A DNA stretch of 58,639 nucleotides from Picochlorum sp. SENEW3 (lineage: Eukaryota). Where the stretch lies: the NCBI GenBank assembly GCA_034226945.1, contig CP120459.1:1054001-1112639 (forward strand). Direction: 5' to 3'. Both the position numbers and the translations under genes were made by a program. Positions within the stretch are counted from its first letter, which is position 1, and the number at the start of each line of letters is the position of its first letter. The notes below the pieces were generated by a model. The model did not search any database, was not told the origin of the DNA, and saw only the letters and a program-made list of their open reading frames with translations. Shown in pieces: positions 1-58,639 of this stretch.

Positions 1-1536
<1,536 letters not shown>

Positions 1537-1591
1537 TTATGATCTGGCGATTCTACCATATGATACGCTGATGTATTTCATTTTTGAATAG

Positions 1592-2949
1592 ATGCAGAGA
1601 ATGAAGGTATCACACACCCACGACATTTGCTATCGACAGCTTTCCTTGTTGTCCACCAGGACTGCACCTGGACGACTGTTGGCTTGGAGTCCCTCACTCT
1701 CTGATACAAGGAGTGCGAGGGAGTGCTCCATTCAATCATGTGTGTGTAGAAGCACTCACAGGGACTCTTTGATTCCTGAGACGCTGAAGGAGCTCGAGGC
1801 TGACGAGGAGCTTGTTCAGCTTCACGACAATATAGCCAGGCGTGGACAGCGATCCCTCACGGAGGAAGAGGATGCTCTGCGCAGAAAAACATTGGAAAAT
1901 TTGGGAACGAAGCCATTCAAGGCAATGTGCGAGAAAGAGGGGGTCACGGCGCTGAGGAGAGGACGGGCCAACATCTTCCAGTTAAACATTGGACTTTACT
2001 GCAATCAAGCATGCAGGCATTGCCATGTCGAGAGTTCACCGAAGAGAACGGAAATGATGAGTCATCAGGTGGCAGAGCAATGCGTGTCGCTGATGGATGC
2101 GAGCGACGGGATTGAGACTGTTGACTTGACAGGAGGAGCACCAGAATTATGCCCAGAGTTCAGGTATCTTGTGAGAGAGGCAAGGGCTCGAGGTTTGGAA
2201 GTGATTGATAGATGTAATTTAACAGTGCTTTTGGAGCCAGGGCAAGAGACGTTGGCAGAATTTCTGGCGGAAAACAAGGTGAAAGTCGTTGCCTCGATGC
2301 CCTGTTATAGCAAAGAGAATGTGGACTCGCAGAGGGGAGGAGGGGTGTTTGGAAGGAGTATTAGGGGCTTGCAGATGCTGAACGCCGTTGGCTATGGAAT
2401 GCCTGGATCCGACCTGACTCTTGATTTGGTATACAACCCAGGTGGTGTTTTCTTAGCTCCGCCTGCGAGCTCACTCGAAGATGCGTACAAGCAAGAACTG
2501 AAAGAGGCGTATGGAATTTCCTTCAACAATCTGTTATGTTTGAACAACATGCCCATCAAGCGGTGGGCTGATGAGCTTGTGAAGAGGTATGTGAATGATA
2601 CATGTGTGTGGAAAAGTAGATGCGTTGTGATGCGTCCATGTTCTACGTCCGTAGGGGTGAGATGGAGGCATACATGGAATTGCTTGTGAATGCATTCAAT
2701 CCCAAGGCAGGGGAAGGGCTGATGTGCAGAAATACAGTTTCAGTTGGATGGGACGGGAGGGTGTTCGATTGTGATTTCAATCAACAGCTGGATCTTTCCA
2801 TCTCTGGCTCAGATATTAGGACAGTGTTTGATATGGAGAGCCTGGATGAGCTCACTGGGAGAGATATTACCGTTGCGTCACATTGCTACGGATGCACTGC
2901 TGGGAGTGGGTCAGGGTGCCAAGGTTCAACAGCAACAATAATAATATAA
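1592..2949 (+). CDS. Radical SAM / Cys-rich protein of the ArsS (arsenosugar biosynthesis, DUF3641) family; intron 2587-2654
   Basis: CNQACRHC (CxxxCxxC), DLTGGAPE, C-terminal DCDFNQ and HCYGCTAGSGSGCQG. A GT-AG intron joins ORFs 1592.. and 2620.. in frame. Confidence 0.85.
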
Positions 2950-2955
2950 TGTACA

Positions 2956-4420
2956 TTACAGCTTCTCTGGAGCATTGATCACACCAGTGAAGAGAGCCAG
3001 TCCAGTCTCATTGTGGATGACTGAAAAGTGGAAAGGTTTATCAAATTTGACAAAAAGCTCATTCATTGGTTGGATCATAGCCCGCATCATGACGATAGAC
3101 GTGACTGCGGCGGCTTCCGTTCCTTTCTCGTCCACTTTCACGTACACCTTCTGCCTCACGTCAGAGACAAACAAGTTGCCATCCTCGGTGAGCCTCTGGA
3201 AATCACCTGGCTTGAAAATAGGACCTAGTCCCTGGTGTAGCAATGCACCGCTCAGGCTGTTGTCCGATGTGACTTCAAAACGGGGCAGAAATATTTTAGC
3301 TTTTGTGTAGCCGCCGGGTCCGACGCGCTTCCATGGCAAGGCGTCATTCACATGGCGATCAGAGAGGACATGCTGCTGGCATGCCATCACCGCCTCCATG
3401 TAATCCATTCCGGAACTCAAGCGTAATCTCCCAGTTGACTTGGCCAAGTCTTCAGCAGGCATTGCAAAGACGGCATAGAATTTTCCACCCTTATAATTCA
3501 TGCGAACAGCCACGCATGGGACACCATTTGAGCCAGGCCCTGAGGTTGTGAACTCTGAACCTTGGATGGCAGGGCCCTTTTCATATTGCATGTACATCAT
3601 CGGGCTCTTGATTTCGCTGCCGTCGAGTTTATAAAATGGCAGAGGATTTGTCTCCAATTTATTGAATTGCTCTTCCCAGAAGCCTTTAAAATAAATGGCA
3701 TTGATGAGAATCAAAGAGGCATGTGATGCCGTCTCCTCGTCAATGATCTCAGTAATCTTGTCCTTTGTGGCTTTTGAAACCCACGAATTCACCTTTACAG
3801 CGTTCTCCAATGTTTGAATATCCGCATCATAGTCTGACCGCAGCGCCTGCTTGTAGCCCTCCACAAGCTTTGTTGCCTTACCAACCCAGGCAGAGTTTCC
3901 TTCGCAAAACTCCAAAAACCCATCCGATGCTGCATCTTGCAGCACCCGCGAGAGTCCATACATGGCTTTCTGAGCATCAGACTCGCCCTTGTATCCTTTA
4001 AACAGGACGTCCAACAACGCCGCGTGAGAAGCACTGCCAACTTTTGAACCAGGAACGAGCATGCTCAAAGCGTGAACCAAACCGTATGGGCTTAGTAGCC
4101 ATGCATCATTATTCTGCAACACAACCATGACCATATAATATGTAATATTATTGCCTCCCAACGTGATATCGTACCTTTGAGTTCTCTTGGTAAACCTTGT
4201 CTAAAACCTGTCTACCAAACGCGTTGATCGTTGGACCCAATCCGGACGACATATCCATCCAGAATGTGCTGTCAACACTTGGTTGATCCTTGTAATGGGT
4301 TTTCTTCACAAATGGACCACCTATCACGCACAGAAGAACCAAAACTCCGACAGCGTTTCGGTAGAATTTTGGTTTTGACGTTTTGTCAGACACGGTACTG
4401 CTATCAGGCCGAGCACTCAT
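2956..4420 (-). CDS. Serpin (serine protease inhibitor) with an N-terminal hydrophobic segment; intron 4174-4114
   Basis: LINAIYFKGFW, hinge VDEKGTEAAAVT, signature FDKPFHFSVIH...LFTG. Exon 1 corresponds to ORF 4148..4420. Confidence 0.9.
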
Positions 4421-4466
4421 GAATTCATCCTTTCTTTGAATTTATTCTGCTCCAATGAAAATGCAC

Positions 4467-5402
4467 CTACTCGGTATTTCTCTCGGATTGGCAGGCATCA
4501 ATGGCCTGCGCAGCAGATTTGACCAAGCCAAACAGTGATCGGATTTCCTGCGTGGTAGCTCTGCTCCGCATCAGCACATTTCTGAGATGTCCGAGGGGCT
4601 GCAGACGCCTTCCATGATTGCCTTGATCCCCACCTCCCCTGCTTTCCGTGGTATCCAGGCCTAAGTGAGACACCACCCTGGTGACTTGTGAGAGCAAGGC
4701 ATTCAGTTCTGAATGGTTTGCTAAATTTCTATCCAGGCAATCATCGGTAGCAGGATTTCCATCGTATAGATTCCACTCATACAAACGAGAAACGACAACT
4801 GCGACGGCATGGCTCAAATTTAGTGAGGGGAAATCAGCATTGCTGGGAATGTGGATTGCATGAGAGCAGGCCTGAATCTCCTCCTGGAATAAACCGTGTT
4901 CTTCCCTCCCAAACACGAGCATGATTGACGGAGTGGAATGTTTTTCAATTGATGTAGTGAGAGCGGTTGTGAGTGATCCATTTGAAGTCAGGAACGAGTG
5001 AAGACTTTCTGTCCTTCTCCCCACTCCGCTCCTACGAGTGAAACAGATCGATACCTTGGCCTGCCCCAAAGCATCACTCAATGTGTCTACAACATCCAAT
5101 GAGTCCAACAGGGGAGACTTGCAGGCGACTTTGTGGATAACATCGTCGTCAGACGAGGCAAGTCCTTCCTTTGAGCTACCTGGGAAAGAACACCGGGGAT
5201 TGACCAGGACAACTTTGCCGATACCAAAGTTACCCGATACACGTAACACTGACCCAATATTCTCTGGACTTTTGGGTGATACCAGAACTACCCCCACATT
5301 GCGCAGTTTTGAATTTGTTGTTGCTTGGCATATCCCTGCCTGACCACAGCGACCGACCCATCTGTTACGCGGTCTAATGAACTGAAAGTATAATTGAGAC
5401 AT
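4467..5402 (-). CDS. SPOUT tRNA/rRNA methyltransferase, TrmJ/LasT family
   Basis: VVLVSPKSPENIGSVLR, LVFGREEHGL and SLNLSHAV SPOUT motifs. Confidence 0.88.
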   Translation of the reverse strand: MSQLYFQFIRPRNRWVGRCGQAGICQATTNSKLRNVGVVLVSPKSPENIGSVLRVSGNFGIGKVVLVNPRCSFPGSSKEGLASSDDDVIHKVACKSPLLDSLDVVDTLSDALGQAKVSICFTRRSGVGRRTESLHSFLTSNGSLTTALTTSIEKHSTPSIMLVFGREEHGLFQEEIQACSHAIHIPSNADFPSLNLSHAVAVVVSRLYEWNLYDGNPATDDCLDRNLANHSELNALLSQVTRVVSHLGLDTTESRGGGDQGNHGRRLQPLGHLRNVLMRSRATTQEIRSLFGLVKSAAQAIDACQSERNTE

Positions 5403-5719
5403 AATGCATTTGCCTTTATTCTGCTTTGGGAAAGCAAAGCCATGCGGTCGTCCTGTCGTCCTTGATTAGAACTTTTCTGAGATGGGATCAGCATGCCATG
5501 ATGCAGCCAAACGCGTTTCACACGATTCGCTTTAGGTAGAGAGAAGTAGTCAGGAAAATAAAGAAAGATGTGGGATTTGAAAAAGATGGGTGATTGACGT
5601 GCGCAGTCTCGGCAGAAAGGGGCCTGTCAGTTGGAGAGCATCTTGGTGTTGGTTTCCTTCCTATCGGCAATATGGGGATTTTGATACATTAATTACAAGA
5701 TTAAAAGGTATTCAAGGCG

Positions 5720-6652
5720 ATGGCAAATACGAGTGTGACTAGGTCTGGCGGGATGAGCCCCATGACGCCTCGTCAAAGAAAATGCAGGACTCCGCAGATT
5801 GCTTTTGGAGCCGTGTTGGTCCTCGGTGCCATCATCGTTGGGATGAATTTCAGCCCTGATAAAGCTTTATTGCTGTTGGATTGGGTTTCAGAGCACAGGA
5901 AGGAGGGCTCGGCATTGTTTATGTTCGCGTACATTGCAGGGGTGGTCTTCATGTTGCCGGCCATGGTGATGTCCATGGCATCCGGGGCTATCTTTGGCAT
6001 GGTTGCTGGGACAGCCATGTCATGGTTTGGGAGCAGTGTGGGCCAAGTGATCGCATTTATTGCTGGGAGATATGTATTCAAAGATGCTGTGGTGTCGTAT
6101 TTGACAAAGCAGTTTCCGAAATGGACTGCTATTGATGCAGCAATGGCTAGAGAGGGCTGGAAACTCGTGACTTTGTTGAGGTTGTCTCCCATTGCACCGT
6201 GGAATATTTTGAACTATGCCCTTAGTGTGACGAGCGTTTCTTTCAGCACATACACACTTGCCTCGTCTGTATCCATTTTGCCATACCTGCTTTTGTTTGT
6301 GTATTTTGGATCCATGGCGAGGAATCTGGCTGATGTGTTCACGGGAGAGACCAATTTAGATTCAAAGGCGACTATAGTCATGGGGAGTGGCAGTGGCATT
6401 GCATTAGTGGGATTGGTGTGGTATGCAACCCATGTATCTCGAAAGGCGATGGGGGATGCTCTGAGAGAGCATGCAAATGATTTGCCCCATGAAATTACTC
6501 ATGACGACGACGTCGTTCAATTACTGGGTGGTCAGAATAGTAACGATTTAGAAAATGCTGATTTGGAAGAGGATGTTTCGTCTTTCTCCAGAGTACTCTA
6601 TGACAATGTTGCTGAGCAAAAGTCTGTGGAACTTGCGGAACGAAATTCATAA
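5720..6652 (+). CDS. TVP38/TMEM64 (SNARE-associated, VTT/DedA superfamily) membrane protein
   Basis: Multiple TM segments; LLRLSPIAPWNILNY motif; GAIFG...G.S.G...AFIAGRY pattern. Confidence 0.85.
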   Translation: MANTSVTRSGGMSPMTPRQRKCRTPQIAFGAVLVLGAIIVGMNFSPDKALLLLDWVSEHRKEGSALFMFAYIAGVVFMLPAMVMSMASGAIFGMVAGTAMSWFGSSVGQVIAFIAGRYVFKDAVVSYLTKQFPKWTAIDAAMAREGWKLVTLLRLSPIAPWNILNYALSVTSVSFSTYTLASSVSILPYLLLFVYFGSMARNLADVFTGETNLDSKATIVMGSGSGIALVGLVWYATHVSRKAMGDALREHANDLPHEITHDDDVVQLLGGQNSNDLENADLEEDVSSFSRVLYDNVAEQKSVELAERNS

Positions 6653-6696
6653 ATTCATGTTCACCAGTGTGTAAACAATATTCTATTACTTTTTGG

Positions 6697-8847
6697 TTAT
6701 GGAGCGATCAAATCTATTGCATAGCTTGACATGGTTGTGGGAGCAACTTGGAAAAGATTCTTCCACGTGTCCTTATCAGGTTTCCTGTTTTCTGGCAGCC
6801 CTGGCACAGCATCCTCGAATGTTGGGTATGCCTCCGTATCGTCTTCGAGATCGTACTCATCTAGACGATCTGGAACTGAGGACGTCATAATATCAGAAAG
6901 GTGTATACCTGACGAGCTGGCTTGGCTCCTGGCTCGTGACACAGCAAGGTCAATCTGACTCTGCATCATGCCAAGCTTTTCAAATGAGTCGGCGTGAGGG
7001 ATTCCCAGGGATTGCAAGTGAAGCCATGAAGGGATGTTATGAATACGTTTGCCATTTTTGTCGGGGTTGCTGTCAGGTTTCAGGCCTGCCTGTTTTGCTT
7101 TCTTTCTTCTGGCTTTGGCAGTCACTTGCCTGAGGCACTCATCCAAGGTCACTTCTATATCACAGTTTGTAGCAATGGCGGCCAATTTACGCCATGTCGC
7201 GCGTTGCCCTTCCCATTTAGCAAGCATGACATCATCTTTACTCAAGTTGATCACAGATTTTAGGGTAGACAGGGTGGTCACCGGGAGCACCATGGTCACA
7301 TCCCCCTCCCATGGCTGGCTCAGAAGCTTTAAAAGTTTTGAAGCCCCAAGCTTCCTCGGCATGAGCTCCATCAATTGCTGACATCTATGTTTGAATTCTT
7401 GCTCTATCAAAACACCGATTGTTCTGGGTACCGACTCCTTTGCGGCAATAATTGGTAAAAGATATGGATTGCATTGTGACACAAGGAAGTAATTGACATT
7501 GAACATTTCGCTCAAACCTCTCATTGGCAAATCTTCCTCTAGGGACCCATCCCTCCATCTTCTCTGCGATTCTCCTGCAGACTTGTTGGCAAATGGAGCC
7601 ACGCGGCCTTTGGAATCCCTCGCTAGCAGAGTCTGAGGTGCAAACAAAAAGGGGAATGCCGACGAGCATGCCACTGCAGACCACACGAGTACATTTGGGG
7701 CTGTCAGGTAATTGAGAAGACGAGGAGGTTCTGTTGTGTCAGCTGCAGAAACAGCAACATTCAGTGCTATACCGCTACGGGCATAAGCCTCCTCAAAGGT
7801 GTATTCTCCCAGCAGTTTCTGCAGACGATCTTGGAGCACACGATAATCTTGCAAAGTCCCTTTCAATAGCAAATGGCTCGCTATTTGCACAGCAGTATTG
7901 TAAGAATAGAAATCTATCCCTTTCAACGTCTCGTCGAGAGACGAGAACAATTCTTTTAATTCCGACCTGGTGCGAGTACCAACCAAAGCAACAACAATGG
8001 CACCAGCACTCGAACCAGACAGCACCCTGGGAAGAAGTGACGCGTCCAAGAGTGCTTTGATCACCCCCAAATGGAACGATCCGAAAGAACCTCCTCCAGA
8101 TAATACCAGCGCCGTCCTTCCAAACGCATGCCTTGTCTCCCGAAGAAAAGCCAGTCTCTCCTCCACTGGAACACTTGCAGCACTGGAAATGTCCCTTAAA
8201 CAATACTTCACTTGCAAAATATATTCTTGAATAGGCCTTGGAACCGACGATAAGCGGCAATGTAACGATGCGTCCGCAATATTACCCATATTACGAATTA
8301 AATCAGCCCTCACAACAAACATGAGTTCGTATGGATCACCCCTCTCCCTAATTCTCCTCAGATATTCAACCCGGCCTTGAATCAGATCTATGTCATATAG
8401 CTGATTCTGTAGTTTTTCTACCGCCGCTATCCGCTTCTCGTCCACTTTTTCGAGCGCGGATGCACACCTTTTCCAGTCTTCGTACGTTTCTGCCTCCATC
8501 ATTTTCTGCCGCAGCAAACGCCTCCTTCCACGTCTTCCGGACTTTGAATCCAAGTACACCCGTACCAAGAAATGCACGGACACTCCACCCAGAAATAACC
8601 CCATGACTGCGTGCCAGTGCTTCAAGGCCACGCCCAATTTGACACGAGGTCCCACCAGAGACAGAGGCTTGTTCAACCAGGCCACGCAGTCCAATAGCCG
8701 CCTCAGCAGCTCGGACGCCAGCGACTGAACTCTTCTACCCATCAATAGATGAAATGCAATCATATTTCTACCGTGACGAGACATCAAGGTCGCCAAACCC
8801 CCGGTGCCACGTCCCGACCCAACGGAAGGGTTTGCTCCGTATGCCAT
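6697..8847 (-). CDS. SDP1: Patatin-like triacylglycerol lipase (SDP1/TGL4 family)
   Basis: FGRTALVLSGGGSFG oxyanion motif, GSSAG nucleophile, WRDGSLEEDLP, PRLLNYLTAPNV. Confidence 0.9.
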   Translation of the reverse strand: MAYGANPSVGSGRGTGGLATLMSRHGRNMIAFHLLMGRRVQSLASELLRRLLDCVAWLNKPLSLVGPRVKLGVALKHWHAVMGLFLGGVSVHFLVRVYLDSKSGRRGRRRLLRQKMMEAETYEDWKRCASALEKVDEKRIAAVEKLQNQLYDIDLIQGRVEYLRRIRERGDPYELMFVVRADLIRNMGNIADASLHCRLSSVPRPIQEYILQVKYCLRDISSAASVPVEERLAFLRETRHAFGRTALVLSGGGSFGSFHLGVIKALLDASLLPRVLSGSSAGAIVVALVGTRTRSELKELFSSLDETLKGIDFYSYNTAVQIASHLLLKGTLQDYRVLQDRLQKLLGEYTFEEAYARSGIALNVAVSAADTTEPPRLLNYLTAPNVLVWSAVACSSAFPFLFAPQTLLARDSKGRVAPFANKSAGESQRRWRDGSLEEDLPMRGLSEMFNVNYFLVSQCNPYLLPIIAAKESVPRTIGVLIEQEFKHRCQQLMELMPRKLGASKLLKLLSQPWEGDVTMVLPVTTLSTLKSVINLSKDDVMLAKWEGQRATWRKLAAIATNCDIEVTLDECLRQVTAKARRKKAKQAGLKPDSNPDKNGKRIHNIPSWLHLQSLGIPHADSFEKLGMMQSQIDLAVSRARSQASSSGIHLSDIMTSSVPDRLDEYDLEDDTEAYPTFEDAVPGLPENRKPDKDTWKNLFQVAPTTMSSYAIDLIAP

Positions 8848-9204
8848 CTACGCAACGCTGTTTTGCAAATTGCCATACATGGCAACCACTAAAACTCTAC
8901 TAGTGTCATATAATCAAATCAAACGCATACATTATGGGTTGGGTTTGCTGCAGGCTCTTTTGATACACCTCAAGGTACAAGCTTGTATTCATATCAAGAG
9001 AAATCTTACATCAGCAAACATGTGTGTGTGACACGGCATGCCATGATTCGATTGATACTCGAGTTCAGGAGTTTGTTCAAGTTGCTAATGATGAAGAGGC
9101 AAAGAATATGACATCATTGTTGTCATTTTTACAGTACATCAAATCTCATGCGTGAGAAATTGTTTTTCAAAATGTGCCATGGCATAATACCTTGTGTGGT
9201 GCAT

Positions 9205-10119
9205 CTAAGCCTTCTGGGCAAGACCGTACGTGATCAACAATGGATCGTGTTGGAAGTTATGAGCGATTTCCTTGTCCAATGGTAACAGATGAACTTCATT
9301 GACGATCAAATCGGTGCAGGCAGAGCCCTTAGGATGAACAGCCACGGAGTAGTCCACTCTGCCCTTTGGCATGCCCTTGGCATCCAAGGAGGACCTGCGT
9401 GGCGCCTCAGTCTCTGGGTATACATGAACAGAAGCTGACCACTCGCTGTCCTCCAATGGCGTGGCCCTCAATGGTTCACTATTCGTATTCCAGCATCCAG
9501 CAATCAGTGCAGGAGACCCATCATTCACGCACACATTTGCCACGTGTCCAATGAACTCCTTCGCCATGGATGTCTTCACAGCAGTCTGAATAGGATGTCC
9601 CTCGCCATTGGAATGTACAATTTTCTTCCCGTGGTACGAAAGGAGGAAGAACTTGCGACCCTCCGCCACCTGAAGAACGGCACCAGCCCACCTGCCATCG
9701 AAAGAAGACAATTGCTGCTTGATATCCGCGTGCATTCCAGCCAAAAGGTGCTCAGAGTCGTAGAACTTGCCAATAGAGTGCCTTTCCATATCCTTCTCTG
9801 TGTATACGGAAGTATCATACAGGACCACGGCATCGCGCTTGTCATCCCCAAGGTCCACATCCTGATTTCCCCACTGACGAACGGCCTTCCAAGTGTCAGA
9901 TCCATGAGCCTTGTTAATATCGGCAAGCAATTCGGCCAAGCATCGCTCCGTATTCCACTCATAATCCTGCAAGCAGATGGCAGTCGGCTCATGGTTGCCG
10001 GCCTTGGCGCACGTGAACGCATCCACGATAGCTTTATGCTCGTCAGCACGAGTAGTATTAGGATTGGTGCCAAAACTGAGGCAATTCAGGCATAAAATAG
10101 AACCAGAGTGCTGTGCCAT
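9205..10119 (-). CDS. Hypothetical protein resembling a degenerate endonuclease/exonuclease/phosphatase (EEP, DNase I-like) fold
   Basis: Intronless 304-aa ORF from ATG 10119. Motifs LCLN, ICLQD, YHG, LIAGCWN, RVDY and HDPL occur in the order of EEP motifs N, QE, H, GDxN, IDY and SDH. Confidence 0.55.
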   Translation of the reverse strand: MAQHSGSILCLNCLSFGTNPNTTRADEHKAIVDAFTCAKAGNHEPTAICLQDYEWNTERCLAELLADINKAHGSDTWKAVRQWGNQDVDLGDDKRDAVVLYDTSVYTEKDMERHSIGKFYDSEHLLAGMHADIKQQLSSFDGRWAGAVLQVAEGRKFFLLSYHGKKIVHSNGEGHPIQTAVKTSMAKEFIGHVANVCVNDGSPALIAGCWNTNSEPLRATPLEDSEWSASVHVYPETEAPRRSSLDAKGMPKGRVDYSVAVHPKGSACTDLIVNEVHLLPLDKEIAHNFQHDPLLITYGLAQKA

Positions 10120-10457
10120 GGTGTCGTTGATCCTGATGGGTGGTGTCCAGCCGATCGCTCTGTGTTCAAGTATACCGCAAAGATGGGTAGATGGGTTCAA
10201 CAGTAATCTACAGGCACAATGTAGTATAATTTTATCTTGAGAAGGTCGTCGTCAATCATGACACTGCCTATAGCGTCATCAGCGTCTCGGGAGAGAAGAT
10301 ACAACCAAGATACCGGTCACGCCGAGCCTTGGATAGGATACCTCTCCCTCAGTTGCTAGGGGCAACCTTCACGTGAACATCAATATGTGGCTCCAAGGGT
10401 CCTGCCCATATTTCAAAAAAAATTCAGTTTTCTTTCATCGAACGAATTTGTATCACA

Positions 10458-11242
10458 ATGTTGACTACAGCAACTATTCAGAAGCCATGTGCTTCTCAGG
10501 TGGCAGCCCTTCGCGCTGCCCCAAAGGCTCCTCGTGCCACTGCCCGCATGTCCGTGCGTGCTGCATCTGCAGCAGTTGACGATGTCCCATCCCCAGAAAA
10601 GCGTGGTATCATGAATTTGTTGCTCCTTGGAGCCATTGGTGCACCAGTACGTTGATGGATATTAGAGTGTCTTTGCGATAAGGTTACCCGATGTTGGCTG
10701 GCTGGCTGGGCGAGAGAACGACTGCCACGGCTGGCACAGACCCCGTTGGAGGTTGAATAATACAATTAATATAAACTCTCATGTGTGTGCAGGCTGCTGG
10801 TATGGCTGGACCATTTGCCCTGTTCTTCGTGCCAAAGAGCTCTGGAGGAGGTGCTGGTGGACAGACCGCCAAGGATGCCTTGGGTAACGATATCAAGGAG
10901 TCCGAGTGGGTCAAGACCCATCAGCCAGGAGACCGCTCTTTGGCTCAGGGACTCAAGGGTGACGCCACCTACTTGGTCGTCACCGGCGAGGGAAAGCTTG
11001 AAAAGTACGGAATCAATGCCGTGTGCACCCATTTGGGATGCGTCGTGCCATGGAACGCCGCAGAGAACAAGTTCATGTGCCCTTGCCACGGATCTCAGTA
11101 CAACAACGAAGGAAAGGTTGTCCGTGGACCAGCCCCATTGTCTCTTGCCTTGGCTCACTGCGACGTTAATGACGACCTTGTCACATTCTCTCCATGGACC
11201 GAAACTGATTTCCGTACCGGAACTGCACCATGGTGGAAATAA
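10458..11242 (+). CDS. petC: Cytochrome b6f Rieske iron-sulfur subunit with chloroplast transit peptide; intron 10647-10792
   Basis: CTHLGC and CPCHGS boxes, [17 protein letters not shown]; Ala/Arg-rich N-terminal transit peptide. Confidence 0.97.
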
Positions 11243-11336
11243 GCCATCGGTATCTTGTTTTATTCATGTAACACAGAAAACGTAGCAGGAATTTATTCAT
11301 AAGACAGCAAGGCCCTCCTATATGAACACATATGAC

Positions 11337-11672
11337 TCATGAGACTCGCAGCTCCCCTGAGGGACTCTTCTCATGCGCGATACTCCTTTCTTTTACTTGT
11401 TTTGCTAATTTTGTATTCTCGTCCAGTATCTCTTTCAGTAAGCTCTTTTTCTCCTCTGTTTCCTCGTGAAGACGGGCTGACCTTTCCACCAGACTCGTTG
11501 CCCTTCTCTCCAACGCGTGCACTCGGTGCACTAAGGAATATGTGGTCGGGTTTCCCGCAGCTATTGTATTTCTACATCCTTCAACACCCTGATACGCGAC
11601 CTCTAACGAAGACAGGAAGGCTTGAACCCCCGATTGCGTTGAACTCTTGTTGTTACTCTCAACGACCACCAT
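11337..11672 (-). CDS. Small coiled-coil hypothetical protein (weak resemblance to SKA2)
   Basis: ORF from ATG 11672 with a heptad-like segment after NP (LVHRVHALERR...LDENTKLAKQ). Exon structure uncertain. Confidence 0.4.
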   Translation of the reverse strand: MVVVESNNKSSTQSGVQAFLSSLEVAYQGVEGCRNTIAAGNPTTYSLVHRVHALERRATSLVERSARLHEETEEKKSLLKEILDENTKLAKQVKERSIAHEKSPSGELRVS

Positions 11673-11903
11673 TGCAGGTCTCTGCCCAACCAAAGGCCTG
11701 CGTCTGTGACAATGAATACTCTCCGTTATCTTTCAAGTCTGCTACAAGGCATGCGCATGCACATGAATCAGACCGGATACACTGTTTTCATTGAATGAAA
11801 TCTTGTCAATTTCGAAATCCGGCATTCGCCTATTCCATCCATCCCAAGAAGAGCGCAACACAATAATAATTTACATTCAGAGCATATCATTAATTGACTT
11901 ACT

Positions 11904-14900
11904 ATGGTGTGACTGTATCAGCGCATGGGTCGTTTATTTGTTCGCCGTTCAGAGAGCACTGTCAAAAGACATGACTCGTAGCATACGGTTGTCTGAGGGT
12001 GATAAAGATATCAATGATATCTTAGATCACATTAATAATGGAATGGTACGCGCCGAGATGGTCAGCTGCTGTGGATTTTTTGTGACGGGGTACATGACAC
12101 ACCGCCTTGCTCTGCAGGATCTACCGAGCATCTTTCCTTCGTTGCGGGATGGCACTTGGACGGACCAAAGAGCATCATCCTTGCTCGTAGGACTACTGGA
12201 GAGTGTGGCACGGGGAACGCTGCGGCCTTTGGGGTTCGTGCAGTGTCTCCGGGAGATGGCATATGCGAAGACGAGAGAGCGGGAGTATGAAGTTGGTGAT
12301 TTGATTTGGATGACGTGGCTTTTGAGGGGATTGTGCTCCGGTGAACTGTCAGAGGAGAAGAAGGAAGCAGCCCAGAACCTGGTTGACTGTGCACGGGAAC
12401 TCCTGCAGGAGGGCTACTTGTCCAAGAGAGTTCTGATGGAGGTGAGCGATGGAGAATTCATGGAAGTGGCAGGATTAGTGAGTTCGTACAGGGATGGCTG
12501 GAGGAAGAGGGAGATCAGGCTGAACACTCGTAATGTGTATGCCCAGCGCAAGTTCAATTTGTTGAGGGAGGAATCGGAGGGGTATTCCAAGATTGTGACA
12601 GTTCTAAACCAGGCAGGCTCGGCAAGAGTATCAAAGACAAACCTGAGCGGTGTGGTCGCAGAGATCAAGTCGTTGATTGGGTATTTCGATTTGGATCCCA
12701 ACCGAGTTTCTAGTCTTATTCTGGATGCGTTTGCAGTGTATCCCCACAATGAATCATTCATCACTTTGATTGAAGAATTCGGTGTTTTGAAATGTGTGGA
12801 ATTTTTGGGATTCAGGTTTTCGAGGGATGACGGCATCCACAAGGGATTATACAAGAGTGCTGCCTTGCTCATCTTGCATGGGCTGGTTTCGTTGGATGAC
12901 TTGCTCGTCCATTTCACTCCGACAGAGGAGGAGTACAAAGATTTGTGGAATACAAAAATGACAAGATTAGAAGATTCGGTGAAAAAGATCGGTATGGTAT
13001 CGCTGGCAGGCAAAGATGATGATGGTGACCAGATGATCAAGAAGCAGGCTGGACAGACTGCGAGGACAATAGCCATTGATACCAAACAGTATCGAGATCA
13101 GTTGTGGATGGATACTTGTGAAGTAAATGGAGGCGAAAGGAGCAATTTAAAAATGCAGGAGGTGCCTGACAAGCGATTAGAACTGTTAGCAGAGCTTTTC
13201 ACATGCGGAGCATGGGACCATGCGACATTATTCATCAAGTATCTGCGAACATTGGGCGTCTCGGATGTTGCATCGTATACAAGTGTAGGAGAGGCATTGT
13301 GCCGTGTCATTATCAAAGAAATTCCAGACAGTAACCACGCAGGTGAACAGGTGGTCCTCTCTGATTGTGCCCAGGATGCCATTGGACTCATTGGCTGCCA
13401 CCTGCACTACAATTTGAAGGCATTTGGAAAAGTTTTGGGTGTTGTATCCAACTTTTACGAAACAGGTGACGCTGTGAGAGGAAGACAAATGCTTGTGAAT
13501 ACCATCCTTCCAGCATATACATTAGTGCCTTCAAATGTGGCCTTGTCCCATTACCTCTGGAATGACGTCCTGTCCAAACTGCCATACACTGACAGATATG
13601 AGATTTACGCTGCATTTGAAGAGAAAAAGAGCGATCTTGTCTTTGTGAGGGCTTCGGAGAAAATGGCAGAGACAGAAGTGAGGCGCATTCTACGAAGGGT
13701 CACAGCTCCATCCAGCCGAAGGGAGGCTAAGATGACCGTGAGACCTATCAGTAGACTTTTGGGGAAAATCTGCCATTCAAACCAATTTACAATCTGCCGA
13801 CAGCTCCTTCGACAGGTCATGGGGATGCCTGGCATGGTTGTTTCCATATCTGAGTCATTGAAGTATCTTACCCCTTTCACCTTTGACGCTATGACATTTA
13901 CCATTTTGAGACAATTGTCCAGCGGAAAGCGGAAATTGAAAGAAGATGGAGTCAACCTAGAGGAATGGTTCCAATGGCTCGCTCTATTCACTGGCATTGT
14001 CAGCAGGAATCAAAGGTGCGAACTCCTTCTGCGTTTTATGGCTTTTATCCAACGAGCGTGATTGGGCAAGTATACCACGGAGATCATAACTATTTATTTC
14101 TTACGTTCTGCAGTAATATTGAGGTAACAGCGCTGCTCCAGTATATCGTCAACCAACTAAAGGGATCAGAATCAATAGATCTGCTGGTCTTGAAGGAGAT
14201 AATCTCGACAATGACCAGAATATCTCCCTCGGTGGACGTCAGCAACCAGCAGCTCGACACACTTGCAGGGAGCGATACATTAATCAACTATGTGATTGGA
14301 CAAGAGGAAGGTGGCAAAGAAACAGGTGGGAGAAAGGACACTGTGAAGGCAACGAAGAGACTCCTGGACTCGCTCAGGAAGGGGTCTCAGAACAATCAAC
14401 TGTTACTTCCTTTGCTTATTCTCCTTGCACAGCAACGAAAACTCATAACGCTTCACCCCCCATCGAAGCATCTCAAACTTGCCACTGAATTGGTGGACAA
14501 GTGCCAGGAAGTGACGATGCAGTACATTGAATTTCTGCAGAAGTCCTTGGCTGAAGTGGAGTACAGCAATTTGCTGCCATCAATAGAGGACCTGGTAACG
14601 GAGTATAAGATTGATGCCGAAATCATTTTACAACTGTATCGACCCTTGCTGAAACGCGTGAGCATCGACTCAGTGGTTGGAGAGGAGGCCATTGATGAAG
14701 AAGGTGAAATATCACCGAAAGAAACGCATGGGGTTGATCCTGGCCAGGACGATGCGAAGAAAGACGAAAGCACAGTCATGGAGACCCCAAAGTTGCCTTC
14801 TGACTGGTCGCATGTACAAATATCTCTCACAAAGCTGGCACCAGATGAGGACTTCAGAGGCATTTCCTGGGAACTCTACCTTATATTTTGGGCCTTCGAA

Positions 14901-16665
14901 CTTTCCGACTTGCTAGTGCCAAAAGATAGGTATCAATCAACCCTCAAACAAGTTGAAATATCAAGGAGGAACATACAGGATGACATTGCTGCCGCTAAGA
15001 GGGATGGTGTGAGAGGGCATTGGGGAGACCAAAACTCGCCGCAAGTGGACGTGGGAGCCCTCAAAGCTGAGTTGGCTGCATTGGACAATGTGTACAATAC
15101 TCTTCCAGACGATCTCAAATCCCAAGAGGACAATGCAAAAGTTTGTGCGCAAATGGCTGCGAAAACAGCGGATCTCTGGTATGTCGCCGCTTTCAGTGCA
15201 TTCTGATATTGGGCATGTGTGAGATGTCTTGTTGTTTTGTGTTTGCAGGGTGAAGAAAGCCGATTTGGAATCGCAAGCGGCCGCCGCAAAAGAGTTTGTA
15301 CAGCACTGTATTTTGACAAGGTTGTTTTTGTCGCCCAAAGATGCGATCTATTGCGTGGAATTTCTTCGTTTGATTCATAAACTTTGTCCGCCTGGACTCA
15401 GGCTGCTCTCTGTTGTGGACCGCCTTTTCAAAGAACTCGGATTTATGGTTCGTTGCTGCACTGCGCGAGAGTCAATAAATCTAGGGATATTCTTCTGTGA
15501 TTTAATGAGTTTGGTATCCCGATGGAGGTCCAAAAATGTGTACGAAGAGGAATGCTCAAAGTCTGAGGTTTTCAAATCTTACAAAAGTGGCAACCTTGAA
15601 CCCGTCTCCCATGAAGAATTCATCCGACTGAGCGCGAACTGGCATAAACGTTTGACTCTAGATGTATTCAAATCTTGTATAGTCAGCAATGACTACATGC
15701 AGATGAAGAATGTGCTGCTTGTCCTGAACAGAATGGTGAGGATCTACCCAGCAACACAGGAGGATGCAGAGGAACTCCTTATCACACTAAAGCCCATGAG
15801 CGAGTCCGATGAAAGGGAAGATTTGAAGACACTTGCAAGGATGTATTGCACAGGACTGGAAATGTCAATTAGGGATAGGCAAATGGTGGCTACTCGACAG
15901 GAGTATGCTGGCCTTCCACCTCCTCCAAAGAAGAAGACCGATGGGGGCGCTCCGCAGGAGAACCAGTCGACTAAATCAGCAAAACAAGCGCAAGAGGAGA
16001 AGAAAGATACCAAAGATTCAAAGAGAAAGAGGCCCGAAAGTACTCATGCCACTGGTGGCCGTGGGGACAACAACACCGAGAACCCAAAAGCAAGAAGCAA
16101 GTATAGGGATGATAGGAATGGAAACGGCCAAATGCAGAAACAAGAAGCACCAAAATCGACAGTGGATAATGTCAAGCCAGAAAAGGGGGGCTCAACGAAG
16201 CCCTCTCGCCCTGCCAAATCAAGGCGGGAGAGGACTGAGAAATCTGGAGCCATTCCAGAAAGGGCAGAACAAAACAGAGACTTTGCAGACAAGAGAGCAG
16301 GAAGAAAATCAAGTGATGGAACCACCAAACCCCCTAGAAATCCGGAAAGAACTACTGGGGACTCGTCAGCACGCCGCCACGAGCCAAAGAATGAGGGGAG
16401 GAACTCAAAGAGCAGAGATCTGAAAAAGCGCTCTCGGTCAGACGAGGACATCTACTCCCGGAACGACCAATCGAAAAGATCTCGGCGAGATGAGGGAGCG
16501 AAAAAAGAAAGGAAAAAGTCGCCATCACGTGGAGATGAGACGAGGAGTAAGCGGAGTTTCCGCACTATAGCATCCCCACCATCTTCCCGCCATGGAACCT
16601 CCAGAAGACCCCATACAGAAGGGACGGCGCAGAGAGATCATAGAAGGGACAGAAGAAAGAGATAG
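11904..16665 (+). CDS. THO2: THO complex subunit 2 (multi-exon; introns include 14016-14113 and 15179-15248)
   Basis: YAQRKFNLLREESEGYSK, SLIGYFDLDPNRV, KLKEDGVNLEEWFQWLA, EREDLKTLA and a Lys/Arg-rich tail. Start codon inferred. Confidence 0.92.
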
Positions 16666-16676
16666 ATATTTAAACA

Positions 16677-18576
16677 TTATTTCATCGATGGAATCCAATA
16701 GAACAAGGACTGGGCTTCCTCAAGCTGTTGCCGCATGGCGTTGAATTCCAGAGTCGACGCATGGAGAACAGTCTTCACTGCGGGCAAGAGCACTTCACAT
16801 TCCTGCAGTTTGCCTTTTAGACAGCATTCGATATACTTCATAACTATATTTTTCCTGTAAATTGTATCAGTGTCTTCAATCTTTGTGTCTTGCATTACTG
16901 CCCTTGTGGGAGTTCCTTGAGAATGCTCAACTGCTCGCTTCAGAGCTCTGTTTTTCAAGGTCAGATCTTCCACTGATTGCGTCGATGCCAATAAGGCTGC
17001 CTCGAGACGGTCCACTTGCACCTGGGAATACTCTTTTAATTTCTCATGCGCCATGTGCAAATCATTCAGTTGTGTTTCTGCGTGCTCTAGTTTCATCTGC
17101 AGGCGGTGACACTCCTTCTCATAGGCAATCAACTTCTTTTCATTTGTTTGGTTGGACAAGTGCAAGTTCTTCAGTCGAATTTCTGCCATTTCCAGTTCTT
17201 CTGACGCCATCTGGTCCACATGAGAATCTTCTGAAGCGTTGATGCGGCTCTGAAGAGTTTCTAGTTCAACCCTCATCTTTTCTCGCCGCACCTCACTCTC
17301 CTCTATGGCCCTCACAGCTGTGCTCAGCTCAGCCTCCAACGAGGCCGCAGTCTTTGCCGTCAAGACTAGTTCCTCCTGTGTAGTTTTTAACTTTTCGAGC
17401 GCCTCTTCAAGGCGATCTTTTACGCTGCTGTCTTTCCGATCTATGCATCTCATATCTGCCAGGAGAGATTCATAATACAATACTCTTGCTTGCAGCTCGT
17501 CCCTGTCTGACAATATGCTTCCCATTTCTGCCACTTCTGCGAGTGCTTTAGACAATGCTATTTCATTTGCCTGTAGTTTTTTATCAAGCTTTCTATTCTT
17601 CCCCACCTCTGCGGCGATGGTGTCATTCAAGCTTCTGTTCTGCTTGAAGAGATGAGAAACCTTTGCAGACAGCTCCTCGTGAGATTTCGAAGCAGCCTGT
17701 TGTGAACTTTTCTGAGAGAGAGACAACTCCTTCTCCAGAGCATCAATTTTGGACTGCATTTTAGCAATCTCGTTCACATGGGCGGTCTGTTGTCCTTTGA
17801 GCGACTCTATCTCTGCCTGTTGCGTGGATGACATGTGCTGAAACTTTTCCAGCTTCTCCTCTGCTGATGCACGCCCCATCTCTGCCTCATACTGAGCTTT
17901 CTGTGCAATATGTACAAGAGACTCGGTCTCATTGGCATCGCTATTGCCATCCTCACCATCACTGGGAACAGGGTTCTCTCCCCCACCCATCCCCTTCTTC
18001 AGCAACTCGTTTTCCTTCCGCAACGAATCAATCTCGTATCCCGCGGCCAGAACCATAAATTCACTAAGAGCGGCATCCTTTGCAACCATCTTGTCTATGT
18101 CTGAATTTATCCGAGTCACACCCATGTGGGTACCCCTGTTGGACTTCTGGAGTGCCTCTCTCAGTGCCGCATTCGCCATATACAACTCGTGCTTCTCTTT
18201 CAAATGGAGTTTCAACAAAATCTTCAGATCTGCATTGTCATACCACCTCAATTGACGGGCACTGTCCACAGGCACACTGATAGTCTGTCCGCCAGCTGCA
18301 GCTCCTCTCTCAGCCTTGTCGCCAGTGCCCCCTCCACCGCTGGCCTCTTGGCCCACCGAAGGAAAGCTTTGGGACGAAAGCTGTTGCCTAAGCCTGCATA
18401 AAAACAAATTGGACGTCACACCCCCCTGATACGACCACCACTTCGACCATAAACGCCCTTGGGCAGGGTGTCGGTTGGTAACGTTCGCACCTCGTAGCAC
18501 CATCCGTGATGTTGCTATTCAGGCCTTGAACAGTGCTCTGAAACTTATTTTGAAGATTTTGAAACTTATTCTGCAT
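16677..18576 (-). CDS. Long coiled-coil golgin-like protein with a GRIP-like C-terminus; intron 18490-18394
   Basis: Extended heptad repeats; C-terminal IYRKNIVMKYI...LLPAVKTVL resembles the GRIP YLKNV motif. Confidence 0.6.
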
Positions 18577-18980
18577 CCTAATCTAAAGAACTCAACCGCT
18601 TCTCAGTCTGACAACAGCAACCTTGCATCGAACAGAAAAAATGAAACGCCAAGAAATAGTACTAGTAGGTCATTCGTGCAACATGAAATCATTTAACTGT
18701 ATTGTATTCCTCCGTTTCATGGAGACGAGGTGCTTCAACCTGTGAGATGCCGGCATCCATCATGGATCAATCCCAACAACAATTGTTGCAACTGCAGTTC
18801 CAACTCAATTACTATTAAGTTGGCTTTGTGAAACGATGCATGACCAGTATTTTCGCTTCCATGAATAGATACGCAGTACCTTGATGTCCACAGATGATAT
18901 TTATGTATAGTTTGGCACACTATCTGTGTGCGTGAGGACATCCCGTGAGGACATTTAGGAGCGTAGTCAACCAGAGCGCC

Positions 18981-19660
18981 ATGCTGGAACTCACGCGAAC
19001 ACTTCAGAACAAATCAATCGTGTTAGCATCTGCTTCTCCTCGGCGGAGAGAGCTCTTGGGGCAGATTGGTCTTCGGTTCAAGGTAGGTTGGAGGCATGTC
19101 AACCTGCACTGTGGCAGATTGGATCAATGTTTCAAGTTTATATATAGGTGATTCCCAGTACATTTGAAGAGAATCTTGACAAAAATCTACCAGCCGCGCA
19201 GTATGCGCAAGAGACCGCCCTCCACAAGGCACGGCAGGTGTATAGAAGCCTCCAGACGGCAGGAGAGAGGGTTCCCGACATGGTCATTGGGGCCGATACA
19301 GTTGTCGAACGAGATGGAATCATTTTGGAAAAGCCTGAGGACAACCTAGACGCGGCAGCTACGTTGCGGAGCCTGCGTGGGAAAACACACCAGGTGCACA
19401 CTGGGGTGGCAATCATTGACTCGTCAGCTGACGAGTGCTCGTTTACCGAGACCACAGTGGTGTCTTTCATGGACTTTAGTGATCAAGATATTGATGAATA
19501 TATTGCATCTGGAGAGCCCTTTGGCAAGGCTGGCTCGTATGGCATCCAGGGCAAGGCAGCTGCCTTTGTGAAGGGGGTTGAGGGATGTTATTTCAACGTT
19601 GTTGGATTTCCGCTGCACCGATTCCTAAGAGAATTGGACCAGTTCATGTCCAATGCTTGA
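18981..19660 (+). CDS. Maf-family nucleoside triphosphate pyrophosphatase (YhdE/ASMTL type); intron ~19083-19148
   Basis: LASASPRRRELL, IGADTVV, LEKP, KAGSYGIQG, NVVGFP. Confidence 0.92.
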
Positions 19661-19979
19661 GAGATTTTCAATGCGGTGATCCCAATGGGATCGTAGATCT
19701 GCGATCCTCTAGCTAGAGGACGATGACGTACGCGTACGTTAGTAGCAGTAGGGCGTTAGGGTCAAGATAGGGTTAATGCCGAGGGCATCTCCTAGGGCTG
19801 AAAAATAATTATTCTATTACATGTCGAAAAGTTTGAAGATTAAACAATACTTGATTTCCGAATGACAGATAATCGCCGTGGTGTACCGTGGTGAAACGAG
19901 AGCGAGTGAAGACCCAACTGGTCCCATTCATTCCGCAGAACGACCTGTAGACGAGTGATACACGAGTGTGAAGTAGAAC

Positions 19980-22432
19980 ATGAAGAAATTTATAAATTCT
20001 ATCAAACAATGGCCTAGCAGGACCAAGGCAGGTATCGACGGGTTCCTGTACAACAAATTGCACTTTCAGGACAAACAGGTTGACCTCCTGTGGCATTACC
20101 TCTGTACGTGAGATCAAAGGGCTGCGAGGCTCATGACGCAATTGCTTCCAAGCATATATTTTGAATACAAGATTAACTGGTACTCTCTCACCATGATGTT
20201 GTGCAGCTGGACTGTGGGACCAGATATTGGCCATTATCCCTATATCAGTGCTGCAGATTGCGGTGCTTGGAATATTTTATCAGCAGACTATTTACGACCC
20301 AGGACTTCAAGTCATGGGTCTCATATTGGCTATTATCGGACTGACGCTGTTTTTGGATGGACTGCGTGTGTCCATCATGCCAATGGCAGAGTGTGTGGGA
20401 CAGGAACTGCCCCAACGGCTTCATCTTGTGTTTGTGCTGTTCGTGGCCTTCATTTTGGGAATATTAGTGACGTATGCCGAGGTACGATGATTTAAGGTTT
20501 TAGCGTTCTTGGGCTTGATTCTGACGGAGTCGTGTGCGATATGCAGCCGGCGATTTCTGCACTTCGCCCACTGGCAGAGCTTGTGAACCCCAATGATGCC
20601 CCATACCTATACTTCCTCATGAATACACAGCAAGAATTGATGGTTCTTGCCATTGGACTTGGTGTTGGAGTCGCGGCAGTGATAGGGACGCTGCGCTTCA
20701 TTAAAAATTGGAGTCTCAAACCTCTCATCTACATGACCTTGGCCCCAACAGTCGGGCTGGCCTGCTACATGCAATGGGGCAATCCTGACCTGGCGCCTTT
20801 GATTGGTCTCTCTTGGGATTGTGGGGCTGTTACCACTGGACCAGTGACAGTCCCAGTGCTTTTGGCGCTGGGAATCGGTGTCATGCAGAGTTCGCGCAAG
20901 AAGCGCCTTGCACAGGCTGCATTGGAGGGTAGTGTTGCAGCTGGAGCAGGTAACGCCTTGGAGGGCTTTGGGATCGTCACCCTTGCGTCCCTGTTTCCAA
21001 TTTTGGCGGTTGAGCTCATGTCAATCATTGATGGTGCGATATACGATACAGAGTATGTCACAAACAAGGCTTTGGAACAGTATAACAGCACCTCGGACCC
21101 CAATCCGGTTGATGAGCCCCCACTCAGCGGGGTTGTGTACGGCATTCGATCCATCATGCCTCTGGTAGCTGTGCTGTTCATTATAATTCTCATAGTACTT
21201 AGGAGACCCTTGCCAGAATGTACAGTATGGGTGGAGGCTGCCAGACAGAAGGACGACTCTGTTTCAAAGGAACAGGGCTCACGACTTGACAGGGCTAGTG
21301 TTGCCATCTCAAAGCTCAACCGCACAGAGTCGGAGTCGAGTTTTGAAGACATCGAAAGCAAGAAGTCATCTACAATCGATGGTGGCAGTCCAAAGACAAC
21401 CGAACCCAACAATTCAGACGAGGAACAGTCAGCCCCGCCTGGAGCAAATGGCACTGTGGATGTGGTCACAGAACAGCCCAAGAAGAAACCGTTTATTCTC
21501 CTGCGTTGGCTGTTCGCATGCGGACGATGGTGCCGACACAACGCTCCGTTATTGGTCGGAGTAGCTCTGGCGCAAATTGGAATGATTTCTTTCAATGAAG
21601 GCCTGGCATATGCTTTCACAAAGCTTGGATCACAAACTGGTCAGGTGTTGCCTGGTGCATTCTTGGAAGTTGAGGCCGTTCCGGATTCGCCATTGTATTC
21701 ATATGCAGGTGGTCTTATCCTGGTGTTGATCGTCATCTTTTTCATTGGTGTTTTGGCAACCAGGGCAGAGCCCGCCCTGAATGTGTTGGGGCGAACGGTT
21801 GAACGGTTGAGCAATGGCTCCTTCACATGCCGAATGCTGATTGGTGCGGTCTGCGTCGGCGTGGGCATTGGGATGGCTGTTGGATCTGTCAAGATCCTGT
21901 ATCAGCTTCCAGTGGTGTACTTCATTCTGGCAAAATATGCGATTGCTGTCGGACTGACAATTGTGACTGGAGATGCAATCACTGCCGTCGGTATGTTGTC
22001 TGAATTTGTAGATGTGGGAGCAAACATGCTTTGATTCTGGTCTTTTTTTTCTCTGCAGCTTGGGATTCCGCTGGCGTGACCACTGGCCCAGTGACGGTGC
22101 CCTTTGTTCTCTCCATTGGCATTGGATTCTCCGAGGCCGTGAAATCGACAGAGGGCTTTGGCATTCTGACAATCATGTCTGTCTCTCCAATCATCTCCGT
22201 GTTGCTCACGTCCCTCCTCAGGAAGCCTGCAAAGGCAGCAGGAAGAAAGATGTCGAAACTGAACAGAACATTCAAAAACTTGACGACGTTCAACATGAGG
22301 AAAAGGATGGACATTACACCATCGTTCGCCATGGCGACGTTTGAGGACGCAACACCATCACAAAGCAGGGAGCCATCGGCTCACGGTGGTACCGAATTCT
22401 CTCAACGCGAAGAAGCCTCTACGAGCGTGTAA
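19980..22432 (+). CDS. Polytopic membrane protein with two DUF1538 domains (3 predicted introns)
   Basis: Repeated AEPA(L) and WD(C/S)(G/A)xVTTGPVTVP...EGFGI motifs. Exons join in frame through GT-AG introns near 20104-20207, 20482-20546 and 21991-22057. Confidence 0.8.
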
Positions 22433-22541
22433 TTGTTTGGATTCTTGATTATATTTAATTAGCGCTGTTTTTTCTTTTGTTTTCGTAGTATACTGTTGTA
22501 AATGTAGCGAGGAGTAAGGCGCAACACCGCCACATGCACAC

Positions 22542-23964
22542 ATGTCAACGTGTCTTAGGGATACCTCGCTTGTGGCAATCGGGGCTGGTTTAGGAATAAG
22601 TTTGGTCTACGTATTAGCATCCAAGTATACAAAAAGATTAGAAAAGGAGTATGATGAATTCGTAGGGCACGATGGGACGGCCTCAGCGAGGGGGTTGTCA
22701 GGGGAAGCTTTGGAGGGTGACGACATCGTGAGGGAGCAATTGACCCGCAACATCCAATTTTTTGGGTTGGATGGACAGAAATACATCACAGAGTCGTTCG
22801 TGGTCGTCGTTGGACTAGGTGTACGCTGTCGCGTTGGCTCGCATATGCTCTTCACAGTATCATGATTGCATTGTATTCATTCTGCTGCAGGGGGTTGGGA
22901 GTCATGCCGCTCACATGCTATTACGAGCGGGTGTCGGCAAACTTCGCTTGGTTGATTTTGACCAAGTCTCCCTGTCGTCTCTGAACAGGCACTGCCTAGC
23001 AACAAGGGAAGATGTGGGGACTGAAAAGGCTGCCTGCCTTGTCAAATATTTCAGAAAGATTTTCCCAGAGGTGCAGCTAGAATCGATGTGCAAGATGTAC
23101 TGCAAGGAGACGGAAGACAGCATCTTGTCGGGCGAGCCTGATTTTGTGCTTGATGCGATAGACAACATTGACACCAAGGTTGATCTTGTGGGAGCTTGCC
23201 ACCTCAGAGGGATCCGTGTGTTATCGGTGGCAGGAGCAGGGGCGAAGGCAGATCCGACTCGCCTTCGATTCGTAGATATTGCTGAATCTTGTGCGGATCC
23301 CCTGGCTAGGTCAGTTCGTGCCCGGCTGAAGAGAGAGTATGGCATCAGCTCCGGGGTACCCATGCTGTTGTCAACAGAGCGACCACGGTGTGGTCTCGTT
23401 GATGCCGGGGAAGAGGGCGACCAAGCCCAAGATATGCTGCAATATCAAATTGTTCCCAACTTTAGAATAAGAACAATCCCCGTGTTAGGGACGACACCAG
23501 CCATTTTTGGGATGGCTGCTGCAGGATATATCCTGTGCGAGCTCGCACAGCAGAGGCTTGACACGGAGCCCTTCTTCAGGTTGCCCGCCAAGTCGATACA
23601 AACACAGTATCATAGATTAGAAGCAAGACTTGGACGGGAACCAGGGGTTGATATGGCAGAGGTGGAAGTTTTGATCAGGGAGATTTGGAGAGGGGAGAGT
23701 GCTAGAGCAACAGAGCCTTCGCCAGCCACAAAAGGTCTATCCAAAAACTTGGGCAATTTGTTTCTGACTATTTGGGACCCGTCGAGAAGTGACACAGTAG
23801 ACAATTTGGTCCTGTTAACCAGAGAGGAAGCAGACATGCATGATGAGCAGATGAGCAAGCCTGGTGGTTTTGCAGACTTGTGCCAGACTGAGGTGGAGTT
23901 TGCCACCAGGGTGGAGAGTCGACTGCAGAGAGCAAGGGTGGATTTTAAATACGGATACTATTGA
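22542..23964 (+). CDS. tRNA threonylcarbamoyladenosine dehydratase (TcdA/TCD1-2, ThiF family); intron 22821-22890
   Basis: EQLTRNIQFFG, VVVGLGGVGSH, DFDQVSLSSLNRH, DAIDNIDTK, DPLARSVR; N-terminal TM anchor. Confidence 0.9.
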
Positions 23965-25530
23965 CTCTTATAATTGTTGCCAAAAACAGGCCGGAGCCAT
24001 ACGTCAGTGCCTGGGATGACAGCTCCAGGCTCCACAAACCTTTGAGTGAAAAAGGACATGGCGCGATGAAGAACGGGATTCGCGATGCGTTCCAGGTCCA
24101 TTTCTGATTCTTCTAACATATTGCTGTCCACAAAATGAAGTGCTGCTGACGCGGTATCTTGATCAAGGGAGGAGGCAGGAGTCATTGCCAGAGAAGACAC
24201 ATCCTCTGCATACGGGACTTCTTTTAGAATAAGATATCCAGGGTTGTCTGCAACGCCGATACCTATGGCTAATTTAACACTGGCACCAGCCCTGAGAACC
24301 ATGCGTATGAGGGCCACTTGTTCTTCCTGGACCATTGCATGCGCCAACGAGGAGAGGGCACCTGCTGCTTTTGATGAACTCTTGTCAGCACACAAAATCT
24401 TCGACGTCTGCAAATTCACGGCCACTCTTAGATGTCTACCTATTATCAAATCAAATGTGATTGTCAACATACCCCCATGCATGATACGCATGAAATGGCC
24501 TTCTTCGCCATGAACCCAATGATCTGAATACCTCTTTCAGGAGTAATCTTTGACAAATCAACCAGGGGGTCACTCATTGGCACGATGGACCTTGAAAACT
24601 GCACATGGTACACAATAGCAATTAGTGTTGTAATCTCCCCACCTTGCATTGCCTCGCACATACCCTGAATCCCCTGACCCTATCTTCTACCTCTATTGGG
24701 TATTCTTGCCTGATATCATCCTCTCTATAATACCCTGCCACCGCAACCCCACCAGCAGATTGGTATGGCCAAGGTGCAGCAGACTCTTGAACATCTGTCT
24801 CCGTGGCAAGATGACTAGCGTTCCCCAGAGAGGGAAACGGCTCTTTCTTCAACTTGAGAATCACTTTGACTGGTATTTCCAGGCTGTTTCCCAGCTTCAT
24901 CGTGTGACTATATAAAGTATGCGCATCTTTGTTCTCTTTGATCGGGAAACAAGTCCTGAGCTGGTAGAGGGTGTGCACAGGCTTGACTTGAACAGACTTG
25001 CCTAATTCCCAGGCCCAGTGGTCTGATGCGCACCTCGCCTGCTCCTCATCATGCATACAATGAATCAATGTGAACAATATAGATGCGTCTGCTAACTGTT
25101 CTATAGTACTTTTTGCCACACCACCTTCCCCGGACTCAAATGTTGACAAGACAACAATTCTCTGCTTGGCTGCTTTCTTTTTCTGTTCGGTCGTGGTCCT
25201 CAAAACCTCCCCAGCCACACGCACAGCGGCATCCATTGACCCTTTATCACTGCCCATCGTCGGAGGAGGAAGTTGCTGCAACGTCTTCAGCAAATCTACC
25301 CCAACAGTTTCAAGGGACTGAACAACAGTCACGTGCTCGTAGGCGTCCCCATCTGTCCCATCAAACAATGGATTGCTCGTCGTATCGCATCCAAATATAA
25401 CTATTCCAACTTCATGGTTTGGCTTGTGAATCAGCTTCTCGTGCACAAAGGTTTGGAGGGCTGTTTTCGCACTCTCGAAAAAGGGCGAAAACGACGCCCT
25501 GCAGTCGAGAACCACGACCGCCTTCTCCAT
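23958..25530 (-). CDS. KU80: Ku80 (XRCC5)-like NHEJ subunit, divergent and short; about 2 introns
   Basis: vWA start AVVVLDC...HEVGIVIFG...NPL...YEHVTV; core RGFRFSRSIVP...GIQIIGF, ALSSLAHAM, VPYAEDV, IANPVLHR. Confidence 0.75.
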
Positions 25531-25819
25531 TCTCCTGGATTCCTCCTTGCGTTTTGTTCCTTTTTTTCTCTCCCTCTTCCCGTAGGATATCGCGCTCAAC
25601 GCGTGGTTTTTTGTCGTTTGAAAGAAACTTCCTTAAATTGAATCTGAAAGAAGAACCTGAACAACTTTTCAACCGCGCCAACAGGGGGTTCCACGACAAT
25701 TCCAATGCAGCAGAGAATTGAAATGAATCACTTTTTTATGAAATACCGTGAGATAAATCCCTAGAGTGGAAGCGTTACCTTGGGTCAGATTTAAATTGTC
25801 GTTGTTGGTCGCCTTTTTG

Positions 25820-26664
25820 ATGGACGAAAAAGAGCAAACAAGACTCGCGAGGTAGGTGTGGTTTGCATGGTAGTCAAACAACTGGAATTTTTCAATGGTT
25901 TCATGGGTATTCTGCCACGCAGTCGGACGTCTTTCTTCTCAGGTGGGCCGCTGTGCACAAGGCAAGACTGCATCGGTGCAGGTCACTGGTTGGACAAGTG
26001 GTACAACTCCGGTGCCTTCGGCACCACGCCTTCTCCTGGCTCTACCATCAAGCGTCAACGGAAGAAGAGCATCATTCCTGAGTCGTACCGCGCGCATCTT
26101 GAGGGTGGTGCATCACGTGATGATGTGAGGGTGGAGAAGAATACAGGTAATAATTTGGGGCATAAAAGTAGACGTCCCGGTTTACAGAAAGAAAACAGGC
26201 GGCCAATCTGCAGGAAAGAACGGCCACCCAAGCGTTCTGTCGGAGCAAAAGAGGGCTCGCACGAGACAGTCTCGAGGAAAGTCAAGCCCAGGATGAGGGG
26301 CACCTTTTATGGCAAAGCTCAACCACCATCATTCTTGCAGCCCGTTCCACAGTTGCAATCATACAGCGACCAAAGCGACTGTGAGTCTTTGATTGACGAT
26401 GCGGATGCGGATCCTGAGGACACGGGGTGGGTTGGAGAGCTCATGGAGACACTTGGGCCCTATTCTACAAAGGACTTTTCTCAAATCGATAAACAGAGAG
26501 ACCGCCGAATGGAGACTTCTTTCCATCGGATAATGGAAGAGGAACGTCGCACGGCGAAGATTGGAAAAGAAATAGACCGAATAGAAGCAGAGAAGTACAG
26601 AGCGGAAGAAAAGACCAGACGGAGGAGACAGACTGCCGGTGCATTCATCTTTGATGATTTTTAA
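25820..26664 (+). CDS. SPT2-like chromatin protein (5' exon structure uncertain)
   Basis: C-terminal METSFHRIMEEERRTAKIGKEIDRIE resembles the SPT2 domain, preceded by an acidic DDAD stretch and a basic region. Confidence 0.55.
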
Positions 26665-26692
26665 ACGTCATTCTTTACATTTAATTGATTTA

Positions 26693-27162
26693 TCACCACT
26701 TTCCCCACCACGTACCATTCTCCCTTGCCTCGTTCCACTTCTCCAGCCACTCCGCTGGGCATATTGCTCTATAATCCCGTGCCAGTCGCTTGCATACATC
26801 GTCATCCTCTCCCCGATCAGCCCAGCATTTATGCGCCTCGTTATACTTGACAAAGCAGTGTCTTGCCTGGTTAGTTGCTGGAAATCTTGGGTCGATTCGG
26901 GCAGTGTCGACGGTAATCTGCTTCTTCTCCTCGACCTCGGGCTGGATGTCCTCGGATACAGGTTCAGGAGTCTCGACTGTGTCCTCTGGATCTGCCACCT
27001 GTACTGGAGCCTGCGCACAATATCGTACTCCATGTTACAATAATATCCTCAATTAATGAAACCCCATCCTTGGGAGCTCGACGAACACGAGCTTGAGAAG
27101 GGCACTCGTGACAAGACGACTCGTACCACTGCTTCTTCACACACAGAGATTGTGTTCCCCAT
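26693..27162 (-). CDS. COX6B: Cytochrome c oxidase subunit 6B; predicted intron 27126-27011
   Basis: DPRFPATNQARHC...C...C...CPAEWLEKWNEARENGTW. Inferred exon 1 MGNTISVCEEAV joins in phase 0. Confidence 0.9.
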
Positions 27163-27685
27163 TTTATTATCGCACACGACAGTACAAATATTGATGTGTG
27201 GGACGAGAGGCAGTTGGGACGCACCAAATCTGGTATTAAGGATCTCCAATGACCTGTCTGATGGGAAGGAATCTGTCATGCTGAAGACACCGGTCGGGAA
27301 ATCCTTTGGATGGGCAACGCCATTCGCGCGATGGCGAGATATCTTCGCACGCCAGAAAAAAAAAGTACCATCATGATGGTAGTCCTTCAATCGATACGAG
27401 TACCACATGCTCTCTCCTTCACTCAAGAAATGAATTGCAAGTATTCTGTATAGTGAAGTTCTTCTCATTATACGACATATTTGAGGTAAACCTGACAGAA
27501 GTTGTCGAGAGTTTTCGGCATTCGTTCTTCTCACGAGAGAGGAACACGTTGGACAAGGTTTTACGAGCTCGCACCTCATTTTTGGGTAGACGTGCGAGCT
27601 TATATTCTTAAGATTGGTGAAAATAGCGATTTTTAGTGGTCGCACGGCGTCGGAGACAAGCTTCCAGCAGCGTTAGGTCGCCGTT

Positions 27686-29092
27686 ATGGAAGAACGTGGT
27701 ACTTCGTCGTCAGGCGTGGGGTGTGGCGTGGGAGAGGTTCACGATAGAGCTGGGGAGATACGGGGAATGATTCACGATGAAACCACAATGGGAATGCTAG
27801 CCCTTTCAATAGCAGAGACGTTCGGAAAGGAGAGGATCAGTCGCGAGCTGGCCACAAGTATGAGGACACTACTTCCCAAGGCAGAGTTTGTGAGAGTCTC
27901 CCTTCGATCCGGGACGGGATTGTTCGTAACAGATAATTTATTGAAGGATGGATATTGTATGGTAAATTTGGTGTCCCTCAAGCACAGTCTGAGTGCCCAG
28001 AGCATGCGATTGGGGAGCATGCTCCAGATCAAGGTTCCAGATTACACATATGGGGCAGCACATGGGCAAGAAGAAGTAGAATCCCACAAGTTAGGAATCA
28101 TTGGAGTGGCGCCAGTGATGCTGAAATCCCTGGATATGGATGATGCGCTTGAGCCTCTGGCAGTAGGATCTCTCATTGTAGGTTTGTGCAGTTCAGAATT
28201 TGATTCCCAGACCGTGGAGAGTATCCACGCCTTGTCCCAGGCACTCGGTGAATCTCTGTTGACGGTGGGGCTGGAGCATGTTTCTCACTTGGCTCATTTA
28301 CTTTTGTTGCGTGACCAAGATTCCGAGTTTCTGGGAGGGGAAGAGCCTCTTCAAGATTTGCCTTGGGATGTGCCAAGGCCATTTGGAACGCAGGAACGTG
28401 TGGACAGTCTTGAGATGGAGCTGGACACCCCGTTTCGCAGGACTGGGTCGGACTCAGAGGATGAAAGTGACGGGTCAGATGACGACTTTCTGATGATGTA
28501 TTTGCGCGATGCGGGGCTTGCGGGTAGCAGCATTGGGCCAGACACAGACTTGGAGGAAGATGACTCGCCAGAGGACAACCAAGCAGAGCAACGCCCAGTG
28601 AAAGAAGTGTCGCCTGCAGTGTGCGATGCAGAGGAACCATCGTCATCGGCCCATGCCATAGACAAGAGTGTCGAAAAGGCGAAATTCTTTCGTCAATCGC
28701 TGCCAGATGCTGGAGTCGTGAGAACATTTGTCATCTCCCTGATGTGCATCATGGTACACATGGGGTACGCGCTTGTGTCTGGGAGAGAGACAATATCCTT
28801 ATTCTCAACCTTGTCCTTCCTGGCGGCGTGTTTATCCTTAGCTTCCTCGGGAGGATTGACCAGCGTGGACTCTACTGTGGTTATTTTTGCCGTCCTCAAT
28901 ACTTTGCCTTCGGTGATGAACTTCGTGGCAGGTGAGGACGACTATTCGATTGTCAAGAGAGATTTGCTGCGCAGCATATTATTCTTTGAAACCACTCTGA
29001 TGCTGTGCCTTGAACGGAAATCATATGCCTTTCCAGCTCATATGATTGGGGCTTGTGTTGCACTTGCTGTTGCCTCGGCGGTTGCGTCTTGA
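27686..29092 (+). CDS. Hypothetical membrane protein: possible GAF-like N-terminus, acidic linker, several C-terminal TM helices
   Basis: 468-aa intronless ORF with an Asp/Glu-rich middle and hydrophobic C-terminal third. The GAF-like call is pattern-level only. Confidence 0.5.
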   Translation: MEERGTSSSGVGCGVGEVHDRAGEIRGMIHDETTMGMLALSIAETFGKERISRELATSMRTLLPKAEFVRVSLRSGTGLFVTDNLLKDGYCMVNLVSLKHSLSAQSMRLGSMLQIKVPDYTYGAAHGQEEVESHKLGIIGVAPVMLKSLDMDDALEPLAVGSLIVGLCSSEFDSQTVESIHALSQALGESLLTVGLEHVSHLAHLLLLRDQDSEFLGGEEPLQDLPWDVPRPFGTQERVDSLEMELDTPFRRTGSDSEDESDGSDDDFLMMYLRDAGLAGSSIGPDTDLEEDDSPEDNQAEQRPVKEVSPAVCDAEEPSSSAHAIDKSVEKAKFFRQSLPDAGVVRTFVISLMCIMVHMGYALVSGRETISLFSTLSFLAACLSLASSGGLTSVDSTVVIFAVLNTLPSVMNFVAGEDDYSIVKRDLLRSILFFETTLMLCLERKSYAFPAHMIGACVALAVASAVAS

Positions 29093-29351
29093 TATTTCAG
29101 TTGTTATTGTTTCATTTTGTAATACATCCACATTACCCTATCGTTCTGTAGCAAAGAGGTACACCACCTACTTTTCGCTCTGAACAGGACCTTGGTCTCA
29201 TGAGAAGAAGTTTCCCTCTGGGAAAGCTGCTGCTGACAACGTAAAACTCGGAAGCGCCGTGAGGCCATTAACAATATTGAAACAATAACTTGTTGATATT
29301 TTATTTGTGTGGATTATAATTTGCTGAAGCACGCGCAGCTCGAGTGGAATC

Positions 29352-30216
29352 ATGGCTGAAGAAAAGCAGAACGTGATCGCCGGCGAGAGGGGTGAAAAGG
29401 AAGCAGAGCAAGCTAAAGTAGAAGAAAAGGTCCGTCATATTTCATGTGGTAACGTGGTATGGTAGCAAGACTCAGCGATCCCTTCTATGCAGACTACGCC
29501 AATCTTTGGCTCGGCCTCCACTTTTGGGACTGGCAGCGGGTTTGGTGGGTTCACAGGGGTGTCCGCGGCAGCAAAGTCAGAAGATAAGAACGAGGAAGCA
29601 GAGGAGGAGGCACCGGAGGAGGAGTGTGCTGCTGAGTTTCAACCAGTTGTGCAGCTCGAGGAAGTGGAGGTGGCAACCGGTGAGGAGGACGAAGACTGTT
29701 TGGTCGACATGTATGTGCATGTTCTCAACCTCTTGTGCAAGATGCTGGTATTTGTAACTGACGGTGATTATATTTTATGGCTGCAGAAAGTGCAAGCTGT
29801 ATCGTTTTGTGAGTGATAGCAATGAGTGGAAGGAGAGGGGCATTGGACAGGCAAAGATTCTGCAGCACAAAGAAAACAAGCGATCTCGCTTTTTGATGCG
29901 ACAGGAGAAGACATTGAAGATCCGAGGAAATCACGTTGTTATGCCAGGGACGAAAGTCCAGTCTCACGTGGGCAACGAGAAGGCCGTGGTGTTCAACTGT
30001 GTCGATTTTGCAGACGAGGAGCAGAAGCCAGAAGTGTTCTGTATCCGCTTTGCAAGCGCAGAGAGGGCGAAAGAGTTCAAGGATGCATATGAGACAGCGG
30101 GAGAGAATAACAAACCTTTGCTGGCTCCAGCGTCCGAGGAAGAGGAGAAGAAGGACAGCGATGCTGACAAGGTTGCTGATGATTTGGCCAAAGCTGACGT
30201 TGGCGACGACAAATAA
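29352..30216 (+). CDS. RANBP1: Ran-binding protein 1 (2 introns, ~29430-29492 and ~29711-29786)
   Basis: FQPVVQLEEVEVATGEEDE, KLYRF...EWKERGIG, LMRQEKTLKIRGNH, FCIRFASAERAKEFK. Confidence 0.93.
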
Positions 30217-30335
30217 GAATGTATGTAACTATAAATTTCAATCCATTAACAACTATCATTCTATTTTTCTTGTCGATTCTCCTTGATGGCGATCTTGTCG
30301 GCTGCCCTGGCAACATGCATGAAGTTCGCGATGGA

Positions 30336-30480
30336 GGCCACCAAGCATCACGGTACAGTAAAATTTTTTAATTTCGTTTGTCGGACGGAATGTTCCAAAC
30401 TTGGAAGTTCCATCGTTCTCTCTGCTGTATCTTGAAGCATAGCGTCTGCAAAAAGCAGCCGACTTACATGCCGAATTCAT
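30336..30480 (-). ncRNA. Putative Fanzor omegaRNA: scaffold from about the stop codon through the TIR, guide from flanking host DNA
   Basis: Expected position between stop codon and element end. Minus-strand pairings GTCGG...CCGAC, CTGC-TTTTT-GCAG and GGAA-C-TTCCAA-GT-TTGGAA-CA-TTCC. Boundaries inferred. Confidence 0.65.
30356..30379 (+). repeat. TIR at the 3' end of the element (Fanzor orientation): CAGTAAAATTTTTTAATTTCGTTT
   Basis: Matches the reverse complement of 32898-32921 with 3 mismatches. Confidence 0.9.
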
Positions 30481-32789
30481 TGCCGTGTTGATGTCCTTTG
30501 CCTTTTCCTCGTCCTCTTGAAAGCCTTGATTCGAGATCCATTGTAACACTTTTCCAAAAACAAGTCTTTGATATTGATACTGGCATTGACATCACGGTCC
30601 CAAACATTTCGAATGCATTCATTGTTGTGACAACGTTTCATCCTGAATTGTTTGTTGTACTGTTCCATTGCCTCATGACAGCAAGAACAGAGTTTGGACG
30701 TATTGAACTCATTAACCAACACAACTGTGGCACATTCCGATACCTTGTTGAACAGTTTTGTGCTCATGATAGGAGCAGTGCCCCTCATTGTGCCGTTATT
30801 ATCACCATCACCATACGCCACGATGACTCTCTTCTGTGCCTCTTTGTTTCTTGTTCCACAGATTCGAGCGACCACATCCTCCATGGCCGACTTTTCCTTG
30901 CAAAATTTCCTCATCTTCTGTTTCTGATACCATTTTTTGTCATCGAAGAAGGCTTGTTGCAGTTGGGGCCACATAGAAACTTGGAATCTGTAACTCTCAA
31001 AAATTTTCTCAAGATCTACTGTCTTGCATGTTGGCACAGACACCCATGCAGGACAGTATTCAGACATCCTTTTCTTCATTTTGGCTGTATACTGTTTCTG
31101 ACTAGATAAGAAGATCCATTCTCCTGACCCCAGAGAATCACTTTTATATCTGTCTTCCACCTCTGTATGACGACCATTTTCTGCATTCCACTTTGCATGG
31201 ATCTTTTGCTTTTCCGAATCATGAAAAACCCACGTGGCCGCTGACTTTTTACCTGGGTCCAAACCGACAATGATACAATCTGTGTGATATATACCACGGT
31301 CATCTTTGCGTATGCCAGCCAACCTTTTGATCCTTTCTGTGATGACTGTCTTGTCTTTGTTTTTAGCCTTTCGTTTCTGTAGAACGTCCTTTTGTGACTT
31401 TAATGTATGCAACAATGGCTTCAGTAGAACATAATGTATGGTGGAAATGTCACCAAGGAGAATACGCAAAGGGTCATATCTGATCTTTTTTGCAATAATG
31501 TTGGTTGCAAACATCCCACAGTAGGTGGCCCACAACTTTGCTTTGACGTAATTCATATCATCCTGCAGATGGATTATCTTGCATTCCAGATCCGACTTCA
31601 CAGTGTCTATAACAGCAGAAACAGAGACGCCATCAGTGCATATAGAGCATCCGAATCTGAGTTTCTTTTGGTCCTTCATGTGCTTTTTTTTCAATACTCG
31701 CTTCATGTTGAATATCGATTTCCAATAATAATACTTATTTGTATAGTCATCCAGTGCTGGACAGTCATCTACTATCTTTCTGATATATGGATATTTCTTT
31801 GCGAGTTGCTCAACCATAGTCTTCACTGCTGTGCTGGAGATATGGATATGCTTTGGTTTCCAGGCCATCTGTGGACACAGACAAAATGTCCATTTCTGTC
31901 TTCCAAGTATACTCTTCTTCCCTTCAAACTCTCCGTTTCTGAACCTCTGTTGCAGTGATTCCACGAATGGCTCCAAGTGACCCAAAATGAAGAAGCAAAT
32001 TCTGGATTTCTCAGAAAGAGTTGTCGTCTTTGGCACCAACGAGCAAATGATATCCAAGGCTCTCTGTGCTTCATCCCATACTGACACATCAGACGCAAAT
32101 TCTGTCAATGATGGTCTACGTTCAACAATATCACTGACTTTCGTCCTCTCCCAGAATGCCTGTGTGATTGCAGAAAATACTTGTCCAAACTTCTTCTTTG
32201 ACAAATTTTTGATTTGGTCAAAGTCCGTGTCGTCTCGAAACAACAAATATCTCAGATATCGTAATGTATACACATTGAGGTTTGTTTCCAAATGCGTGGT
32301 GTGCATAACAGACGACTGCTGGGCCATCTGCTCAATTGTTCTGTCCCTCCAACCAGAGACACAACCCTGAGGCCAATCTCTCTCCAACGCAACCTCATCA
32401 CAATATTCCTTGCACAAGTCGCGCAAGTTGGTATCAACATCCTTTCTCTCCTTCTTTTGTTGCAAATGATTAGCAAGGTGTCTGTAGATTTTGTTGTAGA
32501 GTTCGTAGAGAGATTCATCTTTATCGTCCCTAAATGCCCCAACGTTCCTCAATAACAATAGATGCATGACATGATGCGCATGAATCTGTAGTCTACTCAG
32601 ATAGAATACACATTCTTCAATTTCGCGTTGAACCACTTTGAACTTACAAAAAGGCTGCAAAGTGCACTTGACGACTGTCTTATTGAAAAAACGGTCTTTA
32701 TCCTTCTTTATAGCCACATCCAATCGAGTAAACTTCTTTTTCTTCACCTTTTTCGATGGTGTGGCGGACACCTTTCTCTTTTTTTTCAT
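30477..32789 (-). CDS. Fanzor (Fanzor1-like) RNA-guided RuvC endonuclease, ~770 aa (alternative ATG at 32828)
   Basis: ICTDGVSVS; RuvC-I IIVGLDPG (D 31257-31259); VIVAYGDG with Gly at the canonical Glu position; VLVNEFNTSKLCSCC (E 30708-30710); zinc finger CSCC...CHNNEC; RuvC-III WDRDVNASINI (D 30591-30593); NLS-like KKKRKV and KRTRKRQR. Confidence 0.93.
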   Translation of the reverse strand: MKKKRKVSATPSKKVKKKKFTRLDVAIKKDKDRFFNKTVVKCTLQPFCKFKVVQREIEECVFYLSRLQIHAHHVMHLLLLRNVGAFRDDKDESLYELYNKIYRHLANHLQQKKERKDVDTNLRDLCKEYCDEVALERDWPQGCVSGWRDRTIEQMAQQSSVMHTTHLETNLNVYTLRYLRYLLFRDDTDFDQIKNLSKKKFGQVFSAITQAFWERTKVSDIVERRPSLTEFASDVSVWDEAQRALDIICSLVPKTTTLSEKSRICFFILGHLEPFVESLQQRFRNGEFEGKKSILGRQKWTFCLCPQMAWKPKHIHISSTAVKTMVEQLAKKYPYIRKIVDDCPALDDYTNKYYYWKSIFNMKRVLKKKHMKDQKKLRFGCSICTDGVSVSAVIDTVKSDLECKIIHLQDDMNYVKAKLWATYCGMFATNIIAKKIRYDPLRILLGDISTIHYVLLKPLLHTLKSQKDVLQKRKAKNKDKTVITERIKRLAGIRKDDRGIYHTDCIIVGLDPGKKSAATWVFHDSEKQKIHAKWNAENGRHTEVEDRYKSDSLGSGEWIFLSSQKQYTAKMKKRMSEYCPAWVSVPTCKTVDLEKIFESYRFQVSMWPQLQQAFFDDKKWYQKQKMRKFCKEKSAMEDVVARICGTRNKEAQKRVIVAYGDGDNNGTMRGTAPIMSTKLFNKVSECATVVLVNEFNTSKLCSCCHEAMEQYNKQFRMKRCHNNECIRNVWDRDVNASINIKDLFLEKCYNGSRIKAFKRTRKRQRTSTRQ

Positions 32790-32897
32790 TTTGAAATGAC
32801 ACGGTTGGCGATGGCGGCTCGACTTCATACCAATCCAAGGTTCTAGAAGATTCGGATTGACCAGAGTCAAATGGACTAGATGTTACATTCCTTAATT

Positions 32898-32921
32898 AAA
32901 CGAAATTTAAAATTTTTACGG
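32898..32921 (-). repeat. TIR at the 5' end of the element: CCGTAAAAATTTTAAATTTCGTTT (minus strand)
   Basis: Inverted partner of 30356-30379; preceded on the minus strand by CATA. Confidence 0.9.
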
Positions 32922-33610
32922 TATGGTGATCATGCAAGGATTTGATTCTTCGTCCGTGTAGCTCGCGCGCGTCATTAGAATATTTCTCGACCGTTGATAC
33001 CATTTCTTCAGATACTTGCCAGGATTTGGCGGCGTCTTCAGTGATAGCAACACGGCTCATGAGGCTTGCAAGATGGTCGGCGTGCACCTTGGAAAAGTTT
33101 CGCACAAGGTCAGCATGTGCCTTTTCTGCCGACCCGAGCTCCTCATCTCCATGCTTGGATGTGTGTTCGATGACAGAAATATTCTGATGATGTGTCCTGT
33201 CATTATGTAGCTCCTGTAAGTGTTGGTATGCTTGCAAGATCTTGGTCAGAGACTGTTCAGTGGCATGCAACCTGTCCAATGTCTCTCTCCAAAACTGGGA
33301 AATCCTGCTCTACAAGTCAAGCCATCTCCTTGTAAATTCACAAATTCTCTTCAAGACGCTGTCCATATATTCGAGGAAAGGAAAACGCACCAATTCAAGC
33401 TTTGTGTAACAGCCATCCTCCGTGGCAGTCTCTGTCATGGCTGGTTCCCAAAGATGATTCAGATAACAGGCTTATAGTAATGAGGGGTAATTGATGTGGT
33501 TGATAGTACTACTATTGTTGTGTTATTATTTTACACTCGTATACATGATAATCATGGTCCATCTATGACGAGTTCTGACCGCCTGGTCAACAAGGGTCTC
33601 CGAAACATGT

Positions 33611-35071
33611 CTAAAGAGTCACTTTGTGGATCTGGCTCTCTTTTTGAATCTGTTGGCATGTCTTCTCAACCAGATGCAACACGCTCCCGATCTTATTATG
33701 CCACGTATTCAGTACATCGCTCTTTGAGACGGCGCTCCCGAATGTCACGGTGCCCGAGGTGCGATCAATCTTCACGGCCAACCCCCGTTCGGACACCATG
33801 TCACACAGGTTTTCCTCTGCCTCATTTGGCGACAGCTCCAAAATTTCGGCGAGTCTCTGAATGCTAATTTTTGAATAGAATTTGCTGATTGTGTAAATGT
33901 TGTGTTCCACCACACGCAGTCTCCATGCTTTCCGTCGCTCATCCCCTCCTGTGCCGAAAATGTCCTTTTGATTCTCAATCTCCTCCCCAAATTCCTGAGA
34001 CAGCAGATTCCACCAGAGGATTTCATCTTTAGAAAATTGATTGAGCAGCGATTGATACAAAGGCAGAGAATCCAGCCTTCCATCTTCCTTGGTCGTGTTC
34101 AGCAGAGTGATCTGATCCGAATCCCTGGGAGCCAGGACAGCATACCATGCAGCATGCTTCAAGGCCGACTCCCAGGCGGCAGGGTTCTCTGACACAGACG
34201 GGGTGTCCAAGATTGCCCTGTAGGACCTGCACACCTCGAGATAATTCTTCTCGTATGTGTAGTACTTGATCATCAAGGTGTAGTATTGAATCTTGAGCTC
34301 TTCCAGGGTCGGAGTCCCTTTGGCTGGAGGCTCAATGGACGTGCCTTCAATACCAATCTCCCCTGAGGATTCTCCCTTCTTGGACACAGCACGCACCACA
34401 AAAGCCCTCGGCGATACTTTACGTGACAGTATCTGAGCTCGTATGTAATCTTCTTTCTCCAAACACAGCCGAACCTGCTCCAATATGTACGCAATCTTTT
34501 CCACCTTGGACATGGATCCATATGTCTCCACTGCAACCTCTTGCAAGATGTTGGCCGCCTCGTTCACATCACCATCCTCCTCCTTCATCTTCGCAAGATG
34601 CCGTGTTATTCTAGCTCTCTCTATTTCTACATAGATCTTGCCCTCTGTAATGCTTTGCAAGGTTTTTATCACGTCTTCCTTTGTCTTGCGGTCGAGACCC
34701 TCTGATGCTCCCTCCTCGTCGACATACTCCATTGATTGCCTCACCATGGCCTTGACCACTTCTTTTAATTGCCCCCTTCGCTTAGAGAGCAGCACCAGCT
34801 TTTCTTGCAGTCCCTTGTAATCTCTGCTCTCGTGCAGCAGCCTGAGCACAGAGCAGCAGGCAAGCTTTGTGCTCGTCGGGTCCTCCGCCAAACGCCCTTT
34901 CTTCTCGATCGACAACAAGCCGTCGACAGCTTCGGTCATATTTCCGCTTTTTCCAACTTCCACGAACCTAGCCACATCCCTCTCGACTTCCTCTTGGTTT
35001 ATGGTAACGCCTTTTCCCCTCTGCTGCTCCTCCAGTTTGTCCATCTCGCGACCCAAATCTTCGGCGTCCAT
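33611..35071 (-). CDS. RPN5: 26S proteasome regulatory subunit RPN5/PSMD12
   Basis: LSKRRGQLK, ITEGKIYVEIERAR, VETYGSM, LEQVRLCL, RVVEHNI and a PCI domain ending KIDR. Confidence 0.96.
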   Translation of the reverse strand: MDAEDLGREMDKLEEQQRGKGVTINQEEVERDVARFVEVGKSGNMTEAVDGLLSIEKKGRLAEDPTSTKLACCSVLRLLHESRDYKGLQEKLVLLSKRRGQLKEVVKAMVRQSMEYVDEEGASEGLDRKTKEDVIKTLQSITEGKIYVEIERARITRHLAKMKEEDGDVNEAANILQEVAVETYGSMSKVEKIAYILEQVRLCLEKEDYIRAQILSRKVSPRAFVVRAVSKKGESSGEIGIEGTSIEPPAKGTPTLEELKIQYYTLMIKYYTYEKNYLEVCRSYRAILDTPSVSENPAAWESALKHAAWYAVLAPRDSDQITLLNTTKEDGRLDSLPLYQSLLNQFSKDEILWWNLLSQEFGEEIENQKDIFGTGGDERRKAWRLRVVEHNIYTISKFYSKISIQRLAEILELSPNEAEENLCDMVSERGLAVKIDRTSGTVTFGSAVSKSDVLNTWHNKIGSVLHLVEKTCQQIQKESQIHKVTL

Positions 35072-35537
35072 GGCTGTCCTAACACCAATTTTCTACAACC
35101 TATATGAGGCCCGCCCCAGGTAATATTCGTGATTCCCCCCGGCGAGGTGGCAATCAATCACAGAGTCAAAATGGCCGTTCGATCACCAGACGTGAGCACC
35201 CAGGCAGGTTGTGTTACTGCAGCGACTATCTCTATATGAAAAAATATTCGCGTTCAGTCCTGGTACAGCAGTGTCTGCGATGTTCATGTTGTGAGACGGG
35301 GGACTGGCTCTCGACAAAGAACAGACCTCTTCGGGAATCGTTCCGCACCATCACACCAATTGGTCGATGGGCACGGACATCCATGGAGGCCTGGCGAGGT
35401 TCGCGAGATTGCCTTGATGGAACTACAGCTTTCCACGTTTGCACCATGCATAGCCACCCTCCCTGGTAGAGATAGGATTGCTCTCCCGAGGGGATACGTA
35501 TTTTTTGAATTGGAGTACAGCTCTGCCAGTGAAAACC

Positions 35538-35983
35538 ATGGACGAGGAAGAGGCCGTGAACCCGAAGCCAGAGATTGAAGAGTCTTGCAAGCCCAAGTGT
35601 ATCAAGGCATGGCTCGAGTATGAGGTACGAAATTTTTCATCGATGTTTGGTTATTGAAGATGCGATGATGATGCGAATCCCGGTCGCAAGCGGTGCAACC
35701 ATGGTTGGAGGATGAGGCCCGGGAGGTGGCCATGATCCATGTTTATTTTCCACCATTCATGTGTGTTTTTGCAATTATTTTATATGCAGGCTTGTCAAAA
35801 GAGGGTGGGTGAGGATACCACGGGAGAGGCGCACTGCACAGGACAGGTATGCTGGGACATTCTTGCTTCTTCTTTTTCTCGCTGGATGGGACTAATAATC
35901 GTCGATATCCTTTGCAGTACTTTGATTATTGGCATTGTGTTGACAAGTGTGCTGCCAAGAAATTGTTTGCTGTGCTGAAATAA
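35538..35983 (+). CDS. QCR6: Cytochrome bc1 hinge subunit; introns 35625-35789 and 35847-35917
   Basis: Spliced: MDEEEAVNPKPEIEESCKPKCIKAWLEYE|ACQKRVGEDTTGEAHCTGQ|YFDYWHCVDKCAAKKLFAVLK*, followed by TGTAA. Confidence 0.93.
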
Positions 35984-36329
35984 GAATGTAATACATCATA
36001 TGCATGTAGCTATGTGACTGTATTGTTTGCTTTTTTTTTCGTATCACACATCAGGGATGTCCTCCTCTGCTTGTTTCCGAGGCCTTTGGAAGACGGTTGG
36101 TTTCTCCTCGCCGCTGATTTCCCACAGGAAAAACTTGGCGAGATTGATGGCTGCATTCACACCTCGTTGCCAGAAAACACACTCACATCCATTGTTCATG
36201 GACTTCAGTTTTCGTGAAAAACACTTGCAAAGTGTGTGAGAGAAAGCAGGATTGTGTTGCACAATTCTCTGTTACGTCGTCGGAAAGAAAGGCAATAAAA
36301 ATGTTGGCCATCCAAGTCCCGTTTCTTTA

Positions 36330-37870
36330 ACAGTCGTGGTCGCCCATTTTTATTGTATCTTTTTACGAACGAGGAGAGCGACGAACGCGACTTCTTCTTC
36401 TTCTTCCGGTCCAGCCGTTCGATGGACCGGACCATTGTGCGTATCCGTGGTGGTGTCAAAATCTCCACGCTGGTGTCACTTTTTGTGCAAAACTGTCCAC
36501 TTTTGTCGCGTGGTCGCCCTTTTTTATTGTGTCTTTTTACGGACGAAAACACAACGAGCGTTTTGTTATTGAAATCATGTCTCCGGTCAAATGGGTGACA
36601 GGAGCGGACACAGTTCAGTCAGAGAGCCACAGGGTTGATCCACGCTCAACTAGCGACCAAGCTCCCCTCTGTATACTTCGACAAAAAAATTGCTCTGTCT
36701 CTTAAGCATCATTGTGAAATCTAGAACATGGTTTACCTCCACAAATCGAGCCGAGTACAGATACTCTCAACAAGCATTCGTGCTCTTGGCGCAACACACT
36801 CGCTGCCACCCGTCTGCTTGATCTTGGTTGTCCTTTTTATGCCTTCTCATTGCCTTGATTCAACAGTATTGCAATGTCAATCAACGATTCGTGCAGAAAC
36901 CCATCACGAGAAAGAGAGGTCCTGGACGTCGTGGCTCTGTCCATTGTGGTTGCCAAGGCATTGCCGTGAAACGGTTAGGAGCCCCTCTCTGTGAATGTGG
37001 CCATACGTGGGTCGTATGATGGACTTATTATGGGTCTATGGATCATATGAATGGCCCTTCGTACCCATTGGTGACACCTCTGCAGGCCCCTCCTCCTCGT
37101 CCCAACCAATGTGATGCGAACGGAATTGACGACGACCACCTGTGTTTTAATGGGGACTTTCATTCGTCGCGGTGTCGACGGGACGTTGCAAGTATAATAA
37201 TGGCATGTTCAATGCAATTGGACGCTCTAGTAGACTGATCGATACACGCATCCCAAGTACCCAAGTGTTTTTCTGCTCTAATTGAACACAATAAAAAATT
37301 ATGACCAAAAAATTGGGCTCGAACCCGTCGCTCTTTTTTTCTTGTTCTCATTTACGGAGAGAAAAGAGTAGAGAGTTGAGTTGAGTTGAGCAAAAGTGAG
37401 TGAGTGACTTATTCTACTACTATCCAACGGGTCGACGGACCGGACCATTGTGCTATCCGTGATCGTGCCAAAAATTTCCACGCTGGTGTCACTTTTTTGC
37501 AACTGTCCACTTTTGTCGCGTGGTCGCCTTTTTTTATTGTGTCTTTTTACGGACGGAGACGACGAGCGCACTAGGCGTGATATCTCCGGTCGAATGGATG
37601 ACAGGAGCGGACACAATTCAGTGAGAGAGCCACAGGGTTGAACAAGTTAGCCTGCTCTTGGCGCAACACACTCACTGCCATCCGCCTGCTTGGTTTGCTT
37701 TCTTCTGTCGTCTCCTTGACTTGATTGGATACTATTTTTAGATGGTGGAGTGACAATCAAAGATAAATACTGAAACCCACCAGGAGAAGAAGAGGTTCCT
37801 CGACGTCGCGGCATGTTGCCATGGCTTTGTCGTGAACGGTTGGGGACAGTTTTCTCCCTCTGTAGCCATG
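36330..37870 (+). repeat. Diverged tandem duplication with ~1-kb period (about 36400-36990 and 37425-37865)
   Basis: Shared blocks GGACCGGACCATTGTG, CCACGCTGGTGTCACTTTTT, AACTGTCCACTTTTGTCGCGTGGTCGCC, GACAGGAGCGGACACA, GAGAGCCACAGGGTTGA, CTCTTGGCGCAACACACTC. Confidence 0.85.
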
Positions 37871-39469
37871 CGCTGGTGCTATACTATCAAAATTGATTTA
37901 TTATTATTATGAATGCATGAATCGTATTCATGGCTCTTCTTTTTCTTACCCCTCCTGGGGAGCGACTCCTATCTGCTGCGATGGGAGTGGAATTGGCGAC
38001 GATACACAGGATATTGTGTAGAAACATAGAACATTATCTATTGTCAGCATGCCAAATTTTTGATGCGTCGAATGTTGCGGTACCTTGCGTGATGAGGTCC
38101 CAGATACAGTGGTGGCAATAACGCATGTGTGACGCATGCTTGTTCCAAATTCTCTGACCGATTTCGCATCACGAGGTATGATGACGCATCCTGTGAGGTA
38201 TGCTGTACCTCGTTCCAGCTGGGGGGCAGTGACGGCAATATTGAGGGGCATTGAATTATATATAGATTTTACCAGGCGATAATTTGCCCCTAGTATGGAC
38301 AGTGCATGTTGTAGGCCTGTGGGATGCAACCTCTGGGCCTCTTGTGGTGAACCTACCGCATTGTTTGTCGTCGAACGTTGCTCTTTCGCTCTGTGCTTTC
38401 CGCTCTTTCTTTTTCTTTTTTCAACAGATGGATCGATTTGTCCTGCGAGCCTGGCGTGTGGCTTCTTCTTTTTTTTTTTTCTTGCCTCGGTTTTGAGGCT
38501 GTGCCTGCTCTTGTAATCTTTTCAACTCCTTTTCTTGGTTCTTGTTGCTTGGCGGGCTTTTGGATCTCAACTATTCGACACGGTGTCAAATACTAGTAGA
38601 GCCCCATTCAACAACCAACCTATTGAGGGTGAGCTCAGTCCCTTTCTTGTCACAGGCTCTTTTTGTATTGTTGTTCCAATCAATGTTGTTGATCTGGTAC
38701 AGAGACGCATGGGAATACATTCTGTTTGTTCTTTGTTGTCGTTTTGATTGTTGTTGTGTAGCAGAGAAACCTTTCTTTTTTTTTTCTTTAGTAGTTGTAG
38801 CTCCTACATTCATTCATCGAGTTCAGAGCAGCATCTCTTGTGATGGCCACATTCCCTAGTCTTTTGGTGGACAGACAACACCTATCATTTCAATCAAAAA
38901 CAGATTGAGTCTGCTATATATCTTTTGTTCTTGTATTGTTGATGTACAAGGATACGACATACTACTAGAAACACTGCTCAAAAAGCAGTCGCGTGTCAGG
39001 ACAGCAGGGGGTGTTGCATGATTCCCAACAGATCCCTGTGCATGTGTGTGAGTGTCCACATCCATCCTTATATTCACACGTTGCCCTACTTACCATACGA
39101 TAGAATAGATCGATTAGAACATATTTTTTCATCATTCGTGTTATTCTTGTGTTTTCTGAATCCACGAATCAGTGTGTGTGTGTGTGTGGAGATATGTATG
39201 GAGCTGTTTTGCTGTTTTGTTGGTTGAGTCTGTGGATGGTGGGTGAGCACACATTGTGTGCTATTGCTATTACTACTACTCTCTTCGTTGTTTCGTTGTT
39301 TCTACCTCTAGAGCAGCAACAGCAGTAACTATTGTTGTTTGTTTTTAGTAAACCGACAGTAATAGTAATAGTTGTAGAGAAGAAGAAGAACAAAAGGTGT
39401 AGTAGCAGAAGAGGTATCTCGTCAAAGGTCTTGTCTCCATCGGGAGGGGTAGATAGACTGAAGGCATCG

Positions 39470-41035
39470 GTCCGACAGAGTATTGGACCAATCAGTAAGG
39501 TCGGCCTCTTTTTCTTTTCTCGCGAGGCGTGTCCATCCGTAAATGAGGACAATAAAAAAGGACGACCATGAAACCACACGCTTTATCCGCTCGGCCACAC
39601 TCAGCGTGCTTTTTGTGGCTTTTTTCATCTCCCATCACAAGGGACGTTTGACCGGCAGTGTAGTTCTCTCCTCCATCAAACACCTCTTCTGATGGGAGCG
39701 CCTGGATATGTGGAGCACACAGCAGTCAGGAGGAGAGCTGATGAGCAGTCTTTCTTTGCTGTACTGTAAAAACACGACGAGATCTTCCCCATTCAAAGAC
39801 GCTGCGCAGTTCTATACTACTATTACTATCCTAATTGCAACTCATGAAGTCTATGTAAGTAAGTAAGTACGCGTGCCTCGCATGATGATGATATTGAGAG
39901 ATGCTCCAGCATTGCAGCTGCTGCAATGTTACTCTGGTGTTTGTCTCAGCTTGCTTGTTGTTGTTGTTGTGAAGACGACGATTTCTTTTCATTTTATTCT
40001 TGTTTCATGTCTTCTATTTATTCTTTTTATATATATACTACGACTATTATACCTCTCTCTATCTCATATGTATGTTGTCTGTGTAGGGTAGCTCCTGGTT
40101 CTTCTTCTTGTGTGCATGAGACTTGTGTGCTTTGTTCTGTTCTGTTATTATTGGTTGGTATTATTGCTCGTGTGGATTGTTGGTGTGCATGTTAATTATC
40201 ATTATTACTACTACTATTATGAGATATTTACTTTCTTCTACTTTTGATTGCTTTGCTTCTTTGTTGGTGTGTTCTCTTGTATTGTAGTAGCAGTAGCAGA
40301 TCTTGTGGTGTCAGAGGAGAAGTAGTTGTTTCACGTGGTGTGCGACACTTTGATGAGTGCTTTTTTTAAAACTATACTATACAACACCCTTTTTATTTTG
40401 TGTATTGGCTTGGTTGGTATATTTTTGGTGGTGGTCCCAGTCAAGTCAAGGGGTGATGGGAAGATCGCCATTCTTGTTGTCCCGAGAAGCTCCCTCTTCT
40501 TCAGACATGTGGCAGCAGACCTGTTTGATGTTTTGCCCTGGTTGTGCGACGTTTTTTTTACTGATGGGTGAGTATTATTATTGGTATTCTTCTTCTCCTT
40601 CTTACTTACTTACTTACTTAATATTGTGTCCTTCTGTTGATGTTGCTGTTGTTGTTGTGAAAAAGGACAGAGATTCTTTTCATTCATGCATAGCATAGTA
40701 TAGTATAGATTGTTGTTGTGTCATTATGATTATTATGAGATTTTTATCTTTTGATTTTGGTTTTGCTTTGCTAATTTTTGTGTTGGTTGCTGTTGTTGTT
40801 GTCTTCTCTTGTTGTTGTAGTAGGAGGAGGAGGAGGAGGAGCAGTAGTAGTAGCAGAGCTTGTGGTGTGCCGTGTCTTTTGTTGTTGTCGTTGTTGTTGT
40901 TGTATATATAGTATAGGTGCTTATTATACTACTTATTATTCTTCTTGATATTGTATTGTATATTCTCGTTCTTTTGGTGGTGTTTTTGGATGTTTTTTTG
41001 GTTGGTGTGTTTTTTTGGTTAGGGTATTTTGGTCT
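39470..41035 (+). repeat. Long diverged direct repeat, copy 1 (T/G-skewed, microsatellite-rich)
   Basis: Colinear blocks shared with 57400-58312, e.g. CCATCAAA.ACCTCTTCTGATGGGA, TTGTTGTTGTGAAGACGACGATTT and GGTTGGTGTG(T)nGGTTAGGGTATTTTGGTCTT. Confidence 0.8.
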
Positions 41036-41259
41036 TGTTGGTGGTGTTTTTTCCGAGTGGGTCCGTCGCATCTCGCACGCGGGCCGCGGGGGCCCGGCCG
41101 AGGCGGTCGCGCTCCTCCGGTCCGACCGGGCCTCCGACCGGGCCACTCGATCCACTTCAGAGGACGCGGCGGACGATTAGGGCAATGGCCCCTCGCGAGC
41201 TCGTTAGGGTATTTTCGGCGGTCGGGGGCCCCCAACGCCGCCTGGCCGGCCGTGTTTCC

Positions 41260-44200
41260 GCCTCCCCGCCATCCTCGCCGCATTTCGGGATATATGCGGT
41301 CCCTGTGGAGGGGCGGGACGGGGTCCAGCAGGCGATGGCGAGGCTGCAGCTCTGCACAAAGTTTTTCTCCAGTCGCACACGTCCCACAGTCGAGTGCCCT
41401 GCAGCGCCCGTGAGGTCCTGTAGGGTCCTCCTTGGCCTCCTCGCCGCATTTCGAGACATACAGGATACCTATGGAGGGGATGGATGGGGTCTATCACGCG
41501 ATGGCGAGGCTGCAGCTCTGCACAAAGTTTTCAATTTGCACATGTCCCGAGGTGGAGTGGCATCCAGGCGTTGTGAGGTCCTTCTCGACATCCTCGCCGC
41601 ATTTCGAGGCATGTACGATACCTATGGAGGGGATGGATGGGATCTATCACGCGATGGCGAGGCTGCAGCTCTGCGCAAAGTGTTCAATGTGCACATGTCC
41701 CGAGGTGGAGTGGCATCCAGGCGTTGTGAGGTCCTTCTCGACATCCTCGCCGCATTTTGAGGCATGTACGATACCTATGGAGGGGATGGATGGGGTCTAT
41801 CACGCGATGGCGAGGCTGCAGCTCTGCACAAAGTTTTCAATCCGCACATGTCCCGAGGTGTGGTGGCATCCAGGCGTTGTGAGGTCCTTCTTGGCATCCT
41901 CGCCGCATTTCGAGGCATGTACGATACCTATGGAGGGGATGGATGGGGTCTATCACGCGATGGCGAGGCTGCAGCTCTGCACAAAGTTTTCAATCTGCAC
42001 ATGTCCCGAGGTGTGGTGGCATCCAGGCGTTGTGAGGTCCTTCTTGGCATCCTCGCCGCATTTCGAGGCATGTACGATACCTATGGAGGGGATGGATGGG
42101 GTCTATCACGCGATGGCGAGGCTGCAGCTCTGCGCAAAGTGTTCAATTCGCACATGTCTCGAGGTGGAGTGGCATCCAGGCGTTGTGAGGTCCTTCTCGA
42201 CATCCTCGCCGCATTTCGAGACATGTACGGTACCTATGGAGGGGATGGATGGGGTCTATCACGCGATGGCGAGGCTGCACCTCTGCGCAAAGTGTTCAAT
42301 CTGCACATGTCCCGAGGTGGAGTGGCATCCAGGCGTTGTGAGGTCCTTCTCGACATCCTCGCCGCATTTCGAGACATGTACGATACCTATGGAGGGGATG
42401 GATGGGGTCTATCACGCGATGGCGAGGCTGCACCTCTGCGCAAAGTGTTCAATTCGCACATGTCCCGAGGTGGAGTGGCATCCAGGCGTTGTGAGGTCCT
42501 TCTCGACGTCCTCGCCGCATTTTGAGACATTGCCGATACCTATGGAGGGGATGGATGGGGTCTATCACGCGATGGCGAGCCTGCACCTCTGCACAAAGTG
42601 TTCAATTCGCACATGTCCCGAGGTGTGGTGGCATCCAGGCGTTGTGAGGTCCTTCTCGACGTCCTCGCCGCATTTCGAGACATGTACGATACCTATGGAG
42701 GGGATGGATGGGGTCTATCACGCGATGGCGAGCCTGCAGCTCTGCACAAAGTGTTCAATTGCACATGTCCCGAGGTGGAGTGGCATCCAGGCGTTGTGAG
42801 GTCCTTCTCGACATCCTCGCCGCATTTCGAGACATGTACGATACCTATGGAGGGGATGGATGGGGTCTATCACGCGATGGCGAGGCTGCAGCTCTGCACA
42901 AAGTGTTCAATTCGCACATGTCCCGAGGTGGAGTGGCATCCAGGCGTTGTGAGGTCCTTCTCGACATCCTCGCCGCATTTCGAGACATGTACGATACCTA
43001 TGGAGGGGATGGATGGGGTCTATCACGCGATGGCGAGGCTGCAGCTCTGCACAAAGTGTTCAATCTGCACATGTCCCGAGGTGGAGTGGCATCCAGGCGT
43101 TGTGAGGTCCTTCTCGACGTCCTCGCCGCATTTTGAGACATTGCCGATACCTATGGAGGGGATGGATGGGGTCTATCACGCGATGGCGAGGCTGCAGCTC
43201 TGCACAAAGTGTTCAATTTGCACATGTCCCGAGGTGTGGTGGCATCCAGGCGTTGTGAGGTCCTTCTCGACGTCCTCGCCGCATTTCGAGACATGTACGA
43301 TACCTATGGAGGGGATGGATGGGGTCTATCACGCGATGGCGAGCCTGCAGCTCTGCACAAAGTGTTCAATCTGCACATGTCCCGAGGTGGAGTGGCATCC
43401 AGGCGTTGTGAGGTCCTTCTCGACGTCCTCGCCGCATTTCGAGACATGTACGATACCTATGGAGGGGATGGATGGGGTCTATCACGCGATGGCGAGCCTG
43501 CAGCTCTGCACAAAGTGTTCAATCTGCACATGTCCCGAGGTGTGGTGGCATCCAGGCGTTGTGAGGTCCTTCTCGACGTCCTCGCCGCATTTCGAGACAT
43601 GTACGATACCTATGGAGGGGATGGATGGGGTCTATCACGCGATGGCGAGCCTGCACCTCTGCACAAAGTGTTCAATCTGCACATGTCCCGAGGTGTGGTG
43701 GCATCCAGGCGTTGTGAGGTCCTTCTCGACGTCCTCGCCGCATTTCGAGACATGTACGATACCTATGGAGGGGATGGATGGGGTCTATCACGCGATGGCG
43801 AGGCTGCAGCTCTGCACAAAGTGTTCAATCTGCACATGTCCCGAGGTGGAGTGGCATCCAGGCGTTGTGAGGTCCTTCTTGGCATCCTCGCCGCATTTCG
43901 AGACATGTACGATACCTATGGAGGGGATGGATGGGGTCTATCACGCGATGGCGAGGCTGCACCTCTGCGCAAAGTGTTCAATCCGCACATGTCCCGAGGT
44001 GGAGTGGCATCCAGGCGTTGTGAGGTCCTTCTCGACGTCCTCGCCGCATTTCGAGACATGTACGATACCTATGGAGGGGATGGATGGGGTCTATCACGCG
44101 ATGGCGAGCCTGCAGCTCTGCACAAAGTGTTCAATTTGCACATGTCCCGAGGTGGAGTGGCATCCAGGCGTTGTGAGGTCCTTCTCGACGTCCTCGCCGC

Positions 44201-47200
44201 ATTTCGAGGCATGTACGGTACCTATGGAGGGGATGGATGGGGTCTATCACGCGATGGCGAGGCTGCACCTCTGCGCAAAGTGTTCAATCTGCACATGTCC
44301 CGAGGTGGAGTGGCATCCAGGCGTTGTGAGGTCCTTCTCGACATCCTCGCCGCATTTCGAGACATGTACGATACCTATGGAGGGGATGGATGGGGTCTAT
44401 CACGCGATGGCGAGGCTGCAGCTCTGCACAAAGTGTTCAATTCGCACATGTCCCGAGGTGGAGTGGCATCCAGGCGTTGTGAGGTCCTTCTTGGCATCCT
44501 CGCCGCATTTCGAGACATGTACGATACCTATGGAGGGGATGGATGGGGTCTATCACGCGATGGCGAGGCTGCACCTCTGCACAAAGTGTTCAATCTGCAC
44601 ATGTCCCGAGGTGTGGTGGCATCCCGGCGTTGTGAGGTCCTTCTCGACGTCCTCGCCGCATTTCGAGACATGTACGATACCTATGGAGGGGATGGATGGG
44701 GTCTATCACGCGATGGCGAGGCTGCACCTCTGCACAAAGTGTTCAATCTGCACATGTCCCGAGGTGGAGTGGCATCCAGGCGTTGTGAGGTCCTTCTCGA
44801 CATCCTCGCCGCATTTCGAGACATGTACGATACCTATGGAGGGGATGGATGGGGTCTATCACGCGATGGCGAGGCTGCACCTCTGCACAAAGTGTTCAAT
44901 TCGCACATGTCCCAAGGTGGCGTGGCATCCAGGCGTTGTGAGGTCCTTCTCGACATCCTCGCCGCATTTCGAGACATGTACGATACCTATGGAGGGGATG
45001 GATGGGATCTACCACGGGATGGCGAGGCTGCAGTTCTGCACAAAGTGTTCAATTCGCACATGTCCCGAGGTGGAGTGGCATCCAGGCGTTGTGAGGTCCT
45101 TCTTGGCATCCTCGCCGCATTTCGAGACATGTACGATACCTATGGAGGGGATGGATGGGGTCTATCACGCGATGGCGAGGCTGCACCTCTGCGCAAAGTG
45201 TTCAATTCGCACATGTCCCGAGGTGTGGTGGCATCCAGGCGTTGTGAGGTCCTTCTCGACGTCCTCGCCGCATTTCGAGACATTGCCGATACCTATGGAG
45301 GGGATGGATGGGGTCTATCACGCGATGGCGAGGCTGCACCTCTGCACAAAGTGTTCAATTCGCACATGTCCCGAGGTGGAGTGGCATCCGGGCGTTGTGA
45401 GGTCCTTCTCGACATCCTCGCCGCATTTCGAGACATGTACGATACCTATGGAGGGGATGGATGGGGTCTATCACGCGATGGCGAGCCTGCAGCTCTGCAC
45501 AAAGTGTTCAATTCGCACATGTCCCGAGGTGGAGTGGCATCCAGGCGTTGTGAGGTCCTTCTCGACGTCCTCGCCGCATTTCGAGACATGTACGATACCT
45601 ATGGAGGGGATGGATGGGGTCTATCACGCGATGGCGAGGCTGCACCTCTGCACAAAGTGTTCAATTCGCACATGTCCCGAGGTGTGGTGGCATCCCGGCG
45701 TTGTGAGGTCCTTCTCGACGTCCTCGCCGCATTTCGAGACATGTACGATACCTATGGAGGGGATGGATGGGGTCTATCACGCGATGGCGAGGCTGCACCT
45801 CTGCACAAAGTGTTCAATTCGCACATGTCCCGAGGTGGAGTGGCATCCAGGCGTTGTGAGGTCCTTCTCGACATCCTCGCCGCATTTCGAGACATGTACG
45901 ATACCTATGGAGGGGATGGATGGGGTCTATCACGCGATGGCGAGGCTGCACCTCTGCACAAAGTGTTCAATTCGCACATGTCCCGAGGTGGAGTGGCATC
46001 CGGGCGTTGTGAGGTCCTTCTCGACGTCCTCGCCGCATTTCGAGACATGTACGATACCTATGGAGGGGATGGATGGGGTCTATCACGCGATGGCGAGGCT
46101 GCAGCTCTGCGCAAAGTGTTCAATTCGCACATGTCCCGAGGTGTGGTGGCATCCAGGCGTTGTGAGGTCCTTCTCGACGTCCTCGCCGCATTTCGAGACA
46201 TGTACGATACCTATGGAGGGGATGGATGGGGTCTATCACGCGATGGCGAGGCTGCAGCTCTGCACAAAGTGTTCAATTTGCACATGTCCCGAGGTGGCGT
46301 GGCATCCAGGCGTTGTGAGGTCATTCTCGACGTCCTCGCCGCATTTCGAGACATGTACGATACCTATGGAGGGGATGGATGGGGTCTATCACGCGATGGC
46401 GAGCCTGCAGCTCTGCACAAAGTGTTCAATTCGCACATGTCCCGAGGTGTGGTGGCATCCAGGCGTTGTGAGGTCCTTCTCGACGTCCTCGCCGCATTTC
46501 GAGACATGTACGATACCTATGGAGGGGATGGATGGGGTCTATCACGCGATGGCGAGGCTGCAGCTCTGCACAAAGTGTTCAATTCGCACATGTCCCGAGG
46601 TGTGGTGGCATCCAGGCGTTGTGAGGTCCTTCTCGACGTCCTCGCCGCATTTCGAGACATTGCCGATACCTATGGAGGGGATGGATGGGGTCTATCACGC
46701 GATGGCGAGCCTGCACCTCTGCACAAAGTGTTCAATTCGCACATGTCCCGAGGTGTGGTGGCATCCAGGCGTTGTGAGGTCCTTCTCGACGTCCTCGCCG
46801 CATTTCGAGACATGTACGATACCTATGGAGGGGATGGATGGGGTCTATCACGCGATGGCGAGCCTGCAGCTCTGCACAAAGTGTTCAATTTGCACATGTC
46901 CCGAGGTGGAGTGGCATCCAGGCGTTGTGAGGTCCTTCTCGACGTCCTCGCCGCATTTCGAGGCATGTACGGTACCTATGGAGGGGATGGATGGGGTCTA
47001 TCACGCGATGGCGAGGCTGCACCTCTGCACAAAGTGTTCAATTCGCACATGTCCCGAGGTGGAGTGGCATCCAGGCGTTGTGAGGTCCTTCTCGACATCC
47101 TCGCCGCATTTCGAGACATTGCCGATACCTATGGAGGGGATGGATGGGGTCTATCACGCGATGGCGAGGCTGCACCTCTGCACAAAGTGTTCAATTCGCA

Positions 47201-49808
47201 CATGTCCCGAGGTGTGGTGGCATCCAGGCGTTGTGAGGTCCTTCTCGACGTCCTCGCCGCATTTCGAGACATGTACGATACCTATGGAGGGGATGGATGG
47301 GGTCTATCACGCGATGGCGAGGCTGCAGCTCTGCACAAAGTGTTCAATTCGCACATGTCCCGAGGTGTGGTGGCATCCAGGCGTTGTGAGGTCCTTCTCG
47401 ACGTCCTCGCCGCATTTCGAGACATGTACGATACCTATGGAGGGGATGGATGGGGTCTATCACGCGATGGCGAGGCTGCAGCTCTGCACAAAGTGTTCAA
47501 TTTGCACATGTCCCGAGGTGGAGTGGCATCCAGGCGTTGTGAGGTCCTTCTCGACATCCTCGCCGCATTTCGAGACATTGCCGATACCTATGGAGGGGAT
47601 GGATGGGGTCTATCACGCGATGGCGAGGCTGCACCTCTGCGCAAAGTGTTCAATTCGCACATGTCCCGAGGTGGAGTGGCATCCAGGCGTTGTGAGGTCC
47701 TTCTTGGCATCCTCGCCGCATTTCGAGACATGTACGATACCTATGGAGGGGATGGATGGGGTCTATCACGCGATGGCGAGGCTGCACCTCTGCACAAAGT
47801 GTTCAATTCGCACATGTCCCGAGGTGTGGTGGCATCCAGGCGTTGTGAGGTCCTTCTCGACGTCCTCGCCGCATTTCGAGACATGTACGATACCTATGGA
47901 GGGGATGGATGGGGTCTATCACGCGATGGCGAGGCTGCAGCTCTGCACAAAGTGTTCAATCTGCACATGTCCCGAGGTGTGGTGGCATCCAGGCGTTGTG
48001 AGGTCCTTCTCGACATCCTCGCCGCATTTCGAGACATTGCCGATACCTATGGAGGGGATGGATGGGGTCTATCACGCGATGGCGAGCCTGCACCTCTGCA
48101 CAAAGTGTTCAATTTGCACATGTCCCGAGGTGTGGTGGCATCCAGGCGTTGTGAGGTCCTTCTCGACGTCCTCGCCGCATTTCGAGACATGTACGATACC
48201 TATGGAGGGGATGGATGGGGTCTATCACGCGATGGCGAGCCTGCAGCTCTGCACAAAGTGTTCAATTGCACATGTCCCGAGGTGGAGTGGCATCCAGGCG
48301 TTGTGAGGTCATTCTCGACGTCCTCGCCGCATTTCGAGACATGTACGATACCTATGGAGGGGATGGATGGGGTCTATCACGCGATGGCGAGGCTGCACCT
48401 CTGCGCAAAGTGTTCAATCTGCACATGTCCCGAGGTGGAGTGGCATCCAGGCGTTGTGAGGTCCTTCTCGACATCCTCGCCGCATTTCGAGACATGTACG
48501 ATACCTATGGAGGGGATGGATGGGGTCTATCACGCGATGGCGAGGCTGCAGCTCTGCACAAAGTGTTCAATTCGCACATGTCCCGAGGTGGAGTGGCATC
48601 CAGGCGTTGTGAGGTCCTTCTTGGCATCCTCGCCGCATTTCGAGACATGTACGATACCTATGGAGGGGATGGATGGGGTCTATCACGCGATGGCGAGGCT
48701 GCACCTCTGCACAAAGTGTTCAATTCGCACATGTCCCGAGGTGTGGTGGCATCCAGGCGTTGTGAGGTCCTTCTCGACGTCCTCGCCGCATTTCGAGACA
48801 TTGCCGATACCTATGGAGGGGATGGATGGGGTCTATCACGCGATGGCGAGCCTGCAGCTCTGCGCAAAGTGTTCAATTCGCACATGTCTCGAGGTGGAGT
48901 GGCATCCGGGCGTTGTGAGGTCCTTCTCGACATCCTCGCCGCATTTTGAGACATGTACGATACCTATGGAGGGGATGGATGGGGTCTATCACGCGATGGC
49001 GAGCCTGCAGCTCTGCACAAAGTGTTCAATCTGCACATGTCCCGAGGTGGAGTGGCATCCAGGCGTTGTGAGGTCCTTCTCGACGTCCTCGCCGCATTTC
49101 GAGACATGTACGATACCTATGGAGGGGATGGATGGGGTCTATCACGCGATGGCGAGGCTGCAGCTCTGCACAAAGTGTTCAATTCGCACATGTCCCGAGG
49201 TGGAGTGGCATCCAGGCGTTGTGAGGTCCTTCTCGACGTCCTCGCCGCATTTCGAGACATTGCCGATACCTAAGGAGGGGATGGATGGGGTCTATCACGC
49301 GATGGCGAGCCTGCACCTCTGCACAAAGTGTTCAATCCGCACATGTCCCGAGGTGTGGTGGCATCCCGGCGTTGTGAGGTCCTTCTCGACGTCCTCGCCG
49401 CATTTCGAGACATGTACGATACCTATGGAGGGGATGGATGGGGTCTATCACGCGATGGCGAGGCTGCACCTCTGCACAAAGTGTTCAATTCGCACATGTC
49501 TCGAGGTGGCGTGTCATCCAGGCGTTGTGAGGTCCTTCTCGACGTCCTCGCCGCATTTCGAGACATTGCCGATACCTATGGAGGGGATGGATGGGGTCTA
49601 TCACGCGATGGCGAGGCTGCAGCTCTGCACAAAGTGTTCAATTCGCACATGTCCCAAGGTGGCGTGTCATCCAGGCGTTGTGAGGTCCTTCTTGGCATCC
49701 TCGCCGCATTTCGAGACATATACGATACCTATGGAGGGGATGGATGGGATCTACCACGGGATGGCGAGGCTGCAGTTCTGCACAAAGTGTTCAATTCGCA
49801 CATGTCCC
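41260..49808 (+). repeat. Tandem array of 153-bp monomers: 55 regular copies plus a degenerate first unit
   Basis: The anchor GCACATG recurs every 153 bp from 41538 to 49798 (8260 bp = 54x153 minus two 1-bp deletions). Monomers differ only at a small set of recurrent variant sites. Confidence 0.97.
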
Positions 49809-49987
49809 TGAAATGAGATTCTCTTAATCGGCCAAGATGTATTACAATTGGGGTAATCATTAAAACAAGGAGGATGTTTGTGAGACTTTATCCTGGTTGG
49901 TGCTTTGTGCAACTATACGATGCAACATTTTGGATCCTTTATATTGCAACAGGGTTGGGACTTATTGCTCCTCTTGCAAGAGTCCTA

Positions 49988-52900
49988 TTACTCTTCCTGA
50001 TTCTCCTCCTCCTCCTCCTCCTCCTCCTCGGGGATTTGGAATTCGATTCTTCCCAGAACAGTTTTGGACAGAGCGTAAAGGTACGTGCTCACATGTGTGT
50101 CCAACAGGTCGAGAACATACTGCTCTTGGGCTCTGCTAATCCTCCTCTTCTCGTGATCGCTGATGTCGTTAGAAAACCCCAGTTGATATTGAGCATAGTT
50201 TTTCGTGAAGAGATTATCCACATTTTTCAGTTTGAGAAGTGCATCCCCAGGGCTAGGGTCCGAGGGCTTCCTATTGAATGGATGCAATGCCCATTTCATT
50301 TTCCTGTTCTCAACCTGAAGAAACTCGGGCAAATGAGAAGGCTTTGCTTTATGCAGCACCACCCTCCATAGACTTTCTAGAAAGTCCATGCCCCAACGCC
50401 TTTGAGACCCTAGCACCCCATCCGCAGTTGGGCCGAGCATGGCTTTCAGAAATGTCTGTTGGTGTGCAGTGTTGTTCACACGACCCTGACCCTGGGAGGA
50501 TTGTCCACTTGTTAATGTGGGTGCAATGACGCTCAGATAATCCAAAAGACACCTCGTAAACGCAAGTAGCAAGGTCCTGTTGTAGGTAGAAGTATGGACA
50601 CGACACCTTTCGACCAATGCCTTGACCACGCCTTGTGGGCCTGTGCTCTCCACTGTTTCGATCGTGACGAAACGCTCCTGTTGTCCACTGGCCGAATCGT
50701 CCGTTTTGAGGTAGCATTGTCGTAAGCAACTCATGATTTTCCGGAAATTGTTGTCATCGAAGATCACCACAACCCCGAAACCACTTCCTGCACAGGAAGG
50801 CCCTATGATAGGAGGGCTCATGTCCAGCTCTGTCCCGGTCCTCTCGTGGCGGATCTCCAGGATCTCGTACTTGTTTAACTGCCAGACAAACCTCTTGTGG
50901 CGAGATTTTGCCTTGACCCTGACGCTAAACTCGAAATTTCTCACGAGATCCTCCAGAAAGGTCAGCGACAGGTACTGTAACAGAACCAACGGCAGCGCAG
51001 ACGGTAGACAGAACTGCAAGATCTCCGTAACCATGTGCCTACATTCGACAAAAAGTGACATGGCAATCAAATAAGGCGATGAGAGGACGAGCAGGAACGC
51101 TAAACTCGTCACAAGGACGAAATAGGACACAACATACCTGGACAGTGAAAATAGGTTTTTACGAAATTGAGTTAACTCGCCGTCATCTGCATTCCTCAAC
51201 CTCCTTGTTAGCAGGTACATGTAATCTTTCAAGATGAAGCTCGAACTCGCCCCAAGCAGGTCGTGGGTGCCGACGACACGTCCAACGCGGCTGCTGTTTT
51301 CCCACACCCCGAAGAGGAGGTGCGGGGGAAGCACCAAGTATCCGCTGGTTTTATAGCAATCGGTGATGGCCTTCCCAGCACTTGAGCGCAAATGTGCCGC
51401 GAGAGGTAGTTCTTTAGGGAGCTTCCTGTCGAGGGAATAAAATACCAGGGTGCCCGTGCCCGTACAAAGTGCTATGGAATCCACCACCTGGTACGAACAG
51501 TGCCCATGATGGCTGATCTCCGAGTACGCCCTCAATGACAGGACCTCCATCCAACCTTTCAGGCTCCTGACGAGAGACGGGTACTCATCATGATGACTAT
51601 ACGACAAGAGTTCGCTAAACTTGACCGATGCAAGTTTGGATAGTCTCCCAAGAATGTGCTCTCTCACAGCCTCCACAAAGCTCCTGTCCCGCTCATCTCT
51701 GTCCTCCCCGTTCATGTTCGCCCCACATTTGTAGTGCAGGACACTCACATCCTCAAACCTCAACGGAGTAGGTTTTGGCTGTCTGACGAGGAAGTCCTCG
51801 ATAGTTTTATCCTGCAGCAAGACATGGAAAAAGCAGCTGAGAGGGGTCGTCACAAGACAACAGATATATAGTATATATATCCAATCAAGCAGTTGCATAC
51901 GTACAAATGCCCCGACGTAGTCAGCAAGAGTTCGATATAACACATTTTTTGTCTCATCCAATGGGGGAACGGCCAGCCTGGCTAAGGATTTCTTGCACTC
52001 CACCTGTTTATGTTTGAACATGGATCTGTCGTCGAACGAACGATTGTAAGTTTCATACACTGACAGGATGGGGGCGTACTTCCCCCGCGGTTGGGTGTTC
52101 TCTTCTTGTCCTGGCCCATCCTCTCCTTCACTTTCTGTTTCATCATCATGATCACCTTGACTGGCCTCCCCTCTTCCTCCCTGAGGCCTCGCAGGGAGGA
52201 CTCCTTCCTCTGGGACTTGCTGCTCGACCCCTCTGGTTTGTATGGCCTGGGGCCGCAGGACCTCCACGATGCCATAGCGATCGTATCCCAATTGGTTCAA
52301 ATCTGCATGTTCGTGCAAGGAAAATTTCGCTCCCGAAGGGCCGGGGCCGCTGGAGTTTCCCCAGGTAGAGTTCAAGATAAAATGACCATCTGGCTGCCGT
52401 TCTGCATCCTCTCCACGGGGTCGTCGCAAGGCATCCCTCACCTCTTCCAACTTCTCGCGGGTCACGTGGAGCCTGATGTTCTGCTGTCCGTCGGACCCTT
52501 GCTCCTCGGGGAAGTACCCTGATGGCTCGGTGTGTGGCACCCATTCAGTCCTGTGAGGGTCCCAACATTCCATGACGAGCTCCATCCCGACACTGGGGAC
52601 GACGTACATGTCTGCCCCTGCCGTTTTTGGAGGCCTCACATACGCTTTCAGGGTTTCTGCAATACAGCCTGCAGCTGAAACAAGCCTGTCCCTTCTATCC
52701 TCGTCCGGATGCGGCATGTCCAGTTCTCCTGTGTGCAGCGCACAGTCCATTGCGGAGTAGGACATCCTACTGAGCTGGATGGTGGCCGAAAACCACAAAT
52801 TCTTGAGCATCTCTCTGAACCGCGCGCAAGTCGCCTCCGCAAGCACACTGTTGTCGTCGGTCTCGTCGGTCCCAGGGGCCCCTCGTGTTGCAAGCCTGCG

Positions 52901-54063
52901 CCTGCTTTGGGAGGGACCCATCAAATCAGAGATCACCTGTTGGATTGTGAGGGTGGCGCGCCGGCCACGAGCAGCCTCGCGAACCTTCTCCCCTAAACCT
53001 GGTTGCCTGATGGCCAAGAACTCATCGATGCCGTCACTGGATGACAAAGCCTTCATCACATCTCCCGACAGGTCTGCACTGTAGGCAGCCTCCTCGCCGC
53101 TGCGGTTCGTCCCACCCCTCGTAGAAGAACGGCGCGTGGCTCCTGCACTAGATTGCCCGATTTGGCCCGAGACCTCCCCATTCCTGATGGCGATGATGTA
53201 GTCCAAGATCAGGTCGAAGGCCACCACATCCACAGGAGACTTCAAGTCTGTCAACATCTGGGACACGAAAAGCGACGAGTGCTGCTGACTCCCAACGGTT
53301 CCCAGGTAGTGCTTTTCCCTAAATGCAGAGACAGCGGTGTCTCCCTGCCCGTGATGGTGGGTTTTCAGGGGTCCAGCAAGGAGCTGAATGCTTGGGACAA
53401 CCTCAGGAGACCCTGACGGGAATATCACAGCCCTACCCCTCTCCAGCGCATTCCGACGAATGCATATTTTGCTGCACATGGGACAAGGGAAGAATTAGTA
53501 TTTTAATTTTAATCGCAACGAGCGCAGTGAAAACATATCAACGGAGAGCAGCAACAGGTGAAAAAACAAGGAGTCACGTACTCGAAGGTCTCGCTCGGCG
53601 AGATACAAACCACATTAAACACGTCCAGCCGGTTTGAAATAATCTCCACTGTATCAATATCAGGATTCGCCCTCAACCAGGGCCCCTCCACGCCGTCGTA
53701 TATCCGCATCAGGGGTGCCAGGGCCAGGGGCTCGGGGACGTCTCCGCCTATCTCCTCCACGAGATCGCCACGTCTCGCCACCGGTCGATCACCAATGCGA
53801 TACAGCAGTTGGTGCCACTTGCACCTGTCGAATTCAGGCATATTCGTCCTCCCGGTTCCCCCTTCAGGCAGCGATGCCCGCAACCTGTTCACCACATTCC
53901 CAGTACGCGTTCCATCCAGGGCGGTGGTCATCAGATACTCTTTAACCTGCGTCTCACGGAGTTTCCAGGCGATTTGGTGCTCCTCCATCTGTTCCGCGGC
54001 TCCCGTGCTCCTCCTGCGGCACTGCCCAAATTCCAAGATCTTGCGGAATCCTGCGGACGACAT
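49988..54063 (-). CDS. Large orphan protein, ~1257 aa if spliced (exons 54063-53582, 53471-51905, 51811-51138, 51038-49988)
   Basis: ORFs 53509..54063 and 49988..53479 join via a phase-2 GTACG...TGCAG intron; two further GT-AG introns predicted. No recognisable domain; poly-Glu C-terminus. Confidence 0.7.
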
Positions 54064-54589
54064 GCTTTGGGTTTGCCTCGTTAGACTGTCGAATCTTCCT
54101 TTTTAACTCTAGATATTTATATTTTGGTATATCAGTAGGTGGGAAATAGTAGGGGGTACACAGTGGCGTCTCATTTTTCCGTGGGCATTCCCTCTACGCA
54201 GTTTTCGAGGCAAGGGTCCCACGGAAGGGGACCTCCGACAGGACACCGAAGTCGCGCTCGCGACAAGACATTTTCCCCCGCGAATAAACATTCCCCCAAT
54301 ACCCGAGCTCGACATGGTTTTTTGTGTTCATCAAATGGACAATTCGAAATAAAAAGAGACGTTTAGAAGGAAGGGGTCTCTAGCAAGAGACAGTGCTTTT
54401 TCTCGTGGAAGCGAACTTGGAATGGCAAGGCGATGCGAGAAGTGTTCTCTGGGCCTCCGCAGAAAGAGGGACCGCCGCAGTCGGAATGGAGTCACACTCT
54501 GCAGGGCATGTTATGACGAAGAGGAAAGGCCTAGTGGTTCCGTCCCTCGGGGTGGCTCGACCCAACTACTACAAAGAAGTAGTGGGGTT

Positions 54590-55150
54590 GCGAGCACGGA
54601 CCAGCTGCAGGGGCGCCAAGGAGAAGAGGGGAGACCAGGTGCGCGCGTGTTTGGAAACATTTTTCTTTCCTTGTTTTATTTCGGCCCTTTTTTTTAAGGG
54701 GAGAGTCTGTCTTGCTGGCATGGCTGACCGGAGGTGTGGTGTGCAGGCAGGCCTGAGGGTGATGTTGTGGAAGCTGGCCCAAGTTTCCAGCCCGCGCTTT
54801 CCGGGATCTTGCAACGTTTTCGCGCATTCTCACAGAGTGTTGCAAGCCAAGTGACCCATTCTGTCGGGGTTTCGGCGGGTGTGGAAGGGGCGTTGGCGAT
54901 AGAGGGAGGCTCGGACAGCCGTCCTCCCGTTCCCATGGATGGCTGGATCCAAACAGAAAGAAGAAGCAGGGCCGCCAGCGCGGACCAGCAGCAGGGCCGC
55001 GAAGAAAGAGGGAGGGGATCACAAGTGCGTTTTGTTTTACTTTTTTTTTTTTTGGCGCTTTGTTCCCTTTTTCTTGCTGGCATGGCTGACCGGAGGTGTG
55101 GTGTGCAGGCAGGCCTGTTGTGGAGCTGGCCCAAGTTTCCAGCCCCCCCT
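54590..55150 (+). repeat. Direct duplication (~370-bp spacing) in the region between the divergent orphan genes
   Basis: TCTTGCTGGCATGGCTGACCGGAGGTGTGGTGTGCAGGCAGGCCTG...GCTGGCCCAAGTTTCCAGCCC at ~54710-54793 and ~55072-55146. Confidence 0.9.
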
Positions 55151-55190
55151 TGTGGAGTTGTCGCATCGTTATGATGGAATAGAGAGGTTC

Positions 55191-56536
55191 ATGAGCCATC
55201 AAGAAGTGGGCAGACAGGGAGATGGAGTTCTCTTCGGGTCCACGGCTGGTGACGGATCTGACCTTGACGATGAGCCGGTCGTGGGGGGGCAGCCCGAAGT
55301 CCATCATCCACCTCTTCCCTTGGTGTTGGACGGAGGCGCTGGATTCCGATGGCTGCAGGTGTACAAGCGGGATTTGCTCGTCGGGGCAGCGGCGGCGTCG
55401 GCGGACCCCGAACGAAGGGCAACGCTGGAAGAGATTCGCACCCTCCACCGCGACGGCGAACTGTACAATTCTCGGGAGGAGTTGCTTCAACCCCTGCGGT
55501 CTTTAAACATTGAGGATTTGCATCTGGTAAACAACGAGGTGGCTGAGGAGCAATGTGAGATTGTCACGAGGCAGGAGGAACGTCATGCCCCCCCTCAACC
55601 CAACAGACGATGACGGTTTTGCAATCCGCTTAGGCCCGCCTGGGGAGCATCCTTCCTCCAATCCAGTCTCCCCGACCAGGGTTCGAATAGCACAAGGAGA
55701 AAAGCTTGTGTTCGAAGAAATCAAGATCCTGCGAGGCGTGGATAGGTGGTTCACGGCACCGGACCCACGGCCAAAATATTATCGTGTCTACTTGCCCACG
55801 TACATTATTGGCCCCCATGAGAGAACGGGGATGTTTTTTTACCGTGCCGAGCTGGGCCATGAGTTTTTCTGCCTTGTCAGATGCCCAGAGTTGCGTGATC
55901 TTCCATCGCGCCTTTTGCACTGCCGTCGAGAATAAATCACTTTGCAACCCTCAAGGTGAGCAGCAGCCTTGGCACTTGAGCGTTCTCGAGCGGACAGAGG
56001 GCGTCGAGGCCTGGATGGTGACACGTTTCGAAAGCAGCGTGGAGTCGGTATTAAGAGACCTGGACCTGTTGTTCAATGAAGTGTATGGACGAGGCGTGGA
56101 GAACATTCCATTGCCTGAATCTGGACCCATGGCCACTCCATGCGAGATCTACCTGATGGCGTTGTGCAGATTGCGCGGTTCCTCGTTTTTTGATGAAACA
56201 GATGCCAGCTTGATGAGGACCACATATGTGGACTGGAAGCTGCGCCACCAGCCGGAAGAGCGTCGCGCACACATTTGCCTGGGGGACCTCTGGCGCACTT
56301 GGTGGAGTCTGTCGCCGGATGACCATGACCATGATCGGTTCGAGTTATTGAAGATGACCCGCAGTGGCGCCATGAAACCTTGTGTGTTACGAGGTGGTGA
56401 TATCCTGAGACTTCTCACGAGAGAGTTTGTGGACCTGTATGACGCCTGCAGGTCAGGCGGGAGCAATAAACCAAACGCCACTCCGCTTGGTCCCTACATC
56501 TTTCATCAGACCGTCTTCCAGAGGCAGACGGAGTGA
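55191..56536 (+). pseudogene. Orphan gene (~447 aa) with two apparent +1 homopolymer frameshifts, or assembly errors
   Basis: Three overlapping ORFs fuse into one 448-codon frame if one base is removed from C7 (55588-55594) and one from T7 (55834-55840). Confidence 0.6.
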
Positions 56537-57399
56537 GGGTCGAGAAAGGAAAAGATCTAGTGCTACTACTACAAACCATATCAGTATATGTAATTATGCA
56601 GTAAAAAAACAGAAGAAGATGGTGCGTGGGAGACGCGCAGAGGCCTCTTTTTTTCTGCTTCGGGGCACCTCGAGTGAAGGAACAAAAGCTCTCCGGGTGT
56701 GTGTAGTGTAGGAGGGTTTAGACGCAAACTCGTTCCAATCAATTCCACTCATTATCTAGTATTATTATTAACACGAGGAGCGGCACTTGTTGAACGGGAG
56801 GTACAAAAAACAGTTCAGGTAGTAGTAGGAATCGACGAGGCCGTGGCACATCCTCCTCGGGAGGAAGTATAGGCTACTATGACCCGCCATGATCTCTTGT
56901 TTCGTTTAAGTGTCTCGTGAAAAACCAGGTATTGGATCCAAAGCGGCGTCTCCGTATTCTGCGGAAGAAAGGCGTCGTGCGATGGACGAGCTCGACTCGG
57001 GAGCGCTGGCTCCCGCAGCCCGCTCGAACGTCCCCACATCATGGCTGGGGAATTGTATTATTAGTATAAGTATTAATATTGTGTGGATGCGCAAGGTGGT
57101 CTTTCTTCTTGCTGGGGTATAGCTGCTCCCAGCTCCCACAGAGGAGGAGGAGGAAGGGGAGTAGCGTGAGCCCTTCCTTGGCTTCTGTCCAAAGGCGGCG
57201 TTGGGAAAAAAACGTAGGACACCCCTTGGTCTTCTCCACGCCAAGCAAGTATCCGGTCAACGGATACCTGTGATGGTTGCGTGCTCATACCGTGATTATC
57301 TCCGGTCCAGTGCACACGTTGACAGGCAAACAGGCCGAGGGACCATTCCCCTGGATGGATGGCACCTCGCCACGCCGCCTCGTCGTTGATCTGCATCCC

Positions 57400-58312
57400 A
57401 CCCCCGACAAAACAGGTGATTGGACCGAAGATGTGTGTCGGTCCATAACCTTCGGTCGACGGCATGATTGGATGGGTCGGGGAAGATGGATCCTTTTCGT
57501 CGTTCGTAAATGAGACAATAAAAAAACAGGGCGACCATGTAATGCCACGCCTTTTTTTATTAATTTTTTAAGAAGACCAAACCACCCGGCCAGGCTCCGC
57601 GAGATTTTTGTGTCTTCTTTTTTTCCCGCGTTTCCCGCTCACAAGGTCGGTTTGACCGAGGGTGTGGTGGTTTCGTGTTATTCCCAGCAGATCGTTCCCA
57701 TCAAAGACCTCTTCTGATGGGAAGAAGCCTGGATGCGGACGCACAGACAGCAGCCAGGGTTGGAGAGGAGAAGACGAGCTATAAAAACAGCAGTCTTTCT
57801 TGTCTATGACACCACACGAGTGTTCCTCATTTTTTTTTAACGATATCTCGTAATTATGGGAGTATTACTACTATTGGGAACATACTGTGTAGACGTAGTA
57901 CTAGAACACTGAAACTGCTCTCTCTCTGGTCTTGTTGTCGCCGTCGCTCAGGTCAGGTGGAGCAGCTTTGTTGTGCAGTATTGTTGTTGTGAAGACGACG
58001 ATTTGTTTGCATTTCATTCTTGTTTCATGATGATGTCTTTTCTTTATTTTTATTCTTTTCATACACTTGCCTTCTTCTTGTTGTACCTTTCTCTATCTCT
58101 CAGATATGAGATGTTGTCTGTGAGTCTCTCCTATCTCCAGGTTGTTCTTCTTGTCGTGTGTTTCGTTGTGTCGTGTCGTGTCGTGTTATTCTTGGTGGTG
58201 TAGATTATTGTTGTGCATGTTATTGTTGTCATTATCAATGAAGAGGAGTATTATGAGCTATTTTGTTGTTTTTTTGGTTGGTGTGTTTTTTTTGGTTAGG
58301 GTATTTTGGTCT
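57400..58312 (+). repeat. Long diverged direct repeat, copy 2
   Basis: Colinear similarity to 39470-41035; this copy is shorter. Confidence 0.8.
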
Positions 58313-58639
58313 TTTTGAGGGTGGTTTTTTGTGATTTATTTTGGCTTTTTGTGATGTTTTCATTTATTTTGGTGGTTTAATATTTGTATTATTTGAAAAT
58401 TGTGTTTATTTTTGTTTGTGTGGTGGACTGGGTGTGAATATGTGGCTATATACCCTCATTACCCTCACTGCCAAGAACGACGGTATGCATAGGGTATAGG
58501 GTATAGGGAGCAATACGTAACGGTTCACTACTCACGACGATGTTTTTTGGTACCTTTTTAAAAAAATTCCAAAAAAAAATTCCAAAAAAAAAGCGACTAA
58601 CAAACACAATCTGATGGCAGCAATACGTAACTGAACGAA

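Follow-up and report, generated by a model that had tools for sequence, protein, structure and literature searches.

A Fanzor1-carrying transposon inserted in a host gene of Picochlorum sp. SENEW3, with its predicted omegaRNA scaffold and native guide

A transposon inserted into a host gene

The analyzed window (58,639 nt of contig CP120459.1 of Picochlorum sp. SENEW3) carries on its minus strand a non-autonomous TIR transposon of 2,566 bp (positions 30356–32921) with one Fanzor1 gene, which was delimited by its inverted ends, an empty-site joint and the divergence of its copies. The 24-nt ends, CCGTAAAAATTTTAAATTTCGTTT on the left (32898–32921) and AAACGAAATTAAAAAATTTTACTG (minus strand) on the right (30356–30379), lie far beyond chance expectation: a degenerate 22-mer of the TIR matched the window twice (30358–30379 and 32898–32919), compared with 0.00 matches expected from 100 shuffles. 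Each end is followed by one copy of a TA target-site duplication, at 32922–32923 on the left, which together with the adjoining host bases (..CCA-TA) is the likely TAM side, and at 30354–30355 on the right.

The interrupted gene lies on the same strand. Its upstream part (32922–33279) reads, in the filled allele, into the element and ends with ...HDHHTVKILNFV before a stop, and exactly this truncated end is carried by proteins P0038 and P0041. The C-terminal 32 codons (TVMLGGLHRELHACCQGSRQDRHQGESTRKIE; 30259–30354, stop at 30258–30256) match the intact proteins P0033 and P0034.

Contigs from four public runs (of 24) were examined for element copies and empty sites. Contigs containing other copies stop matching at 30353 (one in X11, two in X13) or at 30354 (one in X12) and continue into unrelated sequence, while the left-end match of another copy, in an X12 contig, stops after 32924. 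Empty alleles were found in three of the four runs; in X12, a contig joins 30349 to 32918 and skips exactly 2,568 bp, i.e. the element plus one TA, with six ambiguous letters (ACGGTA) at the joint. Moreover, the metagenome contigs L005 and L008 terminate exactly at ...CTGTA, the element ends of the latter being TA-CAGTAGTG...CACTACTG-TA. The element is bounded by the TA at 30355/30354. The initial annotation had placed the ends at the TIR and TA and had proposed sister copies as a check; conservation does end at the TA in four other-copy contigs from three runs.

Two other delimitations were rejected. A longer TIR, with the element ending at 30347 (33 nt, 85%; 30347–30379 and 32898–32930), is contradicted by the empty allele, in which ATCACCA-TA-CCGTGAT is already present; the extra arm is host DNA, a target site that is partly palindromic. 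A 6-base duplication (TACCGT), allowed by the ambiguity of the X12 joint, was discarded on the evidence of relatives, in which CAGT lies within each end and TA outside. The window contains no second copy of the element. No DDE/D transposase was found in the element, where the Fanzor frame is the only ORF, or among the 19 other window ORFs of at least 250 aa, and the element can thus be no more than a non-autonomous member of the Tc1/mariner type.

The Fanzor1 protein

The coding sequence (30477–32789, minus strand, stop TGA 30479–30477) specifies 770 aa from MKKKRK, the start used in named Picochlorum models, within an open frame that extends up to 32870. The protein matches the Pfam domain Cas12f1-like TNB (E = 5e-8). 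No variation was seen among 18 sequences in GLDPG, NEF(x6)CxxC, WDRDxNA, TDG or four zinc-finger cysteines; these comprise the RuvC catalytic D-E-D with its DPG signature (GLDPG, D538; E721; WDRD, D758/D760), the relocated RuvC-II glutamate (NEFNTSKLCSCC; E721, six residues, then C728), the CxxC...CxxxxC zinc finger (C728, C731, C747, C752) and the TDG motif (T412-D413-G414). The DPG signature in RuvC-I is used here as PMC10711439 defines it, and the TDG motif in the WED domain is described as characteristic of Fanzor1 (PMC10711439), while the displacement of the RuvC-II glutamate to a position just upstream of the zinc finger is given as a Fanzor1 criterion (PMC13565253).

An AlphaFold model of medium confidence (pLDDT 70.5, pTM 0.57) was compared with the PDB by Foldseek. 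The matches ranked 1–7 are all solved Fanzor1 structures (SpuFz 9e-15, PpFz 1e-11, GtFz 8e-11; E from 9e-15 to 8e-11, TM by target 0.38–0.61); the next match is the best Cas12 (1.8e-3), and Fanzor2 appears at rank 31 (E 0.04). Identity to the solved Fanzor1s is 12–14% in structural alignments. A phmmer search of PDB sequences with the protein gave no match, and a profile search, a weak and sequence-only result, retrieved GtFz1 at E 0.009. Viral contigs contain distant relatives only (26–46% identity over short segments), which were left unused. By its Pfam domain, invariant motifs and Foldseek ranks, the protein that the initial annotation had called a Fanzor is classified as an intact Fanzor1, for which family membership predicts a role as an RNA-guided nuclease.

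The right end and its predicted omegaRNA scaffold

Between the Fanzor stop codon and the element end, several complementary motifs had been pointed out, and all of them are present on the minus strand: GTCGG (30463–30459) and CCGAC (30384–30380), CTGC (30458–30455) and GCAG (30449–30446), and GGAA-C-TTCCAA-GT-TTGGAA-CA-TTCC (30411–30387). In metagenome relatives with 44–52% protein identity, the non-coding DNA shares two conserved blocks, GAATTCGGnnnGTAAnnCG and AAGATACAG. The conserved module corresponds to 30478–30354; its first bases fall within the stop codon and its last part is the TIR with the TA.

From the conserved blocks, a common fold architecture and pair counts, we predict an omegaRNA scaffold of 125 nt (30354–30478, minus strand) that begins inside the stop codon (GAAUUC) and has the TA as its last two bases. 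Its 5′ part would be a conserved stem-loop domain (30436–30472), in which P1, GGCAU (30472–30468) paired with AUGCU (30440–30436), encloses GUAAGU and the hairpin P2, CGGCUGC-UUUUU-GCAGACG (30461–30443). A linker, UCAAGA (30430–30435), which lies within the conserved block AAGAUACAG of alignment A2, would form the middle. The 3′ part would be a variable terminal domain (30354–30429) with an inner hairpin (30411–30387) and with the right TIR as its 3′ strand; the closing stem, UACAG (30429–30425) with CUGUA (30358–30354), would be made from the transposon tip CUG and the duplicated UA, so that the predicted final two scaffold bases pair with the UA of UACAG. The published descriptions of Fanzor1 place the 3′ target-site duplication inside the scaffold, with the guide directly after it (PMC10711439, PMC13565253), and the terminal scaffold bases in a double-stranded stem (PMC10711439). 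In Fanzor omegaRNAs a 7-bp SL1 is conserved and the remainder is variable (PMC11423790); equating SL1 with P2 would take a structure.

The fold proposed in the initial annotation had three stems, a long-range GUCGG/CCGAC stem together with CUGC/GCAG and GGAA...UUCC hairpins, and RNA folding had been suggested as a check. Energy alone does not support it: the 145-nt piece has a folding energy of −37.3 kcal/mol (z = −1.41), a stability that 19 of 200 dinucleotide shuffles match or exceed. A second fold of the window's own sequence likewise gave z = −1.17. In L005 (z = −4.7) and L007 (z = −2.8), the minimum-energy structure has the architecture of P1, P2, linker and terminal domain; the same architecture is 0.2 kcal/mol less stable than the minimum in the window and 3.2 kcal/mol less stable in L006 (z = +0.65). 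An Rfam search with E up to 10 revealed no family, the single match (mir-500, E = 7.7) being due to chance.

Pairing was counted in four informative sequences, on which the covariation rests. L008 (99% identical to L007), L009 (contig ending before the 3′ region), L010 and L011 (P2 missing) and L012–L016 (24% identity) were left out of the counts. At a fixed register, 18 of the 20 P1 cells are paired, compared with 4–12 when slid, and three P1 pairs have changes on both sides, L005 lacking two of the five pairs at that register. The closing stem is paired in 20/20 cells and the base of P2, at fixed register, in 10/16. In alignment A3 the cells paired reach 95.8% (three pairs changed on both sides; slid controls 21–46%), a support that is overstated, since MAFFT misplaced the L005 row. 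Around a hairpin, the relatives have a 5′ stem of the type GGNNN/NNNCU in which changes compensate each other. The closing stem extends to 11 bp in L007, including two G-U pairs, and L010 and L011 have minimal hairpins, UACAG-loop-CUGUA and UACAA-loop-UUGUA, which differ by a G-C to A-U double change.

In these four sequences the right-end module is conserved with compensatory pairs, and the predicted fold is revised, as the relatives support, to P1, P2 and the terminal UACAG/CUGUA stem. Of the three stems first proposed, CUGC/GCAG survives inside P2, whereas GUCGG/CCGAC clashes with the P2 base and has no fixed register in the relatives. We consider it probable that 30354–30478 encodes the omegaRNA scaffold of the Fanzor1 element, with the guide supplied by the flank from 30353; production and binding of this RNA, the guide length, the TAM and cutting are inferred.

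RNA-library contigs, variant copies and other readings of the right end

All of the runs consist of assembled contigs, from which presence in RNA libraries can be read but RNA ends and strand cannot, and uncovered parts are uninformative. RNA-library contigs of X18, which cover the element in parts, span 30354–30570. A contig of X11, whose RNA label is a guess, contains the element end and 1,015 nt of a flank, with a poly(A) tail on a neighboring contig. A family of variant copies lacks 68 nt (30430–30497, minus strand; the last six codons, the stop, P1/P2 and the linker). In X13, where the joint connects 30429 to 30498, this form has a depth of 129.6 versus 177.7 for the full form, and the C-terminus of P0020 (...RKRQ followed by YSRENDGTSKFGTFRPTNEIKKFYC) corresponds to the translated terminal domain of the deletion variant.

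The module might instead be just a transposon end together with the 3′ UTR of the Fanzor mRNA, its blocks being DNA or mRNA signals, without a functional omegaRNA; we regard this as unlikely. Such blocks could be subterminal transposase-binding sites, and the 5′ strand of the terminal domain in L005–L007 does resemble the left TIR, like a second transposase site. They could also include a polyadenylation signal, UGUAA, which we take to be that of green algae and which is present within block 1 of the window and L005; L006 and L007, however, have CGUAA. The shuffle result for the window fold and the persistence, at substantial depth, of copies that have lost P1/P2 would also fit this reading. 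On the other hand, P1 has been altered on both sides with pairing and register kept, and in L007 the A-to-G changes of the internal copy retain G-U pairing with the right end, which points to a feature at the RNA rather than the DNA level. The invariance of the nuclease catalytic residues and the RNA-library contigs that span the whole module to 30354 also argue against it.

It is quite improbable that the originally proposed fold, with the long-range GUCGG/CCGAC stem enclosing the two hairpins, is the functional one. The stem has five perfect base pairs in the window, and 5-bp complements can be found by eye in L006 (CGUCG/CGACG) and L005 (UCGUG/CGCGA), but by a rough estimate, made with no tool, some 2–3 such matches are expected by chance per 90-nt partner region, and L007 has 4 bp only. 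The stem is absent from the minimum-energy structure of the window sequence, and forcing it costs 2.8 kcal/mol (−24.7 versus −27.5). Its 5′ strand is the P2 base, which pairs locally when L005 and L007 are folded to minimum energy and when the window and L006 are folded under the constraints of the model, and its register relative to the conserved GUAARY shifts by 0–2 nt between lineages.

About as improbable is a scaffold confined to the 5′ domain and ending ...UCAAGA(UA), with a nested mini-element of 76 nt (30429–30354) behind it and a guide from 30427 (CAGCAGAGAG...): although TA-CAG and CTG-TA bound the module as they do the whole element, the 68-nt deletion breaks exactly between A and TACAG, and the 98%-identical sister loci L010 and L011 lose their match right after AAAGATACA, these loci keep closing hairpins with a compensatory double change, the module occupies the same place in all four lineages, its unitig depth in X13 (307.3 = 177.7 + 129.6, depth being a rough measure) indicates no extra solo modules, published Fanzor1 scaffolds are described as containing the right inverted repeat and the target-site duplication (PMC10711439, PMC13565253), and the deletions in empty alleles (see below) sit in the outer flank, not at the inner site.

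The guide, its target and the empty alleles

On the preferred reading, with the scaffold ending at the TA, transcription reading into the flank would add a guide from 30353 (CCGUGAUGCUUGG...). The predicted native guide and target, CCGUGAUGCUUGGUGGCC (30336–30353, minus strand; length taken from precedents of 14–21 nt), has first bases that are not shared with other copies. The region is host coding sequence (codons T-V-M-L-G-G-L), unique within the window and identical in the X12 empty allele. The initial annotation had proposed that the flank from 30353 downward is a guide matching the element-free allele, and the same sequence does follow the TA in the X12 contig and in the intact host proteins: the predicted guide sequence is that of the uninterrupted host gene.

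There, the match would be preceded by ...CCA-TA on the TAM side, the predicted empty-site substrate being ...CCATA-CCGTGATGCTTGGTGGCC. The 5′ target-site duplication is described as part of the TAM (PMC13565253). No consensus TAM emerges, since no bases upstream of the TA are conserved among four left flanks (CCA, AAA, TGT, CGC). On this model the element-free allele would be the substrate of the ribonucleoprotein, whether it arises by excision or is the copy on the homologous chromosome of a diploid; repair templated by the filled copy would then restore the element or spread it.

Of the three empty alleles, two have frameshifting deletions of independent origin that fall within the predicted 18-nt target: 7 nt at target positions 7–13 in X11, and 4 nt plus one substitution within positions 5–15 in X13. 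A fully phased diploid strain likewise has the 4-nt deletion allele among its annotated gene models (P0037), along with a second model that has the element in the same host gene (P0023), and filled and empty forms occur side by side in the X13 run. In both deletion alleles the TA and the adjacent 6–10 bases are intact, and excision footprints were therefore rejected as their origin. Neutral indels in non-coding DNA are a weakened explanation, since the site is coding sequence conserved between two protein clusters that are ~84% identical. The deletions may reflect the decay of a dispensable host gene. They also have the pattern to be expected of cleavage-resistant alleles that arise by end joining across from a gene-drive-like element that homes. 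We tentatively put forward the possibility that the Fanzor works in the diploid host to which it is native, and that the deletions are a natural record of its cutting.

Fanzors have been characterized biochemically and as editing tools, and the question here is what role they play for their transposons in eukaryotic cells. The passage on restorative homing in a 2026 review has TnpB and IscB as the shown cases, Fanzor not being among them (PMC13565253). The locus described here combines an intact Fanzor1, exact ends, a defined predicted guide, a natural empty allele, and filled and empty forms occurring together. With a conserved coding target and deletions in two of three empty alleles, the question of homing and resistance alleles becomes directly testable; if the tentative reading is true, these alleles would be the first in-host evidence of a eukaryotic Fanzor cutting its cognate empty site. 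As an annotation, the locus contributes a chlorophyte Fanzor1 and a predicted omegaRNA family, for which the scaffold model has been revised with support from sequence comparison.

Comparison with known systems

A close parallel is Spu-1 of Spizellomyces punctatus (SpuFz1), which, like the element described here, is ~2–2.6 kb in length and has just one ORF, a Fanzor1, flanked by short inverted repeats, and whose variable flank is described as the guide, as proposed here (PMC10432273). The reported SpuFz1 TAM, CATA, and ..CCA-TA at this locus are both AT-rich with TA on the 5′ side, and the scaffold given for SpuFz1 is 75 nt, compared with the 125 nt predicted here (PMC10432273). SpuFz1 is the best structural match of the Picochlorum protein, but with only 13–14% identity in the structural alignment, and the Picochlorum Fanzor1 is larger (770–797 aa versus about 600 modelled residues). 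"Ghost" copies of the Spu-1 kind were not seen here.

The Fanzor1 of SfAV, as described with its reRNA, shares the arrangement of a cut-and-paste transposon with TIRs, target-site duplication and Fanzor1, the duplication being last in the scaffold; its terminal double-stranded stem, with no pseudoknot, would have its counterpart here in the predicted UACAG/CUGUA stem (PMC10711439). SfAV Fanzor1 belongs to an insect virus and has another transposon sequence, whereas the present element is from an alga.

Among prokaryotes, the TnpB of IS200/IS605 elements (ISDra2 type) is similar in having a guide RNA derived from the right end, with flanking DNA as the guide. The role proposed for TnpB, in which the vacated site is cut and its repair brings the element back (PMC13565253), is the one proposed here. 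These elements differ in their single-strand "peel and paste" transposition and in having no target-site duplication, and the TnpB scaffold, unlike the model presented here, contains a pseudoknot and stops at the element boundary.

With non-autonomous Tc1/mariner elements, the Picochlorum transposon shares the TA duplication and the precise empty site with a single TA. The termini are CAGT...ACTG in the relatives L006 and L008 and C[C/A]GT here, and the L006/L008 repeat, CAGTAGTGGCAAAAAAGATAG, presumably resembles the Tc1 repeat.

The Fanzor1 protein of the transposon

The open reading frame of the element (30356-32921, minus; 2,566 bp) spans 30477-32870 on the minus strand (797 codons, TGA stop at 30479-30477). 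A Pfam Cas12f1-like TNB domain was detected in its product (E = 5e-8; 33.4 bits versus a cut-off of 26.3), and 17 homologues were found, one of them with 100% identity across 98% of the query, the others with 44-55%. The residues invariant in the alignment of these 18 sequences (GLDPG, TDG, NEF-x6-CxxC, WDRDxNA and four finger cysteines) correspond to the Fanzor and Fanzor1 signatures described in PMC10711439 and PMC13565253. A phmmer search against the sequences of solved structures gave no match for the protein, and the best match of a profile search against solved structures, the Fanzor1 of Guillardia theta, was weak (E = 0.009). When an AlphaFold model (pLDDT 70.5, pTM 0.57) was submitted to Foldseek, ranks 1-7 were all occupied by solved Fanzor1 structures (9e-15 to 8e-11), with the best Cas12 at 1.8e-3 and Fanzor2 at rank 31. 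The element protein is a Fanzor1. Its 90%-identity cluster has 17 members; those that carry names are annotated as hypothetical proteins and come from Picochlorum sp. BPE23, Picochlorum sp. SENEW3 and P. renovo, which places the window in the nuclear genome of a Picochlorum green alga.

The other long ORFs of the window are ordinary eukaryotic genes, and no transposase was found among the 19 scanned. The window also contains a tandem array (41424-49808; 153-bp unit, 54.8 copies, 95% matches) of constant 57% GC with very long plus-strand open frames, e.g. 43137-49811, which may encode a repeat protein or be a satellite.

Termini, copies and empty sites

Beyond the TGA stop come 121 non-coding bases, then ...AAACGAAATTAAAAAATTTTACTG|TA (minus strand); the reverse complement of this right end lies upstream of the frame, at 32898-32921, and likewise adjoins a TA. 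Two matches to the degenerate 22-mer of the repeat lie in the window, versus 0.00 expected (100 shuffles), and no second copy of the element was found within the window. An inverted-repeat search reported a 33-nt, 85% repeat, which looks this long because the host target (ATCACCA-TA-CCGTGAT; 30347-30355 / 32922-32930) is partly palindromic; the extension past the TA was rejected, being already present in the empty allele. The sequence of this site may reflect a target preference of the mobilising transposase.

Public sequencing runs matching window 30000-33200 comprised 24 rows, 17 of them with at least half of the sampled words, and four of the 24 (X11, X12, X13 and X18) were examined contig by contig. 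The match to the window ends at 30353 in one 1,077-nt contig of X11 and two contigs of X13, and at 30354 in one 2,011-nt contig of X12, in each case followed by unrelated sequence, while one X18 contig begins at 30354. Conservation among copies thus ends at the TA, as the initial annotation had anticipated. At the left end, an X12 contig departs from the window sequence after 32924. The empty site was found in a 12.7-kb X12 contig that joins 30349 to 32918, with six letters (ACGGTA, plus strand) ambiguous at the joint; the 2,568 bp skipped are the 2,566-bp element plus one TA. Contigs bridging the site were also present in X11 and X13.

A metagenome scan yielded 12 loci of relatives, seven of them at 44-52% protein identity, and their ends are of the same kind (L008: TA|CAGTAGTG...CACTACTG|TA). 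The L005 and L008 contigs terminate exactly at CTGTA.

The interrupted gene and the predicted guide

The upstream flank (32924-33279, minus) matches two protein clusters, P0033 (95%) and P0034 (84%), both of which continue past the insertion point (...HDHH(Y)T-V(A)MLGGLHRELHACCQGSRQ...), and window 30259-30354 translates to TVMLGGLHRELHACCQGSRQDRHQGESTRKIE. Therefore, the element interrupts a conserved gene, 31 codons before the end of the latter. The predicted guide, CCGUGAUGCUUGGUGGCC, consists of the codons for (T)VMLGGL and occurs once in the window. Among the 13 sequences of the two clusters 10 are intact, two end with ...HDHHTVKILNFV and represent the filled allele, translated on into the element, and one (P0037) is frameshifted. 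The proposal that the native guide, taken from the DNA just outside the element, would target the element-free allele stands up to comparison with independent copies and empty alleles.

In the public annotation, P0023 fuses the N-terminus of the host gene to the Fanzor via a predicted intron. One source gives two homologues of the host protein (P0039 and P0040) the name 'phenylpyruvate tautomerase PptA', while the cluster representatives have no precomputed Pfam domain on record.

Sequence of the element occurs in RNA libraries, in the form of assembled contigs, which contain neither strand information nor small-RNA ends. Contigs of X18, an oligo-dT RNA library, cover 30354-30570, 30579-30782, 30854-31004, 32599-32779 and 32761-32924. 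X11, whose assignment as an RNA library is only a guess, contributed a contig of 1,856 nt spanning 30385-32240 and a second one that starts at 30414, crosses the right end and enters another flank for 1,015 nt, a possible case of read-through past a right end. A run of 22 A after 30241 closes one further X11 contig and resembles the poly(A) site of a convergent plus-strand gene; no more than about 20 nt separates the 3' ends of this gene and of the host gene (~30241).

Deletions in the predicted target

The three empty alleles (X11, X12 and X13) differ exactly in the predicted target (18 nt; 30336-30353, minus). That of X12 is identical to the flank in the window. The X11 allele lacks 30341-30347 (7 nt; target positions 7-13, counting 30353 as 1), a deletion flanked by CA/CA microhomology (plus strand), and in X13 seven letters replace the 11 at 30339-30349 (positions 5-15), a net loss of 4 nt with one substitution. 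The two deletions are independent, neither being derivable from the other. In both, translation leaves the conserved frame for one and the same alternative, ASIANFMHVARAADKIAIKENRQEK*.

An independent record of the X13 allele exists as protein P0037 (...TVML-ASIANFMHVARAADKIVIKENRQEK; source name Picochlorum sp. BPE23), and P0023, another BPE23 model, represents the filled allele. PMC9615354 presents the BPE23 assembly as fully phased and diploid. In X13 the element unitig stops at 32947 (32917 + 30) and the flank unitig at 30338, and the depth of the bridging contig is 89.7 versus about 155 for the flank; these contig ends fit the presence of filled and empty forms together.

A tentative lead is that resistant alleles arose by end joining after the nuclease had cleaved the empty homologue. 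Cuts of known Fanzor1 proteins fall at positions 14-17 (GtFz1) and 16-21 (SpuFz1), as given in PMC10432273; the X11 and X13 deletions adjoin these positions but do not lie on them. Many empty alleles are intact (10 of 13 host proteins, from genomes not sorted by presence of this element copy). Alternatively, the deletions may represent decay of a gene that tolerates truncation, with which the likewise truncating effect of the filled allele agrees, or slippage at the short repeats TGG-TGG and CA..CA. They are not excision footprints, because the TA is preserved, as are the 6-10 bases after it. An ORF at 24622-25632 (minus) carries a Ku70/Ku80 N-terminal domain (E = 2.8e-12), and therefore the genome encodes an end-joining factor, which bears on the repair of nuclease cuts with small deletions. 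It is the target-site deletions opposite a filled allele that make the locus worth following.

The predicted omegaRNA

The identification of the 30336-30480 region as the probable omegaRNA-coding end of a Fanzor1 transposon holds, the RNA itself being a prediction. All stems named in the initial annotation are present in the window (minus strand). The folding energy of the 145 nt does not stand out (-37.3 kcal/mol, z = -1.41; equalled or bettered by 19 of 200 shuffles).

The post-stop non-coding stretch of the relatives keeps the blocks GAATTCGGnnnGTAAnnCG and nnnCUnCAAGAUACAG and the end CUG|UA (alignment A2); the sequence between and after the blocks is free, and a common architecture recurs. 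Its first stem, P1, has the form GGNNN/NNNCU (GGCAU/AUGCU in the window, GGCCC/GGGCU in L006, GGUCC/GGACU in L007), and at fixed register 18 of 20 cells are paired versus 4-12 with the partner slid; both misses are in L005, whose minimum-energy fold has a one-base-bulged P1. P2 is a hairpin of variable length that begins with CG directly after GUAARY (CGGCUGC-U5-GCAGACG in the window). At fixed register only 10 of 16 cells of its base are paired, owing to a one-position shift in L005. A linker of 6 nt follows, and beyond it the pairing of UACAG with the terminal CUGUA holds in 20 of 20 cells. Overall, 95.8% of cells are paired in alignment A3, in which the 3' strand of L005 was misplaced by MAFFT and three rows are sound, and three pairs are changed on both sides; slid controls gave 21-46%, and as high a score was seen in 3 of 500 shuffles.

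The terminal stem of L007 extends to 11 bp with two G-U pairs, and A-to-G changes of its internal strand relative to the left repeat keep RNA pairing and not DNA identity. Two sister loci from metagenomes (L010:3154-3240 and L011:4087-4180), 98% identical over 3,127 nt, diverge right after AAAGATACA, yet both retain minimal hairpins, UACAG-GAAUUC-CUGUA and UACAA-UAUUAUAAAC-UUGUA, a double change from G-C to A-U. Different flanks follow these hairpins, P2 is missing and the long inverted repeat is gone.

The common architecture is the minimum-energy fold in L005 (-52.1 kcal/mol, z = -4.7) and L007 (-47.7 kcal/mol, z = -2.8), and lies 0.2 kcal/mol above the minimum in the window (-27.3 vs -27.5; z = -1.17) and 3.2 kcal/mol above it in L006 (z = +0.65), all z values being relative to mononucleotide shuffles. 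The fold proposed initially is partly wrong: its CUGC/GCAG hairpin is retained inside P2, but its GUCGG/CCGAC stem is costlier when forced (-24.7 vs -27.5 kcal/mol) and uses the base of P2 as its 5' strand.

A 68-nt stretch (30430-30497) is missing from one family of copies, which removes the final six codons with the stop as well as P1/P2 and the linker. In X13 the depth at the joint of this form is 129.6 versus 177.7 for the full form. Its ORF continues across the terminal domain and on into the flank, and protein P0020 is this form, ending in the translated terminal domain. Because the deletion breaks exactly at A|TACAG, we retain, with low weight, the alternative of a nested mini-element made up of the terminal 76 nt.

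An Rfam search with the RNA module gave no match. In its predicted structure the module would fit the published Fanzor1 RNAs, whose first stem-loop is conserved and whose remainder is free (PMC11423790), and in which the scaffold takes in the TSD and the terminal bases form a double-stranded stem (PMC10711439).
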